Source: Candidatus Latescibacterota bacterium
Lineage (GTDB): Bacteria > Latescibacterota > UBA2968 > GCA-2709665
Length of the DNA: 64,000 nucleotides
Reading direction: 5' to 3'
Assembly (NCBI GenBank): GCA_965219995.1
Contig: CBDCOX010000002.1
Span: 4,160,001-4,224,000 of the forward strand
Shown: in pieces, positions 1 to 64,000 of the stretch
Layout: each line of letters starts with the position of its first letter
Position numbering within the stretch: position 1 is the stretch's first letter
The notes under the pieces: model-generated
What the model was told of the DNA's origin: nothing
The model's input: the letters and a program-made list of their open reading frames with translations, nothing else
Databases searched by the model: none
Program-made: the position numbers and the translations under genes

Positions 1-38
1 ATTGAAACCCATCGCTTTGCGAGGTCCGACAGAGGCCA

Positions 39-800
39 ATGGCGAACCCAATGCACCTTTCAGCAACCGGACTCTCGCTCGGCTATGGGACCGAGACCGT
101 AGCTGAAGACGTCGCGTTCAACCTTGCGCTCGGCGACGTACTCGGCGTTGTCGGTCACAACGGATCGGGAAAAACGACCCTGATCAAAACACTGTTGGGC
201 ACCTTGCCGCCGCTTGCTGGCGCGCTCAGCTTTCCCGCCGGGCGGCCTCGGACAATTGCCTATCTGGGCCAGCAGACCGAATTCGACAGCCGCTTTCCCA
301 TCCGGGTCCGCGACGTGGCGGAAATGGGCTCTTGGCCCAACCTGGGGTTTCTCGGTCGAATCGATACTGCGTGCAGGGCTCGAGTCAGGCGTGCGCTCGA
401 GCGCACGGGCACCGCCGAGATCGCCGACTTGCCCTTGCACAAACTGTCCGCGGGTCAGCTGCAGCGGGCGCTGTTTGCCCGGACTATGGTTCAGGATGCG
501 TCGCTGATCCTGCTGGATGAGCCGTTCACGGCCGTCGACCAGACAACGGAAGCGGCTCTGCTGACGCTGATCGATGACTGGGCCGCGGAAGGACGTACAA
601 TCATCCTGGTTCTGCACGACCTTTCCGCCGTTCTGCAGCATTGCACCTCAGCGCTTCTCCTGGGAGGTGGCCGCGCGCTCTTCGGTGCCCCGAAGACAAC
701 ACTCACGCCCGACAATCTGGTCGATCACCGGTACCTTTCGCAAAGTCAGGCCGCCTGGATCGGAGACATGTACTCGCAATCGAAAGCAGACGATGCTTGA
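39..800 (+). CDS. Zn/Mn ABC transporter ATP-binding subunit (ZnuC/AztA-like)
   Basis: Walker A GHNGSGKT, signature LSAGQLQR, Walker B LILLDEP, H-loop VLHD; first gene of an ABC operon. Confidence 0.92.
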   Translation: MANPMHLSATGLSLGYGTETVAEDVAFNLALGDVLGVVGHNGSGKTTLIKTLLGTLPPLAGALSFPAGRPRTIAYLGQQTEFDSRFPIRVRDVAEMGSWPNLGFLGRIDTACRARVRRALERTGTAEIADLPLHKLSAGQLQRALFARTMVQDASLILLDEPFTAVDQTTEAALLTLIDDWAAEGRTIILVLHDLSAVLQHCTSALLLGGGRALFGAPKTTLTPDNLVDHRYLSQSQAAWIGDMYSQSKADDA

Positions 801-1641
801 GTGGCTCCACTACGCGTTCATGGTCCGAGCACTGACCGCGACGACGGTGTTGAGTATCTCCGTCGCCCCGGTCGGAGCATTCCTGGTGCTCAGGCGTCTG
901 TCGCTCGCCGGCGAGGCGATGGCTCACGCCATTGTACCGGGAATCGTCATCGCTTTCGTGATTGCCGGTCTGTCGGTGGGATCCATGATCATCGGCGGGT
1001 TGGCCGCCGGTATCACCATCGCCGCGCTGACCGGCCTGCTCGCCCGTATGACAATCATCCGCGAGGATGCGAGTCTGGCGTCGCTCTATCTCGTGGCCCT
1101 TGCTCTTGGCATCTTCATCCTGTCCGCCGCAGGCTCGGCGGTGCCGCTGAAGAGTTTCCTGTTCGGTTCGATCCTTGGAATTGACGACGAAACCCTCATT
1201 CTGATCGGGACGACGGCTACAATCACTCTGGTGAGCTTTGCGCTGATCCTCAGGCCGCTGATCATCAATACAATCGATCCAGTCTTCCATGAGAGCCAGT
1301 CCAGGCGCCCTGTCCTCGTGACTCACTGGTTCATGTTTCTGGTCGTGCTCAATCTGTTGGGCGCCTTCAGGGCCCTCGGCACGCTGATGGCGGTCGGGTT
1401 GATGATCCTGCCAGCGACAGCGGCACGTTATTGGGTCTCGACAATCACCAGCTATCTGATCGTGACCTTCCTGTTCGCGCTGCTGAGCTGCTGGGTCGGG
1501 CTGATCGTTTCGTTCTATCTGCCGGACGTGCCTTCAGGTCCGGCAATCGTGCTGGTTGCGGCGGTCTTTTTCTTTTTCAGCCTGATCTTCGCACCGCAAG
1601 GATTTCATGTCGGCGCACGCCTTAACCCGTACCGCCGCTAA
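793..1641 (+). CDS. Metal ABC transporter permease (ABC-3, ZnuB/AztB-like)
   Basis: ATG at 793 overlaps the upstream gene end; motifs GAFLVLRRLSLAGEAMAHA, LFGSILG and LMILPA; hydrophobic. Confidence 0.92.
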   Translation: MLEWLHYAFMVRALTATTVLSISVAPVGAFLVLRRLSLAGEAMAHAIVPGIVIAFVIAGLSVGSMIIGGLAAGITIAALTGLLARMTIIREDASLASLYLVALALGIFILSAAGSAVPLKSFLFGSILGIDDETLILIGTTATITLVSFALILRPLIINTIDPVFHESQSRRPVLVTHWFMFLVVLNLLGAFRALGTLMAVGLMILPATAARYWVSTITSYLIVTFLFALLSCWVGLIVSFYLPDVPSGPAIVLVAAVFFFFSLIFAPQGFHVGARLNPYRR

Positions 1642-1684
1642 CCCCTTACCATCAACCAAAACGTAATGTAGGGCAAAGAAACCC

Positions 1685-2593
1685 ATGAAAAGACTCTTTC
1701 GCGCACTGCTGATAGCGGTCCTGGCATTGGCCTCAATCCCAGCGGCCGCCAAGGACAAGATAAAGGTTGTCGCCAGCTTCTCCATCCTCTGTGACATGGT
1801 GCGACAGGTCACCGGCGATTTGGCCGATGTGACAACCATTGTCGGCCCGGACGCGGATGCTCACGTTTACACCCCCAATGCGGCCGACGCCAAAGCAGTG
1901 ACAAACGCTGAGGTGATCTTCGTCAACGGTCTGGGATTCGAGACCTGGTCGCAAACCCTGATCGAGACATCCGGCAGCAAGGGCAAGGTGTTCGTCGCAA
2001 CGGAAGGGTTAACGCCTTTGAAGGTTGACGGTGAAATCGACCCGCATGCCTGGAACTCGCTCACGAACGGCATGAAGTATGTCGCCAATATTGCGGACAG
2101 CATGTCGGAAACCGATCCGAAGAACGCGGAAGCATACAAGGCCAACGCCCGCGCCTACACCGCCAGACTCAAGGCATTACACAACCGCGCGCTCGACCAA
2201 CTCAGAGAACTGCCCGCCGACCGGCGAACCGTCGTGACCGCGCACGACGCCTTTGGGTATCTGGAGGCTGCTTATGGGCTCACGTTCCTGGCCCCGGTCG
2301 GAATCGACACCGACGCCGAGCCGTCGGCACGGGACCTCGCCAGGCTGATCGATCACCTGAAAGCGGTCGGCGCCGGCGCCCTGTTCGTTGAGAACATAAC
2401 CAGCCCATCCCTGGTTCAGCAGATCGCGCGCGAAACCGGAATTCAGATCGCTGGCCGGCTGTTCTCCGACGCGCTCTCGGAACGTGGCGGCCCGGCGACC
2501 AGCTACGAGAAGATGTTCGAGCACAATCTGGGAACGCTGATTCAAGCGCTCAGCCAACAATCGCAATTCGCCACAAGAAAAAGGGCGTTCTGA
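1685..2593 (+). CDS. Metal ABC transporter substrate-binding protein (ZnuA/AztC/TroA family)
   Basis: Signal peptide; ligand motifs DAHVY, DPHAW, AHDAFGY and SDAL (H,H,H,D). Confidence 0.93.
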   Translation: MKRLFRALLIAVLALASIPAAAKDKIKVVASFSILCDMVRQVTGDLADVTTIVGPDADAHVYTPNAADAKAVTNAEVIFVNGLGFETWSQTLIETSGSKGKVFVATEGLTPLKVDGEIDPHAWNSLTNGMKYVANIADSMSETDPKNAEAYKANARAYTARLKALHNRALDQLRELPADRRTVVTAHDAFGYLEAAYGLTFLAPVGIDTDAEPSARDLARLIDHLKAVGAGALFVENITSPSLVQQIARETGIQIAGRLFSDALSERGGPATSYEKMFEHNLGTLIQALSQQSQFATRKRAF

Positions 2594-2655
2594 AGGCCAG
2601 CCGATTGAAGTCCGTTATACCGATCCGGCATCCAGCTGCCAAAGGAGGCATACCC

Positions 2656-3036
2656 ATGAGCAACAGACTCACCAGCCAACGCAGCGCCATCGCGAGGGTC
2701 ATTCGCGACGCCCCCGGTCCACTGCGCCCCCTGGGAATCCTGGACCTGGCGTGCCCCTTAGTGCCGACGCTGGGCATTGCGACGGTTTATCGGCAACTCA
2801 GGAGCCTGCAAGACGCAGGTGAGGTGCGCGCCGTGGAATTGGGCGTCAATGATGTGCGCTACGAGCCGACCGACCGGGGCCACCATCACCACTTCCTCTG
2901 TCGTGAGTGCGACGAAGCGTTCGACATCCACGGGTGCCCGGAGGGAATCGCGAAGCTGGCGCCGCCGGGCTTCGAGCTCGAAGAGCACGAGATCACGCTT
3001 TACGGACAATGCCGCGATTGCAGCGCGGGGAAGTGA
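2656..3036 (+). CDS. Fur-family transcriptional regulator (probably Zur-like)
   Basis: RBS AAAGGAGG before ATG 2656; LTSQR, IATVYRQL, HHHHFLCRECD and YGQCRDC motifs. Confidence 0.9.
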   Translation: MSNRLTSQRSAIARVIRDAPGPLRPLGILDLACPLVPTLGIATVYRQLRSLQDAGEVRAVELGVNDVRYEPTDRGHHHHFLCRECDEAFDIHGCPEGIAKLAPPGFELEEHEITLYGQCRDCSAGK

Positions 3037-3168
3037 AACACGTTTGAAAGCGCCTATGGTACAAGGGCGCAACGAGCGGCCTGCGAGATTGAACGGCAGG
3101 CTGGCCTGGAAATGAACAACCGCTTTTCATTGTGATCCTGCGCCCTCGATCGTGAAGGAACGGCGCGG

Positions 3169-3216
3169 ATGTGATAGAGAATAACATTCCTTATTGATAA
3201 TGAGTAATCATTATTA
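3169..3216. promoter_or_regulatory. Fur/Zur-type operator(s) upstream of the TonB receptor
   Basis: ATAATGA-GTAA-TCATTAT inverted repeat resembling the Fur box GATAATGATAATCATTATC, preceded by ATGTGAT-N5-ATAACAT; AT-rich patch in GC-rich DNA. Confidence 0.7.
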
Positions 3217-3253
3217 TTTTCCATGCGCATTTGCGCACACTACAGGAGGAGAA

Positions 3254-5560
3254 ATGCAAGCGTTACGGAAGTTCTGGTTGTTGCTGGGCGCCTCAAGAGT
3301 TCGAGCCATTCCCTTTTCCGCGGCCGTGATCCTCAGCCCCCTGTGCAGTCCTGCCTGGGCCGAGCAAGAAGCGGTCGAGACTGCCGCGGTCGTCTCCGCC
3401 AACCCTGACACGGGCTATTCCTCGCAGGAAACAAGGGTGTATGCCCTGCCTGAGTTGGTCGTCTCCGCCGACCCTGATACGGGCTATTCCTTCACCCACA
3501 GCGGCACGGCTCTTGGGGTTCCCATTCCGTTGGAAGACACACCGCAATCCGTTTTGACGATCAAAAGACAGGTACTCGAAGATCAGCTGGCCACCACCCT
3601 TTGGGACGGCCTGAAGAATGTGAGCGGCGTTTTCAGTCGCGGTACGAATTCGGCAGTCTCCGAAGATTTCGTCATTCGCGGCTTCCGGCTGGATCCCAGG
3701 CGTAACTACTACCACAATGGAGTGCCGTACTACAATCGGTTTGCCGCTGAGCCGGGCAATCTCGAACGGGTGGAGGTGCTCAAGGGCCCGGCCTCCATCC
3801 TCTACGGCGCGATCGAGCCGGGGGGGATTATCAACACCATTACGCCCCAACCGTCTACAACCTCCACGCGCCAGTTGCACCTGAGCGCGGGCAGCTATGG
3901 CCACATCAGCCCCCGGTTTTCGGCGTCCGGTCCGCTCGACAGCGAGGGAAGAGTGCTTTACAGGCTGTACGGCTCCCGATTGACGGCGGAGAGTTTTCGC
4001 GATTTCGTTGAGCAGGATCGCTGGTACGTCAACCCTTCCGTCTACTGGGGCTGGTCTCAATCGACAGCGCTGGAACTGAATCTGGAGTTGTTGCGCGACG
4101 AGAGAACGGCCGATGCCGGCATCGTCGCGATCCTGGATCAGCCTGCGTCGGTACCCATCGATCGCTTCTACGGAGACCCGCTCTACAACAAGGAAACCAT
4201 GAGAAACGGCGCGGTCACCCTGCGCGCCACCCGGAACTGGACTCGCAGCCTGACGCACACGTCGGCCCTCAGCCACTACAAGACCACATGGGATCGCGAG
4301 CAGATGTCGGTTGAAGCCATGCGGGGCGGTGTCGTTGGCCTGCCAGGCGGCGCAGGACATCCGGACAGCGACAGCAACCTGCTCAATCGCGCCATTTACG
4401 ACAACGAGATCTTCTATCGCGAGACCACGATGCGTCACGACCTGAGCTACAAGCAGGCGGGGGGTGCTCTTCGGCATACGCTGCTATTAGGCGTGGCACT
4501 CTCCTTCTACAAAGAGCGTGAAGTGCTCGGCGATCGTGTCCATCGAGAAGGTACGCCGGAAGCGGCGAATGCCGACGCGCTGAAGATCGACATCTACGAT
4601 CCGGAGCCGTATTACGGGCTGACCATTCCCCAGGATTTCGCCCTCTTCCGCAACCGCGAGCGCGAAGAGACCAGTTGGGGTATGTATCTGCAAGACCTGG
4701 TGGAACTCGGCGACCAATGGGTTCTGCTGGGGGGCTTGCGCTATGACGGGGTCGATTTCGACGAACGTACGAACCAGCGCGGTTCCTACAGAACCCACGA
4801 CCGCAGTGACGGCAGTCTGAGCCCGCGCCTGGGCGTCGTCTACAAGCCCGGTGGTGGTCTCTCCCTCTACTCCAGCTACAGCCGCTCTTTCAGACCGAAG
4901 TCGGGCGAGAAGATCTTCGATGAACCGGAGGGCGACGCCACACCGATAACTCCCGATATGGTCGTACCGGTCGACCCCGAGTCGGCGGCGCAATTTGAGG
5001 TGGGAGGGCGGTGGACCGATGCCGGCAACCGCCTGAGCGCGACGCTGGCGCTGTACGATCTGGCACGCACCAATGTAGTCGAAACCAATCCCCGCTACCG
5101 CATTTACCGCGTTCAGATCGGGCGCCAGCGCAGCCGGGGTTTCGATCTCGACCTGACCGCGCAGCCGATCCCCCAACTGCGTGCTATCGCCAGCTATGCG
5201 TATGCGGACGCGCGCGTCGAAAGGGATGCTGACCGCCCCGCGTGGGAGGACAACCATCTCGACAATACGCCCGAACACAGCGCCAGTCTGTGGTGCAACT
5301 ACCGCCATACGACTGGCCTGGCCGTGGGACTGGGCGTGATCTATACCGGAGAGCGCCAGGGCAATCTGGACAATGACTTCCTCCTTGACGACTACGTGCG
5401 GGTCGATGCCACCCTCACCTACCGGCTGCAGACCCTGAGAGTGGATCTGAGCGTCAAAAACCTCACCGACGTGGGGTACTACCAGAACGCATGGCGTCGC
5501 GACCGGATCATGCCCGGAACGCCCAGAAACTTTCTGCTGTCATTCGGCTATAGCCTGTGA
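3254..5560 (+). CDS. TonB-dependent siderophore/metallophore receptor
   Basis: RBS AGGAGGAG; plug motifs DTPQSV and ERVEVLKGPASILYG..PGGIIN; C-terminal NLTD..Y...PGTPRNF. Confidence 0.93.
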   Translation: MQALRKFWLLLGASRVRAIPFSAAVILSPLCSPAWAEQEAVETAAVVSANPDTGYSSQETRVYALPELVVSADPDTGYSFTHSGTALGVPIPLEDTPQSVLTIKRQVLEDQLATTLWDGLKNVSGVFSRGTNSAVSEDFVIRGFRLDPRRNYYHNGVPYYNRFAAEPGNLERVEVLKGPASILYGAIEPGGIINTITPQPSTTSTRQLHLSAGSYGHISPRFSASGPLDSEGRVLYRLYGSRLTAESFRDFVEQDRWYVNPSVYWGWSQSTALELNLELLRDERTADAGIVAILDQPASVPIDRFYGDPLYNKETMRNGAVTLRATRNWTRSLTHTSALSHYKTTWDREQMSVEAMRGGVVGLPGGAGHPDSDSNLLNRAIYDNEIFYRETTMRHDLSYKQAGGALRHTLLLGVALSFYKEREVLGDRVHREGTPEAANADALKIDIYDPEPYYGLTIPQDFALFRNREREETSWGMYLQDLVELGDQWVLLGGLRYDGVDFDERTNQRGSYRTHDRSDGSLSPRLGVVYKPGGGLSLYSSYSRSFRPKSGEKIFDEPEGDATPITPDMVVPVDPESAAQFEVGGRWTDAGNRLSATLALYDLARTNVVETNPRYRIYRVQIGRQRSRGFDLDLTAQPIPQLRAIASYAYADARVERDADRPAWEDNHLDNTPEHSASLWCNYRHTTGLAVGLGVIYTGERQGNLDNDFLLDDYVRVDATLTYRLQTLRVDLSVKNLTDVGYYQNAWRRDRIMPGTPRNFLLSFGYSL

Positions 5561-5586
5561 ATGCGTCCCGTGAGGAGACAAAAGCG

Positions 5587-6360
5587 ATGAACGAGAGCAC
5601 GGCCCCGGGCCGCCGACAGGTGAAGGGACGCTACAAGAAAGGGGTTCGCCGCTGGCATGCCTGGACCTCCATCTTCGCACTGGTCTTCACGGTGCTCGTG
5701 TGCGTGACCGCGATCCTGCTGGAGCACCTCAGTGGCTGGGGCCTGAGCAGCGTCGGAGTGCCCAGCCGGTGGTTTCCCGGCTACCAGACCACCGCCAGTC
5801 GCCTGGGACAGATCAAGTGCGCCCTGCTTGCCGGCAATGAGGAGGTGTACATCGGGACGCGAAAAGGGTTGCTTCACCTGAGTGGGAGCGAAACCCGCAG
5901 CGTTCCGCAGTTGGAGGGCCTGGACATCTTCAACATCGACCAACAGGGAGAGCGCATCCTGGTCGGCACGCGGGAAAGCACCTGGCTCTTCGAGGAGGAG
6001 CAGTGGAAGCGCATTTCCAACTTCAGAGGGGCGGCAACCTTTGCAGAAGATGGTCGCATCGTCCACATACAGGGCAGCAACGGCCTCTTCGTCACCGAGG
6101 ACCTGGGCGCGACCTGGACGGAACTGACGGCCGTGAACGCAACCATGGTGGAAGTCCCCCTTCCCGAGGTCGTCAGCTTCAGCAAGTTGGTTCTGGACCT
6201 GCACACCGGCAAAGCCCTCTTCGGCCCCGAGGGTGAGTGGATCTACGTGGACGCGCTGAGCATCGCCGTCCTGGCACTGGCAATAACGGGTTTCATCATC
6301 CGTCCCGCCTATGTGAAGCTGCGCACGTACCGGCGTAAATCCAGAGGGGAACAAGCATGA
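5587..6360 (+). CDS. PepSY-associated TM domain protein
   Basis: RRWHAWTS-TM at the N terminus and LDLHTGK...TM at the C terminus; directly follows the TBDR. Confidence 0.75.
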   Translation: MNESTAPGRRQVKGRYKKGVRRWHAWTSIFALVFTVLVCVTAILLEHLSGWGLSSVGVPSRWFPGYQTTASRLGQIKCALLAGNEEVYIGTRKGLLHLSGSETRSVPQLEGLDIFNIDQQGERILVGTRESTWLFEEEQWKRISNFRGAATFAEDGRIVHIQGSNGLFVTEDLGATWTELTAVNATMVEVPLPEVVSFSKLVLDLHTGKALFGPEGEWIYVDALSIAVLALAITGFIIRPAYVKLRTYRRKSRGEQA

Positions 6361-6547
6361 ACCTTCGCGTTATCCAGCCGGGCGCATGCTCCTTTTTTGG
6401 GATTGCATCGGAAAAGGGCCCGCGGGACGGAAACCTCGAAAGTACGGCGCGCAGGGGCAAGCCTGCGGTTGGACAGCGAGATGGCAGGTTGATCATCTTC
6501 GAGATCCAGTCGGCGGCCAGAGTTGGCAGTCGATGCAGGAGGAGTCA

Positions 6548-6994
6548 ATGAATCAGGTAAACTTCAACGCACGAACCAGGCGACTGCGCTTCGCCGTTCA
6601 GCAGGGTGAAAGCCTGACAATGCGGCGCACCGGGCCGTTGGGACAGATCATCTTTTGTGAAGGATGTTGTTGTGGTCGAGGCGACAGAGGATTCCCGTCA
6701 TTGCCAAAGGAGATGATCAAGGAGCGGTGGAAGAGGCTCAAGCTCAACGGTACAATCCAGCTCACGATCAGTGGATGCCTGGGCCCGTGCGATCTGGCCA
6801 ACGTCGTTTGTTTGCTAACGAGCAATGGAACCGGACAGTGGTTCGGCGGGCTTTCCGAGCATTGGCAATACGAAATATTCATCCAATGGGCCAGCCAGTG
6901 CCACCAGTCGGGTTCTCTTTTGCCGATTCCGGCGACATTAGACCGCCATCGTTTCGCACGCTTTCCTTCCGTTCCGGTTGCCGCTCAAACATGA
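6548..6994 (+). CDS. Cys-rich thioredoxin-like (2Fe-2S) ferredoxin-domain protein
   Basis: RBS GGAGGAG before ATG 6548; CEGCCCG and SGCLGPC motifs. Confidence 0.7.
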   Translation: MNQVNFNARTRRLRFAVQQGESLTMRRTGPLGQIIFCEGCCCGRGDRGFPSLPKEMIKERWKRLKLNGTIQLTISGCLGPCDLANVVCLLTSNGTGQWFGGLSEHWQYEIFIQWASQCHQSGSLLPIPATLDRHRFARFPSVPVAAQT

Positions 6995-7060
6995 AGCTGC
7001 CTGTATTCCAGCCCCGCCTTGTGGACTTGACCAATCCTCAATTCGGCAGGAGAGAAATCA

Positions 7061-8137
7061 ATGGCTGAAATTCAAGACTTGAAAGAACCTGTTCCGGTAA
7101 CGATTATCAGCGGCTTTTTGGGAGCGGGCAAAACCTCCCTGCTCAACCATATTCTCAGCGCCGACCACGGGTTGCGCGTGGCGGTATTGGTCAACGATTT
7201 TGGAGAGATTAACATTGACGCCGCGTTAGTCTCTGGCGTCTCTGGGGAATCCACCATAAACCTTTCCAACGGGTGTATCTGTTGCTCGATTCGCAACGAC
7301 CTGCTTGAGGCAACGGTTCAACTGATTGAATGCCCAAACCCGCCGGAGTATATCGTCGTTGAAACAAGCGGCGTATCTGACCCTGTGGCGGTTTCACTGA
7401 CCTTTTTGGCTACCGAATTGCAGTCTCGGACGCGAGTGGACAGTGTGCTGACCGTGGTAGATGCGGAGCAGATTTACCTGGTGAACGAGGAGCATCGCAG
7501 ACTCGCAATAGACCAGATCACGATGGCAGATGTCCTGGTGCTAAACAAGCTTGACCTGGTCAATGATGAAAAGCGGGAGGAATTGGCGAACTTTGTCAGA
7601 GACCTCGTTCCGGGAGCGCGTATCCTTCAGGCTACATATGGTAAGATTCCGCTCGATCTGGCACTCGGTGTCGGGACATACGACCCCCAGCGCTTTTCGG
7701 GAAAATCGGGTTTGGACGTTCACATTCATGCTGACGGCGAGGCGCAAGAACACGACCATGCCGACCATACGCTTGTTTTCAATACGTGGTGCTATACGAC
7801 TGACAAACCTCTGTCACGTGGGGCCGTGCGTGACGCGGTGAAGAACTTACCCGCGACCATTTACCGCGCCAAAGGGTTTGTTTACCTCTCCGATGTTCCC
7901 GGTCGGAAGGGAATCGTCCACGTTGCCGGCAAACGGGCGCGTCTGATCATGGGTGAGCCGTGGGGCGACGAGAAACCGGGAACACAGTTGGTTTTTATCG
8001 GTGAGGCAGGTGGAATCGACGATTGCGAATTGCAATCGCGCTTTGATGCGTGCCAAACGGAAAAGGATACTCACCAGGACACATCGTTTGATGCGGCTTT
8101 TGAATTGCTTCGGGAGCTTGGGATTACAGCGAAATAA
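7061..8137 (+). CDS. COG0523/CobW-family G3E GTPase (metallochaperone)
   Basis: GFLGAGKT, VNDFGEINID, GCICC, ETSG and NKLD motifs, His-containing linker, CobW_C (RAKG...LVFIG). Confidence 0.93.
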   Translation: MAEIQDLKEPVPVTIISGFLGAGKTSLLNHILSADHGLRVAVLVNDFGEINIDAALVSGVSGESTINLSNGCICCSIRNDLLEATVQLIECPNPPEYIVVETSGVSDPVAVSLTFLATELQSRTRVDSVLTVVDAEQIYLVNEEHRRLAIDQITMADVLVLNKLDLVNDEKREELANFVRDLVPGARILQATYGKIPLDLALGVGTYDPQRFSGKSGLDVHIHADGEAQEHDHADHTLVFNTWCYTTDKPLSRGAVRDAVKNLPATIYRAKGFVYLSDVPGRKGIVHVAGKRARLIMGEPWGDEKPGTQLVFIGEAGGIDDCELQSRFDACQTEKDTHQDTSFDAAFELLRELGITAK

Positions 8138-8292
8138 ACCGAGTATGGCAAGACCGGCAACCAATACACAGATTCAAATGGAATCTTAACTCCATCAGAC
8201 AATTTCCAGCGGTGCGGTGACGCCTTCCCGTAAAAACTCTCATTGACGCGAGAACGTCATCTCCGTTTTTTCTAAGGGACAAGACACCGACG

Positions 8293-8328
8293 ACCCCTTC
8301 CCCCTTCCGTCAGGAAGGGGGAAGGGGT
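8293..8328. repeat. REP-like perfect hairpin (16-bp stem)
   Basis: ACCCCTTCCCCCTTCC-GTCA-GGAAGGGGGAAGGGGT; related hairpin near 62617. Confidence 0.6.
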
Positions 8329-8448
8329 TCTTTCTCGAAGGCGGTGAGGAGGGGAAAGAGACATTGATTCGGTTCCCGCCCGGAACCGGGTTCCAATGAG
8401 CGAGCGGATTGAAGGGGGCCTGGTGTACATTCTGGAGGTTGATATCAG

Positions 8449-9423
8449 ATGAAAGTCTTGTACCTGAACGTACCGAATATGCTGCAGCCGTGGTACGAAG
8501 ATTTCAGGACTGCGGTCGGCGAGGGGCATACGGTCTGCCTGTACGATCCGGCAAAACCCATGGCGCCGCAGTTTCAGGACGTGGAGGTGGTGGTGGACCA
8601 GGGGGGATCGGTGGGCACCCGGGCCCTGATCGACGCCGCGCTTTCAGCGCGCGTGAAGCTGTGGCAGGTGCTGGGCACGGGGGTGGACCACGTGGACGTG
8701 GCGTATTTCCTCGAGAACGGCCTCACGCTTGCCAATACGCCAGGCCTGTTCAGCGCGGTGGCGCTGGCGGAGCACGCGATGTTCCTGATGCTCCATTTCG
8801 CGAAGCGCTTCGACCAGCACGTCCGGAATATCCGGTCGAAGGCGTTTTACTTTCCACTGAGCGAGGAACTGGCGGGAAAGACGCTGGGTCTGGTGGGGCT
8901 GGGCGCGAGCGGGCAGGCGCTCGCGGCCAGGGCGAAGTCGATGGGGATGCGCATTGCGGCCGTCGACGCGGTGGAGATCCCGCGGGAAAAGCTGGACGAC
9001 CTGGGCGTGGAGGTGTTTGCGGCGCCGCCGGAACTTGAAACCGTGCTCGCGCAGGCGGACTACGTGTCGCTGCACGTGCCGCTGACGTCGAAGACGCGGC
9101 ACCTGATCGACCGGCGGGCGCTGGGGGCGATGAAGCCTTCGGCGGTGCTGATCAACGTGGCCAGGGGCGAAATCGCGGATGAGGCCGCGCTGGTCGATGC
9201 GTTGAGGAGCGGGCGCATCCGGGGTGCAGGGCTGGATGTGTTCGCGGAAGAGCCGTTGCCTCCCGACCATCCGTTCCTGCAACTGTCGAACGTGGTGGCC
9301 ACACCGCATACCGCCGGACAGACCTATGGCACGTCGAGGCGGCGAGGGGAGGCTTGCGCGGAGAACGTGGATCGGATCGCGCGGGGGCTGGAACCGCTGT
9401 ACCGGATTACAGGGGTGGGCTGA
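8449..9423 (+). CDS. D-isomer-specific 2-hydroxyacid dehydrogenase
   Basis: GLVGLGASG, HVPLT, LINVARG, GLDVFAEEP and TPHTAG motifs. Confidence 0.93.
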   Translation: MKVLYLNVPNMLQPWYEDFRTAVGEGHTVCLYDPAKPMAPQFQDVEVVVDQGGSVGTRALIDAALSARVKLWQVLGTGVDHVDVAYFLENGLTLANTPGLFSAVALAEHAMFLMLHFAKRFDQHVRNIRSKAFYFPLSEELAGKTLGLVGLGASGQALAARAKSMGMRIAAVDAVEIPREKLDDLGVEVFAAPPELETVLAQADYVSLHVPLTSKTRHLIDRRALGAMKPSAVLINVARGEIADEAALVDALRSGRIRGAGLDVFAEEPLPPDHPFLQLSNVVATPHTAGQTYGTSRRRGEACAENVDRIARGLEPLYRITGVG

Positions 9424-9569
9424 GGTAGGCGAACGGGATGTTTACTCCGGTACCTGACCGTAATCGCAGCCACCCATACCTCCCGGTTTTTATGCAAATG
9501 GACTTGACAAACCCTGGTGCCTTAATGTACTTTTTCGAGAGTTGCACAAATGAAAATTGAGGGGGAAAT

Positions 9570-10070
9570 ATGGCAGGTATCGCCTTTGCACCAACCGTGA
9601 TGGCATTCAATCCGGGTATGTTAAGCGTTGATATTCCTTGGGTTAGCGGGGAGATTAGAGAAAAAGCCGTCATGTCCTTTGTCAAAATTGTAGGTGAGAT
9701 GAACAGGGATACGAAGCGACATACCGCGTTCCTGAAAAACATCTACAATGAGGCGGTTGAGAATCCCGATAGACTAAAGCACCTGATGCCCTACGAAGAT
9801 ATAAACGCGTCCGTCGAGCATCTGGAAGAATCCGAGGAAAAGTTAAAGAAATGTCTGAAGACGTTCGTCCGGATTCTCAATAGCGCCGGGTCCGAAACTG
9901 ACAACAGGAAGGTAGACGCGCTAAGCACGTTGATAGAGTCCATTAAATCGTTGATCGGTGCGTGCCAGGACCTTCGATGGCATGTGATGATTCACGAGGC
10001 TCAGAACGAACCTGCGTCAGGAATCGTCTGTGAGTCGCCGGAGGAATATCTGAAAAAGCTGTGGGAATGA
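9570..10070 (+). CDS. Hypothetical helical protein, probable antitoxin-like
   Basis: RBS GAGGGGG; TTGACA at 9504; C terminus ESPEEYLKKL resembles antitoxin ends; stop overlaps the ATG of a RelE-like remnant. Confidence 0.6.
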   Translation: MAGIAFAPTVMAFNPGMLSVDIPWVSGEIREKAVMSFVKIVGEMNRDTKRHTAFLKNIYNEAVENPDRLKHLMPYEDINASVEHLEESEEKLKKCLKTFVRILNSAGSETDNRKVDALSTLIESIKSLIGACQDLRWHVMIHEAQNEPASGIVCESPEEYLKKLWE

Positions 10071-10238
10071 TGGAATGGCGAACCACCAGCATTTGCCGAT
10101 CAGATTGGAAGAGCCAGGCAGGAGGTTCGTCAGACAAGCCCGCAAGTTGCCATAAAAATCCTCGACGCCGGGATAGGCCGCCTTCTCATTGTCGGGAAAC
10201 ATGATGTCGTTTACGAATCACTGAATCGCTCCAGGTAA
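10067..10238 (+). pseudogene. Frameshifted, internally deleted RelE/ParE/YafQ-like toxin remnant
   Basis: ATGA-coupled MMEWRTT, then a frameshift into AFADQIGRARQEVRQ...RLLIVGKHDVVYESL*, which resembles the RelE-superfamily C-terminal motif. Confidence 0.55.
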
Positions 10239-10419
10239 ACCCCACCCCGAGTTCAACGCTCCGTTGTTGGCAGACGCCCCCTGCGGGACTCCCGATCGTC
10301 GTCCCTGCACGACGGTTGTCCGCTCCGAGCCGATCCCCGATAGAACCCAGCCCCCAGCATTCTGCGAGCATCGCGTCTACGCTACACTGTGGGGCACGTA
10401 CCAACGCAATACTGCACAT

Positions 10420-10448
10420 TTGCACAGTTGCATGCAATGTGTTATATT
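10420..10448 (+). promoter_or_regulatory. Sigma70 promoter of the Ubl operon with overlapping palindromes
   Basis: TTGCAC-N17-TATATT with TGn extension; overlapped by CACATT...AATGTG and TTGCATGCAA palindromes. Confidence 0.55.
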
Positions 10449-10477
10449 AATGTGAGTGTACGTGGCGGGAGCGAAAT

Positions 10478-10729
10478 ATGTCGGAAAAGGAACACGACTA
10501 CATCAAGGAAGCGGCGAGCATGTCGATTCCGGCGACTGCGGTGGATCTGGCATCGAATCGGGCGATTGGTGAGCGCATCACCGAGTTGACACAAGTAATC
10601 GATCCCTATTCATCTGTTATGGACACGATCTTCCGCGCCGGGAGCATCACGCACGCCATTCGACAAATTGGTCATCTGGTTCTGACACCGGAAGGACAGT
10701 GTGTGTTGACCGTACGTGCAGGACACTAG
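10478..10729 (+). CDS. Hypothetical 83-aa protein leading the Ubl operon
   Basis: ORF with GGGAG RBS just after the predicted promoter; no motif recognised. Confidence 0.45.
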   Translation: MSEKEHDYIKEAASMSIPATAVDLASNRAIGERITELTQVIDPYSSVMDTIFRAGSITHAIRQIGHLVLTPEGQCVLTVRAGH

Positions 10730-10773
10730 AAGGCAAAACAGAAACGCAGTTAGAGATATAGGAGGAATTCAAC

Positions 10774-11067
10774 ATGGTGCAAGAACCTGGAAACGGCGAT
10801 GGACCCATCGGACCGACGGGGATCGTAAAGGAACTGACCATCTACATCAATGCTCGGTCGGCGCTGTGGGACAAACCGACCATTAGCTTTGCACAAGTTG
10901 TCGAACAGTGGAACAAAATCGATCCAGATCGACGCGTGATAGGTGATCTTCCGGGCATTGACTGGACGGCGAAGGACGGAACGAAGGGGATTTTCTATCC
11001 GTCCGATAACCCAATGGACGTGGTTGATGAACTGTCGTTCACGATTGACGACTCGTATCTCGCGTAG
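10774..11067 (+). CDS. Multiubiquitin-domain (ubiquitin-like beta-grasp) protein
   Basis: RBS AGGAGG; TIYINAR..W....ISFAQVV and M.V.D..SF.I pattern of the multiubiquitin family; immediately upstream of a ThiF gene. Confidence 0.72.
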   Translation: MVQEPGNGDGPIGPTGIVKELTIYINARSALWDKPTISFAQVVEQWNKIDPDRRVIGDLPGIDWTAKDGTKGIFYPSDNPMDVVDELSFTIDDSYLA

Positions 11068-11075
11068 GGAAGACT

Positions 11076-12212
11076 GTGTCAGAACATGAGTCACGGGCTC
11101 GTTATGAAGCGGAGCGGCGCGAATGGAAAATCGAGCGTCGAGACTTAGAAATAGGTGCATTGGGAGTACCATGTTTTGTCGCACCGAATGTCGCAGGCGA
11201 ATGTCACATCTGGGTAGGGACTGCATCTGACTCGGACCAACTCGAAGCGAACCATGAATGGCAGCAAGGCGCTTTGCACGCGGCCATAATCCGAGGTCTT
11301 TCCGACGGCAGATTGTACGACCGATCTGGCACGGAGTTGACAGATGGGGTAATTGGAAGATCCCCTTCCAGCCTCAGTCTATCGATCAAGCTGACAGGCC
11401 GCGACTATGAGGATGCATGGGAGGCATTAAACAATTACGTCAAGCAGATATACGCGCTGTTCCTTGGCGGATCCGCATCGAGCGGGGAAGCGGCTCCACG
11501 CCCATATACATTCGATGTGCCTGGTGACCATCTGCCGGAAGCAGTCGAGTGGAGGGCTCTGGTAGCTCAAGAGCGTGTGGCGATTGTCGGACTTGGCGGT
11601 GTCGGCGCATGGATAGCAGACTCGGTTGTCAAGGCGGATCCTCGTGAGGTTTATGGTTGGGACTACGACTGCATAGAGCCCAAAAACATACTTCGCATGC
11701 CAGGTGGACTCGATCCGAACGTCTGGATCGGTAGGCCAAAGACCGAGTGGTTCCAAGAGACCTACTCCATAATACACAAGAACGTACATGGCCATAATGT
11801 AAAGGTACTCGCCGAAAACGTCCAAGACGTCGTTGATAGAACCACTTTCGCCTTCGTAGCCGTGGACGATGCGGACGCCCGGATGATGGTATGCGACGCG
11901 CTGGCCAACGCCAGAATCCCGTTCGTCGTGGCAGGACTCTCATTATTGCGTATTGACAAGAGAGTCAAGGTTTCCATGCGGATAGTAACCGCCCATGTCG
12001 GTGTGTCCTCTTGGAGAGAGGCTATCCCTCAAGTTGGCCGGGCGGGACAGGACGACTACGGCAGCCTTGACTTGCCCGACGTCTACTCAATGGCTGCGGG
12101 TTGGGCGATTCAGTCGTGGCGAAAGATGCGCGGCCAATTCTGGCAGGAGAAAAGCGAAGAGTGCCTAGTCTATCGTGCTCGTGAGCAGTCTCTCATATTG
12201 AGAGAGGTCTAA
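11076..12212 (+). CDS. ThiF/E1-like adenylyltransferase with N-terminal DUF6791-like (E2-like) domain
   Basis: VAIVGLGGVG, D.D.IEPKNILR.PG, K.E, FVAVDD..AR and DDYG motifs; N-terminal LSIK...DY.D....L..Y resembles DUF6791. Confidence 0.85.
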   Translation: MSEHESRARYEAERREWKIERRDLEIGALGVPCFVAPNVAGECHIWVGTASDSDQLEANHEWQQGALHAAIIRGLSDGRLYDRSGTELTDGVIGRSPSSLSLSIKLTGRDYEDAWEALNNYVKQIYALFLGGSASSGEAAPRPYTFDVPGDHLPEAVEWRALVAQERVAIVGLGGVGAWIADSVVKADPREVYGWDYDCIEPKNILRMPGGLDPNVWIGRPKTEWFQETYSIIHKNVHGHNVKVLAENVQDVVDRTTFAFVAVDDADARMMVCDALANARIPFVVAGLSLLRIDKRVKVSMRIVTAHVGVSSWREAIPQVGRAGQDDYGSLDLPDVYSMAAGWAIQSWRKMRGQFWQEKSEECLVYRAREQSLILREV

Positions 12213-12288
12213 AGTGTTCTCTTGTAGATGGAGGAAGGCAGGAAAACGTGATTCTCATCCTAACTATGTTTTTAGGAACCGAGAGTCA

Positions 12289-12609
12289 ATGGTACTGAAG
12301 CCAGTGTTTGTTGAAACAATCCCGCAAATACCCGAAATGGAAGAGGGGACGCTTTACGTCAGCATGAGGTTCGCCGTCCTTTCCCACTTTTGTCCATGCG
12401 GGTGTGGTCGTCTAGTCGACGTGACGCTGGATCCTACGACTCGTAGTCTGACCTACGATGGCGAGTATCTGACTTTAGAACCTTCAATCGGGGTCAAGTT
12501 CCCGTGTAGAAGCCATTACTCGATTATTCGGAATGAGATCATCTGGTACCCGCCAATCTCGGAATCGCAAGTCAGTTGGTACAAACGTGTATGGGAGAGA
12601 TGGAGGTAG
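12289..12609 (+). CDS. DUF6527 family protein (putative Ubl peptidase)
   Basis: PVFVETIP..EEGTLYVS, HFCPCGCG and LEPSIG..PCRSHY.I..N.I.W motifs. Confidence 0.85.
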   Translation: MVLKPVFVETIPQIPEMEEGTLYVSMRFAVLSHFCPCGCGRLVDVTLDPTTRSLTYDGEYLTLEPSIGVKFPCRSHYSIIRNEIIWYPPISESQVSWYKRVWERWR

Positions 12610-12707
12610 CCAAGAGTCTCTCTCGCTCTCATTTTCCGCCTGTTATAGTCAGGACTCCGCTGCTCTCGCTTTGTGTCCACTTAGCACCTAAATCCGGTAG
12701 CAAACCT

Positions 12708-13772
12708 ATGTCTCTGAATGAAAACCTGCGAAAAGCCAGGCGGCAAAAGATCGACGAGTTCTACACACAGCTTTCCGACATCGAGAACGAGCTGCGCCAC
12801 TACGCCGGACTCTTCCAAGGCAAGGTCGTATACTGCAATTGCGACGATCCCCGTGTCTCCAACTTTTTCCACTTCTTCTCGTACAACTTCGAGCGCCTGG
12901 GACTGAAGCGACTCATTACCGCCTGCTACAAGAACCAGGAACGCGATCTGTTCAGCCGTCACGATTCGGAGCGGGCGATTTGGCTCGAATACCAGGGGAG
13001 CGCGAAGGGTGCCAGGGAGCCTGACGTTGGGGATATTGGAATTCGTGAGTTTGAAGGAGACGGGGATTTCCGCAGTGCGGAATGCATCGAGCTTCTGAAG
13101 CAAGCGGACATCGTAGTGACCAACCCGCCGTTTTCGCTGTTCCGCGAATACGTCGCCCAACTGGTGCAATACGGCAAGAAGTTCCTGATCATCGGGAGTC
13201 AAAACGCCATCACGTACAAGGAGGTTTTCCCTCTAATCAAGGACAATAAGATGTGGCTTGGTGTCACCCCGAAAGGCCAAGATATGCTATTCGACGTGCC
13301 AGAGGACTACGCGAAGGAACTGGTGGCGACCGCAAAGGAGGGGAGCGCATACAGAGTCGTCGACGGGGTTATCAAAGGTCGGTTGGGTAACGCGGCCTGG
13401 TTCACCAATCTAGACCATAAGAAGCGCCATGAGGAATTGATCCTCTACAAACGCTACTCGCCGGAGGAATACCCGGCCTACGACAATTACAATGCGATCA
13501 ACGTGGACAAGGTCGCGGAGATCCCTATGGATTGGGACGGAGCGATGGGGGTGCCGGTCACGTTTCTGAACAAGCACAATCCAGAGCAGTTTGAGATCAT
13601 CGGGCTAACGGCAAGCGCCGACCGCTACGGCCTGAAAACGAAAAAATACACCGTGGCAGATGCTCCAAACTATAGCTATCTGAATAGCCGAGAAGGGGGG
13701 GTCATGAGGATGGGAAGCCGATATACGAGCACCTATAGGCGCCTTCTGGTTAAGAAAGTCCCGCCGCAATGA
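12708..13772 (+). CDS. Adenine-specific DNA methyltransferase, EcoRI family
   Basis: DEFYTQ, YCNCDDP, GDFRS and VTNPPFSLFRE (motif IV), MGVPVTFL. Confidence 0.92.
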   Translation: MSLNENLRKARRQKIDEFYTQLSDIENELRHYAGLFQGKVVYCNCDDPRVSNFFHFFSYNFERLGLKRLITACYKNQERDLFSRHDSERAIWLEYQGSAKGAREPDVGDIGIREFEGDGDFRSAECIELLKQADIVVTNPPFSLFREYVAQLVQYGKKFLIIGSQNAITYKEVFPLIKDNKMWLGVTPKGQDMLFDVPEDYAKELVATAKEGSAYRVVDGVIKGRLGNAAWFTNLDHKKRHEELILYKRYSPEEYPAYDNYNAINVDKVAEIPMDWDGAMGVPVTFLNKHNPEQFEIIGLTASADRYGLKTKKYTVADAPNYSYLNSREGGVMRMGSRYTSTYRRLLVKKVPPQ

Positions 13773-14863
13773 AAATTGACCTGAACGAGATCACGATCCG
13801 CGACCTTGTGGAGGACTACCATGACGACGGCGAAGGCGGGGTGCGCGGCTATGGCGGCAAGCTCGACATCCGACCGTCGTTTCAGCGCGAGTTCGTCTAC
13901 AGGGACAAGCAGCGCGATGCGGTGATCGAGACGATCAATAAAGGCTTTCCACTCAATGTGATGTATTGGGCCGTGCGCCATGACGGAACGTATGAGGTCA
14001 TCGACGGCCAGCAGCGCACGATCTCTGCGGCGCAGTACGTGGAAGGCGACTACTCCCTTGACGGAAGGTATTTCCACAACCTGCAAGACGACGAGCGGGA
14101 GAAGATTCTCAATTACGAATTGCAGGTTTACGTCTGCGATGGAACCGATAGCGAAAAACTGGCTTGGTTCAGGATCATCAACATTGCAGGGGAGAAGCTG
14201 ACTGACCAGGAGTTGCGGAACGCGGTCTATGCCGGAACGTGGGTGTCCGACGCAAAGCGGCATTTCAGCCGGAAGGGGGCTGCCTGCCCAGCGTATGCGA
14301 TTGGTAGCCGGTATCTGAATGGCAGAGCGGAGCGCCAGGAGTACCTCGAAACAGCCATCCAATGGATCAAGGACGAGGGCCAGACAGTCGAGGACTACAT
14401 GGCCGCCCATCAGCCTGACAAGACCGCAACCGCCTTGTGGAGTCACTTTCAGGCGGTCATCAACCGTGTTAAAGCGGTCTTCCCGAAGTATCGCAAGTTC
14501 ATGAAGGGCGTGGATTGGGGAGGGCTTTACAGGCAACTCAAAGACGAAAGCCTGGATCCGGAAGCGCTTGAAATCGACGTTGCCCGCCTGATGATGGACG
14601 ACGATGTCACAAGGAAGGCGGGCATCTACCCGTATCTCCTCACCGGTGAGGAAAAGCATCTCAACATTCGCGCCTTCTCCAACGCCATGAAGCAGAGGGC
14701 GTTCGAAATGCAAAACGGCGTCTGCAAGTCATGCGGGGAGGCGTTTGAGATATCGGAAATGGAGGCCGACCACATCAAACCTTGGTCGGAGGGCGGCAAG
14801 ACTGACGAACAGAATTGCCAAATGCTTTGCAAGCCGTGCAATCGCAGAAAATCCAATAAATGA
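13769..14863 (+). CDS. DUF262 (ParB/GmrS-like) plus HNH restriction endonuclease
   Basis: FQREFVY, IDGQQR and F..IN motifs; C-terminal CxxC..EADHIKPW..GG.T...NCQMLCKPCN; ATGA-coupled to the MTase. Confidence 0.9.
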   Translation: MKIDLNEITIRDLVEDYHDDGEGGVRGYGGKLDIRPSFQREFVYRDKQRDAVIETINKGFPLNVMYWAVRHDGTYEVIDGQQRTISAAQYVEGDYSLDGRYFHNLQDDEREKILNYELQVYVCDGTDSEKLAWFRIINIAGEKLTDQELRNAVYAGTWVSDAKRHFSRKGAACPAYAIGSRYLNGRAERQEYLETAIQWIKDEGQTVEDYMAAHQPDKTATALWSHFQAVINRVKAVFPKYRKFMKGVDWGGLYRQLKDESLDPEALEIDVARLMMDDDVTRKAGIYPYLLTGEEKHLNIRAFSNAMKQRAFEMQNGVCKSCGEAFEISEMEADHIKPWSEGGKTDEQNCQMLCKPCNRRKSNK

Positions 14864-14948
14864 GCACATTCGGATGGGGCTTATATACTTAACTTGATAC
14901 GCCTATTGTGGACATCAAGGTACGCCTGAATAATACCGATCTGTACCA

Positions 14949-14983
14949 AATAAGGCCCCTCGTGGTGTGTGAGGGGCCTTATT
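14949..14983. terminator. Probable bidirectional terminator between convergent genes
   Basis: AATAAGGCCCCTC-N9-GAGGGGCCTTATT, a 13-bp stem. Confidence 0.6.
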
Positions 14984-15083
14984 CCGGCAGGTCTGGTCGC
15001 GTGGGGTCGCTTACATCTCTCAGGAAGATATCTCATAGCGAAGGGTAAACCATGCTGATCTGCCAAGATATCCGGTCTGTATG

Positions 15084-15587
15084 TCAGTGGATTCTTGCAC
15101 TAATTTTGAATCTCTTGACGACCTCTTTGGTGATTTTGCTGGCGAGGGAACCTTCTGTTCCGAGGCCTTTGAAAGCCCAATCGGTTTTGTAATTGCATGT
15201 CCAGATGATGCCACCAGATCTACTAACCAACTTGACGTCGATATTCATGTTTTTTCCGGTGAACCAGTTGCCGTATCTTCGGATAGAGCCTGTTATCACG
15301 GCGTCTGTCTTGGAGATATCGAATATTTCCTTGGGCGATGGGGTACTTTTCTTGGTGTAGATCTGTGCCGAATCGGAGACCTCGAAAATTCCTAGTTGGA
15401 GCAATGCAGTTACCGTTCTGTTCGAAAGCTCGTTACCCAATCCGGGTTTGTTGCTCTCGAAGGGGATGACGACGATTTCTCTGAGGTCTCGAAGATTTGT
15501 CCGTGGCTTTAGCCATACTGTTCCTTTTGCGCAGCTTGTGGCGAACAGGGCCAGCAGAGCGTATAGCAGGATTCTGGAGCTGTGCAA
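15084..15587 (-). CDS. Lipoprotein, CsgG/LpoB/DUF799-like fold
   Basis: Lipobox FATSC; IVVIPFE and DAVITGSI...VKLV...G.IIW patterns; RBS GGAGG. Confidence 0.65.
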   Translation of the reverse strand: MHSSRILLYALLALFATSCAKGTVWLKPRTNLRDLREIVVIPFESNKPGLGNELSNRTVTALLQLGIFEVSDSAQIYTKKSTPSPKEIFDISKTDAVITGSIRRYGNWFTGKNMNIDVKLVSRSGGIIWTCNYKTDWAFKGLGTEGSLASKITKEVVKRFKISARIH

Positions 15588-16126
15588 TTTGACCTCCTGT
15601 GTTATCCGAATCTGTCTGCATTGTGGGGAATCGTGTGGTGTAAATAGTAAATGTCCCGTGCTCCCGTCAAGGGGTTTGTCAGGCGAGCAGGTCGTTGAAT
15701 TCTACATAAGATCATATATGGACACTCCTCATAGTCTCAACAGCTTGGATTGTGTACCTCAAGCATGTAGCCCCTGAGCTTGACGAAGAGAGGCGAAACG
15801 CTGGCCTTTGGACGGACCGTATCGAGTGGCTCACCGTAAACGACGCATTGAGTCAGCATGTTTCGGCGGCCAGTTACAATCTATGCCCTTTAGGAATATA
15901 ATCTATGTCAACTATTCGCTTTTGTATTGAATAGGATTCGGATAGATTGAGACCGAATTTACTTTGGTAATACCCGTAACGTGAAGATTGCAACGCCTAC
16001 TCGAGGGGAACATGGTCAGGCGTGTTGGCAAGTTCAAAATACGGAATAGATGCAGCGCACCTGAAAAAGCAGTGAAAGAAACCCTGAAAGCCGTGCCGTG
16101 AGCCGCTCCCTGAGCATGCGGTGCCC

Positions 16127-16239
16127 TGAGCTTGTCGAAGGGTCGGCTAAAGGATGTGGAATGGCGCTGGAGATTGCAACATGAGCCCACGCCCGAAACG
16201 GTCGAAGTGAATCCCGCCGCGGGCATTTCGACAAGCTCA
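16127..16239. repeat. REP-like inverted pair TGAGCTTGTCGAA / TTCGACAAGCTCA
   Basis: Perfect 13-bp inverted repeat; a degenerate third copy near 15775. Confidence 0.6.
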
Positions 16240-16323
16240 ATGACCACGCATTGACGTGGTCAGCGGATGGGGACATGATCCCTGTTCCCATTCCAGGTTG
16301 TACCACATTCACAGCGTCGTGAG

Positions 16324-19300
16324 GTGCGTAGATTGACCCGTGAAGTGGAAATTGAACTGGACCGGAAAGACGTTTGGCCCGCGGGGCGCGAATCCACGTT
16401 GCTGGGCGAGCTTGTCCGGATGGAAATTGCGAAGCATATCTGGGACAGCCGCCAGAGTTCCAAGCTGACCGGCTTCGAGTACGCCAAGCGCCGGGGAACG
16501 CGCAACATGATGGATCCCGCGAGACCGCGTCTGGACCGGCCCCGGGGGCGAACGCGTGTCTTCGCGCGCTGGACAGACGAGCTATTGTGGGTCTCCGTCA
16601 AATGCGAAGGGCGCAGCGACGGTGAAGACCGCATCGTCGTGGCGATCGCCCGGGGCGCAGACAGTCTGCTCCAGTTTGAATGTCGTTCCGACGGATCACT
16701 GCGGTTGCCTGATGGAGCGGGAGGGCCGACGTTCGAAGTTGAGCAGAGCCGGAATGGATGGTCGGCGCGCCTGACGGTACCCTGGGCGATGCTCGGCGTA
16801 CGTCCACGGCCCGGGCTGCAACTTCCCGTTAACGTCGCGCGGTTCACGGAATGGACGGACGTGGCTCCGCCCGCGATGTTGCCCGACGGATTCCTGGTCA
16901 ACGGATTCACTCGCATCCGGCCGGGGCTGGAAGTGAGCACCATGAGCCGGGCGGTGAGGTGTCCAACCGTGGGGGACCCGCTTCGGGCCGACAGGCTGGG
17001 CCGCCTGGTGCTGAGCCCGCGGCTGAAAATCGAAAACTTGAGCCTGATCGACGGTGGCCTCACGAAGAAAGAACTCAGATTGGAAATGAACCCGTCGGGG
17101 GCCCCGTCTGAAACGCTCGACGTACGCGTCGCGCTTTGCGATCCGTACGGACGCGAGACGGTATTCGTGGACCGGTCCCTGGGTGAGGGCGAGATGAGGA
17201 TTGGACTGGATTATCTGTTCGGCGCGTTCAGGGGCTTTCTGTATCCATACCGCCTCGCGGTGCAGGTATCCGATCCGGAGACCGGCGCCATTCTGGCGGA
17301 GTCGCAATGCGAGTTCATGCCGCCCCGGCGAGTCCGCCTGGACCCGCTGAGACTGGGCAACGATCAGCGCGGCCGTGGCCGATTCCGGATGGCCGGGGAA
17401 GGCCTGGCAGGTACAGAGTGGCAGGCGACGCTGGTGAACGACGCTGGCGAGGCGCTGGACAGGGGCAGCGTTCTGGCCGAATCGAACGAGGCGACGTTTG
17501 ACGTGGCCATTGGCGAAGTGCCCAGAGGGCGGTACAGGCTGCGGCTGACCCCGATGGGGTCGAACCCGGACTTCCACCTGGAATGCCCCTGTAACGTGAT
17601 GGGTGCGAGGCCCAATCCCCTCGTGCTGCTGGGCCCGGAGGACATCGCCCGTCTGCGAAATCAGGTGAAACAAGGGGGCCTGAAACCCCATTATGAGACG
17701 ATGAAAGCCGGCGTTGACGAGATACTTGAACGGGGTACCATCCTGGAGCGCAGCCTCACGTTCGAGGGGACCGAGATCCGCGAGGTCTCGATCGACGCCC
17801 TGCTCGCCGGAGACGACCTGCTGATGCAGGGTCACCCTGAGGATACGCTGTTTCAGCGGGACCCCCACCAGCTGATGGCCTCGGCGCTCGTGTATCTGAT
17901 CGAACGGGACGACCGGTACGGCCTGCTTGCGGAAAAAATGGTGCGGGTGCTTGTCGACCACGTTCTCTGGGGAGACCCGAGGGTATACGGGGCGGACGCG
18001 GACCTGATGTGGAAGGCGATGTACTGTGCATTGGCAATGGACTGGCTGGGTGACCTCATCGCACCGGATGCGCGCGTGGCGCTCACGGATCGCCTGGTCG
18101 AGAACGGGTTGCTCGTGTACCTTTGGGCGATGGAGAACGATCAGGCCTACTGGAAGGGACGGATCGCGAATCTAACGCCGATATCGGATAGTGTGGCATC
18201 GGCGCTGGCTCTTTGCCTTCGGGACGAAACGGTGGACGGGGACGCGGTGCTTCGAATCGCCAGAGAGGATATCGGAACGCCGGTACGCGCGTTTCCGCCG
18301 GACGGCTCGTGGCCCGAATCCGTCAACTACTGGGCGGTCTTCCTGCGAGGGATCATCCTGCACGGCGCGGCGTTGGAGTCCGTAACAGGTACCGACGACG
18401 GGGTATTCTCGCTGCCAGGCATGAAGGATACCGGGTATTTTCCGATATATTTCACGCCCAGGGGCGTGCCGGCGGGGTTCAACGACGGGATGAATAGCGG
18501 GGCGGCCCCCTTCCTCCACCTGCTGGCGCGACGGTTTGACGAGCCTCTGTTTTCCCTGTATGCCGACGTTTACGGCGGGGAAGGCGAAAACAGACGGTCC
18601 GACTGGTATACGGTCATGTGGCGTTCTCACGATATCCCCTATCAGCCCCCCGCTCCGTGCACTGAGGCGGGCGACAGGCCGGCGCCCCCGGCGTTGGGAT
18701 CGAGGATGACGGGGTTGAAGCGGCTTCAGGTGTACGAGGAGATCCGGTGGGCGGCGCTCTCGTCGGATTGGCCCGATCCGGAACTGTACGTGTCGTTCAA
18801 GAGCGGATACGCCGCGCCCGGTTTCGGCCATACGAGCAGGGACCTGAACGCCATCCAGGTGGTGGCCGGAGGAGAACCGCTGATCCGCCGCAGCCATGAC
18901 TACAGTACGCCGCCGGAGGGATACAGCACCACGCTGATTGACGGCAAGCCGCAGGGTCCCGGAACGGGGACGTTTCTTTATTGGGACGAGGCTGTCAGGC
19001 ACCTCGCGATTGCGGCGGAAGCGGACGGGTCGTTCGGCGAGGAAATCCGAAGGGTCCGGCGCCACATTGTCATGGTGGACGGCCGATACCTGGTTGTGCT
19101 GGACGAAGTGAGGAGTGACAGGCCGGTCCGGGTGACGTTCATGGCGCATACGGCTGGTGAGATCCTCATCGCGGGCCGGGGTTGCGAAATCAGGGGAAAG
19201 AAGACGCGGCTGTCTCTGACGTTCGCGAGATCGGATGTGGCGCCGGGCCGCGTCGCGTCGCCGGAGTGCGTGATGACGCAACTCACCGACGTGGCGCTGC

Positions 19301-19491
19301 ACGCGACCACCGAAGCGGGCCGAAATGTCGAACTGATAACCCTGATCTGGCCTGAAACCCATGATGCGGGGGCGCCCGCTTGCAAATGGGACGGCGAACG
19401 GCTGGTCGTCCATCGACCGGACGGCGTAAGGGACGATCTGGTATTCGAACGGAAGGATTCCGATTTGCAATTTCTGCGCATCGACGCATAA
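16324..19491 (+). CDS. Heparinase II/III-like (alginate-lyase-type) multidomain protein with N-terminal CBM9-like region
   Basis: DGSWPESVNYW, GFNDG, FKSG...GH...D.N.I and RRHIVMVDGRYLVVLDEV motifs; start position uncertain. Confidence 0.7.
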   Translation: MRRLTREVEIELDRKDVWPAGRESTLLGELVRMEIAKHIWDSRQSSKLTGFEYAKRRGTRNMMDPARPRLDRPRGRTRVFARWTDELLWVSVKCEGRSDGEDRIVVAIARGADSLLQFECRSDGSLRLPDGAGGPTFEVEQSRNGWSARLTVPWAMLGVRPRPGLQLPVNVARFTEWTDVAPPAMLPDGFLVNGFTRIRPGLEVSTMSRAVRCPTVGDPLRADRLGRLVLSPRLKIENLSLIDGGLTKKELRLEMNPSGAPSETLDVRVALCDPYGRETVFVDRSLGEGEMRIGLDYLFGAFRGFLYPYRLAVQVSDPETGAILAESQCEFMPPRRVRLDPLRLGNDQRGRGRFRMAGEGLAGTEWQATLVNDAGEALDRGSVLAESNEATFDVAIGEVPRGRYRLRLTPMGSNPDFHLECPCNVMGARPNPLVLLGPEDIARLRNQVKQGGLKPHYETMKAGVDEILERGTILERSLTFEGTEIREVSIDALLAGDDLLMQGHPEDTLFQRDPHQLMASALVYLIERDDRYGLLAEKMVRVLVDHVLWGDPRVYGADADLMWKAMYCALAMDWLGDLIAPDARVALTDRLVENGLLVYLWAMENDQAYWKGRIANLTPISDSVASALALCLRDETVDGDAVLRIAREDIGTPVRAFPPDGSWPESVNYWAVFLRGIILHGAALESVTGTDDGVFSLPGMKDTGYFPIYFTPRGVPAGFNDGMNSGAAPFLHLLARRFDEPLFSLYADVYGGEGENRRSDWYTVMWRSHDIPYQPPAPCTEAGDRPAPPALGSRMTGLKRLQVYEEIRWAALSSDWPDPELYVSFKSGYAAPGFGHTSRDLNAIQVVAGGEPLIRRSHDYSTPPEGYSTTLIDGKPQGPGTGTFLYWDEAVRHLAIAAEADGSFGEEIRRVRRHIVMVDGRYLVVLDEVRSDRPVRVTFMAHTAGEILIAGRGCEIRGKKTRLSLTFARSDVAPGRVASPECVMTQLTDVALHATTEAGRNVELITLIWPETHDAGAPACKWDGERLVVHRPDGVRDDLVFERKDSDLQFLRIDA

Positions 19492-19548
19492 ACGTCCCGT
19501 GGCGCGTCTCGCGCCTATTGGATCCACAAGTGACGGAAAGGACGACAA

Positions 19549-21777
19549 ATGCAGACAGCGAAAATCACCTGGACGAAGATCGACGAGGCGCCCGCGCTGG
19601 CCACGTGCGCGTTACTGCCGATCATCCAGTCGTACACCCGGGGGTCCGGCATTGAAGTCGTACTCAGCGACATCTCTCTTGCCGGCAGGATCGTCGCCAA
19701 CTTCCCCGAAAACCTCTCCGAAGCACAGCGGATTCCGGATTGCCTTGGCGAACTGGGCGACCTGGCCAGGAAACCTGAGGCCAATATTCTCAAGCTGCCC
19801 AACATCAGCGCCACGGTCCCGCAGCTGAAGGCGGCAATCGAGGAACTGCAGGCCAAGGGATACGATATTCCCGAGTACCCTGACGAGCCCCGGAACGATG
19901 CCGAAAAAGCGCTGCAGGCCCGCTTTTCCGCGGTACTCGGTTCCGCGGTCAATCCGGTTCTGCGTGAGGGGAATTCGGACCGGCGCGCCGCAACCTCGGT
20001 CAAGGAGTTCTCTCGAAAACATCCCCACAGGATGATGCGGCCGTGGCCGGCGTCGGGGTCCAGGGCACTGGTTGCCCACATGACGGACGGGGATTTCTTC
20101 GGGAGTGAGAAATCCACCACCGTGAGCGCGGCGACCAGCGTGCGGATCGAGTTCGCGGACCCGGCGGGGCAGGTCACCGTGCTCAAGGATGGGATCGCCC
20201 TGGAAGCCGGCGAAGTGGTCGACACCGCGGTGATGAACGTGAAGGCCCTCCGGCGGTTCTTTTCGGATCAGATGGACGCCGCGAGGCGGGACGGGGCGGT
20301 GCTGTCGCTGCATCTCAAATCAACGATGATGAAGGTCTCCGACCCGATTATGTTCGGCCACTGTGTCTCGGTCTACTTTCAGGAGGCGTTGGAAAAACAC
20401 GCCGACACACTGGAATCAATCGGCGCCGATCCCAAATACGGCCTTGCCGACGTGCTGGCAAGGCTCGAGCGCCTGCCGGCAGACGTAAAGGCCGGTATCG
20501 AGGCAGATATCTCCGCTGTTTACGACAGCCGACCCGGCCTGGCGATGGTCGATTCCGATCGCGGCATCACCAATCTCCATATGCCGAACGACGTCATTAT
20601 CGATGCCTCGATGCCCAACGTGGTCCGCGACGGCGGCAAAATGTGGAACCGGGACGGCGAACTGCAGGATACGATCGCCCTGGTGCCGGACCGGTGCTAT
20701 GCGACCATGTATAAGGAGATTCTGGAAGACGCGAAGGCGCGGGGGCAGTTCGATCCCGCTACGATGGGAAGCGTGTCAAACGTGGGTCTGATGGCGCAGA
20801 AGGCCGAGGAATACGGGTCCCACGACAAGACCTTCGAAGCCCGCGGCGCCGGAGAGATTCGGGTTGTCGACCCGGCCGGGAACGTGCTGATGGGACAGAG
20901 GGTCGAGACCGGAGACATCTTCCGGATGTGCCAGACCAGGGACGCCGCGATCAGGGACTGGGTCGGCCTGGCAATAAGGCGGGCGAGCGCCAGCGCCGCG
21001 CCGGTGGTGTTCTGGCTGGATGAGCGAAGGGCGCACGATGCCGAAATTATCGGAAAGCTGAACGTCTATCTGAAGGAACACGACGTGGTGGATCTGGACG
21101 TCCGCGTGATGAAGCCGCAGGACGCAATGCGGTTTTCCCTGCAACGGATACGGCGTGGGGAAGATACGATTGCGGCGACGGGCAACGTGCTGCGTGACTA
21201 TCTGACGGATCTCTTCCCCATACTGGAGCTCGGAACCAGCGCGAGGATGCTGTCAATCGTCCGGCTGATGAACGGCGGGGGGTTGTTCGAAACCGGAGCG
21301 GGCGGATCGGCGCCCAAGCACGTCCAGCAGTTCCTGCGAGAGGGCCATTTGAGGTGGGACTCGCTGGGCGAATACTGCGCCCTCGTGCCCTCGTTTCGTC
21401 TGATCGCCGAAACCGCCGCGAACGCAAAGGCCACCGTGTTCGCGGATACGCTGGACCGGGCGATTACGAAATACCTGGAGCACTCGCGGTCGCCGTCTCG
21501 CAAGGTAAATGAAATCGACAACCGGGGCAGCACCTTCTATCTCGCCATGTACTGGGCGCAGGCACTCGCGGAACAGGACGGCGACGCGGCACTCAAGGCG
21601 CGGTTCGGGGAAATTGCGGGAAAGCTGGAGGAGAATGAGGACAGGATTACGGCGGAACTGCTTGCCGCTCAAGGTGCGCCGGTAGATATCGGCGGCTACT
21701 ACGTGCCAGACCCGGAATTGACCGGCCGGGCCATGCGCCCCAGTCACACCTTCAATGCCATCATAGCCGCCGGGTAA
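19549..21777 (+). CDS. icd: Monomeric NADP-dependent isocitrate dehydrogenase
   Basis: [44 protein letters not shown] and [15 protein letters not shown] motifs; 742 aa. Confidence 0.97.
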
Positions 21778-23257
21778 ACTGCGACCTGAGCGGCCTGCGC
21801 TGGCTCTGAAGGGCAGGATCGACGGGGTCCGGCGCACCCGCCCCGTTTTTTCCCTCGTACACCTTTGCGGCGCTCAGCGCCTCCTGGAAGGCGGCCAGCG
21901 GCTGATCGGCGCCGGGGTACCGGTCGGCGTGCGTGGCGCCGTTTTCCAGCTTGAGTACGCCCCGCGGGCAGACGGCCGAACAAATGCCGCATCCCACGCA
22001 GGAAGCGCGTACGATGTTTTCGCCGCGCTGGGCGTACGCCCTGACGTCGATGCCCATCTCACAATAGGTGGAGCAGTTGCCGCAGGACATGCATTGGCCG
22101 CCGTTGGTGGTGATTCGGAAACGGGAGAAGAACCGCTGGAAGATGCCCAGAATCGCGGCCATGGGGCAGCCGAAGCGGCACCAGACCCGGCTTCCCATCA
22201 GCGGATAGAATCCCACGCCGATGACGCCTGAGAACAGGGCGCCGATGTAGAAACCGTACGCGCTGGCCATCGGACCCGACAGACGGCCGAAGACGCGGCC
22301 CTCGGTGGCGGAGTTGACCCAGAGCGCGATGGTGGTTACGGTGATGAAGATGAGGACCGAGTAGATGATGCCCCTTTCGATCCTCCAGGAACGCGTCGTC
22401 TTGCTGGACAGCTGGCGAAAGGGATCGCCCAGGGTCTCGGCGAGGCCGCCGCAACCGCAGACCCATGAGCAGTACCAGCGTTTTCCGTAAAAGTACGTGA
22501 GCACGGGCGTGGCGATGAAGGTGGCCACGGCGCCCCAGAAGACCATGAAGACGCCGAGTGCGCCGGGATGGCCGGTCAGACTGCCCACGGTGGATGGAAA
22601 CAGGTAGTCGTATTTAAGCGGCCAGAAGTATGTGAAATAGAACTCGGGTTGGTTGAAGCTCTTGAGCAGTTGCGGAAGGAGAAAGGCGAAGCCGAGCTGG
22701 ATGAACATCACGGACGCGGTGCGGATGATCTGGTAGCGGTTATGCCGGTACTTCATGAACATGCGGACGCCGAACACGAGAATGGCGAGCGTATACAGGA
22801 AACCGTAGAAGAACCAGCGATCGGCAGGACCTCCGGCCAGCGCATGGGAAAGCGGGTCCACCAGCCGGACCCCGCGCTCCAGGTACTCGGGCCACCAGTA
22901 GAGCACGACGTAGAACCCGGTGATGAAAATGCCGAGGCCCCATCCGATGAGTCCCAGATGGGTCGTGCTGCCGAACATGATGCCGTCGTGCTTGATCCCC
23001 GGGACGGTGTTCCTGTAGGCGAACCAGAAATACGCGGCCGATCCCAGCACAATAAGACCGAAGCTGAGCAATATGCCCGCCCAGGTGCCTGAGAGCGGAC
23101 CGAGCAGGGTAACGAGGAGGGCCAGGAAGCCGAGCGCGACGGCTGTAATGGAGGTCCTTTCCGGCCAGGATGCCGCTGGCGCCGGCTGCGCGGGAGGCTC
23201 CTCGAAGCCCAGCGTTTCCTCGTCGAAGTCGAAGTCGAGGGTGGCGGTATCGATCAT
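21761..23257 (-). CDS. Membrane 4Fe-4S binding protein (NapH/MauN-like polyferredoxin)
   Basis: Multiple TMs; [32 protein letters not shown] and [12 protein letters not shown]; start ATG overlaps the upstream stop. Confidence 0.85.
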
Positions 23258-24522
23258 GACGTTTGCTCCCTGAGGGCGGGTACGATTTCGGATTCGTGCC
23301 TGTCGAAGAACTCGGGATCGAAGTTGGCCTCCGCCAGGTGGTCGAGGACGAATTCGACCGGGCGCTGTTCCGAGATCCATCGTTCGCACACGTCGTGGCG
23401 GTAGCGGATGCCCATGAGGTTGACACCGATCACGCCCTCTTCGGTGTAGACGATACGTACGGACTGCAGCTGTGCCGGGTGTCGCCAGAACAGGTTCCTC
23501 TCGCCCGGCACGTTGAGGTTGACGCGGCCGTATACCTGGTATTCGAGGTCCAGGAACTTGGCTGAATTGTACCAGATGCCCGGATCGTAAGTGCGGTCTT
23601 CTCCCGCGAGGACGTCGCCCGCGACCTCGCCCTGTTTCTTGCCGGTGTACCAGACCTGCTGGAGCAGGTTCCGCTCGCCCCCGGTGACGATCTCGGCACA
23701 GTCGCCGGCAGCGTAGATGTCCTGAACACTTGTCCGGAAACCGTGATCGACAAGAACGCCTCTTCCGGTTGCGATTTCGGAGTCCCTGACCAGATCGATA
23801 TTCGGAGAAACGCCGGCGGTCAGGCCCACGAACTGGCATTCCAGGCGCTCGCCGTCTTCGGTGACAACGCCGCTGGCTCTGCCGTTTCCGTCGTCCAGAA
23901 TCTCCTTGAGGCTGGTCTTGAGTTTCAGGCCGATGCCCTGTTCCCGGATGATCTCGTTGATCATTCCGGACTCTTCCATCGGGAGGATGTTGCTCCAGTA
24001 CGACGGTTCGCGCACCAGAAAGGTCACGTGAATGTTGCGCGAATGCAGCATTTCGGCGAGTTCGATGCCGATGAGGCCGCCGCCGACGATAACGGCATGG
24101 CGGGTTCCGTTGGCATTATCGTAGAGGCTTCGGAGGTCCTGCAGGGAATAGAGACCCTGGACGCCTTTGAGGTCCTGTCCCGGCCAGCCGAATTTGTTGG
24201 ATTTCGAGCCGGTGGCGATGAGCAGCTTGTCGAAGTGGAAATCACCGCCCCGGTGGAGGGTAAGGCATTTCCGGGCGGCGTCGATCCCGGTGACCCAGTC
24301 GCGGCGCAGATCGAGCCGGTTGATGGACCAGAAGTCGTCTTCGAAGGGTTTGGTGCCCTGGTAGGTCATGTGGCCCATGAAGACGTACATCAGGGCGGGC
24401 CGCGAATAGTGGTATTCGGATTCCCCGGAGATGAGCGTGATGCGCCAGTCGGGCTGTTTGCGCCGCAGTTGGATCGCCGCGGTCACGCCGGTGACGCCGT
24501 TGCCGATGATGGCGACGTGCAC
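23254..24522 (-). CDS. FAD/NAD(P)-binding oxidoreductase (rubredoxin/nitrite reductase-like)
   Basis: RBS GGAGG plus GTG start; IIGNGVTG, YSRPAL, ATGS, VGGGLIGIE and YAAGDCAE motifs. Confidence 0.88.
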   Translation of the reverse strand: MHVAIIGNGVTGVTAAIQLRRKQPDWRITLISGESEYHYSRPALMYVFMGHMTYQGTKPFEDDFWSINRLDLRRDWVTGIDAARKCLTLHRGGDFHFDKLLIATGSKSNKFGWPGQDLKGVQGLYSLQDLRSLYDNANGTRHAVIVGGGLIGIELAEMLHSRNIHVTFLVREPSYWSNILPMEESGMINEIIREQGIGLKLKTSLKEILDDGNGRASGVVTEDGERLECQFVGLTAGVSPNIDLVRDSEIATGRGVLVDHGFRTSVQDIYAAGDCAEIVTGGERNLLQQVWYTGKKQGEVAGDVLAGEDRTYDPGIWYNSAKFLDLEYQVYGRVNLNVPGERNLFWRHPAQLQSVRIVYTEEGVIGVNLMGIRYRHDVCERWISEQRPVEFVLDHLAEANFDPEFFDRHESEIVPALREQTS

Positions 24523-24824
24523 GAAGGTTCCTCCCTGGTTCTCCACGTGACGACGGAGGTTGGTTACGTGCTGATTCGGCCCGTCGACCGGGGATCCGGG
24601 GTGATCTGTCGGAAAACCGGACGCGCGGGACCGGACCGAAATTAACCAATACGACCTGAAAGTCAAGAGCGTATGCTGCCGTCGATTCGCAGGGCGGCCT
24701 TGTAAATTCCGCCGGCGTCCCTCGATTAGCTGACGAACCCGGCCGGGTACGGGTTCCATAAACCTTGGTGCGGGCGTCCGTGCAGGTCTTCCGCGGCAGC
24801 AGGGGCTTTATCAACGGGCTGTTA

Positions 24825-25103
24825 GGACGGTAGATGAAATCGGTGAGACGTTAGACGGTAGTTGAAGGCGGTGAGACGGTAGAGGTGAGACGGTAGATGA
24901 TGACGTTACCACAGTGTTTTCACGCTAACCGTGCCTGTTTCTTTACCGGCTATGGTAACGACGAGAAAAACCGTAGGGCACTCATGTCATCTCACGTCTC
25001 ACGGCTTACGTCTACCCGCCTTTAGGGAATTTGGGGAAAAGGGGATTTTGAATTTGAAGCTGATTTTTGTCTTCGCTTCAAACTGACCGCTGATCGCTGA
25101 CTG
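24825..25103. repeat. Heptamer-rich intergenic repeat (inverted homologue of ~31135-31370)
   Basis: GAGACGG/GTGAGAC and GCTGAYY-type 7-mers; 24903-24947 matches the reverse complement of 31292-31336 at 44/45 nt. Confidence 0.8.
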
Positions 25104-26321
25104 CTAATCGCTGTTCTTTCCCTTTGCATCGGCAAGATCGTATACCCTGAATGCGCCCCAGTGCACGATCGACGTGGGTACCTCCTGCGCCTCGATTCCA
25201 AGGCGCTTCTGCATCAGGCTTCGCCTCGCCCTCACGTCTCCCGGATGGAGCGTGATGGTATCGATACCCTTATCCGGAAGGTTGGCGAAGGAAAACAGTT
25301 CGGACCCGCCGTGGGTCATCGGTTCGTCATCGATCCGGAGACGGACCGTTCCGATTCGGGTATCCCACTCGATCCTGAATCGGTAGACTTTCCCGTCCGC
25401 GACGTCCACGACCTGATCGAATTGGGTGATGCCTTCGGCGGTGCAGATGATTATCTTGCCCCGTAGCAACCCGAACTGGATGTTTCCGTACTTGATGATC
25501 CCCTGGTTTTCTTCCAGGATGAGGCAGGACTCCAGCGCGGAGTCGGCAGGCTTCATTTCGAACTCGACGGCGCCGGCGTTCAGTTGAGGAATGCGGACCT
25601 TGACATAGCCGTACTTCGTGGCGGTCTCTAGCCACCGGTGGTCCACCGGGCGCATGACGGTCTCGCAGACGTTGTCGTCCGGCATGCCGTCCGGCGGGGG
25701 AGCAACCGGCGCCCAGTGCAGCGGGAAGGTCTCCCTGAAAACAGCGGTACCACCGTTGTGCTCGGTATACTCCCGCAGACGGATGAGGCTGCCCGCTCCA
25801 GCATTCTCCGTCACCAGTTCCATGCTGGCGATTTCCCCGATGTCCCGTCCCAGGCACTCGATGACCTCGACCGGTGTGTTTTCATCCACGGAGAACCGGA
25901 GGCGTCCCGCTCCGAATTCGAATCCGCCGAAGGTCACGCGATGTTCGTCCGACGGCACAACGTAGGGTGGGCGAATGGCCGGATCGGCGTAGGGTCTGCC
26001 GTAGTGGAAGGTCAGGGATTCGCCGGAGTCGACGGTTCCACGTTCTCCTGTCAGGTGAATCCGGCCGTCGACGTCGATCCGGCAGTCCAGCGCCATCCGG
26101 TTGTCGGCGTCGTAGAAACGGATGCGATAGCTCTTACCGAGGGCGACCCGAAGCCTGAGAGCGACTGCATCCTCCGGGCGCCGGATGGGATTCTCGATTC
26201 GCCGGGAGCATCGCGCCGGGCCTCGCGAGCCGTCTATCGTGAGGTAGCCGTCCTCTCCGAAGATATAGGCGCCTCCCTCGCCGCGATCGTGCCAGCAGAA
26301 GTCCTGTGAGGCAATCAGCAT
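25104..26321 (-). CDS. Hypothetical beta-rich (lectin/LamG-like) protein
   Basis: Real start probably MLIASQDF at 26321 (RBS GGAGAGG); the rest of the 1155-aa ORF is antisense to the gene at 26442. Confidence 0.6.
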   Translation of the reverse strand: MLIASQDFCWHDRGEGGAYIFGEDGYLTIDGSRGPARCSRRIENPIRRPEDAVALRLRVALGKSYRIRFYDADNRMALDCRIDVDGRIHLTGERGTVDSGESLTFHYGRPYADPAIRPPYVVPSDEHRVTFGGFEFGAGRLRFSVDENTPVEVIECLGRDIGEIASMELVTENAGAGSLIRLREYTEHNGGTAVFRETFPLHWAPVAPPPDGMPDDNVCETVMRPVDHRWLETATKYGYVKVRIPQLNAGAVEFEMKPADSALESCLILEENQGIIKYGNIQFGLLRGKIIICTAEGITQFDQVVDVADGKVYRFRIEWDTRIGTVRLRIDDEPMTHGGSELFSFANLPDKGIDTITLHPGDVRARRSLMQKRLGIEAQEVPTSIVHWGAFRVYDLADAKGKNSD

Positions 26322-26441
26322 GGATTCCTCTCCGGGTCGGTGGAGATTCGAGGTCAATCTTTCCAGGCGAAAATAGGGCGCAGGAGCAGGACGATCAAGG
26401 AGGATTGTTCCGGCGCCGGAACAGCGTGAGGAGGGACCGAC

Positions 26442-29132
26442 GTGAACGCGGGCAGTCTGTTTTACCCTGCGGAGTTGATTGAAAAGGCAAAACGCAATGC
26501 CGAGAACCACGCCTGGGCGAAGCGGTCGCGGGACCGGATCGTGGAGGCGGCGCAACCCTGGATGGCGTTCTCTGACGATGAGCTGTGGGACCTGATGTTC
26601 GGAAGTACCGTCCGGAGGTCCTGGATGGTCTGGTCCAACGGGCACTGTCCGGCCTGCAAGGAGGGTGTGCCCATGTACAACTGGCGGATCGAGGCGTTGC
26701 GCGTTCCGTGGAAACTTCGATGCCCGCACTGCGGACAGCTGTTTCCCAAGAACGACTTCCACGCGTTCTACCGGTCGGGCTTGGACGAGCACGGGGTGTT
26801 TCAGCACGGCCTCGCGGACAGATCGCTGCTGTTCAATACCGGGCATCCGGATCCGGACGACCCGCTGCACAGGTTCGGCGTGGACGACGGCGAGGGGTAC
26901 CGGGATGGAGAGAATATCTGGTGGTTTGTCGGGACCTACCTGGTCTACGGACAATGGAAGCAGGTCGTACACGGCGGGATCAAGGCGCTCGCGGCGGCGT
27001 ACGCGGCAACCGGCGACCCGGCGTACGCCCACAAGGCGGGGGTGCTGCTGGACCGTGTGGCGGATCTGTACACGACGTTCAATTTCAAAGACCAGGCGAT
27101 GATGTACGAAGGGCCGGCCCACGCGGGGTACGTGTCCACCTGGCACGACGCGTGCGAGGAAGCCCGGGAACTGGCGCAGGCGTACGACCAGGTGCGGGAC
27201 GCCCTGCGGGACGACGACACGCTGGCCCGTTTTCTCAACGGGAAGGCCGCGAAGTACGGCATCGAGGCGAGCAAGGCGTTGCCCGGAGACGTGACCCGCA
27301 ATATCGAGGAGGGAATCCTGCGGGATACGATCGGTAACCACGAACGTATCCGGTCCAACTATCCCCGCAAGGAAATCGCCCTGATTACGATACATTCGGT
27401 GCTGGACTGGGAGGGAAACCGAGACAAGGTCTACGGGTTGATCGACGAGATGATGGAACGCGCGACCGCGGTAGACGGCGTGACCGGTGAAAAAGGCCTC
27501 GCGGGTTACTGTTCGGGGGTCATCCAGAGCCTGGCGCAGTTCCTCGCCCGGTTCAGCCGGGTCGATCCCGGATTCCTGCGAGACATGCTGGCCCGGCACC
27601 CGAAGCTGAGGCAGACCTACCGGTTCCATATCGATACGTGGTGCCTCCAGCGATACTACCCGCAGGTGGGCGATACGGGCGCCTTTGCCGTGCAGGTCGA
27701 AAAATACGTGGGCGTCTCCTTCTCGGACGACCCCGGTCTGGAACCGTCGATGTTCGCATTCCTGTGGCGTCTCTACCGGGAAACGGGAGATGCGGCCTAT
27801 GTGCAGGCCCTGTTCCAGTCCAACGGGAATACCGTGGACGAGCTGCCACGGGACCTGTTTGCGGACGATCCGACAGCCTTTCAGAACGACGTCCGGGCAG
27901 TGATCGACGCCAGCGGGACGGAGATTGAACAGGCCAGTGTCAACAAGACGGAGTGGCGGCTGGCCGTGCTGCGGTCCGGCCGGGGCGACAACCGTCGCGC
28001 GGCGTGGCTGGACTACGATTCGGGCGGGCCGCACGGGCATTCCGATGGAATGAACCTGGGCCTGTTTGCAATGGGCATGGACCTGATGCCGGATTTCGGA
28101 TACCCTCCGGTACACTTCGGGGGCTGGTCCGGGCCGAAATTCCACTGGTACGTGAGCACCGCGGGTCACAATACGGTGGTTGTCGACGGCAAGGACCAGG
28201 AGCGACCTGCGGATGGAGACGCCGCGCTTTGGGCCGATGGCGAATGCTTCAGGGCAATCCGGGCCGACGGTTCCGCGCTGTACAGGATTCCCCGGTATGA
28301 ACGCACGGTGGCGATGGTGGATGTTTCGGAGCACAGCAGCTATCTTCTGGACGTATTCCGTGTGGTGGGCGGGAGAGACCACGCGAAGTTCATGCACAGT
28401 CACTTCGGCGCTGTTTCGACGCATGGGCTCATACTGGCGCCCGCCGAGGATTTCGGATACGAGACGCAGATGCGGAATTTCCGGCGTGACGGACAGCCCG
28501 ATTCCGGATGGCACGCGGACTGGAAGGTGGAGGACCGGTACGGATATATCGAGGAGGGCCGCGACGTCCACCTGCGTTACACCGATCTGACGGACGAAGC
28601 GGAGGCGTGTACGGCCGAGGCGTGGGTCGCACTGCGGGGGTTCGGCGGCAACGAGACCGCATGGATTCCCCGGGTGATGGTGCGGCGTCAGTCCGACGAT
28701 GAGCCGCTGGCATCCGCGTTTGTCGGGGTGATTGAAGCCTATGAGGGCGCGCCCGCGGTCTCGGGCGTTCGCCGGCTATCCATGGAAGGGGAAATCGAAC
28801 GTGGTCGACAGCTGACGGACGTAGGCGTGGAGATCGATCTCGCGGACGGGCGGCGTGACGTGATTCTGGCCCGAGACGTGGAAAACACCGTGCGCGACGG
28901 CGGCCAGATGGTGCGCAGGGACTGGAGCATGCGTACCGACGGAGAGTTGTGCATGGTGCGCAGAGGCGCCGACGGATCCGTCTCAAGGATTGCGTTTTGT
29001 AACGGAAAGAGCCTCCGGGCGGGCGATACCGTTCTGGATTTCGAGAACAGAACGGAATACGCGGAGGTCGGATTCGAATCCGGTGCTCCTGTGATTCTCG
29101 CCGGTAGAGGAACCCTGATGCGACAAGACTGA
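26442..29132 (+). CDS. Heparinase II/III family protein with N-terminal CxxC...CxxC
   Basis: VDDGEG, HGHSDGMNLGLF, PDFGYP and STAGHNTVVVDG motifs; CPAC/CPHC. Confidence 0.8.
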   Translation: MNAGSLFYPAELIEKAKRNAENHAWAKRSRDRIVEAAQPWMAFSDDELWDLMFGSTVRRSWMVWSNGHCPACKEGVPMYNWRIEALRVPWKLRCPHCGQLFPKNDFHAFYRSGLDEHGVFQHGLADRSLLFNTGHPDPDDPLHRFGVDDGEGYRDGENIWWFVGTYLVYGQWKQVVHGGIKALAAAYAATGDPAYAHKAGVLLDRVADLYTTFNFKDQAMMYEGPAHAGYVSTWHDACEEARELAQAYDQVRDALRDDDTLARFLNGKAAKYGIEASKALPGDVTRNIEEGILRDTIGNHERIRSNYPRKEIALITIHSVLDWEGNRDKVYGLIDEMMERATAVDGVTGEKGLAGYCSGVIQSLAQFLARFSRVDPGFLRDMLARHPKLRQTYRFHIDTWCLQRYYPQVGDTGAFAVQVEKYVGVSFSDDPGLEPSMFAFLWRLYRETGDAAYVQALFQSNGNTVDELPRDLFADDPTAFQNDVRAVIDASGTEIEQASVNKTEWRLAVLRSGRGDNRRAAWLDYDSGGPHGHSDGMNLGLFAMGMDLMPDFGYPPVHFGGWSGPKFHWYVSTAGHNTVVVDGKDQERPADGDAALWADGECFRAIRADGSALYRIPRYERTVAMVDVSEHSSYLLDVFRVVGGRDHAKFMHSHFGAVSTHGLILAPAEDFGYETQMRNFRRDGQPDSGWHADWKVEDRYGYIEEGRDVHLRYTDLTDEAEACTAEAWVALRGFGGNETAWIPRVMVRRQSDDEPLASAFVGVIEAYEGAPAVSGVRRLSMEGEIERGRQLTDVGVEIDLADGRRDVILARDVENTVRDGGQMVRRDWSMRTDGELCMVRRGADGSVSRIAFCNGKSLRAGDTVLDFENRTEYAEVGFESGAPVILAGRGTLMRQD

Positions 29133-29155
29133 CCTTTTGGAGGAGCAACGGGGCG

Positions 29156-31087
29156 ATGGGCTCGGAACCGGACTACGGTGTTGTTGTCGCCAAAGACGTC
29201 ATGGTGCCCATGCGGGACGGCGTCCGGCTGGCGACGGACGTCTACCGGCCAGCGCGCGACGGTGAACCGGCGCCCGGCAGGTTTCCCGCGATTCTGGGGC
29301 GGACGTCGTACGACAAGAGCAGTCCCCGGATGTGGGTGGAGCCGGTTGGCATGTTCTTTGCCAGGCATGGGTACGTTACGGTAGTCCAGGACCTGCGGGG
29401 CAGGCACCGGTCCGAGGGGACCGGGCAATACTACCATACGGCCAATCCCGGTGAGGGAAAGGACGGTTACGATACGGTGTCCTGGATAGGGGAACAGCCC
29501 TGGTCCAACGGTCGCGTGGGCACGGTGGGAAGCTCGCACGGAGCGATCGTTCAGGCGGTGATGGCGCTGTACCGCCCGCCGAATCTCGCGGCGATGTGGC
29601 AGGACGTGGGCCCGACCAACATGTACGCGCATTGCTCCCGCGAGGGAGGCGCGATGGCGCTCCACATGTTCGGCGCCATGTTCCTGCACGGGCACGACGC
29701 CCAGGAGATCAGGGACGACCCGGCCGCCGTGAAGGCGTTCGCGGATGCCATGGAGCGGATGAGGGAACTGGTCTACGCCACCCCGTTCAGGCCGGGGGAC
29801 ACGCCCCTGGCCGCGGTGCCCAATCTGGAAAAGATACTCTTCGACTACTATTATCGGGGCGAGTACGACGAGTTCTGGCAGCAGGAGTGCTGTGACCAGG
29901 AGCGGCATTTCGAACGGCACGGCGATATCCCGTCCGTATTCAGCGGGGGCTGGTACGATCCGTTCGCGGGGGCGACCACCGGTTATTTCACGGCGATGTC
30001 GAAACAGAACCGGACGCCCCAGCGGCTGTTGATGGGTCCGTGGAACCACGGCGGTATACGAGGAGAGGGCGATTCGTTCGCCGGCGACGTGGATTTCGGA
30101 CCCGACGCGGCCTGGGGCGACGACGTGTACAACCGGGAGCGGCTGCGGTGGTTCGACCGATGGTTGAAGGGGTTTGCCAACGCCGTGGATGACGATCCTC
30201 CCGTGCGAATCTTCGTCATGGGAGGCGGCGACGGGCGCCGCAACGCGGAGGGCCGCCTGAACCATGGCGGGACCTGGCGTTCGGAGCGGGAGTGGCCGCT
30301 CGCAAGGACGGTCCATACCCCGTATTATCTCCGCGAGGGCGGCCATCTGAGCGTGGAAATTCCGGCGGAAGGGGAGAGTCGGGCTGATTATCAGCACGAC
30401 CCCGACAATCCTGTGCCGACCATCGCGGGGAACGTGACCGGCTTTTACGAACTGGTACCGCTCGGCGACGGGATGGTGGAGCGATACACGCCGCCGAGAG
30501 CGCGGATGCGCAGCATTGTGCTGGACGGAGCCGCGCATCAACAGGAGGCGCCCGGGATCGTCGGCGCCGCACCGCCGTATCCGCTCCTGGCGTCCCGGGA
30601 CGACGTGCTGGTCTTTCAGACGGGTCCGCTGGCCGAGGACGTCGAGGTGACCGGCCCGATTGCGGCAAATCTCTGGATCGCTTCCACCGCCGTGGATACG
30701 GACTTTACCGCTAAGCTGATCGACGTGTATCCCGCCAGCGAAGACGATCCGGCGGGCTATCATATGAATCTTGTCGACTCCATCATCCGCACACGATACC
30801 GGAACGGGTGGGAGCAAGCGGAAATGATGAAGCCCGGAGACGTCTATGCCGTGAAGATCGATTTGCCGCCGACGAGCAATCTGTTCAAACGCGGCCACCG
30901 GATCCGGGTGGATATCTCCAGCAGCAATTTTCCCCGATTCGACGTCAATCCGAATACGGGAGAGCCCGTAGGACGACATACGCATTCGGTAATCGCCCGC
31001 AACACCGTTTACATGGACCTCGCGCGGCCTTCCCACGTTGTGCTGCCGATCATCCCGTTGCCGGAGGGAAGAAGAGATGACCGGTGA
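29156..31087 (+). CDS. CocE/NonD family hydrolase
   Basis: MRDGVRLATDVYRP, QDLRGR..SEG, WSNGRVG..GSS, GGWYD, GPWNH and SSSNFPRFD motifs. Confidence 0.93.
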   Translation: MGSEPDYGVVVAKDVMVPMRDGVRLATDVYRPARDGEPAPGRFPAILGRTSYDKSSPRMWVEPVGMFFARHGYVTVVQDLRGRHRSEGTGQYYHTANPGEGKDGYDTVSWIGEQPWSNGRVGTVGSSHGAIVQAVMALYRPPNLAAMWQDVGPTNMYAHCSREGGAMALHMFGAMFLHGHDAQEIRDDPAAVKAFADAMERMRELVYATPFRPGDTPLAAVPNLEKILFDYYYRGEYDEFWQQECCDQERHFERHGDIPSVFSGGWYDPFAGATTGYFTAMSKQNRTPQRLLMGPWNHGGIRGEGDSFAGDVDFGPDAAWGDDVYNRERLRWFDRWLKGFANAVDDDPPVRIFVMGGGDGRRNAEGRLNHGGTWRSEREWPLARTVHTPYYLREGGHLSVEIPAEGESRADYQHDPDNPVPTIAGNVTGFYELVPLGDGMVERYTPPRARMRSIVLDGAAHQQEAPGIVGAAPPYPLLASRDDVLVFQTGPLAEDVEVTGPIAANLWIASTAVDTDFTAKLIDVYPASEDDPAGYHMNLVDSIIRTRYRNGWEQAEMMKPGDVYAVKIDLPPTSNLFKRGHRIRVDISSSNFPRFDVNPNTGEPVGRHTHSVIARNTVYMDLARPSHVVLPIIPLPEGRRDDR

Positions 31088-31092
31088 ATGCA

Positions 31093-31446
31093 AGTGTTCT
31101 TTCCCGGAAATTAGTCGCCTGAATTCGGTCGGAGAAAAGCAGCGATCAGCTCTCAGCCGTCAGCTTGAACCAAGAGCGAGAATCAACTTCAAAATCTCCC
31201 TTTCCCCAGATTTCCTAAAGGCGGGGAGACGTAAGACGGGAGACGGGAGATGATATCAGTGCCATATGGTATTTCTTGTCGTTACGATAAAGGTAGAGAA
31301 ACAGGCACGGTTAGCGTGAAAACACTGTGGTAACGTTATCCTCTACCGTCTCACGTCTAACGTCTAACCGAAGTCAGGAGATCACAACGCAGCGACAAGG
31401 TATGAATCTGCGGAAGAATGGTGAGGTATTCTTGGGACAGGACACT
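31093..31446. mobile_element. MITE-like non-autonomous element (~354 bp)
   Basis: Ends AGTGTTCTTTCCCGGAAAT / ATTCTTGGGACAGGACACT are inverted; both ends are shared with 47705-48052. Confidence 0.65.
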
Positions 31447-31478
31447 GAAACTGAGCGCTTTATACAGGGAGACGAGTA

Positions 31479-32276
31479 ATGGCAACGAGCGAACCGACGG
31501 TGCAGAGATTGTTTGACTTGACCGGAAAGGTGGCGCTGGTGACGGGCGGTACGGGGTTTCTGGGATCGGCGTTCGCCAGCGCGCTGGCCGAGGCGGGGGC
31601 GAGGGTCGTCATCAGCAGCAGAGAGCGCAGCCGCGCCGAGGCAGCGGTCGCGACGTTGCCTGGCGACGCCGCTCATGTGGGCGTTCGGCTGGACCATATG
31701 GATGGGGGATCCATCGAAGCCGGTTTTGCCGATGCGGTGGAAGCAACCGGCCAGATCGACGTACTGGTCAACAACGGTAACGAAGGCGTGCTGAACGACT
31801 GGACGGACGTGACGCACGAACAGTTCGCGAAGCAACAGGGAAACGTTGCCGGATATTTCACGCTTGCCAGGCTGGTGCGAAACGATGCCGTGGAGCGGGG
31901 TGAGCCCGCGAGCGTTGTGATGCTCGGGTCCATGTACGGTCAGGTGGCGTCCTACCCGGACGCATACGCGGGAGTGTGTCCGGCCAGCCCCGCGGCCTAT
32001 CACGCATTGAAGGGCGGTATCATCCACGTGACGCGCCACCTGGCGGTCTACTGGGCGGCGGACCGCGTGAGGGTGAATTGTCTGAGCCCGGGGCCGTTTC
32101 CCAACATGCGCAAGGCGCCGCATGAAATGGTGGAACGTTTGTGCACGAAGAGTCCCATGGGTCGCATGGGGGAACCGCATGAACTGAAGGGGGCGATCGT
32201 GTTTCTTGCGAGCGACGCGAGCAGCTACATGACCGGCCAGAATCTGACCATCGACGGCGGCTGGACGGCGTGGTAG
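31479..32276 (+). CDS. Short-chain dehydrogenase/reductase
   Basis: TGGTGFLG, LVNNG, S..YHALKGG, NCLSPG and MTGQNLTIDGG motifs. Confidence 0.93.
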   Translation: MATSEPTVQRLFDLTGKVALVTGGTGFLGSAFASALAEAGARVVISSRERSRAEAAVATLPGDAAHVGVRLDHMDGGSIEAGFADAVEATGQIDVLVNNGNEGVLNDWTDVTHEQFAKQQGNVAGYFTLARLVRNDAVERGEPASVVMLGSMYGQVASYPDAYAGVCPASPAAYHALKGGIIHVTRHLAVYWAADRVRVNCLSPGPFPNMRKAPHEMVERLCTKSPMGRMGEPHELKGAIVFLASDASSYMTGQNLTIDGGWTAW

Positions 32277-32333
32277 TGTTCTGTCCCGGAAACAAGCTGC
32301 GTGAACTCCACCGTTGCGACTGGAGGATCTGAG

Positions 32334-33686
32334 GTGAATGAACAGAACACGGCGTCCGGCGAGCATTCAGTCGCCCGCTCGATGGCGGTCTATGAGCGGG
32401 CGCTGGAGGTGATCCCTGGCGTGACGCAGTTGCTCAGCCGCCGTCCCACACAGGCGGCGCTCGGGGTCAGCCCGGTGTACGCCGCCCGGGCGAAGGGGTG
32501 CCGGATCCGGGACATCGACGGCAACGAATACGTGGATTGGATGAGCGGGGTCGGGCCGATCATACTGGGCTATGCGGACGACGTCGTGGACGCGGCAGTG
32601 AAGGAACAGATCGAACGAGGCGGCGTCTGCAGTATCGTGCACGAAAGCGCCGTGGAACTGGCCGAGGAACTGGTGCGGCTGATTCCGTCGGCGGAGATGG
32701 TTCGCTACGCGAAGGGCGGGGGCGAGGCGTGTACCGTCGCCGTGCGGATCGCGCGGGGGGTTACGGGACGGGACCACGTTCTGTTCTGCGGTTATCACGG
32801 ATGGCACGACTGGTACCTGGCGGCGAATCTGGGCGAGGAACGGCTCGACGGTCACCTCCGCCCGGGAATCGAGCCGATCGGTGTGCCGCGTGTGCTCGAG
32901 GGCACGGCAATCCCGTTCGAATACGGCGATCTGCAAATGCTCGAGGACCTTCTGAAGGCGAACCGGAACGAAGTGGCGTGCATCATGATGGAGCCGATGC
33001 GCACGGAGCTGCCGCCGGCGGGATATCTGGAGGGTGTTCGCGAACTGGCAACGAAGTACGGCGTGGTCCTGATTTTCGACGAAGTATCCTGCGGCTTCCG
33101 AATCGCGCTTGGCGGGGTACAGGAGTACACGGGCGTGGTTCCGGACCTGTCCGTGTTCGCGAAAGCGATCTCAAACGGGTATCCGATGGCTGCCGTGGTC
33201 GGCAGGCGGGAGGTGATGGAGCCGGTCTCGAGGATGTTCATTTCGAGCGCCTACTGGGACGACCCGATCGGGACCGTGGCCGCGTTGACGACGCTGAGGG
33301 AACTGGAGCGGCGGAACGCGGTCGCCCACTTCGAACGGATCGGACAGTCGTTCAAGGAGCGGATCAACCGGGCGGCGAGAGAGGTAGGCGTGAACGCCGA
33401 ATGCGTGGGCATTGCCGCCCATCCGGGCATCCGGTTTCAGGTTGACGACCCGGAGACCGCCCGGAAGGTGACGACGCTGTTCATCCAGGAAAACGCGAAA
33501 CGGGGACTGATCCTGTCCACGGGCTTCTTCTTCAATACCGCGCACGACGACGCGGCGCTGGACCACACCGAGGCGGCGGTGAGGGAGAGTTTCGCGGTGA
33601 TCAGGGATGGATTGGAGAACCGGCGGCTGGATGCGCTGCTGCAGTGCGAGATGCGGGAGGACCTGTTCAGGCGCCTGGTGAGTTGA
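32334..33686 (+). CDS. Class III PLP aminotransferase (GSA-aminomutase-like)
   Basis: DIDGNEYVD, GYHGWHD, LIFDEV..GFR and FAKAISNGYP motifs. Confidence 0.9.
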   Translation: MNEQNTASGEHSVARSMAVYERALEVIPGVTQLLSRRPTQAALGVSPVYAARAKGCRIRDIDGNEYVDWMSGVGPIILGYADDVVDAAVKEQIERGGVCSIVHESAVELAEELVRLIPSAEMVRYAKGGGEACTVAVRIARGVTGRDHVLFCGYHGWHDWYLAANLGEERLDGHLRPGIEPIGVPRVLEGTAIPFEYGDLQMLEDLLKANRNEVACIMMEPMRTELPPAGYLEGVRELATKYGVVLIFDEVSCGFRIALGGVQEYTGVVPDLSVFAKAISNGYPMAAVVGRREVMEPVSRMFISSAYWDDPIGTVAALTTLRELERRNAVAHFERIGQSFKERINRAAREVGVNAECVGIAAHPGIRFQVDDPETARKVTTLFIQENAKRGLILSTGFFFNTAHDDAALDHTEAAVRESFAVIRDGLENRRLDALLQCEMREDLFRRLVS

Positions 33687-33705
33687 CGGCTGAACGCATG
33701 TCCGT

Positions 33706-35187
<1,482 letters not shown>

Positions 35188-35590
35188 TTATCGGAAAATC
35201 CGGGTTGTAATCCGCCCTTTTCAAACCGGGCCGAATATACACAGAAACAGGAGTTGCGTAAAGGGTAAATTTCGCTAGAAAACGGGTCTGCTCCAGTGTC
35301 GCTTTGGTGGCTATCCAGGGTAAACGTGAAACGGACCTCGGCCGTCGTCGGGAAACGCGAGGTCTACGACTTGATCGAATGGGTATTGTTCTTTGACGTG
35401 TGGTTAGCGTGTGTCGTGGAAGATGATGTCGAATCCTTTGAGGGTTTCTGGCTCGGCCTTTGAGACTCCAACCGCATAACGTATTGTTGCGGACCTCGAT
35501 TCGGGTTTAAGTATCGATGTTCTCTTGGATAATATCCCGTTTTGGCGTATAACCCTGGTTACCGCGGGCATGCATAATATACAACTAAAA

Positions 35591-35657
35591 AATAGCTATT
35601 AAAAGATTAATATAAATATATTTTTTATTTGACAAATAGCTGCTTTTTGGTTATTGT
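35591..35657 (+). promoter_or_regulatory. AT-rich promoter/operator of the RHH-GNAT-XRE cassette
   Basis: TTGACA(35629)-N17-TATTGT; AATAGCTATT palindrome and repeated AAATAGCT. Confidence 0.6.
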
Positions 35658-35697
35658 TTTCTGCATAATCTCCAGACGATCAAAGGGGGACGAATTG

Positions 35698-35910
35698 ATG
35701 GGCGCCAAGAGGACAATGACACTTAACCTCACAGTAGCAGAGATGGATGTGCTGGAAGAACTGAGCGCAAAGAAAGAGCTAAGCAAGACTGCCCTTTTGC
35801 GTCAGGCATTGCGGATATATCAATTGATCGAGGTAAGGCTTGAAAGTGGCGCAAAGCTGTTCTTCGAGGATGAGAAGACCGAGAAAAAGGCCGAGGTCAT
35901 GCTGCTGTGA
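35698..35910 (+). CDS. Ribbon-helix-helix (CopG-like) protein
   Basis: RBS AAAGGGGG; TMTLNL beta-strand followed by LEELSAKKELSKTALLRQALRIY. Confidence 0.8.
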   Translation: MGAKRTMTLNLTVAEMDVLEELSAKKELSKTALLRQALRIYQLIEVRLESGAKLFFEDEKTEKKAEVMLL

Positions 35911-36542
35911 CCGCGGCGATTTCGGTAGTCCATCTCTTCAACGTGGCTCGCGGCGAATCGGAAGCTGCCGAGCTGTCCGATGCCATCACGGAGCGGCACC
36001 TCGCTGATTGGGAAGGCGAGTGGATGCCCGCCTTGTTCAACGCGATACGGCGCCTCAAGCGAAAGGGGGTTCCGACGCGGGAATGGCCGCAGAGCAGCCA
36101 TTGGAATTGGCGCAGAAAAGTTAACGCGCTATACGGGATTCTGGCCAGTCCGGGTTTCAGCATCGTCTGCAATGGAATGACGCAGGGTCTGATGATGGTT
36201 GACACGGCGACGCACAAATGTCGAGTCGATGCCCAGAAGGGCAAGCACCTCGTGTACGTTGAGTACGTCGAAAACGCACCCTGGAATCGCCCGGAGTTAT
36301 TCGATCCGCCGCGATTCCGCGGTGTTGGAAGCATTCTAATCAGGGCTGCCGTCGCACTGAGCGAGGAGTTGGAGTTTCGGGGACGAATCGGCCTCCATTC
36401 GCTGCCTCAGGCAGATAGCTTTTATGCCAATACCTGTGGCATGACCGATCTGGGGACCGATCTCGACTATGAGGGTTTGCGCTACTTCGAGATGACACCC
36501 AAACAGGCGCGGGCTTTCGTTACGAGGGGGAGATTGCCATGA
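35907..36542 (+). CDS. GNAT-fold acetyltransferase
   Basis: LVYVEYVENAPWN, acetyl-CoA motif RFRGVGSILI, GRIGLHSLP.A..FY...GM; GTGA overlap with the upstream gene. Confidence 0.85.
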   Translation: MTAAISVVHLFNVARGESEAAELSDAITERHLADWEGEWMPALFNAIRRLKRKGVPTREWPQSSHWNWRRKVNALYGILASPGFSIVCNGMTQGLMMVDTATHKCRVDAQKGKHLVYVEYVENAPWNRPELFDPPRFRGVGSILIRAAVALSEELEFRGRIGLHSLPQADSFYANTCGMTDLGTDLDYEGLRYFEMTPKQARAFVTRGRLP

Positions 36543-37021
36543 AGTTGAGAATCAGTAAGGAGTGGTGCACTCGGATGGCAGAACTGGAGGGAGACACCGA
36601 AATCGGAGCCGGTCGCCTGGCAATCGATCCGCATTTTGACGGTGAAACTATCCCCGTCGTCGACAGATTCGACGAACCCAATATCGCCTTCGGTCGTTTA
36701 AACAACCTCATGCGCCGCCGCCGAGGCTTGAGCATTGAGGGGCTTGCCATGGCGGCGAACGTGACCGTAACAGAACTGGTCGAGATCGAAAGCGACGTTC
36801 GTTATAAGCCGAAGTTGCAGACGATCGATAAACTGGCCAGCTACTTCAATTTGCCTCGGTCCGGTCTAATGCAGATGGCAGGACTGACAGCTTCGAAGGA
36901 TGCACGCCTGTCTGAACGGGCAGTTCGCTATGTCGCCCGTGCGGAGTCGACTGCGGAACTGACGCCTGAAGAGAACGCGGCGTTGGAAGGGTTCATGGCT
37001 GTTCTCAGCGAGCAGAAATAG
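36539..37021 (+). CDS. XRE-family HTH transcriptional regulator with N-terminal extension
   Basis: FGRL..LMRRRRGLSIEGLA..ANV....LVEIE....P....I.KLA.YF; ATGA overlap with the upstream gene. Confidence 0.85.
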   Translation: MKLRISKEWCTRMAELEGDTEIGAGRLAIDPHFDGETIPVVDRFDEPNIAFGRLNNLMRRRRGLSIEGLAMAANVTVTELVEIESDVRYKPKLQTIDKLASYFNLPRSGLMQMAGLTASKDARLSERAVRYVARAESTAELTPEENAALEGFMAVLSEQK

Positions 37022-37155
37022 CTGAAACGCATTGTCGTTGTACTACGTTGACCCGGGGTGTCGAGTTCTTCGCCGAAATTCACCTCAACGTTGCTTTCTC
37101 GGACTCACTCAAAGAATCCCTTTGCAGATGTGGTGTTCCGTCGTTGATAATCCTT

Positions 37156-38238
37156 TCATTTCATCAGATGGATGCTGCCATTCATACTCCGCAGCTTGAC
37201 AACGGCGTCGCCGCCGTCTCCGACGTCGCCCTTCAGCCGGTTTCTGGATTTGCGCCCAGCTTCGACGGCAAAATCGCTGCGGACGCGCCCGTTGCTCGTT
37301 TTGGCGTCAATATGGCCCGACCAGTCGGCTGGAAGCGTCAGTTTGACGGAGCCGTTGTTTGTGGCGGCGGTTACCTGGCCGAGAATTTCACTCACCTCCA
37401 TCTTGATCGATCCGTTTGTGGTCAGCAGCTTCGCGGCGTCGACCAGCCGTTTGGCCTGGACTGAGATCGATCCGTTGACCGTCTGGGCGGTAATCGGGCC
37501 GGTTTCCGCATCCAGTTTCACCGAGCCATTGACGCTTTCCGCGTCGACCGCCCCCTGGGTTCCGCGGGACCTGATTCCGCCCTGGACGGTGCTGAGACGC
37601 AATGCCATCGCCCGCGGCGTTTCGATTTCATAGCGAATGACCACATTGACGCCGCCGGGCGGCGTGGGATGTTCGGCGGAAACGCGAAGCTCGTCGCCGA
37701 CCTGTTCGGCGCGGACCTCGACTTCCCGTTCGAAATCTTCCGTTACGGAACGTCGCCCGTGGACCGCTTTCCACGCGCGGACAACGATCCGGTCGCTGTC
37801 CGTTCCCGTGAGGGAGATCGAGCCGTTGACGGTTTCCGCGCGGACCGCCGCGATGTTCTCGGCATCGAATGTCCATTCCTGCGGATCCCCGGCCCCCCGT
37901 TCTCCGGTGTCCCGTTCCCATCTGGCCGCGGTATCGGCGACGGTCGACGTCGCCTGATCGACAGCCTCGTTCACCATCTTCCCGATGTCCTGCCACCGGA
38001 CCGACTCCATCGCTTTGCCCACCTCGTTCTCGATTTCCCGTCCCAGGTCGCTGAAGGCCTCAGTGAATCTGTCGAAGTTGCCCTTCCTCCCCCCGCGTCG
38101 CACCTCTTCCGTGTCGGTTTCTTCGTCCAGGCGGGACGGCTCATCGAGCGCGCGCAATAACATATCGGCCTCTTCGGGGTTGATTTTCCCGTCCGAAAGC
38201 ATTTTGAGGATTTCCAGTCTTTCCGTGCTCATCGTCAT
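37156..38238 (-). CDS. SHOCT-like N terminus plus DUF4097 beta-strand repeat protein (YvlB/LiaX-like)
   Basis: ERLEILKMLSDGKINPEEA..LL.AL; repeated T.NGSI units. Confidence 0.85.
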   Translation of the reverse strand: MTMSTERLEILKMLSDGKINPEEADMLLRALDEPSRLDEETDTEEVRRGGRKGNFDRFTEAFSDLGREIENEVGKAMESVRWQDIGKMVNEAVDQATSTVADTAARWERDTGERGAGDPQEWTFDAENIAAVRAETVNGSISLTGTDSDRIVVRAWKAVHGRRSVTEDFEREVEVRAEQVGDELRVSAEHPTPPGGVNVVIRYEIETPRAMALRLSTVQGGIRSRGTQGAVDAESVNGSVKLDAETGPITAQTVNGSISVQAKRLVDAAKLLTTNGSIKMEVSEILGQVTAATNNGSVKLTLPADWSGHIDAKTSNGRVRSDFAVEAGRKSRNRLKGDVGDGGDAVVKLRSMNGSIHLMK

Positions 38239-38624
38239 TTCCTCCCCATTTGCTTTATCTGTTCGGCCGCTTCCTCCGCGGATATCTCTCCTTCATTTAG
38301 CCGTTTCAGGATCTCGCGGCGTTTGTCGGAGCTTTCACCGGGAGCGGGCGCATCGGCCCGGACTTCGTAGCCAAGTTCCGCGATGACGGCGTTCAGGCGG
38401 TTGCGAACGGTGGGGTAGGAGATCCCCAGTTCGCGCTCCATTTCCTTGATATTGCCGCGGTTCTTGACGAAACTCTCGATAAAGTCGAGGCTTTGCTGCT
38501 GCAGGCGGCAGAAGGGACAAGTGGAATATTGACTCTCGATTCTGGTGTGGCAGGTGTGACAATGCAGACCGGATATCGTCAGTTCCCCGCCGCACGTCGG
38601 ACATTTCTCCAATACTTTCCGCAC
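38235..38624 (-). CDS. DUF2089 family Zn-ribbon/HTH protein
   Basis: CPTCG...C..C.T.I, RGNIKEMERELGISYPTVRNRL and a C-terminal SHOCT-like segment. Confidence 0.9.
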   Translation of the reverse strand: MRKVLEKCPTCGGELTISGLHCHTCHTRIESQYSTCPFCRLQQQSLDFIESFVKNRGNIKEMERELGISYPTVRNRLNAVIAELGYEVRADAPAPGESSDKRREILKRLNEGEISAEEAAEQIKQMGRK

Positions 38625-39013
38625 GGTTTGTTTGCTCCTTTGTTGTCAGCACATGGTGATTCGACGATAACGATTGCGGATGTAGATCTCCGCCCGGCGA
38701 CCTTTCGCAGGCCGTCCCGCCGGGCAAAGTGCCTTGCGCGTGGTCAGACGGCGGGGTATCTTGATTCATTGCCATCTGCAATCGCGCGGGAAACCGCACG
38801 ACGGCCCGCAGTTCGCACCCGACGGTCGGGTGACGCACATCCTGCTTTCTCAGGAATATAGCATGAAATAGTCAATTTGGCAATATATCGTGTTAAAATA
38901 AATCAAAAGTGTGAAAAATTATACATATTTTTTTCTATTAGAATAAAATTTTAATTCGACTGTCCTGATGGGGGTGGCGTTCGAATCGGTGGCCATGGGG
39001 AGGTTGACACGGG

Positions 39014-40192
39014 ATGACTGCAGGCGATCTTGAATACGCGATGTTTTCCCGTAAGGAGATGGCGCGGCGGTATGCTCGCGCGCGGGAGGAGATGGATCGG
39101 CGCGGGATGAATGCGCTGTTTATCACTGGCGAGGAGAACTTCCAGTATTTCGCCGGCGCGGCGGCGAGCGCGGCCTTGCATGCGTCACTGACCCGACCGT
39201 CGATTCTTATCCTGCCCCTGGATGGGGCGCCGATTGTCGTCACACAGGGACAGGACAACCTGGCGATGGGGTCCTACGTGACCGATGTGCGCGGGTACGC
39301 CGACCTGTTCGCGTTTCCGCAAGCGGTCGTGATCCGGGCGCTGCGGGATGCCGGAGCGACCGGAGGTTCCGTTGGCGTGGAATTGGGGCTGGAGCAGCGG
39401 ATGGGCATGCCGGTGGGGGCGTATCAGGACCTGACCGCGGCGATGCCCGACGTCGCGTTTGTCGACGCGGCGGAAGCGATCGTAAGGCTCCGGATGGTGA
39501 AGTCGGAGGAAGAGATCGCGTATTTCCGGCAGGCGGCAGGGGTGACGGACAGGGCGCGGCAGCGGCTGTTCGGAATGATTCGCCCCGGGATGACGGAGCG
39601 GGAGACCGTCCGTCTGTTGCGCCGGCTGATTCTGGAAGAAGGCGGCGACGGGACTTCGTTTGTCATGCTGCTGCTGGGCATCCCCGGCTCCCGGAACCCG
39701 TTCGGTTACGACAGGCCGCTGGAAGCCGGTCAGGTCATCGGCGTCGACACGGGTGCCCGCGTGGGCATGTATACGATTGACTATACCCGATGGGGCGTTC
39801 TCGGCCCCGCGACAGACGGGTTGAGGCGGATGTACGACGCGCTTCTGGAGGTGAATCGTACGATGGCCGCGAACCTGGGCCCCGGCGTGAAGTGTTCCGA
39901 AATCTACCGCATAGGGATCGAAGCGATCGAAAGAGCGTGTTCGGACGTGAATGGACTGGAGCGGTTCGGGCCTTCCCGCATGGGACACGGGCAGGGAATG
40001 CTGATCACGGAGCCTCCGAGCATTCACCCGGATGATCAGACAATGCTGAAACCCGGGATGGTTCTGAGTACCGAGCCGGGATTGACCGCGGAAGGCACCC
40101 AGATGCTCTGGGAGGACGTCTATGTGATTTCGGAGGACGGATGCGAGCAGATCACACCGGAAACCGACGAGCTTCGGGAGATTCCGTGCTGA
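39014..40192 (+). CDS. Xaa-Pro peptidase family (M24) protein
   Basis: LRMVKSEEEI, D.G....Y..D.TR, GHGQG..ITEPP, TEPG and EDV motifs. Confidence 0.9.
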   Translation: MTAGDLEYAMFSRKEMARRYARAREEMDRRGMNALFITGEENFQYFAGAAASAALHASLTRPSILILPLDGAPIVVTQGQDNLAMGSYVTDVRGYADLFAFPQAVVIRALRDAGATGGSVGVELGLEQRMGMPVGAYQDLTAAMPDVAFVDAAEAIVRLRMVKSEEEIAYFRQAAGVTDRARQRLFGMIRPGMTERETVRLLRRLILEEGGDGTSFVMLLLGIPGSRNPFGYDRPLEAGQVIGVDTGARVGMYTIDYTRWGVLGPATDGLRRMYDALLEVNRTMAANLGPGVKCSEIYRIGIEAIERACSDVNGLERFGPSRMGHGQGMLITEPPSIHPDDQTMLKPGMVLSTEPGLTAEGTQMLWEDVYVISEDGCEQITPETDELREIPC

Positions 40193-40320
40193 ACGGTTGA
40201 TGCCTGTTGATATTGTGGACGCGATGGCTTAGTTTGTGATTAAATCACAGGCGTGCACACACACGCGAAACATCTGATTTCATTCAGATCCGGAATTCTG
40301 AGATTCCGGACAGAGCGAGT

Positions 40321-42528
40321 ATGTCAACCCGTAGCGTATTGCCCGGAACCGAACAGCTCAACGTTGAGGGCGACCTGGCCGCCGCCATGGTCGCCGGTAT
40401 CGATCGATACCTCGAGCGCGAAACCCAATCCGCACGGACGGCCCGAGACGCCCGAATGTCGACGACTTCGAACGAGGCGCTTCGGCAACGCCTTTCGGAC
40501 ATGCTGGGTCTTATCGATTCCCGCGATAGCGGAACGATCCGGACGGTTTCGCCCATTGGCGGACCGACTGAAGTAGCTTCCGGTCAGGGCTACCGGATCT
40601 TCGAAGTCAGCTGGCCGGCGCTCAGGGGTGTGGACGGCGAAGGACTCCTGCTGGAGCCCGAAAGGCCGCCGGCTGCAAACGTGATTGCCCTGCCGGACTG
40701 TGATTTCACGCCGGAGCAATCGGCCGGACTGCATCCCCGCATTCCGGCATCCGCCCAGTTTGCGCGGCGCCTTGCGGAAGATGGATGCCGTGTGCTCGTT
40801 CCTTTGCTCATGGATCGTCGATGCGACCATTCAGGACACCCCGACATCGGCATGACCAACCAGCCGCACCGGGAATTCATCTACCGCGCCGCGTATGAGT
40901 TGGGCCGTCACATCATCGGATACGAAATACAAAAGGTCCTTGCCGCGGTCGACGCACTGGCTTCCGACGGGCTCCAGGTTGGCCTGATCGGACATGGGGA
41001 GGGGGGCCTGCTCGCGTTTTATGCAGCGGCGATGGATGCGCGGATCGACGCCGCAACGGTCTCCGGTTACTTTCAACCTCGCGAAGACCTCTGGCACCAG
41101 CCGATCTATCGAAATCTGTTCGGCCTGCTCGGTGATTTTGGGGACGCTGAAGTCGCAACTCTGATAACGCCACGCTCGCTCGTTGTGGAAATCGCAGACC
41201 ATCCAGAAGTCGAGGGACATTCGGACGCCCGGGGCCGAAGAAAAACCGCCGCTCCGGGCCGGCTGACGACTCCGGATCCGGAAACCGTGCGGGCGGAATT
41301 CAACCGCGCCCGCGAGTTGGCCGCCTGTGACGCCGGCTCGCTCGTCCTCACCACGAGCCCGGATGGGAACCCCGGCGCGGACGCCACGCTGGACGCGTTT
41401 CTTGACGCCCTCGGCGCGTCGACATCTTCCAAGGTGTCGTCGGTCCCGCCGACCCGCGTTCGGGAAGGTGTATCTCACGACGTCCGGTCTAAACGGCAGT
41501 TCGATCAACTCCTGGATCACACGCAGTTCGCCCTGAGGGAGGCCGAATTCCGAAGAGCGGAATACTGGGCCGAAGCCGGGGGAGCCGACACCGGCTTCGA
41601 TGCGGATACGGCTGACGACTACCGCCGCCGGCTCTGGGAGGACGTCATCGGCCCGCTTCCACCCGTTTCGCTGCCTCCCAATCCACGCACGCGGCTTTTC
41701 TACGATGGCCCCGGAGTCAGGGCATATGAGGTTGTGATAGACCTGTATCCGGACGTTTTCGCGTATGGCATTCTGTTGATCCCTGAAGGGGCTCGCGAAG
41801 ACGAAAGGCATCCCGTCGTCGTCTGCCAGCACGGATTGGAGGGACGTCCTCAATCGGTGGTCGATCCCGACGGCCCACGTCACCCGTATCGCAATTTCGC
41901 ATACGATCTGGCGAAAGAGGGCTTTGTCACCTACGCGCCTCAGAACCCCTACATCGGACAGGATGCCTTCCGGGCGCTTCAGCGCAAGGCGAATCCGCTT
42001 GGACTCTCGCTGTTCTCGTTCATCGTCCGGCAGCACGAGCAGACGCTCGCCTGGCTGTCATCCCAGCCGTTCGTGGATGCCGAACGGATCGGATTTTATG
42101 GTATCAGCTATGGCGGCAAGACCGCCATGCGGGTTCCCGCCCTCGTCAAACAATACTGTCTCTCGATCTGCTCGGCGGACTTCAACGAGTGGATATGGAA
42201 GAACGCATCGGCCCGGCACCGGTACAGTTACCTGTTCTCCGGTGAATATGAGATGCCCGAGTTCAATCTTGGAAATACATTCAACTATGCCGAAATGTCA
42301 TGGCTGATCTGCCCGCGGCCCTTCATGGTCGAACGCGGTCACCACGACGGCGTCGCACCGGACGAGTGGGTGGCCTACGAATACGCAAAGACATACCGGC
42401 ACTATGCGCTGCAGGGCCTGCAAGACCGCACGGAAATCGAATATTTCAACGGCCCCCACACCATCAACGGCGCGGGTACCTTCGCGTTTCTTCGGAAACA
42501 CCTTAAGGCGGGGAGCCGTAAGACGTGA
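40321..42528 (+). CDS. Tandem alpha/beta hydrolase (dienelactone hydrolase family)
   Basis: G.GEGG in the first domain; CQHGLEG and GISYGGK nucleophile in the second domain. Confidence 0.8.
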   Translation: MSTRSVLPGTEQLNVEGDLAAAMVAGIDRYLERETQSARTARDARMSTTSNEALRQRLSDMLGLIDSRDSGTIRTVSPIGGPTEVASGQGYRIFEVSWPALRGVDGEGLLLEPERPPAANVIALPDCDFTPEQSAGLHPRIPASAQFARRLAEDGCRVLVPLLMDRRCDHSGHPDIGMTNQPHREFIYRAAYELGRHIIGYEIQKVLAAVDALASDGLQVGLIGHGEGGLLAFYAAAMDARIDAATVSGYFQPREDLWHQPIYRNLFGLLGDFGDAEVATLITPRSLVVEIADHPEVEGHSDARGRRKTAAPGRLTTPDPETVRAEFNRARELAACDAGSLVLTTSPDGNPGADATLDAFLDALGASTSSKVSSVPPTRVREGVSHDVRSKRQFDQLLDHTQFALREAEFRRAEYWAEAGGADTGFDADTADDYRRRLWEDVIGPLPPVSLPPNPRTRLFYDGPGVRAYEVVIDLYPDVFAYGILLIPEGAREDERHPVVVCQHGLEGRPQSVVDPDGPRHPYRNFAYDLAKEGFVTYAPQNPYIGQDAFRALQRKANPLGLSLFSFIVRQHEQTLAWLSSQPFVDAERIGFYGISYGGKTAMRVPALVKQYCLSICSADFNEWIWKNASARHRYSYLFSGEYEMPEFNLGNTFNYAEMSWLICPRPFMVERGHHDGVAPDEWVAYEYAKTYRHYALQGLQDRTEIEYFNGPHTINGAGTFAFLRKHLKAGSRKT

Positions 42529-42543
42529 GACGGGAGAGGATCC

Positions 42544-43584
42544 ATGAATAACGCCGGGTGGGCGCGCGTTCATGAGGACGACCGCAGGATCCGGATCGAG
42601 ACCGGCGAACTCGAAGCCGCGATTCCCAAGAAGGACCCGGTGCGATGGATGACCGGGATTGAGAAAGGGTCGTTCGTCGACAGGAAAACCGGATTCTCCG
42701 AAATCGGCGACGGCCTGATGGTGGTCGATTGGCTGATGGAGCCCGGCAGCGACGAATCGTGGCGCGAGAGCGTAATTGCTGAAGACGGGCACGGCCTGGG
42801 GCGATACCGCTGGCATGAGAACGAGTCAGATTCCGGGAGCAGGGAATACGCCATCCTTGCCCACGGAAGCAGCCATCGCAAGCGCATGATCGAGGGACCG
42901 CAACTCTGCCACCGGATGAAGCCCGTTCAGCCGGACGTGGTCCACGGGACGGACTTCGTCGCGGTGAGAACCCGGTACCGTTTTGAATACGCGGCGCCCG
43001 GCCGGAATACGGGGTCTCGGTGGACGCAGTTGATCGTGTTCCCCAAGGGTGAGCGGTTTTTCGTATTGATGGACCGCATCGAGAGTGTGAACGATTCACC
43101 GGAGATGTTTCTCAGGAACGACACGCCCGGCTGCGTCCGGCATACGCGGGGCGATACGTTCAGCGAGATTTATCTCAGCTATCTGAGCGGCCCGGGCGGC
43201 GTGCGCATCCCGTCCAGTGAATTCTTCGATCCGTTCCCTCCCGACCGGAAATTCGGGTATCGCCGCGACCTGAACAGAACGCCCCGCCGATTCATCCGGG
43301 CGTACCGCCTGCGGGATCCGGAAACGGGCGAAAGCGGGCCCTGGCTGGGCGGCCTGACGCTGGATCCCTCCGTCGTCTGCGAAGCCTGGTGCAGCCAGCG
43401 GCCCGGGGATATCATCGTGATGATCCTCGAGATGCATGGCAGGCCGGTGCAGGCGGGGGATACGTTCAGCGCGGCCCATATCGTAGGGTATTTCGACAAC
43501 ATTGAGGACATGCACGCGGTATACGATCGTCACGAGGGACACAGGAGTCTGGCGGTGGATTCATCGGGCTGGGAACTGAGGTAG
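42544..43584 (+). CDS. Conserved hypothetical protein
   Basis: Long ORF with coding-like codon bias in operon orientation; no motif recognised. Confidence 0.7.
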   Translation: MNNAGWARVHEDDRRIRIETGELEAAIPKKDPVRWMTGIEKGSFVDRKTGFSEIGDGLMVVDWLMEPGSDESWRESVIAEDGHGLGRYRWHENESDSGSREYAILAHGSSHRKRMIEGPQLCHRMKPVQPDVVHGTDFVAVRTRYRFEYAAPGRNTGSRWTQLIVFPKGERFFVLMDRIESVNDSPEMFLRNDTPGCVRHTRGDTFSEIYLSYLSGPGGVRIPSSEFFDPFPPDRKFGYRRDLNRTPRRFIRAYRLRDPETGESGPWLGGLTLDPSVVCEAWCSQRPGDIIVMILEMHGRPVQAGDTFSAAHIVGYFDNIEDMHAVYDRHEGHRSLAVDSSGWELR

Positions 43585-43658
43585 GGATCCGGCCTTGGCA
43601 GGCGCGGCACGACGGAGAAATCGAGGCGGCGTCGAAACTTTATCCGGGAGCAATCTCT

Positions 43659-44600
43659 ATGAACAACGTGGTGAAGGGACCCGATTGGGTATGCGTCACG
43701 GAGAAGGCGGCTTGGCAGGCGCGGGATTCGCAGGGGGAAATGGTGTGGGACGGCCACATGTGGATTTTTGGCGGCTGGTTCACCCCGCAAACCCCCAACC
43801 CGCGGGACGTCTGGAAGTCATCCGACGGGAAGAATTGGACATGTACGGTGGAGGTCGCACCCTGGGAACACGGCGACCTTCCGGCAACCATGCCATTCAA
43901 GGACCGGATATGGCTGATGGGGGGGCGAAAATTACCGGGCAAGGAGAATACGAACACGGTATGGTCGTCGCCCGACGGCGCCGAGTGGGTCCTGGAAACG
44001 GATGATCCAGGCTGGTGTCCCCGGGTATCGCCCTCGTTTGTCGTGTTCAAGGACAGGATGTGGATCATGGGTGGAACCGAAAATTTCTACCAGGACGACG
44101 ACACGACGCTCAAGAACGACGTCTGGTCCACCGCCGACGGCCGGATCTGGAGGTGCGAAGTCGAAAACGCGGCCTGGTCGAAACGAACCCACGCCCAGGC
44201 CGTGGTCTTCAGGGATAAGATCTGGATCATGGGCGGCGGCGCCTGGCAGCCCGAGACCATCCCCCTCAACGACGTATGGTGTTCCGAAGACGGCGCCAAC
44301 TGGACTCAGGTGACGGCCGGGGCGCCCTGGAAGAAACGGATGTGGTTTTCCCTGGTCGTCTACCGGGACCATATGTGGGTTCTGGGGGGATGGTCGCGCA
44401 AGGACGGCGACTTCGGGGACGTCTGGTACTCGAAAGACGGCGCCAACTGGACGGAACTCAAATCCGACGCGATCTGGACAAATCGCCACGAGCATTCGGC
44501 CTACGTGTTCAAGGACAGAATCTGGCTGGCCGGCGGTCATGCCAGGCCGTTGAACAGCGAGGTCTGGTCACTGGAGTTGTCGCGGGACTGGCAGGGTTGA
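43659..44600 (+). CDS. Kelch-like beta-propeller protein
   Basis: Six repeats of W..R.....VFKD.MW.MGG...DVW.S.DG.NW. Confidence 0.85.
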   Translation: MNNVVKGPDWVCVTEKAAWQARDSQGEMVWDGHMWIFGGWFTPQTPNPRDVWKSSDGKNWTCTVEVAPWEHGDLPATMPFKDRIWLMGGRKLPGKENTNTVWSSPDGAEWVLETDDPGWCPRVSPSFVVFKDRMWIMGGTENFYQDDDTTLKNDVWSTADGRIWRCEVENAAWSKRTHAQAVVFRDKIWIMGGGAWQPETIPLNDVWCSEDGANWTQVTAGAPWKKRMWFSLVVYRDHMWVLGGWSRKDGDFGDVWYSKDGANWTELKSDAIWTNRHEHSAYVFKDRIWLAGGHARPLNSEVWSLELSRDWQG

Positions 44601-44675
44601 GAAGGGGACTTGACGCAACGGACCTGCCCGGGTTTCTGTACCAGAGAGCAATCCGCAATCAGGAGGAATTTCAAT

Positions 44676-45863
44676 ATGAAGATCAAGTCCGTCCGGGCCG
44701 TTCAGGTGAACTTTCCAGAGACCTACGGGCACCCGAAGCCCGGTCCCGTGGAATACAAGACGGCGCGCCGTCCTTCCTGGGCCTCGCAGGGTCCTGTAGC
44801 CAACCCCATGACGCGTTATCCGCGTTACGCCGCGTTCCGTCCGTCCTGGCTGCCGAAATGGGGAGGGTTCGGCTGTGCCGTCGAGGCCGAAGACGGCACG
44901 CTGGGTTTCGCCACGGCCAGCCATGGCCGTCCGGTGGCGGCCGTCATCGATGATTTTCTCGGACCGAGGCTGGTGGGTGAGAGCTGCATGGCGACTGAAA
45001 AGTGCTACGATATGATGGTGCGGATGGGCGCTTCTTATGGCGCTACGGGCCTGCATGCGTACGCCGTGAGCGCAATTGACCTCGCACTGTGGGATCTCAA
45101 GGGCAAGCTCCTGGACCGGCCGGTATACGAACTGCTGGGCGGACCCGCGCGAGACGAGATGTTCTGCTATGCCACCGGCGGGGACGCCGACTGGTACCTG
45201 GAACTCGGATTCGAGGCCGTCAAGCTGCCCTGCCCGTACGGTCCGGCGGACGGCCTGGAGGGCCTCCGGAAGAACGTCGATCTCGTGGCCGGTACGCGAG
45301 ACCTGGCGGGCGACAACGTGGAACTGATGCTGGACTGCTGGATGGCGTTCGACGTGGAGTACGCCGTACGCCTGGCGGAGGAACTGCGTCCGTTCAAACT
45401 CAAATGGATGGAGGAAATGCTCCGCTCGGAGGATCTGGATGCCCACGCCGAGCTGCGCCGCCGGCTTCCGTGGGCCACCCTGGCCACCGGCGAACACTGG
45501 TACACGACCGTCCCGTTCCAGCACGCGGCAAGCCGGCACCTGCTGGACATCTTCCAGCCCGATATCAACTGGGTGGGCGGCCTCACCGCTGTGGTCAAGA
45601 TCTGCGCAATTGCAGAGGCAGCGGGCATCTCGGTCATTCCCCACGGCGGCGGGAATACGCCGTACGGGCAGCACGTCTGTTACGCGATGCCGGCAATCCC
45701 GTGGACCGAATGTTACATCGCCAGCCCGCCGGGCGTGGACCCGGATGAAGCCGCGCGGCCCCCCGGCGTTTCCGCCCCCCGGGACGGACGGATGAAGCCG
45801 GTCGACGGACCGGGCTTCGGCGTGGAGGTCACGGAAGCACAGGTGTCCCCGTTTCAATATTAG
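44676..45863 (+). CDS. Mandelate racemase/enolase superfamily, L-rhamnonate dehydratase-like
   Basis: RBS AGGAGG; SAIDLALWDLKGK, KLPCPYGP, MLDCWM, WMEE, TGEH, QPDI and PHGG motifs. Confidence 0.88.
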   Translation: MKIKSVRAVQVNFPETYGHPKPGPVEYKTARRPSWASQGPVANPMTRYPRYAAFRPSWLPKWGGFGCAVEAEDGTLGFATASHGRPVAAVIDDFLGPRLVGESCMATEKCYDMMVRMGASYGATGLHAYAVSAIDLALWDLKGKLLDRPVYELLGGPARDEMFCYATGGDADWYLELGFEAVKLPCPYGPADGLEGLRKNVDLVAGTRDLAGDNVELMLDCWMAFDVEYAVRLAEELRPFKLKWMEEMLRSEDLDAHAELRRRLPWATLATGEHWYTTVPFQHAASRHLLDIFQPDINWVGGLTAVVKICAIAEAAGISVIPHGGGNTPYGQHVCYAMPAIPWTECYIASPPGVDPDEAARPPGVSAPRDGRMKPVDGPGFGVEVTEAQVSPFQY

Positions 45864-45967
45864 AAGGGCGCCGGATTGCGGCAAGCTCCGTCGACAGCAC
45901 CGGGTAGGGATGTCATTCTCCCGCTTGCCACCCGCGAGGTCTGCCTGTGAACACCAGAGGATGCACG

Positions 45968-47692
45968 ATGAATCTGAATGTGTGGGTCATCGCGGCCGCA
46001 CTGGCGACGGGCAACGGGAATGTCAATCCGTCGCCGGCGTGGGCGGGGAATGCCGCCGATAGAGCAACCGCAAACTGCTGGCGGTCGGCGAGTTCGGACT
46101 GTGTCTTGCGGCTGACGCTTCAGGCCGCAAAGGCATTCGCCGCGAGATCCGATTGGGAATTGGAAATACGGGCCGGAGCGTTTGCCGCGGGCGCGGCCGC
46201 CCAGGCCATGAAGGACGATGCGGAGGACGCGAGCGTTAATTTCGATCGGGCGGTTGCCGCCGCCCGCACGATAGAGGGCGGATATGCCCGCGCCCGCGCG
46301 TTACGTAACGTTGCGTCCGTCCAGGCTGGCGCGGGAGCCGTCGAATCGGCCCGGGCGATCGCCGCGTCGATCGGAGATGCGCAGGGCAGGCTCGCCGCGC
46401 TGGTCGACGTTGCGTCGGCGTCGGCGAAACAGGGAGACCTCGGGGCAGCCCTGGAGAGTTTTCGCATCGCCGCCGCGACTGCGCGTTCCACTGGAGAAAG
46501 CCGTCTGCGCAAGCGAGGCCTGAGCAAGGTCGCCGTCGCGCAGGCGGCGGTCGGATACACCGCTTCTGCCCGAGGGACCGCGAGGTCGATTGAAGACGTG
46601 GAAGGGCGGGTCGCCGCCCTGTCCGACGTGGCGTTGACGCTGGCGAAGCAGGGAAGGGACGAAGACGCCAGGGCGTTCTTCGACCTGGCCGTTGAGGACG
46701 CGGGTGACGTCATCGACGGATATCGCCGGGCAATCGCGCTGGGCAAGGTCGCATGGGCGCAGGCGGAAACGGGTGACGAAACCGGAGCCCGCAAAACGCT
46801 GGACAGAGCCCTCCAGGCAGGCGGGCAAGGGATGGACATTTACAGCGCCGGCGTGACGATTGCTTCGCTCACCGACGTCGATCCTTACGCATTCATCCGG
46901 ATCGCAGGCGCTCAGAGGAGGGTAGAGGACCTTAATGGCGCTCGCCAGACCCTGCGCAGGGCGTTTCAGTCGGCCAGCGAGGATTCGTCGCCGTCTCAGG
47001 TGAAATGGCTGTTCAATATCGCATCGGCACAGTCGGCGGCCGGAGATGCCGACGGCGCGCGGCAGACCGTAGAAGCCGCCGCCCGCCGCCTCAGGTCCGA
47101 CGGCGATGGCGACCTCGCGCAGAACCTGGTCTACCATGTCGCGGCGGACCAGCTGCAGACGCTGCTCGAAATTGCCGCATCGATAGACCCCCAGGACATT
47201 GCGACAAGGAGAAATCTGGCCTATCACGTGGCCATGCGCCAGGCGCAGACGGGCGAGATACCCCGCAGCCTGCAAAATGCGAAGATAATCGACAACGTTG
47301 CGAGGCGGGATGCGGTCTTCAGGGAGATCGTAAGCGCGCAGGCACGCGCCGGGCGATTCACGGCGGCCACGTCGACGGCACGGTCAATCGGGGATTCGAA
47401 CAAAAGGGTCCGGGCGCTGTCTGAGATCGCGCAGGCGCAGGCGCAATCGGGTGACGTTGTCGGCGCCGGAAAAACCCTTCGCCGGGCGACAGCGGAACTG
47501 AGCGGATCACGTGGCGCCGTGATCACCACGTGGACCTGCACCGACCTTGCCAGGGCGCAGGTCGAGGCGGGTCGGCCCGGCGAAGCGAAGCAGACCCTGC
47601 GTTACGCCCTCGGGCAGCTCAGGTCGGCCTCCCCGCTCGCCCGCGCTACCTGGCTGCCGGAAATACTGGACGTGATCATGAAGATGGAATAG
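45968..47692 (+). CDS. Secreted TPR/HEAT-like helical repeat protein
   Basis: Repeated A...ARSI.D...R..AL..IA.AQA..GD units; signal-like N terminus. Confidence 0.75.
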   Translation: MNLNVWVIAAALATGNGNVNPSPAWAGNAADRATANCWRSASSDCVLRLTLQAAKAFAARSDWELEIRAGAFAAGAAAQAMKDDAEDASVNFDRAVAAARTIEGGYARARALRNVASVQAGAGAVESARAIAASIGDAQGRLAALVDVASASAKQGDLGAALESFRIAAATARSTGESRLRKRGLSKVAVAQAAVGYTASARGTARSIEDVEGRVAALSDVALTLAKQGRDEDARAFFDLAVEDAGDVIDGYRRAIALGKVAWAQAETGDETGARKTLDRALQAGGQGMDIYSAGVTIASLTDVDPYAFIRIAGAQRRVEDLNGARQTLRRAFQSASEDSSPSQVKWLFNIASAQSAAGDADGARQTVEAAARRLRSDGDGDLAQNLVYHVAADQLQTLLEIAASIDPQDIATRRNLAYHVAMRQAQTGEIPRSLQNAKIIDNVARRDAVFREIVSAQARAGRFTAATSTARSIGDSNKRVRALSEIAQAQAQSGDVVGAGKTLRRATAELSGSRGAVITTWTCTDLARAQVEAGRPGEAKQTLRYALGQLRSASPLARATWLPEILDVIMKME

Positions 47693-47704
47693 AAAATGGC
47701 GTCC

Positions 47705-48052
47705 AGTGTCCTGTCCCAAAAATACCTCACCATTCCTCCGCCGATTCATCCCGTCTCGCTGCGGTGTGATCTCGTGACTTCGGTAAGAGGTTAGACGATA
47801 GAGGAAAAAACTGAAAGTGGTGAGACGGGAGACGGGAGCCGTGAGATGACATCATTGCCCGTTTGGTTTTTCCGTTATGCCTCCGGCACAAAATGAAACC
47901 GGACGCGGCGGACAATCTCTCCCCTCTTACGTCTAACGTCTCCCCGCCTTTAGGGCACTCATATCATCTCCCCTCTCCCCTCTCACCGCCTTTAGAGAAC
48001 TGTCGCTTTCACACGGCCGAATTTAGGCAACTTATTTCCGGGACAGAACACT
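47705..48052. mobile_element. MITE-like element (~348 bp), inverted relative to 31093-31446
   Basis: Ends AGTGTCCTGTCCCAAAAATA / TTATTTCCGGGACAGAACACT; about 100 bp and 45 bp of terminal homology to the 31 kb copy. Confidence 0.65.
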
Positions 48053-48162
48053 AGCGGGGACATCGATCGAATCGTTACAGAAATGCGAATGCGAACGGAG
48101 GCGCCAGGAAATCGGGCGTCTCTTTTGGGTGTAAACGACCGGTCTGCGATGCGGCCGTAACG

Positions 48163-48200
48163 AAAAGAAGGCGGGCGCCGCTCTTCCGGCGCCCGCCTTT
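48163..48200 (-). terminator. Rho-independent terminator of the cold-shock gene
   Basis: AAGGCGGGCGCCG-N6-CGGCGCCCGCCTT stem with a U-rich tail on the minus strand. Confidence 0.8.
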
Positions 48201-48222
48201 ACGTGTAAATGCTTCGTTACTC

Positions 48223-48423
48223 CTATCGCTTGGTCACATTTGCCGCCTGGAGCCCCTTCGGGCCTTCGACGATGTCGAATTCGACCTCATCACCCTCGGC
48301 CAAAGACTTGAAACCCTCAGCCTGGATTGCCGAAAAATGCACGAATACGTCTTCCCCGCCGTCCTGCTCGATGAAACCAAAGCCCTTGGCGTCGTTGAAC
48401 CACTTCACTCGACCGTCAGCCAC
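48223..48423 (-). CDS. cspA: Cold-shock protein
   Basis: [22 protein letters not shown] and [10 protein letters not shown] motifs. Confidence 0.96.
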
Positions 48424-48568
48424 TGCTAATTCACCACCTTTCTACCTTGAACTGAATGTGCAGACAATCAAAAAGGCAAGGACCCGAAATTCTGATCCTT
48501 GCCGAATCGTTTTTTTCGACTGCACAGGAGACAGAAACAACGTCCTTCTATTTACAACATCACACACT

Positions 48569-48597
48569 AAGTTAAGTGCTTCGGTTTCGAATGTCAA
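48569..48597 (-). promoter_or_regulatory. Sigma70 promoter of csp with a ~140-nt 5' UTR
   Basis: TTGACA-N17-TAACTT on the minus strand. Confidence 0.6.
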
Positions 48598-48699
48598 CAT
48601 CTTTTTTACATTGGATGAATTTTCGCACCTCACGCCGGAATCTGACCGACCGGGCCGATGCGACGCCGGCCAGGTCCGAACTGCCCGAACAGTTGCGCA

Positions 48700-49026
48700 T
48701 CAGTGCGTCGAATTGGAGAGATGCAGGCCTGTTACGCCGCCGATAATCAGCCCGATGGAGATCAGTTTGACCGCGGTGACCGGCTCTTTGAAGTACCAGA
48801 AACCGATAACGCTGATGACAGCGGTCCCCAGGCCCGCCCAGACGGCGTATGCAATGCTGACCGGGATCTGTTTGAGCGCCATGGTCAGTCCTGTCAGGGA
48901 GGCCAGGTAGAAGACGGCCACGCCGATCGAGGGCCACAAACGGGCGAATCCGTCCGAGAGTTTCATACATGTCGTGCCGGCGACTTCCAGAACGATGGCG
49001 AAAAAAAGGTACAACCAGCTGGCCAT
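48700..49026 (-). CDS. SMR family (EmrE/QacE) small multidrug transporter
   Basis: WLYL..AIVLEVAGTTCMKLSDGF and IAYAVWAGLG motifs. Confidence 0.92.
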   Translation of the reverse strand: MASWLYLFFAIVLEVAGTTCMKLSDGFARLWPSIGVAVFYLASLTGLTMALKQIPVSIAYAVWAGLGTAVISVIGFWYFKEPVTAVKLISIGLIIGGVTGLHLSNSTH

Positions 49027-49150
49027 TGACAGATCTCCTCGGCGGATGATGGTTGCGGTTGACTTTCGTCGGGTCCGTTGGCATTTTAGCCACGTTCCAC
49101 GGATGAGGCAAACGCAATCCAGGGGGTTTTTCAACGGAAAGGACAATTGA

Positions 49151-50017
49151 ATGTCGCTGCCGATCATTATGCACGTGAATTACTGTGAACAGGGGCAGAC
49201 GATCCCTGAGATGTGTCGGAAGGCGGTAGGCTGGGGATACGACGGGATCGAGTTCCGTCGGGTTCGCCGGGGTGACGAGGAGACGACCGAGCAGTACCTG
49301 GATACGATCGCCGCGGCCGCGGAAGCCTCGGGACTGAAGCACGTGTTGTTCGGGGGCCCCGGCGTGGAGTTGATGCAGGAAGATGCCGGCCTCCGCAGGG
49401 CGCAGGTGGAGGAGGGGATAAGGTTCTATCGTCTCGCCGGCGAACGGCTGAAGCTGACGGTGTGCAATATCATGGCAGGTACATTGCGCAGTACGGACCC
49501 GAAGGCGGGGTCGGCGCATCATTTGCATGGTTCCGGAGCCGCGTCGGCGTACCATTACGAATGGGCCGCCGAGGGATTCAGGGAACTCGGCGCGGTCGCC
49601 GAGGAGATCGGATTCAAGCTGGCGTTCGAGATCCACATGGGCTATGTACACGATCTGCCCGCGCCCACGATGAAGCTCCTGGACATGATCGGTTCATCGG
49701 CTGTGGGGGCGAATCTGGACTACGGGAATATGGTGTATTTCCCGTCATGTCCGTCTATCGGCGAAACTGTATCCACGCTGGGGGAGAAGCTGTTCATGGT
49801 ACACCTGAAGAACTCGATGCCAGCGGGCGACGGACGGAACGCCGTGGGCCTGGGCGACGGTACGATCAACCACCGGGAGTACCTGCTGGCCTTGAAAGAC
49901 GCCGGTTTCGACGGTCCCGTCTGCATCGAAGCGCCCAGGGCGGGCGACCGGGAGTGGTACGCCCGGCAGGACGTCGCATATCTGAAATCGGTCTTGAAGG
50001 ATCTTGCGCTGGGGTAG
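49151..50017 (+). CDS. Sugar phosphate isomerase/epimerase (xylose isomerase-like TIM barrel)
   Basis: GYDGIE, FEIH, LDYGN, VHLKN and CIE motifs. Confidence 0.88.
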   Translation: MSLPIIMHVNYCEQGQTIPEMCRKAVGWGYDGIEFRRVRRGDEETTEQYLDTIAAAAEASGLKHVLFGGPGVELMQEDAGLRRAQVEEGIRFYRLAGERLKLTVCNIMAGTLRSTDPKAGSAHHLHGSGAASAYHYEWAAEGFRELGAVAEEIGFKLAFEIHMGYVHDLPAPTMKLLDMIGSSAVGANLDYGNMVYFPSCPSIGETVSTLGEKLFMVHLKNSMPAGDGRNAVGLGDGTINHREYLLALKDAGFDGPVCIEAPRAGDREWYARQDVAYLKSVLKDLALG

Positions 50018-50078
50018 TATCGGCGTCCGTTTCAGGGATCGAGTTGATCGAAGTTTCGTTCTTCGACAGCGGGTCCCG

Positions 50079-51023
50079 TCAGTTCAGGACCAGGCGGGAC
50101 GCTCCCAGGACGCCGGCGTCGTTGCCCAGTTCGGCCGGGAGGATGCGGGTATGATGGAACATCCCCTCCAGCGTGTATTCTCTGGCCGCGGCGTTGATGG
50201 GGTCCAGAAGAACGCGGCCGGCGGCTGAAATTCCCCCGCCGATGGCGATTACGTCGGGGCTGATGACATTGATGATATTGGCAATGGCGATGCCGAGATA
50301 ACGGGCAACGCGTGCGACGGCTTCACGGGCGAGGCGGTCGCCGTTTTTCGCGGCCAGGCAAATGGTTTCGGGGGTGAGGGGCTCCGCGTTTGAGAGGGAA
50401 GCAGGCGGCGCCTCCGGCAGGCGGCGGCGAACGTATCGGACCATCGCGGGACCGGCGGTGAGCGCTTCCAGACATCCTTTTTTTCCGCATCCGCAGACAG
50501 GGCCGTCCGGCTCCATGCACATGTGCCCGATCTCGCCCGCGGCGAACGAGGCGCCATGGTGGATGCCGCCGCCCAGAACGAGTCCGCCTCCGATGCCCGT
50601 TCCCAGGGTGATGAGGAAGAGAGATTCGCATCCGCGGCCCGCCCCCAGGTGGGCTTCTCCCATGGCGGCAACGCTGGCGTCGTTGTCGATTTCAACGCGC
50701 AGCTGGATCCGTTCCTCCAGGATCCGCTTGAACGGGACGCGGCGCCAGTGGAGATTGGGGGCGATAATCACGTCTCCCTCCGCCGTGGTAACGCCGGGCA
50801 CGCCGATACCAACGCCGGCCACGTCGTCGTTCGCCAGGCCGTGCCGGTGGCAAAGGGTTTCGAAGAGTTCCGCGATCCGGTCCGCCACGCCGTGTTCGCC
50901 GCTGCCGACGTCCGTGGGAACACGGGCTTTGCCTTCGATGCGACCGTCTGCGTCGATGAGCGCGCCCTTGATGCTGCCGCCGCCGAGATCGATGCCGACC
51001 GCATGTCGATGTTGACCTGCCAT
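50079..51023 (-). CDS. ROK family sugar kinase (glucokinase-like)
   Basis: GIDLGG, DNDA, LGTGIGGG and AGEIGH...C.CG..GCLE motifs. Confidence 0.92.
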   Translation of the reverse strand: MAGQHRHAVGIDLGGGSIKGALIDADGRIEGKARVPTDVGSGEHGVADRIAELFETLCHRHGLANDDVAGVGIGVPGVTTAEGDVIIAPNLHWRRVPFKRILEERIQLRVEIDNDASVAAMGEAHLGAGRGCESLFLITLGTGIGGGLVLGGGIHHGASFAAGEIGHMCMEPDGPVCGCGKKGCLEALTAGPAMVRYVRRRLPEAPPASLSNAEPLTPETICLAAKNGDRLAREAVARVARYLGIAIANIINVISPDVIAIGGGISAAGRVLLDPINAAAREYTLEGMFHHTRILPAELGNDAGVLGASRLVLN

Positions 51024-51131
51024 AGCGGACCTTTCCGGTTTGCCCCTGCCGATGAACTTCACGATGTCCTGTCTATTGACGCAGGAGCGATCCGAGGGCG
51101 CCGGTGCTCGTGGCAGGACCGGGTTCGCGAG

Positions 51132-51452
51132 TCAGGCGTTTTCTGCGATCCAGTCCAGGTACGGCGGATGCCCACGGTGTATGGGAAGAGCGATCACTTC
51201 AGGAACATCGTAACTGTGCAGTTCGTTCGCCCGGGCAATGAGCGCGTCGAGGCTGGTCTGTGAAGTCTTGAGGATCATCAGGAATTCGGCATCATCTTCT
51301 ATGGCGCCCTGCCAGCGGTAGATGGACCGGATCTGACCGGTAATATTGGCGCACGCCGCCAGGCGTTCTTCAACCAGGGCGCGGCCGATTCGGGCGGCCT
51401 CCGCTTCGCTCGGAACGGTGATGAACACGACGTAATTCCGGACTTCAGGCAT
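51132..51452 (-). CDS. cutA: Divalent-cation tolerance protein CutA
   Basis: LVEERLAACANI, SIYRWQG and HSYDVPEVIALP motifs. Confidence 0.95.
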   Translation of the reverse strand: MPEVRNYVVFITVPSEAEAARIGRALVEERLAACANITGQIRSIYRWQGAIEDDAEFLMILKTSQTSLDALIARANELHSYDVPEVIALPIHRGHPPYLDWIAENA

Positions 51453-51684
51453 GGATTACCCCCAGGAGTCGAGACCCATACGAATTCGCGTAGCGAAACG
51501 GCACGCTGGCGGCAGACCGGCGCGTTGGAGGGCGGTCGCATGCCGTTGGGATTCCACCGGAATCTCGCACCGCTGAAGATATGCAGAAGGTTGGGAAAGT
51601 CAAGGCGAGAATCGGATTGAAATTACGTCAGGAAAACAGGCGTCTCCGGCGGCGCTCGGCGAGAATTTGAGGTATTCAGACGAA

Positions 51685-52785
51685 ATGGAATCGGTACGAA
51701 CTGACCGCGATGACGGTCTCGATCCGCAGCGTCGGTTGCGGGTCCGCGAGGTGCTTGAACGCCACGTCCGGGCGAAGAGTACGCCCGGTGTGGTGGGGCT
51801 CGCGGTGCGGGGCTCGGGTGGGGTCGCGTTCTGGACGGCAGGTCGGCACACGTACGAGCCGGATTCACCGGAAGTCCGCCAGGACGACATGTACGATCTC
51901 GCGTCGCTGACCAAGGTGATTGCCACAACCTCCATCTGTATGGCGCTTGAACCCCACCTGGACCTGGATGAGCGGGTGGAGAGATACGTACCGGCGTTCA
52001 AGGGGGACGGCAAAGATCGCGTTACGATAAGGCATCTCCTGGCGCATTGCGCTGGACTGCCGGCGCACCAGCGTTTTTTCGAGACCTTGCAAGGTAAGGA
52101 GGCCGTACTGGCGGCCGCATGCAGGACTCCACTGGCCTATCCGCCGGGGACGGGGACAATCTACAGCGACGTGAGCTTTCTGGTGCTGGGGGCTGCCCTG
52201 GAGCGCGTGGGTTGCGCCCCGCTCGAAGAACTGGCTCAGCGGCACGTGTTCGCGCCGATGGGGATGGCGGAGACGATGTATCTGCCCGGGCGCGAATTGC
52301 TGTCAAGAATACCGCCAACGGAATTTCAGGCGGAGCAGCGCCGGGGGATGATTCACGGCGAGGTACACGACGGAAATGCATGGGCGATGGGCGGCGTGGC
52401 GCCGCACGCGGGACTCTTCGGGACCGCGGCCGATCTGGGACGGTTTTTGAGGATGATTCTGAACGGTGGGGTATACGAGGGAAAGCGGGTCTTCTCTGAA
52501 GCCGCCATCCGCCGGTTCACGTCGCGGGCGGGACTGGCGCCGGGCAGTTCCCGCGCGCTGGGATGGGACACGGTATCGAAGGACGGCAGTTCCGCGGGCC
52601 GGCACTTCTCGACTCGCGCGTTCGGACATACCGGATTCACGGGCACTTCCGTCTGGGCGGACCCGGAACTTGACGTGGGCGTGGTGCTACTGACGAACCG
52701 GGTGCATCCCAGCCGCGAGAATGAGGGAATTCGGAGGTTGCGCCCCGAGTTTCACGATGCGGTGATGCAAGTGGTCTTCCGTTGA
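51685..52785 (+). CDS. Serine hydrolase, beta-lactamase family
   Basis: DLASLTK (SxxK), YSD, GEVHD.NA, GHTGFTG and LLTNRVHP motifs. Confidence 0.9.
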   Translation: MESVRTDRDDGLDPQRRLRVREVLERHVRAKSTPGVVGLAVRGSGGVAFWTAGRHTYEPDSPEVRQDDMYDLASLTKVIATTSICMALEPHLDLDERVERYVPAFKGDGKDRVTIRHLLAHCAGLPAHQRFFETLQGKEAVLAAACRTPLAYPPGTGTIYSDVSFLVLGAALERVGCAPLEELAQRHVFAPMGMAETMYLPGRELLSRIPPTEFQAEQRRGMIHGEVHDGNAWAMGGVAPHAGLFGTAADLGRFLRMILNGGVYEGKRVFSEAAIRRFTSRAGLAPGSSRALGWDTVSKDGSSAGRHFSTRAFGHTGFTGTSVWADPELDVGVVLLTNRVHPSRENEGIRRLRPEFHDAVMQVVFR

Positions 52786-52830
52786 GGGCCGCAGTCATTG
52801 GCGGACGAACCGAAGCGTCTCGATTCCCGG

Positions 52831-54384
52831 CTAAGGCGATACCTTTTTCAGGTACTCCAGGTCCAGTTCCGGGTACGCCGGATATCTGTCGAGCAGATCG
52901 GCTACCGCGCCGCGGGCTTCTTCGAGCGCATCCCTTCGGGTACGTGCCCGCGCCTTGCTGGGATTTCCGGCCTGGTTGCCCTTCTTGATCAAGGCGGGCC
53001 TTGTGTTCAAGAGTACAAGGCGCAAAACAGAAGCGATCTGCCGCATTTCCCCCGCGCCCATGCCGAGCGTGGTGAGGGCCGGTGTGCCAAGCCGGAGGCC
53101 GCTCGTATACCAGGCGCCGTTCGTGTCGAAAGGCAGGGCATTTCGGTTGAGGGTGATTCCAGCATTTCGAAGGACGGACTCCGCCTGCCGTCCGGTGAGA
53201 CCCAGCGGCGTTACGTCGATGAGCACCATATGGTTTTCGGTGCCGCCGGTGAGTACGTCAAGCCCCTCTTCGCCGCAGGCCTCGGCCAGGTCTCGTGCAT
53301 TGTCCACAATTCGGCGCGCATAGGTTCCGAATGCATCCGTACCGGCCTCTTCGAAGGCGACGGCCTTCGCGGCGATCGCATGGGGAAGGGGACCGCCCAG
53401 CACCATCGGACACCCCCGGTCCACGTGTTCGGCGAATTCCTCCCTGCAGAGAACCATGCCGCCTCGCGGCCCCCTGAGGGTCTTGTGGGTCGTGGTGGTC
53501 ACGACGTCGGCGTGGGCCACGGGATCGTATTCTCCCGTGAAGACTCTGCCCGCCACCAGTCCCGCGAAGTGCGCCATGTCCACCATGAAGACCGCGCCGA
53601 CTTCATCCGCGATTTCCCTGAAGATGCGAAAATTGATCTTCCGTGTGTAGGCGCTGTACCCGGCCAGGAGAATCAGGGGTCTGAACGCTTTCGCCTGGCT
53701 TCGGACCCGATCGTAATCGATACGTTTGGTTTCCGGGTCGACACCGTAGGATTCGACGTGGAACATTTTCGCCGATACGTTGTGCCGGTAACCGTGGGTG
53801 AGGTGGCCGCCGGAGTAGTAGTCGAGGCCCAGTAATTTCTGATTGCCCAGCGCGGTCCTGAGTTCCCGCCAGTCGCCGTCGGAAAGGGCCCCGGGATCGG
53901 TCTTTCCCGTTCGATCCATGAACGGCGCCTGGACGCGGGCGGCGAGGATCGCCCAGAACGCCACGAGGTTTGCGTCTGCGCCGGAGTGGGGCTGTACGTA
54001 CGCATGTTCCGCGCCGAAGAGGCCGCGTGCCAGGGTAGCGGCATGTTTTTCGATGGTATCGACGTTGTCGCATCCGGCATAGAAACGGCGTTCGGGTACG
54101 CCTTCGGCATACTTGTCGGTGAAGAGATTGCCTTGCGCGAGCTGTACGGCCAGCGAGCAATAGTTCTCGCTGGCGATCATCTTCAGGTTGCCGCGCTGGT
54201 GTTCGAGTTCGGCGACGATGGATGCGGCAATCTGCGGCGACACCGAGTGAATCTGTTCGAGTGACGCGAGGTAGGCGACAAATCCGGGATCCGCGGGTTT
54301 GCCGGCGGCGGCGGTCTCCGAGAGATACATGGCAAGGGGCGACGTCGAGCGATTCAACCCGGCAGGTGGTGTAGCCTGAACCAT
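52831..54384 (-). CDS. glyA: Serine hydroxymethyltransferase (long type)
   Basis: [32 protein letters not shown] and [13 protein letters not shown] motifs. Confidence 0.95.
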
Positions 54385-54723
54385 TCTGTTTCTCCCACGT
54401 TCGGCGGATGGACGGCGCACGTCCGGCGTCGACCGGACACAATAAAACCCGGGCGGGATAACGGTACGTAAAGCCCGGGGGATTGACTCGTTCTGGAGTT
54501 TCTCGTTTTCCATGCGGCGGCTCGTGCGTCTAGCCGCCCAATTGCGCATTGCGCCGCGCGGACACCAATATATCGGTCTTCCGCGACCCGGTCAACTTAT
54601 TTTTCTGGATTCAGGGGCCCTGCGCGGCGCCGGGCCGTCACCGCGCCTACCGTGATTCTCGGAGCCGGAGGCGACCACAATATCGCGGCCGGCGCCCGAT
54701 GAATCCGGTACCGGATTTTCCGC

Positions 54724-54752
54724 TTGCCAATGTCGTGTGGAGGGACTATATT
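54724..54752 (+). promoter_or_regulatory. Sigma70 promoter of the pyrB leader
   Basis: TTGCCA-N17-TATATT. Confidence 0.65.
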
Positions 54753-54759
54753 TTTGCGG

Positions 54760-54834
54760 ATGGCATTCTCCTCGAAACGAATTCGAATTTTCCGATTTTT
54801 CGATGCTATGGTTGCCGTATTTCCGCTCCCCTGA
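54760..54834 (+). CDS. Putative 24-aa leader peptide (pyrL-like) MAFSSKRIRIFRFFDAMVAVFPLP
   Basis: ATG at the predicted TSS, T-rich codons, stop codon inside the attenuator hairpin. Confidence 0.5.
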   Translation: MAFSSKRIRIFRFFDAMVAVFPLP

Positions 54835-54850
54835 AGGGGAGCTTTTTTTT
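54825..54850 (+). terminator. Attenuator terminator upstream of pyrB
   Basis: GCTCCCC-TGAA-GGGGAGC followed by T8, about 45 nt before pyrB. Confidence 0.75.
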
Positions 54851-54893
54851 GTGAAAAGCAGTATCAAAACAGCGCCTGAGGGAGGATTGCTCG

Positions 54894-55820
54894 ATGGACA
54901 GCCTGTTCCACGTGGTCGAGGCGCAGCAGTTCAATCGGGAATTGCTGACGGAGATCTTCGCGGTGACGAAAGAGATGGAGGAGGTCGTAAGCGTCTACGG
55001 GTCCAGCATACTCAACCGCCGGATCATGGCCACGCTGTTTTACGAACCCAGTACCCGCACGCGGCTGTCTTTCGAGTCGGCCATGATCCGTCTGGGAGGG
55101 AGCGTGGTCACGACGGAGTCGGCCAGGGAGTTTTCCTCGGCGGCGAAAGGCGAGACCCTCGAAGACACCATCCGCATCGTGGAGGGATACGCGGACGTGA
55201 TTGTGCTCCGGCACTACGAGGGAGGATCCGCACGGCGGGCGGCGGAAGTGGCGTCGGTGCCGGTCTTGAATGCCGGCGACGGCCCGGGTCAGCATCCTAC
55301 GCAAGCCTTGCTCGACGTATATACGATTCAGAAGGAAATCGGCCGGCTGGACGGGATTTCAGTGGCGATGGTGGGCGACCTTGCCAACGGCCGGACCGTG
55401 CGTTCGCTGGCCTATCTGCTCACCCGGTATGAAGACGTCAAGCTGTATTTCGTTGCGCCCGAATTGGTGCGCATGAAGGCCGACATCAAGGAATACCTGA
55501 GCCGGAACGGGGTGTACTTCGAGGAGCGGGAAGATCTGATCGAGGTCGTGCGAAAGGTCGACGTGGTCTATCAGACCAGGATTCAAAGGGAACGCTTCGG
55601 CGACCGGACGCGGGACTACGAAGCGGCGCGAGGGAGATACATCATCGATACGAAGGTGATGGAGGCCCTGTCCGAAAACGGCCGCGTGATGCATCCCCTG
55701 CCCCGTGTTGACGAGATCGACCCCGAGGTGGATACGGACCCCAGGGCGGCCTATTTCCGGCAGGCGCACAACGGGCTCTACATCAGGATGGCGTTGTTGA
55801 AGATGGTGCTGGTCGCGTGA
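54894..55820 (+). CDS. pyrB: Aspartate carbamoyltransferase catalytic subunit (plant-like)
   Basis: FYEPSTRTRLSF, KGETLEDT, NAGDGPGQHPTQALLD, YQTRIQRERF and MHPLPR motifs. Confidence 0.96.
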   Translation: MDSLFHVVEAQQFNRELLTEIFAVTKEMEEVVSVYGSSILNRRIMATLFYEPSTRTRLSFESAMIRLGGSVVTTESAREFSSAAKGETLEDTIRIVEGYADVIVLRHYEGGSARRAAEVASVPVLNAGDGPGQHPTQALLDVYTIQKEIGRLDGISVAMVGDLANGRTVRSLAYLLTRYEDVKLYFVAPELVRMKADIKEYLSRNGVYFEEREDLIEVVRKVDVVYQTRIQRERFGDRTRDYEAARGRYIIDTKVMEALSENGRVMHPLPRVDEIDPEVDTDPRAAYFRQAHNGLYIRMALLKMVLVA

Positions 55821-55909
55821 TCGAATTTGTTTACCGGCGCCTTTTCTCGCGTCGTATCTTGTGTTCTCGGCAACGGTCGGCTTTTTCTCTATCGTAAGGC
55901 CCCTATACC

Positions 55910-58900
55910 ATGACCATAATCAAGTCACTTGAGCGAACCGGCACCTGGCGGACATACTCCGTCGCCGATGGCCTGCCGGGTGTCCGCATCGAACATATCG
56001 CCGAAGACAGCCAGGGATATATCTGGATTGCCACCTCGGACAACGGCGCCAGCCGTTTTGACGGGGACGATTTCCGCACGTTTACCCAACAGGACGGGCT
56101 TTGTGGCAATCGGGTCTTTTTCATTCACAGAGACCGTCAGGAGAAATTGTGGTTTGCCACCATTAATGGCGTTTGCTGGTACGATGGCGCCTCCTTCCAT
56201 CATTTGGAGGACGACGGCATCGCCGGACGCTCCGTCGAGTTTCTCTATGAAGATCGGCAGGGCCGTATATGGTGTGGTGGTTCCGGCACTCTGGGGTATT
56301 ACGACGGTACGGCTTTCCACGACATGATCCCCCTCTACTTGCAACACTACCGGCAGCCACCATCGCCTCAGTGGCCCAGCCTGTGTCGGGGCATTGCCCA
56401 GGATCGCGAAGGACATCTGTGGTTTGGTTTTAATTATCTCATCCGCTACGACGGTAAATCCTTCCACCGTTACGAAGAGGAAGACGGTTTCCCCCAGGTT
56501 CACATCAGCTACATCCTGGGGCAGGGCCCTGCGGGCAACGTGTGGATAAACATGCCGCGAGATCGAGGCATTCTTCATTACCCTGCGAGTGGCGCGTTTC
56601 AGTCTTTTCAGGTAGACCTGACTGGCGGCCTCCGCAAGATTCAATGCGACCGGGACGGAAGGGCGTGGCTCTGCACCTCGCAAGAAGCGCTCTACGAGGA
56701 CGTCGACGGGTTCAACAGGTTCACGCCTGACGATGGCCTGCCCCATCCCATCGTCAAAGCCATGTTCCACGACCACGAGGATCGGTTCTGGTTCGCCACG
56801 TGGGGTGGTGTCGGGGTTTACGATGCACATGGTATAAGCGTGTTCGACCTCGGCGCGCAGCGCCCCGAAAACACGGGCGCGGTCTCGCAAATTGTGCAGG
56901 ACCGGCGAGGGGACTTGTGGATCGGGTACGCGTCTCCCTATCTCTTTCCCAACAAGAAAAGCGTCGGCCGCCTGGAGGGCGATCGCCTCGTACGTGTAGA
57001 GACCGAACGTGGTCTTGAAATTGGTAACTGTTTCGCGATTCACGAGGACCTTGACGGAGACCTGTGGTTTGGCGGTCATAGGGGCCTTTTCCGCTACGAC
57101 GGACAGCAAATGAAGGAAGAAGAACCAATCTCATGCGTACGAGGAAAGAACGTCTGCGCAATCGCACAGGATCATAGTGGAAAATTTATTTTGGGGTATT
57201 GGGAAGGCGGCCCGAAGTCATTGGATGGGCTCTATACCAGCCCACTGAAGATCGTCTACCAATGGGGCGGGCAGTTCCGGACGATTTTTGTGGAGGACGA
57301 CAAGAAAGTCCCGTACGGCCGCATTGGTGCTGTGGTCGCCACGCGCCGAAACGAGCTCTACTTCCATTTGACAGGTGGCGATAGCCTGGCAAGCGGCACC
57401 GGCCTGGCTCGCTGGCATCCCGATGATGGCCTGACATTTTATGGGATCGAAGACGATCTGATAGACAACAACGTCACGGACTTGCTGTTGGACCGGCATG
57501 AAAACCTGTGGATCGCCACTGCGAATGGACTCAGTCGTTTTGACGGCAGCGCATTCCGCACCTTCACAACCGAAGACGGGCTGCCGAACGACCACGTCCG
57601 GTGCCTGTATGAGGACCGGCGCGGACACCTCTGGCTCGGTACTCACGCCGGCGTGGCTCACTACGACGGCCGGCTCTTCCAGACCGTCAACTCACCGCAT
57701 ATAGGACTGGTCTACCGGATACTTGAAGATCGCGACGGAACTTTCTGGTTTGGCACGGCAACCGGTTCCGTGATACGATACCGTCTGCGGCAGACGCCAC
57801 CCCGGATTCGACTGCTTCAGGTTATTGCGGATCGTGTCTATAAGGCCTCGGAGGAAGTCATCCATTCCACCCCGGACCAGCAGGTGGTGTTCGAGTACGC
57901 GGGCAGGAGTTTTTCCACCCCTTCCTCCGACATGCTCTACATCTACCGGCTGAACGGACACGACCCCGATTGGCAGCGTGCGTCCAGGGACAGGCGGGCC
58001 TATTATCGTGACCTGCCGCCTGGAGAATACACCTTCCAGGTAAGGGCCGTGGATCGTGACCTCAATTACTCCAGGATAGCGCAAACGCGGCTTTCGGTAC
58101 AGCCCGACCCGCGTATCGAGGCTCTGACCATTGCGCTCAACAGCCAGGAAAACCGGAAATTCATCGGTCAGAGCACAACCATGCGAGAATTCCAAATCAA
58201 GCTGAGACGCGTGGCGGACACGGACACCAGCGTTCTGATTATGGGCGAAACGGGTGTGGGCAAAGGACTGGCTGCGCGGGCGCTGCATGCCCTCAGCGGC
58301 AATCGCGATGGGCCCTTTATGCAGGTCAACTGCGGCGCTTTGCCGGAGGGGCTGATCGACAGCGAGCTCTTCGGTCACGAAAGAGGCGCTTTCACCGGAG
58401 CCGTTTCCCGCCGGCTGGGCAAGGTGGAACTCGCCACGGGCGGCACGCTCTTTCTGGATGAGATCGGCGATATGTCTCTGGAAACGCAGGCCAGATTGCT
58501 GCGAATCCTGGAAGAGAAGACCTTTGAGCGAGTTGGGGGCAGCCGGACGCTGACACTGCAGACGCGGATTGTGGCGGCGACCAATCGCGATCTGGAGTTG
58601 ATGGTCATCGCTGGTGATCTCCGCGAGGATCTCTACTACCGCTTTCAGGCCTTTCCACTGCGATTGCCACCCCTGCGTGAGCGCCTGGAGGATATACCCC
58701 TCCTGGCCGACTATTTCAAGGATCGAATGGCGGCGCATCTGGGCAGGCGGATCGGCGCCCTGCCGCCGGAGATCATCGAGGAGTTGCAAGCCTGCGACTG
58801 GCCGGGGAACGTACGTGAGCTGGAGCACGCCATGCAGCGTGCCGTCATCGCGTGCCAGGGTTCTCAGATTGGAATGGAAGACCTCGGACTTCGTGAGATT

Positions 58901-59140
58901 GGCGCCCGACCTGGACTCCCGGCGCTTCCATTGACAGGATCCCTGCCCGCTTCTCCGGACTTCGAACTCATACCTCTGGATGAACTTGAACGCCGCTACA
59001 TTCTTGCAGTGCTCGAGGCGACCCGCTGGAAGATCAAGGGGAACGGCGGCGCGGCGGCGCGGCTGGGTTTGCCGTCTTCGACGCTGTATAGCCGTATGAA
59101 GAAACTGGGCATCGAACGAGCAAGTCGTTCAGCTGGTTGA
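55910..59140 (+). CDS. Sigma54 enhancer-binding protein with Reg_prop beta-propellers and Y_Y_Y domain
   Basis: Repeated DGL......I.ED..G.LW; Y.Y.L.G.D..W...Y..L.PG.YTFQV; GETGVGK, GAFTGA, LFLDEIG, WPGNVREL; Fis-type HTH. Confidence 0.93.
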   Translation: MTIIKSLERTGTWRTYSVADGLPGVRIEHIAEDSQGYIWIATSDNGASRFDGDDFRTFTQQDGLCGNRVFFIHRDRQEKLWFATINGVCWYDGASFHHLEDDGIAGRSVEFLYEDRQGRIWCGGSGTLGYYDGTAFHDMIPLYLQHYRQPPSPQWPSLCRGIAQDREGHLWFGFNYLIRYDGKSFHRYEEEDGFPQVHISYILGQGPAGNVWINMPRDRGILHYPASGAFQSFQVDLTGGLRKIQCDRDGRAWLCTSQEALYEDVDGFNRFTPDDGLPHPIVKAMFHDHEDRFWFATWGGVGVYDAHGISVFDLGAQRPENTGAVSQIVQDRRGDLWIGYASPYLFPNKKSVGRLEGDRLVRVETERGLEIGNCFAIHEDLDGDLWFGGHRGLFRYDGQQMKEEEPISCVRGKNVCAIAQDHSGKFILGYWEGGPKSLDGLYTSPLKIVYQWGGQFRTIFVEDDKKVPYGRIGAVVATRRNELYFHLTGGDSLASGTGLARWHPDDGLTFYGIEDDLIDNNVTDLLLDRHENLWIATANGLSRFDGSAFRTFTTEDGLPNDHVRCLYEDRRGHLWLGTHAGVAHYDGRLFQTVNSPHIGLVYRILEDRDGTFWFGTATGSVIRYRLRQTPPRIRLLQVIADRVYKASEEVIHSTPDQQVVFEYAGRSFSTPSSDMLYIYRLNGHDPDWQRASRDRRAYYRDLPPGEYTFQVRAVDRDLNYSRIAQTRLSVQPDPRIEALTIALNSQENRKFIGQSTTMREFQIKLRRVADTDTSVLIMGETGVGKGLAARALHALSGNRDGPFMQVNCGALPEGLIDSELFGHERGAFTGAVSRRLGKVELATGGTLFLDEIGDMSLETQARLLRILEEKTFERVGGSRTLTLQTRIVAATNRDLELMVIAGDLREDLYYRFQAFPLRLPPLRERLEDIPLLADYFKDRMAAHLGRRIGALPPEIIEELQACDWPGNVRELEHAMQRAVIACQGSQIGMEDLGLREIGARPGLPALPLTGSLPASPDFELIPLDELERRYILAVLEATRWKIKGNGGAAARLGLPSSTLYSRMKKLGIERASRSAG

Positions 59141-59213
59141 AGCTGCTGCGCCGGCTGATCAGGCCCGGAGGTCTCGGCTTCCGGCTCGGATGACGGCGTC
59201 CGCCGACCCTCCG

Positions 59214-59345
59214 TAAAGGGCGATATATCGACAAGGACGATATATCGCCCTTTATTCATAAATAACTGTTTTTTTTTGGTAATAAACGAGCCAGGCTGAG
59301 TTATTGGACGAAATATCGCCCAATAATGATCGGCCTGGCTCGTTT
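59214..59345. promoter_or_regulatory. Palindromic upstream activator sequences (CGATATATCG x2, CGAAATATCG x1)
   Basis: Perfect 17-bp IR TAAAGGGCGATATATCG-N7-CGATATATCGCCCTTTA; second IR AAACGAGCCAGGC...GCCTGGCTCGTTT around CGAAATATCG. Confidence 0.65.
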
Positions 59346-59421
59346 TGTTGTGTGCCTTGAAGTATTCCTAACCTCTATTAAAACAGCATGTTACGAGATA
59401 TTTTTTTCAGTGCGATACACG

Positions 59422-59436
59422 TGGCACAGGTATTGC
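59422..59436 (+). promoter_or_regulatory. Sigma54 (-24/-12) promoter
   Basis: TGGCAC-AGGTA-TTGC is an exact match to TGGCAC-N5-TTGC. Confidence 0.85.
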
Positions 59437-59618
59437 CCTTGTAAGAATGCGTTTCATTCATCCGACCCGACCGGGACCCGCGCCGCGATCGCCTTCGACG
59501 CATGCGTACGGGTTCACCCTCACGCCGCATCCGGATGTTTCCGAGGGCGACCGGCTCGGGCTACCCATCTCAAGGCATTTGAGCCGGTAAGAGACGAATA
59601 CAGACGAGGGATGTCAAA

Positions 59619-62324
59619 ATGGGCAAAATCCGAGCTGCCGCCACCAGGAACCGCCAGACACTTTCGTTCGCCGTTCCATTCGCCGCGGCCGTGTTGCTGT
59701 TTCTATGGGTGCTGATCGCGCCATGGTCGTCTTCTTCGCAGTCCAGCGGCTTTTCGCTGACTCTGGATCTGGATGATGCCGAGGGCGACCAGTCTGTATC
59801 CTCCCTGGACGTGGCTCCAGGCGAGTTGCTTTCCGTCCAGATCTTCGGCGTGGATATTCAGAGCGCCAAGGGCATCGCCGCACGCATCGCGTTCAACACG
59901 ACACAGGTTGGGTACGTGGGGTTCGACACCGGGAACCTGTTGCCGAGTGCCCATACGCTTGTCGTACAGGATTCGGCCGCGATCCGAATAACCATCTCGT
60001 CATTGAGTGGTTCCGCAGCCACGAATGCAGGATTGCTGGGGACGGTACGGTTTCGTACGACCCCCGCATTTACGGACACGGAGATCTGGCTGGTGCGCGC
60101 CGAGATAACCCGCGGTGGTCGTTCGGAGCAGGGACCGGACGTCGTAGGGGTTGTCCTGGAGGTTCCCGTGCCGCCATCCTCGGACTTTAATGAGAGCGGT
60201 GTTGTTGACTTTGCCGACTTCGTGCTGTTTGCAGGCGCATTTGGATACCGGGAGGGCGACGAGGCATTCGATGGCAGATACGATCTGAACGGCGACGAGG
60301 CGATCGCGTTCGACGATTTCGTCATCTTCGCGAGGAGGTTCGGGGAAGCGGTGAACCGTGCGCCGGTGTTCGCGCACGAGCTCCCGGCGGCGCGCTCCGT
60401 GATTGAGAACGCAGCTGCGGGTCAACCTGTCGGCGAATCCGTCTCGGCCACGGACGCGGACGGCGATGCGCTCCGCTACGAGTTGCGAGGGCCGCACGCG
60501 GACCGGTTCAGCATTGACGCGAGCACGGGTCAGCTGCTGACGAGACAAGGGATTGCCTACGACTATGAGGCGCAGGACGCGTATTCCGTAACCGTGCGTG
60601 TCGTGGACGGCAAGGGGGGGCGCGCGCGTCTCCGGGTCAACATCGCCGTTACGGACGCGGAGGAATCGCCGGGCGCGGCGCCGCCGCAGTTCGTGGTGGA
60701 ATACGGCGACGAAGGTGTGACGGTGCGATGGGTCGCATCGACGGACGAGGCGGGGAAGCCGCCGGTGAGCGGATACGAGGTGCAGCGTCGACAGACCGAT
60801 AGTGACGAATGGACGGACCTGTCGATCCTGGAAAGCCGTGGGGATACGAGCCTCACGCTGACGGATCTGATCAGCGACAAGACGTATGAGGTGCGTGTGC
60901 GGACGCTCAACGAGGATGGCGCCAGCGAATGGTCGGCGCCCATCACCGTAAAGGGACCGTCGCCGCCACCTCCACCGCCGCCACCGCCGCCACCACCACC
61001 TCCAACACCTCCACCGCCACCACCGCCACCACCGCCACCACCTCCGCCACCACCTCCGCCACCACCTCCGCCGCCGGCTTCCCATGGTGTCTGCGGCCGT
61101 ACCGCGCAGGTGCGTGATGCGATCGTCGCGTCGGCAGGGGTAAGCACGTGTAGTGAGGTCACGGCGCAACACCTGGCTGCAATCACAGAACTTCAACTGT
61201 GGAGAAAGGACATTACAACATTGGAGGCCAACGATTTTTCCAATATGGGTGCGCTGGTGACGCTCAACCTGAACTACAACAGAATCAGCAGCCTTCCGGC
61301 CGGCATCTTCTCCCATCTTTCAAAACTCGAAAGACTCTGGCTATTCCGCAACGAACTCACCAGCGTAGATGCGAGTCTCTTTTCCGGTCTTTCAGCACTG
61401 AAGGAGCTTGTACTGGCAGCCAATAAACTCAGCAGCATTGATACCAATCTCTTCTCAAGCCTGCCGAATCTGGAATTGCTACGGCTGGACGAGAATGACC
61501 TCACCAGCGTTGATGCGGATCTCTTCTCGAACTTGCGGAACCTTAAGAAACTCGCCTTGGGTACAAACCACATCAGCAGCCTGGATGCGAATATCTTCTC
61601 AAATCTGTCGGCGTTGGAGGAACTCAGCCTGTTCGACAACGACATCACCAGCCTGGATGCGAATCTCTTCTCAAGCCTGCGGAACCTGGTGATGCTAAGT
61701 ATCTCGAATAACCCCTTCGGCACTCTGGACTCGAGCATCTTCTTGAATCTGCGGAAACTGGAGTACCTCGGTCTTGCTGATAATGCGCTCGGTAATCTGG
61801 ATGCGGGTCTCATCTCCAGCTTGTCGGCACTGAAGAGACTTCATCTAAGCGGCAATGGAATCAGCAGCCTGGATGCGGGTTTTTTCTCCAATTTTTCCGA
61901 ACTGGAATTCCTGTCATTGAGCCACAACGAATTCAGCTCCCTGCCGGCCGGTCTATTCACCGGGCTGACGTCACTGACAGAGCTTCGCATATATGGGAAT
62001 CCCACCGACCCGTTGCCCATCACAGTTTCTCTCGAGAAGACGGCGGACGGGCAGTTCAAGGCCAAAGCGCACACGGGAGCGCCTTTCAGGATGTCGCTTC
62101 CACTCCAGGTGGTTAATGGTTCGGTCACCGGCGGCGCGGCCAGCATTGTGATATCCCGGGGCAGCCTGGACAGTGACGCTTTGACGGTAACCCGCACGGC
62201 CGGCACTACCGCCGCCGTGACTGTTGACATCGTCTCGCTTCCCGTCCTGCCGGAAAGATACTACGGCATCGCGCTTGTCAAATCGACCGATCTGCCGCTG
62301 CAGATTATCGCGCCGACGCAGTAA
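59619..62324 (+). CDS. Secreted multidomain protein: cohesin-like, EF-hand/dockerin-like, cadherin, FN3, poly-Pro linker, LRR
   Basis: N-terminal TM/signal; DFNESGVVDFADF and DLNGDEAIAFDDF; ATDADGD...DYE; YEVRVR..N..G.SEWS; more than 30 Pro; about 11 x 24-aa LxxLxLxxNxLxxL repeats. Confidence 0.88.
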   Translation: MGKIRAAATRNRQTLSFAVPFAAAVLLFLWVLIAPWSSSSQSSGFSLTLDLDDAEGDQSVSSLDVAPGELLSVQIFGVDIQSAKGIAARIAFNTTQVGYVGFDTGNLLPSAHTLVVQDSAAIRITISSLSGSAATNAGLLGTVRFRTTPAFTDTEIWLVRAEITRGGRSEQGPDVVGVVLEVPVPPSSDFNESGVVDFADFVLFAGAFGYREGDEAFDGRYDLNGDEAIAFDDFVIFARRFGEAVNRAPVFAHELPAARSVIENAAAGQPVGESVSATDADGDALRYELRGPHADRFSIDASTGQLLTRQGIAYDYEAQDAYSVTVRVVDGKGGRARLRVNIAVTDAEESPGAAPPQFVVEYGDEGVTVRWVASTDEAGKPPVSGYEVQRRQTDSDEWTDLSILESRGDTSLTLTDLISDKTYEVRVRTLNEDGASEWSAPITVKGPSPPPPPPPPPPPPPPTPPPPPPPPPPPPPPPPPPPPPPPASHGVCGRTAQVRDAIVASAGVSTCSEVTAQHLAAITELQLWRKDITTLEANDFSNMGALVTLNLNYNRISSLPAGIFSHLSKLERLWLFRNELTSVDASLFSGLSALKELVLAANKLSSIDTNLFSSLPNLELLRLDENDLTSVDADLFSNLRNLKKLALGTNHISSLDANIFSNLSALEELSLFDNDITSLDANLFSSLRNLVMLSISNNPFGTLDSSIFLNLRKLEYLGLADNALGNLDAGLISSLSALKRLHLSGNGISSLDAGFFSNFSELEFLSLSHNEFSSLPAGLFTGLTSLTELRIYGNPTDPLPITVSLEKTADGQFKAKAHTGAPFRMSLPLQVVNGSVTGGAASIVISRGSLDSDALTVTRTAGTTAAVTVDIVSLPVLPERYYGIALVKSTDLPLQIIAPTQ

Positions 62325-62616
62325 TTTCAGAACGTCCTCGAATTTACCGGTCGTATTCTTTAGCGTCGGCAATATTTGCGTGACATAGTTGCACGCACAA
62401 ACTGGTTCCTGACAGTTCCTGACGCGAAAGGGAGTTTTGTCGGGTATGGGACCTCTACCGGCCTTGGCACGTTGGCGTTCAGTGGCGTAGAGCGAGGCTT
62501 CCGACGAGCCGATAGGGACAAACGGAGGCAGTCGATGAGGATAGTGAGACGCTTGAATGCATCTGTGGGGCGCCGAAGCAGACCACTTCTCGACTGACGC
62601 AAGCACGGATCACAGT

Positions 62617-62832
62617 CCCCCTTCTTTCAGGAAGGGGGCTAGGCGGTAGGTCTCGAAGGCGGGCAGACATTAGACGCAAGAAATGAGATGAAGTGAGTGC
62701 CGAAAGGCCGGGTAGACGTACGAGATTGCCTGCCCCGAGCGGTTTGATTTCTTGCCGGAGGCAAAAAGGAAGAACCAATCAGGCAAGGATGTCATCTACC
62801 GTCTTCCGTCTCACGTCTCCCCGCCTTTAGGG
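62617..62832. repeat. Heptamer-rich repeat, inverted homologue of ~47820-47995
   Basis: Shared GTCATCT..GTCTC..CCGCCTTTAGGG and TGCCGGAGGCA blocks. Confidence 0.65.
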
Positions 62833-62859
62833 GGTCGGTGGCGGTGGGTGGGATGCCTG

Positions 62860-63999
62860 CTATTGAAAAGGCGCCGTTTCGGGCATTGTCAACACGCCGT
62901 TCGACGGGATCAGACCGAGGCGGCGAGCCAGAGCGACGACCGGTTCTAGCTGGCGCATCGTATGTACCCATGCGGAAGCAACGGCGGAATCACTGCTGCG
63001 TACGATGCCGTGTTCCAGGAGGTATTCCCACGTGGACTTCGGCCTCGGATAAACCCGCAGCCGGAGTTCGGCATCCGGCGGCAGTTGCGCCGCTTCGCGA
63101 ACAACCTGCAGCGCTTTTCGATATCCACCCAGCTCGTCCACCAGCCCCAACGCCCTGGCGTCCTCTCCGGTCCAGATCCGTCCCCGGGCGATGTCAAGTA
63201 CCCGCTCCTTCGTAAGCGAACGCCCCTCCGCGACCTTGTCGGTGAAATCCTCATACACCGTGTCCAGCCACGCCTGAAACAGTGCCCATTCTTCGTCCGA
63301 AAAGTCCTTCGTGCCGGTCCACATGGTGGAATGGGCGCTGGTGTGGACTTCATCCCACGAGATGCCGGTTTTCTCCCACATGCCCGAAGTCAGCATCTTG
63401 CCCGCCACGACGCCGATGGAGCCGGTGATCGTTCCAGGTTGTGCCACGATCCGGTCTGCGGCCATGGCAACGAAGTATCCGCCGGAACCCGCCACGTCGC
63501 CCATGGATACCACGACCGGTTTGCCCGCATCCCGGGCCCGCACGGTCTCGCGCCAGATCGCGTCGGAGGCGACGTAAGAACCGCCTGGACTGTCGACGCG
63601 GAACAGGATCGCTTCGACCTCGTTGTCGCGAACAGCGCTCCGAAAGGCCCTGGCGACCGTATCCGATCCCATCGTGGTCGCCCCCGATGCGGGGTCGAAA
63701 TCGCTCTTGCCCCGCGTCACGCCGCCGACACCGTAGATCAATGCAACGGTCTCCGTCTGCTCGTCCGGCTGTTCCGTACGCTTCAGATACTTGCGCAGCG
63801 TCAGGTATTTCGCGCCCGCGTCCACCTGTTCTTTCACGCGTTCGTAGACCTCGTCCCGGTACGCCAACCCGTCTACCAGCCCGGCCTCGAGCGCGTCCCT
63901 GGAGAAGAACGGCCCCCGATCGAACAGGTCGCGTACCGTCTCGTACGGCAGGCCGCGCTTGTCTGCGATTCCCCGTACCAACTGATCGAATTGCGAATC
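62860..63999 (-). CDS. sppA: Signal peptide peptidase SppA (5' part beyond the window)
   Basis: RVDSPGGS, SMGDVAGSGGY, TGSIGV, GRIWTG and GLVDELGG motifs. Confidence 0.93.
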   Translation of the reverse strand, partial: DSQFDQLVRGIADKRGLPYETVRDLFDRGPFFSRDALEAGLVDGLAYRDEVYERVKEQVDAGAKYLTLRKYLKRTEQPDEQTETVALIYGVGGVTRGKSDFDPASGATTMGSDTVARAFRSAVRDNEVEAILFRVDSPGGSYVASDAIWRETVRARDAGKPVVVSMGDVAGSGGYFVAMAADRIVAQPGTITGSIGVVAGKMLTSGMWEKTGISWDEVHTSAHSTMWTGTKDFSDEEWALFQAWLDTVYEDFTDKVAEGRSLTKERVLDIARGRIWTGEDARALGLVDELGGYRKALQVVREAAQLPPDAELRLRVYPRPKSTWEYLLEHGIVRSSDSAVASAWVHTMRQLEPVVALARRLGLIPSNGVLTMPETAPFQ

Positions 64000-64000
64000 C

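Follow-up and report, generated by a model that had tools for sequence, protein, structure and literature searches.

The window, the whole 64,000-nucleotide stretch analyzed here (Candidatus Latescibacterota bacterium, contig CBDCOX010000002.1), carries four genes on the + strand at positions 10478-12609. They are a small leading gene, a gene for a ubiquitin-like protein (Ubl), a gene for an E2-E1 fusion, and a gene for a DUF6527 peptidase, with 44, 8, and 1 nt between successive genes. Directly 3' of the DUF6527 gene come a methylase gene and a nuclease gene, both intact. A preliminary description of the window had placed these co-oriented reading frames ahead of a restriction-modification (RM) pair, and its coordinates match the ORF list. 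The same four-gene unit occurs at all nine full loci of a clade that extends over at least six phyla, with 77-89% E1 identity.

A sigma-70-type promoter-like site at 10419-10448 (+) precedes the leading gene by about 30 nt. It consists of TTGCAC, a spacer of 17 nt, and TATATT preceded by TG, and it scores 9 of 12 matches in addition to the TG. The pattern itself is no more frequent than expected by chance (3 sites, versus 4.5 +/- 2.4 in shuffles of the region), but both hexamers coincide with invariant columns, few in number, of an alignment of the nine loci. The promoter named in the preliminary description is treated here as putative.

The leading gene (10478-10729, +) encodes 83 residues. 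Formerly taken for an orphan, it is instead a shortened and rapidly evolving copy of a protein of about 138 residues that is specific to the clade. The family numbers 86 proteins, mostly 132-147 residues long. The copies in the window and in a second Latescibacterota locus, L008, end without the C-terminal region of about 55 residues. At 49 positions conserved in at least 90% of sequences, the window copy deviates 18 times, and the two truncated copies span 13-18 deviations; the 30 full-length members used for comparison deviate 1.2 times on average and at most 6 times. The median dN/dS for the gene is 0.215 over 28 pairs, with values of 0.29-0.60 in the seven pairs that involve the window. 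Judging from these comparisons, the window copy is degenerating and its C-terminal domain is lost. In the family, His and Cys residues are conserved in that domain and could be metal ligands. The truncation, the deviations, and the raised dN/dS would also suit a locus that is, in this genome, a decaying and inactive remnant. We consider this highly improbable, as the Ubl, fusion, peptidase, methylase, and nuclease are all full length and keep every family-invariant residue, and the Ubl shares 95% identity with its L008 counterpart.

The leading gene most likely encodes a small DNA-binding regulator of the operon, a guess that draws on residue pattern and on Atlas leads scoring below 0.8, rated by that tool itself as leads only. 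Its product might alternatively be a working part of the pathway, such as an adaptor, an E3-like specificity factor, or the target or sensor of the Ubl. Linkage to the clade is strict, with a homolog upstream of the Ubl at 9/9 full loci and none at 80 canonical loci (best match there, E=0.52). The family has no match in Pfam, PHROG, NCBIfam, or PDB, and so matches no DNA-binding family in them, while the conserved His and Cys residues, if they do bind metal, would suit a working part as well. Against such a role, the gene stands first in the operon, directly behind the conserved promoter-like site, and regulators (HTH plus M78 peptidase) occupy the equivalent upstream place in a canonical operon of this genome. 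Moreover, the core genes are highly conserved in the window and in L008 in spite of the eroded leading gene, which is easier to reconcile with a dispensable regulator than with an essential part of an enzyme. We therefore judge a working part in the pathway unlikely and prefer the regulator. With a degenerate copy in the window, regulation here may differ from that in the rest of the clade.

The second gene (10774-11067, +) encodes the Ubl, a protein of 97 residues with a Gly/Pro-rich N-terminal tail that varies in length among homologs, a single domain with a predicted beta-grasp fold, and a free C-terminus that ends in Ala97 (codon 11062-11064). The preliminary description had recognized a multiubiquitin pattern in it. 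Pfam model Multi_ubiq matches residues 22-49 only, at E=3.9e-4 and 21 bits, under the cut-off of 24.5 bits. In profile-profile comparison, hhalign pairs the Ubl with canonical one-domain BubA of the bacterial ubiquitination-like (Bub) operons at a probability of 96.1% (E=2.9e-9, 74 columns), and the canonical BubA profile in turn matches the solved E. coli BubA, PDB 9cd2, at E=1.3e-23. When the Ubl profile was run across the 80 canonical loci, 18 of the 20 top matches were the ORF directly upstream of BubBD. From this profile homology we infer that the Ubl belongs to the BubA/multi-ubiquitin family and has a beta-grasp fold.

The Ubl of the window ends in DDSYLA, as first described, and its final four residues are invariant at 10/10 loci. 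The C-terminal residue is Ala in 72 of 80 clade Ubls and Ser in 4 of 80. In the survey of Type II Bub loci outside the clade, the ORF at the place of the Ubl ends in Ser in 104 of 107 cases (77/79 plus 27/28), as does the solved E. coli BubA, 9cd2. The usual Ser end named in the preliminary description was thus correct; the Ser-end rule for Type II Ubls is a regularity that emerges from the present survey and is not given by the authors of the preprint on these systems, and the window Ubl departs from it. The Ubl had been proposed to be either Ala-terminated or processed. The first option agrees with the survey, and no processing need be invoked, since the tail beyond the last aligned strand is as long in the hhalign alignment as that of canonical BubA.

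The third gene (11076-12212, +) begins at GTG and encodes a fusion protein of 378 residues. Its E2-like N-terminal domain covers residues 1 to about 150 (11076-11525), and its E1 adenylation domain covers the remainder (11526-12212). Pfam ThiF matches the fusion at E=1.5e-12, and no Pfam model, DUF6791 included, matches its N-terminal 155 residues at E<=1. The DUF6791 label given earlier to this domain thus has no backing from Pfam, but profile-profile comparison does relate the two: the E2 domain alone aligns with the DUF6791 part of canonical BubBD in hhalign at 92.4% (E=5.3e-7, 106 columns), with the Ser-x-Lys motifs in register. P0124, a protein of the sister clade, has a weak DUF6791 match of its own (E=2.2e-4). 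Over its full length, the fusion aligns with canonical BubBD at a probability of 100% (E=3.5e-42, 353 columns). This homology between profiles suggests an E2-like fold for the N-terminal domain.

For the E1 domain, the best sequence match in PDB is Citrobacter BubCD, at E=7e-4 when the query is the single sequence and E=3.3e-12 when it is a profile, and in the profile search it outranks TcdA, UBA5, MccB, MoeB, and ThiF. In NCBIfam, the fusion is matched best by PRK06153 models (E=4.6e-29), with scores far under the cut-offs of these models. The ThiF and MoeB models rank after them, and all score far below their own cut-offs, for example 39.5 versus 159 bits. The lower-scoring matches to ThiF, MoeB, TcdA, and MccB, together with a Ubl that has no Gly-Gly end, raise the thought of a ThiF/MoeB-type sulfur-carrier pathway, or of a RiPP pathway like that of MccB, in place of protein conjugation. 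That reading is scarcely credible. The closest structural and family relatives are Bub E1s and not thiamine, MoeB, or RiPP enzymes; the E1 is preceded in the same protein by an E2-like domain that has the Bub Ser-x-Lys motif, with a DUF6527 peptidase encoded next to it; and the substrate is a 97-residue BubA homolog and no short peptide. ORFs and Pfam searches of the shared block described below, furthermore, reveal no rhodanese, sulfurtransferase, thiamine, molybdopterin, or transporter gene.

In the 38 fusions of the clade, Ser103 (codon 11382-11384), the nucleotide loop Gly172-Gly177, Arg207 (11694-11696), Asp264, and Tyr328 (12057-12059) are invariant in all, and Lys105 (11388-11390) and His68 (11277-11279) are conserved in at least 90%. 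His68 is also invariant in a mixed alignment of 20 sequences. The His of canonical BubBD aligns with His68 by MAFFT and with His60 by hhalign, so the partner of Ser103 could be either, uncertainly. Ser103 falls on the Ser-x-Lys motif of canonical BubBD, and Tyr328 on its Tyr. For E. coli BubBD, a preprint reports that S106, R219, and Y342 are needed for conjugate formation in vitro (10.1101/2024.11.21.623953); their counterparts here are Ser103, Arg207, and Tyr328. The Ser of LSIK and the Tyr of DDYG (residues 326-329), put forward in the preliminary description as candidate nucleophiles, fit these correspondences. The same description had viewed LSIK as a diverged replacement motif, which it is not: Ser-x-Lys (103-105) is the family's own conserved motif. 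Read from the translation, residues 290-340, with the crossover-loop Tyr328 among them, contain no Cys. The clade-invariant Cys33 and Cys363 lie outside the crossover loop, and through them a thioester route may be compatible with the sequence.

The fourth gene (12214-12609, +) encodes a BubE-like DUF6527 Ser-His peptidase of 131 residues (Pfam DUF6527, E=9.4e-17). The DUF6527 motifs quoted from the first reading are present, with a zinc site at Cys60, Cys62, Cys64, and Cys98 and a dyad of Ser91 (12484-12486) and His101 (12514-12516). All six residues are invariant in 14/14 aligned BubE proteins, which come from canonical loci as well as from this clade and its sister.

The first gene of the RM pair encodes an EcoRI-type N6-adenine DNA methyltransferase (12708-13772, +). 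It matches Pfam EcoRI_methylase at E=1.5e-133 over profile positions 1-344 of 345 and PADLOC MTase_II at E=1e-117; its ORF opens at 12576, and the likely start at 12708 is taken from homologs at loci L001, L008, and L009. Its restriction partner (13769-14863, +) is a DUF262 (GmrSD_N)-HNH nuclease, with GmrSD_N at E=7.4e-19, HNH at E=1.4e-15, and a full-length match, 1-372 of 372, to PADLOC REase_II (E=2.2e-139). A similar RM pair lies 3' of the operon at four loci, namely the window and those same three, and the three align with the window as a single block of 4.2-4.6 kb. This shared block of about 4.57 kb (10307-14875, +) contains the promoter-like site, leading gene, Ubl, E2-E1 fusion, DUF6527 peptidase, methylase, and nuclease. 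By blastn, L008 matches window positions 10319-14875 at 85.8% over 4575 nt, L001, from Rhodothermales, matches 10307-14868 in three pieces at 72-85%, and L009 matches 10625-14875 at about 84%. The flanks of the block are unlike one another among the four loci, and no flanking repeats of at least 9 nt were found. Pfam and PADLOC detect no JAB domain in the six genes.

The clade forms a separate, deep, and well-supported group on a long stem of the tree, in agreement with the distinct subtype proposed earlier. As far as these sequence comparisons reach, several of its features are new: an E2 domain invisible to Pfam, an Ala-ended Ubl, and a conserved leading gene of an unannotated family. Members from at least six phyla are about 80-89% identical. 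The distribution of the clade is patchy, with the operon in 2 of 15 genomes of the genus, the window's own included, and in none of 26 further relatives searched. The window genome also contains a canonical Type II Bub operon, paralogous to the one in the window; the two fusions are 24% identical and the two BubE proteins 42%, and the Ubls do not detect each other by BLAST. Transfer of the block, about 4.6 kb long, from phylum to phylum has been recent. Patchiness, near-identity across phyla, and linkage to RM genes are the usual pattern of mobile defense genes.

Taken together, the sequence evidence makes it probable that the operon is a diverged Type II Bub-type Ubl conjugation system, carried in an RM-linked mobile block and most likely defensive. 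Recent movement of an RM-joined block between phyla makes defense against phages or other mobile DNA the most likely function from context. Neighboring genes are consistent with the defense island first suggested: besides the RM pair of the window, other RM systems follow the operon at L003 and L005, L005 has in addition a ThsB-TIR gene, and L007 has DUF6119. The same conjugation machinery could instead serve a stress response or housekeeping protein modification, with the RM genes as mere co-residents of a variable region. The authors of the preprint report that no Bub operon tested protected E. coli from phage, and they leave open roles in stress response (10.1101/2024.11.21.623953); a companion preprint makes the same point. 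The window, for its part, contains no phage gene, integrase, or tRNA. Mere co-residence, however, sits poorly with an operon and RM pair that align as one block in three other genomes, with different RM systems, ThsB-TIR, or DUF6119 at related loci, and with a block that is patchy within a genus and nearly identical across phyla. We rate it as distinctly less plausible than a defensive role.

Every step of the mechanism proposed for this conjugation system is drawn from homology. The 97-residue Ubl would be made with a free, reactive C-terminal Ala97, ready without processing. The E1 domain would adenylate this C-terminus by means of the Gly172-Gly177 loop, Arg207, and Asp264. The Ubl would then pass as an oxyester to Tyr328 of the cysteine-free crossover loop, and next, again as an oxyester, to Ser103 of the E2-like domain, with Lys105 and His68 assisting, to be joined finally to a lysine of a target. 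The zinc-stabilized Ser91-His101 peptidase would take the Ubl off its targets. The product of the clade-specific leading gene, a guess as above, would regulate the operon as a small DNA-binding protein.

To our knowledge, Bub pathways are the sole ubiquitin-like systems proposed to work without catalytic cysteines. An Ala-ended Ubl, as opposed to one ending in Ser or Gly, probes the demands that the E1 and the Ser-His peptidase make on the activated or scissile residue. Two highly unlike Bub systems in one genome permit a direct test of orthogonality, and a compact 4.6-kb Bub and RM block, almost unchanged across phyla, suggests a functional tie to restriction that can be tested. The new accessory protein occurs in full and in naturally truncated forms. 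Searches seeded with Pfam DUF6791 overlook this whole deep branch of operons, which DUF6527 still detects. A bolder proposal is that the clade is a third, orthogonal type of Bub system, in which the Ala-ended Ubl is charged solely by its own E2-E1 fusion, the protein of about 138 residues, its C-terminal domain possibly binding metal, is a sensor or specificity factor and not just a repressor, and tagging is functionally coupled to the RM pair of the block. We hold this to be speculative and rather improbable. If true, tagging might fall, for example, on the nuclease, the methylase, or an anti-restriction protein of the invader, and a cell could house two Bub systems that do not cross-react and respond to different triggers.

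Several known systems invite comparison. ThiF, MoeB, TcdA, and MccB have the Rossmann-type adenylation domain in common with the window E1, but they have no fused E2-like domain, BubA-family Ubl, or DUF6527 partner, and they score lower than Bub E1s. Cys-based bacterial E1/E2 conjugation systems, of which Cap2 is an E2-E1 fusion, resemble the operon in pairing E1/E2 conjugation with defense contexts, and PADLOC E1-E2 models match the E1 region of the fusion weakly (best E=1.9e-7). The preprint describes those systems with catalytic cysteines and JAB peptidases, whereas the six-gene block has no JAB domain and the fusion no crossover-loop Cys.

Type I Bub (6E.1), represented by Citrobacter BubAB-BubCD-BubE (PDB 9ea4, 9ea5, 9eav), supplies the best solved relative of the window E1. 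It likewise has a DUF6527 peptidase, and the oxyester chemistry proposed for it runs through Tyr and Ser as well. As described in the preprint, Type I differs in that its Ubl is fused with the E2 and its E1 with a JAB peptidase, in needing a cleavage that exposes a C-terminal Gly, and in pairing its E2 Ser with His plus Asp; none of these holds here. [quoted passage not shown]

Type II Bub (formerly 6E.2, or the DUF6527 operon), exemplified in the preprint by BubA-BubBD-BubE of E. coli ZDHYS365 (10.1101/2024.11.21.623953), is the nearest known system, and the window operon differs from it in several respects. The fusion is only 20-33% identical to canonical ones, and Pfam DUF6791 misses its E2 domain. 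The canonical Ubl tail is Thr-Asp-Lys-Ser, while the clade tail has another motif, ending in Ala. The conserved leading gene is an extra one, standing where the preprint names CapW or CapH+CapP as regulators (10.1101/2024.11.21.623953). BubE here is longer at the N-terminus by a basic stretch of about 25 residues and does without the long C-terminal linker. Among the likenesses, Ubl, E2-E1 fusion, and DUF6527 gene follow in the same order, with no JAB/JAMM peptidase in either system. The Ubls are homologous over the whole beta-grasp and have equally long tails, and the fusions, 378 versus about 390 residues, align over their full length. Both fusions have the E2 Ser-x-Lys and His, the adenylation Arg, and a crossover-loop Tyr without Cys, and both DUF6527 proteins have the four-Cys zinc site and the Ser-His dyad. 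The match to Bub operons recognized in the preliminary description is borne out by gene order, by the hhalign alignments of the Ubl and the fusion, and by the catalytic residues in the alignment to Bub proteins.

Six genes in a single orientation (+) occupy positions 10478-14863 of the window. The leading gene, found by ORF scan at 10478-10729 (+), encodes 83 residues and has no match in Pfam. It is followed by the 97-aa ORF for the ubiquitin-like protein, or Ubl (10774-11067, +; Pfam Multi_ubiq, E=3.9e-4, under the cut-off), the 378-aa ORF for the E2-E1 fusion protein (11076-12212, +; Pfam ThiF, E=1.5e-12), and a 131-aa ORF resembling BubE (12214-12609, +; Pfam DUF6527, E=9.4e-17). The last two genes are a methylase whose likely extent is 12708-13772 (+), which matches Pfam EcoRI_methylase (E=1.5e-133) and a PADLOC Type II methylase (E=1e-117), and a nuclease at 13769-14863 (+), which has Pfam GmrSD_N and HNH regions and matches a PADLOC Type II restriction enzyme (E=2e-139). 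The G+C content at 10-15 kb is 0.52-0.55, compared to about 0.62 in the surroundings, and dips to 0.47 at 15001-16000. ORFs of about 166 aa border the block on either side, at 9570-10070 (+) and 15084-15587 (-); neither has a family match in Pfam, PHROGs or NCBIfam. Promoter-like hexamers upstream of the leading gene are kept across an alignment of nine loci; judged purely as a motif, sites of this kind occur in the region at a rate not above chance expectation. Rfam has no match in 9000-16500 at E<=0.1. Sampled words from 10400-14900 are present, at fractions of 0.25-0.68, in four runs from two studies labelled sponge metagenome, which serves as a lead only; none of the listed sequencing runs containing this interval is an RNA run.

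The preliminary description read this arrangement, from the sequence alone, as a bacterial ubiquitination-like operon. Its observations are confirmed, and profile comparisons support its interpretation. Type II Bub operons were defined by Ye, Gong, Chambers and Corbett (10.1101/2024.11.21.623953). In that preprint, conjugate formation by E. coli BubBD requires S106 in the E2 domain, R219 for adenylation and Y342 in the crossover loop, the E2 serine comes with an invariant lysine and histidine, and BubE, a Ser-His peptidase, has a zinc site made of four cysteines. By homology, the window proteins appear to fit every one of these features. In hhalign, a profile of 38 fusion proteins from the window's clade matches ten canonical DUF6791-ThiF proteins along 353 columns (probability 100%, E=3.5e-42). 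The first 150 residues of the 378-aa protein hit no Pfam family at E<=1; the N-terminal domain alone aligns with its canonical counterpart (probability 92.4%, E=5.3e-7), and the Ser-x-Lys motifs are in register. Across all 38 clade fusions S103, R207, D264, Y328 and the G172-G177 loop never vary, and at least 90% of these proteins keep K105 and H68. A mixed alignment of 20 sequences likewise has H68 in every row, but hhalign prefers to pair the canonical histidine with H60, which makes the assignment of H68 uncertain. No cysteine occurs in the crossover loop as read from the translation. In BubE, the four cysteines, Ser91 and His101 are invariant in 14 proteins drawn from the window's clade, its sister clade and canonical loci.

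Two observations that would have spoken against this interpretation, the absence of a beta-grasp fold from the 97-aa protein and clustering of the E1 with ThiF, MoeB or RiPP enzymes, are not made at the level of sequence. The best solved sequence relative is BubCD, the Citrobacter Type I E1 fusion, which ranks above TcdA, UBA5, MccB, MoeB and ThiF. Among NCBIfam models the PRK06153 set is best, above ThiF and MoeB, with every score under its cut-off. These rankings argue for the Bub assignment. The same holds for the 97-aa protein, whose predicted beta-grasp fold is consistent with the alignment of its clade profile to canonical one-domain BubA (74 columns, 96.1%, E=2.9e-9, hhalign). The canonical profile in turn matches the solved E. 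coli BubA, PDB 9cd2, at E=1.3e-23.

The C-terminal residue of the Ubl separates the clade from canonical operons. A survey of 80 canonical loci left 79 after exclusion of one without an upstream ORF, at a contig end; 77 of these 79 ORFs directly upstream of BubBD end in serine, nearly always within a Thr-x-Lys/Arg-Ser tail. The two non-Ser cases, L072 and L078, and probably also L070, appear to be wrong-frame ORFs. In a second set of 29 loci, which includes the sister locus L091, 27 of 28 upstream ORFs end in serine; here L100 has no ORF upstream, and at L103 the E1 is truncated and the ORF doubtful. PDB 9cd2 is likewise Ser-ended. Among 80 Ubl relatives in the window's clade, 72 end in alanine and four in serine, and the other four are fragments, either cut short or frameshifted. 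Across 10 of 10 loci the last four residues do not vary. The Ubl of L091 shares the tail pattern of the window's, but has serine as its last residue. A term search of the preprint's main text finds no mention of the C-terminal residue of Type II Ubls. Beyond the last aligned strand the tail of the clade's Ubl equals the canonical tail in length, so the native C-terminus is probably the reactive end, and processing need not be assumed. At the other end of the protein, the Gly/Pro-rich stretch is a tail of low complexity whose length differs: some members have as many as about 27 additional residues, and the Ubl of L091 lacks it altogether. In three relatives (P0333, P0336, P0343) this tail has grown into repeats rich in Pro and Thr, so that the proteins reach up to 124 aa; their beta-grasp part is still about 75-81% identical.

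A search with the fusion protein of a library clustered at 50% identity returned 10 proteins at E<=1e-30 and 306 at E<=1e-10. Among the matches listed at E<=1e-10, most are proteins of about 390 aa with 22-37% identity, and a clear DUF6791 match was found in two of ten such relatives scanned. A quick maximum-likelihood tree built from 75 fusion proteins, midpoint-rooted for drawing only, divides into a canonical group (51 rows) and another of 24 rows, each with SH-aLRT 100. The window's clade, a deep branch of its own, makes up 17 of the 24 rows; its stem measures 1.03 changes per column (support 100), and its sister is a single Dehalococcoidia locus, L091 (support 92). This was the only sister locus obtained, by way of the relative P0124. 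For the deep sister group (P0130, P0133, P0134, P0163, P0206, P0208), scans of genome contigs with P0130 and P0163, and of metagenome contigs with P0130, gave no match.

A homolog of the leading gene sits upstream of the Ubl in nine of nine full loci. Elsewhere it encodes about 138 aa, with an additional C-terminal domain in which Trp, His and Cys residues are conserved. Its family counts 86 proteins. It has no match in Pfam (single proteins, and 33 members at E<=10), PHROGs, NCBIfam or PADLOC, and the gene was not detected in the 80 canonical loci (best E=0.52). Its profile finds nothing significant in PDB, the best hit being 21 residues of the Aha1 N-terminal motif (E=0.3). The stretch concerned is the Trp-His-Trp start of the C-terminal domain (about 97-117 of the 138-aa form, for example P0350; missing from the window copy), and the likeness, to the Hsp90 co-chaperone Aha1 in PDB 1usv, is not significant at that value. 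The conserved His and Cys of this domain could bind metal. By eye, the N-terminal part has a strand-helix-helix pattern like that of ribbon-helix-helix repressors. Atlas leads for the gene are weak, with scores of 0.75-0.79, and some of the clusters carry ribbon-helix-helix families; for residues 90-139 the leads are small unnamed proteins. From the pattern and these leads a regulator is proposed, with chances that we judge to be about even. The genomes of 21 relatives yielded just two ribbon-helix-helix proteins, too few for a profile comparison. In the window and its nearest relative, L008, the C-terminal domain has been lost. At 49 conserved positions the window copy has 18 mismatches and L008 has 13, compared to a mean of 1.2 in 30 full-length members, and dN/dS is 0.29-0.60 in pairs with the window copy against a median of 0.215. 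The mismatches and raised dN/dS point to relaxed constraint on the gene in the window. At the sister locus, an unrelated 281-aa ORF without a Pfam match (L091:1779-2624) replaces the leading gene.

The window's clade is mobile and travels with restriction-modification genes. E1 sequences are 77-89% identical among metagenome-assembled genomes labelled Latescibacterota, Rhodothermales, Vicinamibacterales, Acidobacteria, Gemmatimonadetes, Pseudomonadales and Arenicellales. At L001, L008 and L009 the Bub-like genes are likewise followed by a methylase and a nuclease similar to the window's, and 4.2-4.6 kb of DNA aligns with the window at about 84-86% identity between flanks that differ. The block in L008 has the same chromosomal place as in the window; the flanking ORFs of about 166 aa are absent there, with other genes in their places. 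A search of 40 relatives found the clade's fusion protein in just one further genome, of the same genus, so that it occurs in two of 15 genomes within the genus (the window's own included) and none of 26 beyond it. Viral contigs show no close copy, only a single weak match at 20% identity, and neither do plasmids, where all 110 records are below 60% identity and none covers 80% of the query. There is no tRNA within the window and no flanking repeat of 9 nt or more around the block. The neighbor of clade members varies and is usually a known or candidate defense gene: a NotI-like restriction-modification system (L003:6649-8542), a ThsB-type TIR gene with a PvuII system (L005:6607-7155 and 8125-10081), a DUF6119 gene (L007:6646-8307), or a large ATPase (L004).

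By analogy with the Citrobacter and E. coli work, Ala97 of the Ubl would be adenylated and passed as an oxyester to Tyr328 and then to Ser103, the Ubl would be handed to a target lysine, and the Ser91-His101 peptidase would take it off again. Two clade-invariant cysteines, C33 and C363, lie outside the crossover loop, which leaves room for a thioester step on sequence alone. Genomic context suggests a role in defense; the preprint authors were unable to demonstrate that any Bub operon protects against phage (10.1101/2024.11.21.623953).

A second, canonical Type II Bub operon lies in the same genome, on contig C2 at about 85-88 kb, with a Ser-ended BubA (Multi_ubiq, E=1.2e-14), a 394-aa DUF6791-ThiF fusion (DUF6791, E=5.7e-57) and a 129-aa DUF6527 protein (E=9.3e-23). 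A divergent HTH_3 and Peptidase_M78 (IrrE-like) pair accompanies it; regulators of this kind are named CapH and CapP in 10.1101/2024.11.21.623953. Also nearby, at about 85000-91000 (locus L123, 4442-10789), are a DUF2188 gene, an N6_Mtase-Methylase_S fusion and an IS21 IstB gene. Between the two systems the fusions are 24% identical and the BubE proteins 42%, and the Ubls have no BLAST-detectable similarity. We infer that this fits two pathways in one cell that would not cross-react.

A literature search on DUF6527 and Bub found just two preprints, both from 2024, whose Table S1 operon list may already include this clade. The locus is a variant of Type II Bub set apart by a Ubl that ends in alanine, an E2 domain missed by Pfam, a clade-specific leading gene that is degenerate in this genome, and a restriction-modification pair joined to it in a small mobile block. 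The established picture of Bub is not overturned; the clade offers unusually clean handles on its specificity, orthogonality and function.

Follow-up and report, generated by a model that had tools for sequence, protein, structure and literature searches.

An RHH–GNAT–XRE gene triad in a Latescibacterota genome, the probable remaining core of a four-gene switch of defence operons

Comparison with 96 non-duplicate related loci reveals that the canonical unit to which the cassette described here belongs comprises four genes, encoding a ribbon-helix-helix (RHH) protein, a GNAT-fold protein, an XRE-type repressor and an ImmA/IrrE (M78) peptidase, and that the triad in the window (the whole stretch of 64,000 nucleotides that was analysed) is the remaining core of this unit. 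Judged from its sequence, the window cassette appears to be a relic that has lost the peptidase and the defence operon and has kept three genes intact. Taken as a whole, the best explanation, and on balance a probable one, is that the triad is what remains of a four-gene defence-operon switch in which RHH, GNAT and XRE have the roles inferred below.

The three ORFs are intact and overlap one another (Table 1): the GTG start of the GNAT gene lies within the GTGA at 35907–35910 that forms the RHH/GNAT overlap, and the ATG start of the XRE gene lies within the ATGA at 36539–36542 that forms the GNAT/XRE overlap. The initial annotation had described these ORFs, their overlaps and their place between ilvC and a DUF4097 gene correctly. 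When window positions 35100–37300 were compared by blastn with five congeneric species (L118–L122), homology ended at 35272–35284 and restarted at 37162–37164; in these species ilvC directly adjoins DUF4097, with ∼75 nt at the junction compared with ∼1.88 kb in the window, and this empty junction justifies the term insert. No direct repeat of at least 6 nt was found when the sequences at the insert ends were inspected by eye. Of the earlier description of an AT-rich insert, the insert itself is thus real, but the AT-richness is confined to the promoter region (GC 0.40 at 35400–35850 versus 0.60–0.65 in the flanks), the cassette genes having a GC of 0.54–0.59. Seven of the genus's 15 species do not have the cassette, and the ilvC/DUF4097 junction is clean in all five of them that were inspected; among the eight insert-carrying species, all three ORFs are intact in seven and the GNAT gene is frameshifted in one. 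The cassette is therefore dispensable, a point against the best explanation. Metatranscriptomic contigs from one library of a related strain, which differ from the window in ∼1–7% of letters in the aligned pieces and give partial coverage whose gaps carry no meaning, partly cover the pseudogene region and the GNAT and XRE genes, and provide a weak hint of transcription, with DNA carry-over possible.

Table 1. Features of the cassette locus and its flanks (positions of the window)
Feature	Position	Strand	Basis
ilvC (KARI_N/KARI_C)	33706–35175	-	Pfam
∼1.88-kb insert relative to the empty ilvC/DUF4097 junction of five congeneric species	35280–37155 (ends ±∼10 nt)		blastn
Multiubiquitin (BubA-type Ubl) pseudogene remnant, in-frame stop	35320–35571	-	tblastn
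Promoter-like site TTAATA-17-TATTAT, towards the Ubl remnant	35574–35602	-	9/12, consensus match only
Operator repeat 1, AAATAGCTATT, core palindrome TAGCTA at 35593–35598	35590–35600		family-wide TAGCT[AG] array
Sigma-70-type promoter-like site TTGACA-17-TATTGT, for the cassette	35629–35657	+	10/12 consensus matches
Operator repeat 2, AAATAGCTG, core TAGCTG at 35637–35642	35634–35642		family-wide TAGCT[AG] array
RHH protein, 70 aa, ATG start	35698–35910	+	Pfam RHH_1, E=4.8e-4
GNAT-fold acyltransferase-like protein, 211 aa, GTG start	35907–36542	+	AlphaFold2 model, Foldseek, VIA-align
XRE/CapH-like repressor, 160 aa, ATG start	36539–37021	+	Pfam HTH_3/HTH_19/HTH_31
XRE residues 127–136 (RAVRYVARAE), drifted from family E-A-V-R-F-A-A-R-S-E	36917–36946	+	alignment
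DUF4097 gene	37156–38238	-	Pfam

The tallies that define the four-gene unit describe the closer part of the family, because the best 80 of 546 relatives, with 52–74% identity, were kept from the search with a 12-row alignment; the GNAT family as a whole numbers ∼1,370 clusters at 50% identity. Of 88 evaluable loci, 85 have an RHH gene immediately before the GNAT gene, and 80 of 86 have a full XRE gene immediately after it, bearing out the strongly conserved three-gene order that had been proposed. A peptidase gene lies within 120 nt after the XRE gene in 59 of 71 evaluable loci and is full length in 49 of the 60 loci that leave 1 kb or more for it; the 4-nt overlaps are found in 78 of 88 loci (RHH/GNAT) and 61 of 92 (GNAT/XRE). 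The peptidase is ∼310 aa long and matches Pfam Peptidase_M78, and its profile matches IrrE (3dte, E=0.0033) and CapP (7t5t, E=0.14). Head-to-head with the cassette stand 26 Bub-type operons, seven CBASS operons and three other ThiF-containing/E1-type operons among 37 loci, with no such operon at one, so that the suspected link of the family to Ubl (Bub) and other defence operons is a physical adjacency in 36 of the 37. The operon kinds that accompany the cassette are Bub I, Bub II, CBASS III, JAB/ThiF and DUF2188, the CBASS partners being type III operons of SMODS/bacHORMA_1/AAA/SAVED composition. The cassette is also carried by plasmids of Alpha- and Gammaproteobacteria and turns up in many metagenomes, and annotated plasmids show the same divergent arrangement. 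Of 54 matching plasmid records, nine were inspected (H1, H3, H4, H6, H7, H8, H16, H18 and H20). On a Methylomagnum plasmid that carries the cassette, a canonical DUF1778–GNAT pair is present separately. Cyanobacterial relatives (L014, L015 and H20; 35–40% identity) were left out of the tallies, having another downstream partner; no match to RHH or XRE was found at L014 or L015, and neither gene is annotated beside H20.

Remains of the larger unit are still readable around the window triad. The N-terminal piece of the Ubl pseudogene is a 55-aa ORF at 35404–35571, and residues 65–104 of the Multi_ubiq protein of a type II Bub operon (L023) match window positions 35439–35320 by tblastn with 50% identity over 40 aa and one stop (E=6.8e-10 in a small database). 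L001 gave a similar match, and no significant Ubl remnant was found in L003, L004 or L011. No divergent immune operon was met beside the window cassette apart from this pseudogene fragment. As had been noted from the window alone, no IrrE/CapP-type peptidase gene follows the XRE gene, where most related loci have one; a 24-aa stub, 50–57% identical to the peptidase N terminus, is present in the sister species L003 and L004 and is not recognisable in the window or in L001 and L002. With a cassette-type peptidase as protein query, no CapP-like gene was found in the 98.6%-complete genome. The genome does contain three unrelated PF06114 genes, far from the cassette. Estimates of dN/dS of 0.05–0.08 for RHH, 0.12–0.27 for GNAT and 0.20–0.37 for XRE (dS 0.3–1.5) indicate that the three retained genes are under purifying selection.

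The region upstream of the RHH gene carries what appears to be the operator of the family. Consistent with the AT-rich, repeat-bearing promoter described previously, AAATAGCT is found at 35590–35597 and again at 35634–35641, within an 18-nt inverted repeat, and the window contains 12 copies of ATAGCTR where 3.6 are expected, with none of 100 shuffles reaching 12. The second operator repeat lies between the −35 and −10 hexamers, 44 bp (4 × 11) from the first, and TTGACA is found at the equivalent position in relatives; the promoter-like site on the opposite strand is possibly a vestigial divergent promoter. Across 77 unique loci, TAGCT[AG] occurs upstream of RHH at 2.04 per 200 nt compared with 0.06 in the background, and neighbouring pairs are spaced by 11 bp in 58 of 87 cases and by 22 bp in 17. 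These patterns point to TAGCTA hexamers spaced 11 bp as the family's operator, of which two words are left in the window. Probably, RHH dimers would bind this array, whose spacing is one helical turn, and autorepress the cassette; the alternative binder is XRE.

The RHH protein consists of a basic N-terminal ribbon-helix-helix part (residues 1–48, pI 9.4) followed by a conserved acidic tail, G-x-KLFFEDE-x-TKEKAEVMLL (residues 49–70, pI 4.7), and mean column identity in an alignment of 40 sequences is 80%. Its Pfam RHH_1 match stands at the cut-off (20.4 versus 20.5 bits), DUF1778 (the TacA family) was not matched at E up to 1, and PADLOC returned no match for RHH or GNAT. The middle protein is predicted to have a GNAT fold and belongs to a clade without its own Pfam model. 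The window protein has no match of its own in Pfam, NCBIfam or PADLOC, and a profile of the family found none among PDB sequences at E up to 1, solved toxins included; of 81 relatives, 27 weakly match Acetyltransf_10 (best 7.6e-6) and seven match Acetyltransf_1. An AlphaFold2 model built with an alignment reached a pLDDT of 96.6 and was used in place of a single-sequence model (pLDDT 38.5), which was discarded. VIA-align related it to 1yre at Z 13.9 (rmsd 3.0, 167 residues aligned) and to 211 chains at Z of at least 8, all 50 of those listed being GNATs, and Foldseek gave a probability of 1.00 to RimJ and NatD. The structural neighbours form a tie among many GNATs, toxins included: protein N-terminal and lysine acetyltransferases (RimJ, NatD and Rv0998) head the Foldseek matches, and the tied top tier of VIA-align includes TacT3 (Z 13.1) and the toxin 7byy (Z 12.9). 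In GNATs, motif A (R/Q-x-x-G-x-G/A) binds acetyl-CoA, and motif B carries a tyrosine; R136-F-R-G139-V-G141 and A169-x-x-F-Y173 are readable in the cassette protein, with G141 and Y173 invariant in 81 sequences. The HWNW and APWN motifs that the initial annotation had singled out turned out to be common to the whole family (W68, A124 and P125 invariant, W66, W126 and N127 at 90% or more in the 81 sequences), and the window protein keeps every invariant residue (W39, W68, A124, P125, G141, Y173 and E195).

RHH and GNAT are closely tied to each other across the family. None of 88 loci has a full-length GNAT gene without at least an RHH tail ORF just upstream (L042 retains the tail), and an intact RHH gene stands beside a broken GNAT gene in G047, L065/L066 and L082. 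A predicted RHH–GNAT complex scored an ipSAE of 0.53 compared with 0.00 for the best of three controls, with a contact agreement between runs of at least 95% and a partner pLDDT of at least 84, and lends weak support to the binding of GNAT by RHH. Of 157 solved complexes, 116 reached the pass mark, as did two of 215 mismatched pairs, but passing scores up to 0.60 were obtained for only 18 of the 157 solved complexes and for both mismatches that passed, so that a score of 0.53 falls in a band where, unless the prior is strong, wrong predictions outnumber right ones; moreover, because like complexes (TacA–TacT and AtaR–AtaT) are already solved, the pass may reflect memory.

GNAT/RHH type II toxin-antitoxin systems (TacAT, AtaRT, KacAT, ItaRT and GmvAT) arrest growth by acetylating aminoacyl-tRNA, and the antitoxin blocks the toxin. 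Like them, the cassette has a small RHH gene with a 4-nt overlap into the GNAT gene that follows, an RHH protein with a C-terminal tail and a GNAT fold near TacT3, TacT2 and AtaT (Z 11.9–13.1). The conserved acidic RHH tail may keep GNAT inactive, and the two may form an antitoxin/toxin-like pair whose presence hinders loss of the module, a step that we put a little short of probable; that RHH and GNAT outlived the defence operon would follow from such a pair. The comparison also speaks against a toxin-antitoxin-like reading, since the RHH protein is not of the DUF1778 family, the GNAT protein has no sequence match to the solved toxins, its pI is near neutral and protein acetyltransferases stand first in Foldseek. 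Unlike the known toxins, the cassette GNAT is longer (∼210 aa), with an N-terminal β-hairpin and a long helix, and the pair forms part of a regulator operon instead of standing alone.

The third protein appears, from its profile matches, to be a CapH/ImmR-type repressor, in agreement with the earlier suggestion, and its relatives carry the ImmA/IrrE peptidase that the window lacks. It comprises a clade-specific acidic N-terminal extension (residues 1–50), an HTH (residues ∼52–110) and a C-terminal part; Pfam HTH_3 is matched by residues 58–108 (E=7.9e-8), and profile matches include SinR (5e-5), the CapH N-terminal domain 7t5u (1.8e-4), ImmR 7t8i and DdrO, with only the generic HTH_VI and RmrA models matched in PADLOC. 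Residues 127–136 are presumed to be the region that the peptidase recognises or cleaves. In 44 loci outside the peptidase-less set, E127 is found in 42, F131 in 42, A132 and A133 in all 44, and R134 and S135 in 41 each. Drift of this motif is restricted to the peptidase-less genus: the window protein has R127, Y131, V132 and A135, and L003 and L004 have P134.

CapH+CapP is one of three described regulator families that induce bacterial immune operons after DNA damage. In published work (Lau et al. 2022, 10.1101/2022.04.27.489752; Calloji et al. 2026, 10.64898/2026.05.16.725639), the HTH repressor CapH is cleaved, at F82|R83, by an ssDNA-activated M78 metallopeptidase, CapP, the gene pair stands divergent to CBASS, Bub/6e and other immune operons, and DdrO–IrrE/PprI and ImmR–ImmA are related pairs. 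The CapH HTH spans residues 2–67, with no N-terminal extension (Lau et al. 2022, 10.1101/2022.04.27.489752), and Ye et al. (10.1101/2024.11.21.623953) report CapH+CapP next to 168 of 544 Bub operons. The four-gene norm, head-to-head with Bub, CBASS and E1-type operons, makes the cassette's XRE and peptidase resemble CapH+CapP: in relatives the XRE gene is followed by that of the ∼310-aa M78 peptidase, divergently from type III CBASS or Bub, and a conserved aromatic-containing motif stands shortly after the HTH, roughly at the CapH cut position. By contrast, the cassette has RHH and GNAT before the repressor in the same operon, its repressor carries the 50-residue extension, and the window copy has neither a peptidase nor an immune operon. 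The searched text of these papers makes no mention of an RHH protein or acetyltransferase, and literature searches for a GNAT or acetyltransferase with CapH/CapP, CBASS, multiubiquitin or ImmA/IrrE likewise brought up nothing relevant; the supplementary tables of the Bub papers may contain such genes. Bub (6E/DUF6527) itself is linked to the cassette as its commonest divergent partner and by the BubA-type fragment in the window, but the cassette is a regulator rather than conjugation machinery and accompanies CBASS and other operons as well. We consider it an even question whether XRE was formerly cut by the peptidase around R-F-A-A-R and is now a non-cleavable second repressor, kept for RHH/GNAT or for the same promoter.

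In a rather unlikely alternative, GNAT would be non-toxic and would acetylate a component of the switch, with RHH acting only as a co-repressor or scaffold; the target would most likely be the N-terminal extension or an HTH lysine of XRE, or else RHH or the peptidase, and acetylation would provide a second input, or a reset, for a CapH/CapP-type repressor beside proteolysis. That GNAT is always co-operonic with XRE, that XRE was retained with RHH and GNAT after loss of the peptidase, and that the conserved acidic extension is absent from published CapH are consistent with such regulatory acetylation, as are the best Foldseek matches. Toxins that acetylate tRNA are basic, and the family median pI of 6.1 gives no indication that GNAT binds RNA. 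Further, the partner operons vary, which makes a GNAT target inside the cassette or the host more likely than one in the effector operon. However, the structural matches tie with toxins, and an inhibitor/enzyme pair is a better fit to the tight RHH–GNAT coupling and to the broken GNAT genes beside intact RHH genes. Similarly doubtful is the proposition that the immune-operon switch of a large CapH/CapP-type clade has four components, of which RHH and GNAT form an integral half that has gone unreported, with an RHH-restrained acetyltransferase acting on the repressor extension or the peptidase. If it is true, the firing of Bub or CBASS operons is timed jointly by acetylation and ssDNA-triggered proteolysis, and the window is a natural dissection in which the RHH–GNAT–XRE sub-module is viable and selected alone.

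It is improbable that the triad is functionless in the window genome and merely slow to erode. Consistent with such decay are the degraded flanks on both sides, the drifted XRE motif and the losses within the genus, including the frameshifted GNAT gene; yet the ORFs are intact in nearly all insert-carrying species, dN/dS is well under 1 at the dS values given above, and the invariant GNAT residues, the promoter and both operator words are all retained.

The initial annotation had also suggested control of a Ubl operon 25 kb away, and the window does contain a type II Bub-like operon (Multi_ubiq (weak)/ThiF/DUF6527) at 10774–12609. Relatives' cassettes control Bub operons in cis, and RHH and/or XRE might now control this operon or another defence locus in trans, but we regard this as very improbable: ATAGCTR was not found at 10.0–10.8 kb, the repeats at 10410–10450 are of a TGCA type and not TAGCTA, and the E1 of the operon is only 29% identical to the E1s beside the cassette. 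Nor is the tandem operator (TAGCTA-N5-TAGCTA, up to one mismatch) any commoner than a control pattern, with one occurrence in the 5.4-Mb genome versus 13 for the reversed pattern. Least credible of all is the tripartite toxin-antitoxin system put forward initially, taken as self-contained and without connection to defence regulation, since the gene order and overlaps are toxin-antitoxin-like but in the family the overwhelming pattern is a four-gene cassette next to a defence operon and the window, a peptidase-less relic, bears the scars of that context in its Ubl pseudogene and, in sister species, the peptidase stub.

With the triad read as the core of a defence-operon switch, a large, horizontally mobile subset of CapH+CapP-type regulators carries two more strictly conserved genes, RHH and GNAT, and has a defined operator of TAGCTA hexamers spaced 11 bp apart. 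Testable hypotheses follow, namely a toxin-antitoxin-like lock or an acetylation input. The value of the window lies mainly in the persistence under selection of a three-gene core without peptidase and defence operon. Cultured hosts with the full system are available in plasmid pCAR3 of Novosphingobium sp. KA1 and the plasmids of Methylocystis bryophila.

The initial annotation had called the middle protein of the cassette a GNAT. Because Pfam, NCBIfam, and PADLOC gave no match to this 211-aa protein, the label needed testing. A structure model built from an 81-row alignment reached a pLDDT of 96.6 and a pTM of 0.92 (pLDDT 38.5 from the single sequence), and Foldseek matched it to GNATs at probability 1.00, with RimJ (6c37) and NatD (7kpu/4u9w) at the top (E ~1e-5). 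In an all-against-all structural search, the best match was PA3270 (1yre, Z 13.9), followed by a long tied group of GNATs that includes TacT3 (6g96, Z 13.1), the toxin 7byy (12.9), RimJ (12.5), TacT2 (12.3), and AtaT (11.9). The protein carries R136-x-x-G139-x-G141 and Y173, which we take to be motif A and the motif B tyrosine, respectively; G141 and Y173 are invariant in 81 sequences, and 27 of the 81 relatives weakly match Acetyltransf_10. Overall, the fold model, structural matches, motifs, and Acetyltransf_10 matches uphold the label and identify a predicted GNAT-fold enzyme, whose clade has no family model and, by a profile search of PDB sequences, no solved relative.

The coordinates of the three same-strand genes and their GTGA/ATGA overlaps were exactly as first annotated (see the table), and a purine-rich stretch lies 8–14 nt 5' of each start codon. 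The AT-rich promoter with repeats was also confirmed: GC content is 0.40 versus 0.60–0.65 in the flanks, and AAATAGCT occurs twice, 44 bp apart, within an 18-nt inverted repeat. Public metagenome runs of sponges and corals, deposited by several studies, include contigs with identical or near-identical copies of 35100–37300.

Features of the cassette, its surroundings, and the distant Ubl operon (window positions)
Feature	Position	Strand	Remarks
Ubl gene	10774-11067		weak Multi_ubiq
E1 gene	11076-12212		ThiF
DUF6527 gene	12214-12609		DUF6527
EcoRI-type adenine methylase	12576-13772		after DUF6527 gene
GmrSD_N/HNH endonuclease	13769-14863		after methylase
ilvC	33706-35175	-	Pfam-confirmed
Multi_ubiq pseudogene fragment	35439-35320	-	50% identity over 40 residues to L023 protein; in-frame stop
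Operator word 1	35593-35598	.	TAGCT[AG] word kept in window
Promoter-like site TTGACA-17-TATTGT	35629-35657	+	consensus match
Operator word 2	35637-35642	.	TAGCT[AG] word kept in window, between -35 and -10
RHH gene	35698-35910	+	70 aa; Pfam RHH_1 at cut-off, E=4.8e-4
GNAT-fold gene	35907-36542	+	211 aa; GTG start within GTGA
XRE gene	36539-37021	+	160 aa; ATG within ATGA; Pfam HTH_3/HTH_19/HTH_31, residues 52-115
DUF4097/SHOCT gene	37156-38238	-	Pfam
DUF2089 gene	38235-38624	-	Pfam

A word-indexed search with the GNAT protein returned 1,102 proteins at E ≤0.001, mostly 67–96% identical and of equal length, and an exhaustive search returned 1,372 clusters at 50% identity. Loci (L numbers) were gathered from 15 species genomes, from metagenomes (80 loci, the best 80 of 546 relatives, 52–74% identical, a limit that applies to every locus count below), and from nine annotated plasmid regions; duplicates (L008–L010, L016) and two distant cyanobacterial loci were left out of the tally, which kept 96 loci, the window included. 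The three-gene order that the initial annotation expected in homologues was found, with RHH directly upstream of GNAT in 85 of 88 evaluable loci and a full XRE directly downstream in 80 of 86. Its self-contained tripartite system was not: in 59 of 71 loci, a fourth gene lies ≤120 nt after XRE, and its product (∼310 aa, HEIGH motif, Pfam Peptidase_M78/IrrE match at E ~1e-7) is the IrrE partner for which a neighborhood survey had been proposed. Where at least 1 kb of sequence is available for it (60 loci), this peptidase is full length in 49. Among the 12 exceptions, seven have none (the window, L001–L004, L011, and L066), two have it displaced (L018, annotated ImmA/IrrE, and L035), and three have fragments (L069, L070, and L083). 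Among these loci, the norm is RHH-GNAT-XRE-peptidase, kept even on a Bradyrhizobium plasmid at 39% GNAT identity, and an autonomous tripartite unit is rejected.

Some distant relatives depart from this order. A second peptidase-less RHH-GNAT-HTH triad (38% GNAT identity) adjoins a DUF2188 gene on a Gemmobacter aquarius plasmid (L107), with an IS element and sul2 downstream at the expected peptidase position. Three cyanobacterial GNATs (35–40% identity) have no RHH or XRE beside them (no match in L014 and L015; neither annotated in L109) and precede a conserved ∼175–230-aa protein without a Pfam family.

We next consider the minus-strand reading frames upstream of RHH, scanned in the 37 cassette loci that offer ≥2.5 kb of sequence there (best 80 of 546 included; L038 and L079, near-duplicates of L037 and L072, omitted). 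A bacterial ubiquitination-like (Bub) operon (Multi_ubiq, Prok-E2_E, JAB-ThiF or DUF6791-ThiF, DUF6527) adjoins the cassette in 26 loci, a type III-like CBASS operon (SMODS, bacHORMA_1, AAA, SAVED) in seven, and other ThiF-containing sets in three; one has nothing recognizable. Among annotated plasmids, those of Novosphingobium sp. KA1 (pCAR3), Methylomagnum, Nitratireductor, and Shinella pair the cassette with Bub operons; its neighbor is CBASS on the plasmids of Methylocystis and Methylobacterium, a ThiF and a JAB protein in Bradyrhizobium, and DUF2188 in Gemmobacter. The suggested ties of the family to defense regulation, and to Ubl operons in particular, are real.

According to Lau et al. 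(2022, 10.1101/2022.04.27.489752), CapH is an HTH repressor cleaved by the ssDNA-activated M78 peptidase CapP, and the cut (F82|R83) falls within the first helix beyond the HTH; Ye et al. (10.1101/2024.11.21.623953) place CapH+CapP beside 168 of 544 Bub operons. The position and partner operons of the cassette are those published for CapH+CapP, but the cassette adds the RHH+GNAT pair, and its XRE has a clade-specific 50-residue acidic extension that published CapH lacks. Profile searches with XRE (SinR, 5e-5; CapH N-terminal domain 7t5u, 1.8e-4; ImmR, 0.05; DdrO, 0.06) and the peptidase (IrrE 3dte, 0.0033; 8slm, 0.011; CapP 7t5t, 0.14) agree with a putative CapH/CapP kinship at the superfamily level. 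In the article texts of the Corbett-lab papers covered, no mention of acetyltransferase, GNAT, or ribbon-helix-helix was found, and a wider search of article texts found nothing relevant on RHH+GNAT with such regulators. We conclude that the family is a CapH/CapP-type regulator extended by an RHH+GNAT pair; its four-gene form, which is widespread and apparently undescribed, can be tested directly in cultured hosts. Four sphingomonad species (L007–L010) share RHH, Ubl, E1, DUF6527-type, and peptidase proteins at 100% identity, and the cassette proteins of the conjugative plasmid pCAR3 (L016) are 99–100% identical to theirs, which suggests very recent horizontal spread.

The window cassette is a peptidase-less, orphaned relic of this regulator. 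As first annotated, no IrrE/CapP peptidase adjoins it: none lies 3' of XRE, and a search of the 98.6%-complete genome with the cassette-type protein as query found none, the three PF06114 genes there being unrelated and far away. In two sister species (L003 and L004), a 24-residue stub, 50–57% identical to the peptidase N terminus, follows XRE; no such stub follows XRE in the window. The Multi_ubiq fragment matches the type II Bub locus L023 at E=6.8e-10 (small database), and L001 has the same remnant upstream. Of 168 genomes searched across the phylum, eight carry the GNAT, all of them from the genus of the window (8 of its 15 species, the window's own included), and in all eight the cassette lies between ilvC and DUF4097, never with a peptidase. 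Because ilvC directly adjoins DUF4097 in five GNAT-less species, the insert can be delimited to ∼1.88 kb (∼35280–37155), replacing ∼75 nt of the empty junction; no terminal direct repeat was found at its ends. The XRE motif E127-A-V-R-F131-A-A-R134-S-E, nearly invariant in 44 other loci (best 80 of 546 included), has drifted in the genus (R/G127, Y131, V132 in the window, P134 in L003 and L004, A/E135), which fits lost constraint from a putative cleavage.

The DUF2089 (zinc ribbon, HTH, SHOCT) and DUF4097 "toastrack" genes (37156–38624) overlap by 4 nt and adjoin ilvC throughout the genus, with or without the insert. The record title of L004, one of the eight GNAT-bearing genomes, names another phylum; Gemmatimonadota stands in one title of a genome that genome search places in the genus.

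Judging from substitution patterns, the triad is still under selection: dN/dS within the peptidase-less genus (dS 0.3–1.5) is 0.05–0.08 for RHH, 0.12–0.27 for GNAT, and 0.20–0.37 for XRE, the window GNAT keeps all invariant family residues, and the N-terminal extension of XRE is conserved. Against this, the insert is absent from 7 of 15 species, and in one species that has it (G047) GNAT is frameshifted, with RHH and XRE intact. Metatranscriptomic contigs from one library of a related strain cover 35327–35504, 35960–36462, and 36824–36974, a weak hint of transcription.

We tentatively read RHH+GNAT as a putative antitoxin/toxin-like pair, with a little under an even chance. The gene order and the 4-nt RHH/GNAT overlap (78 of 88 loci, best 80 of 546 included) point this way, as do the basic DNA-binding part of RHH and its acidic tail, which is almost invariant; in the same 88 loci, a full GNAT never occurs without at least the RHH tail ORF upstream. 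In L042 (1528–2918), RHH is split after ∼codon 44 by 1.2 kb of inserted sequence that encodes a 306-aa ThiF-like ORF, and the tail persists in a 54-aa ORF whose N terminus is new and which still overlaps the GNAT start. Further, a broken GNAT lies beside an intact RHH in three cases (L065/L066, L082, and the congeneric genome G047, where GNAT is frameshifted and RHH and XRE are intact), RHH+GNAT outlive decayed neighbors, and TacT-type toxins are among the structural matches tied at the top. Complex prediction was weakly supportive (ipSAE 0.53 versus 0.00 for the best of three controls; contact agreement between runs at least 95%, partner pLDDT at least 84); 116 of 157 solved complexes and 2 of 215 mismatched pairs pass the same mark, with only 18 of the 157 and both passing mismatches at ≤0.60. 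Because like complexes are solved, this pass may reflect recall by the predictor. However, RHH does not belong to DUF1778, no sequence similarity connects the GNAT with known toxins, the GNAT family pI is near neutral (median 6.1), the top Foldseek matches are protein acetyltransferases, and half of the genus does without the module. Some role other than toxicity or regulatory acetylation is somewhat unlikely. The main rival, regulatory acetylation of XRE by the GNAT, would suit the acidic extension of XRE and its retention with RHH and GNAT after peptidase loss, and we consider it unlikely. On the Methylomagnum ishizawai plasmid (L017), the four-gene cassette is followed 1 kb downstream by a canonical DUF1778+GNAT toxin-antitoxin pair (8051–8958), so the two GNAT/RHH types are separate families that occur side by side.

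In the 200 nt that precede RHH (77 unique regions, best 80 of 546 included), the word TAGCT[AG] or [CT]AGCTA averages 2.04 per 200 nt versus 0.06 in the rest of the loci. Spacing between adjacent words is 11 bp in 58 of 87 cases and 22 bp in another 17, and the words lie 70–110 nt before the RHH start, just 5' of TTGACA. In the window, the position of word 2 would suit autorepression. Short palindromes repeated per helical turn are the kind of site bound by cooperative RHH dimers (Arc, MetJ, CopG, omega), and for this reason RHH is the probable binder of the TAGCTA array, by somewhat better than an even chance, with XRE as the alternative. The initial annotation had also suggested that the cassette may regulate the Ubl operon 25 kb away. 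The existence of this operon is confirmed (weak Multi_ubiq; ThiF, 1.5e-12; DUF6527, 9.4e-17), and it is only remotely related to those accompanying the cassette. Because the operator word is absent from its upstream side (10.0–10.8 kb) and the tandem operator shows no enrichment in the rest of the genome, such control finds no support. The operon, type II Bub-like, belongs to a small defense island (10774–14863). An 83-aa ORF upstream (10478–10729) matched no family, and 10400–10450 carries TGCA-rich repeats.
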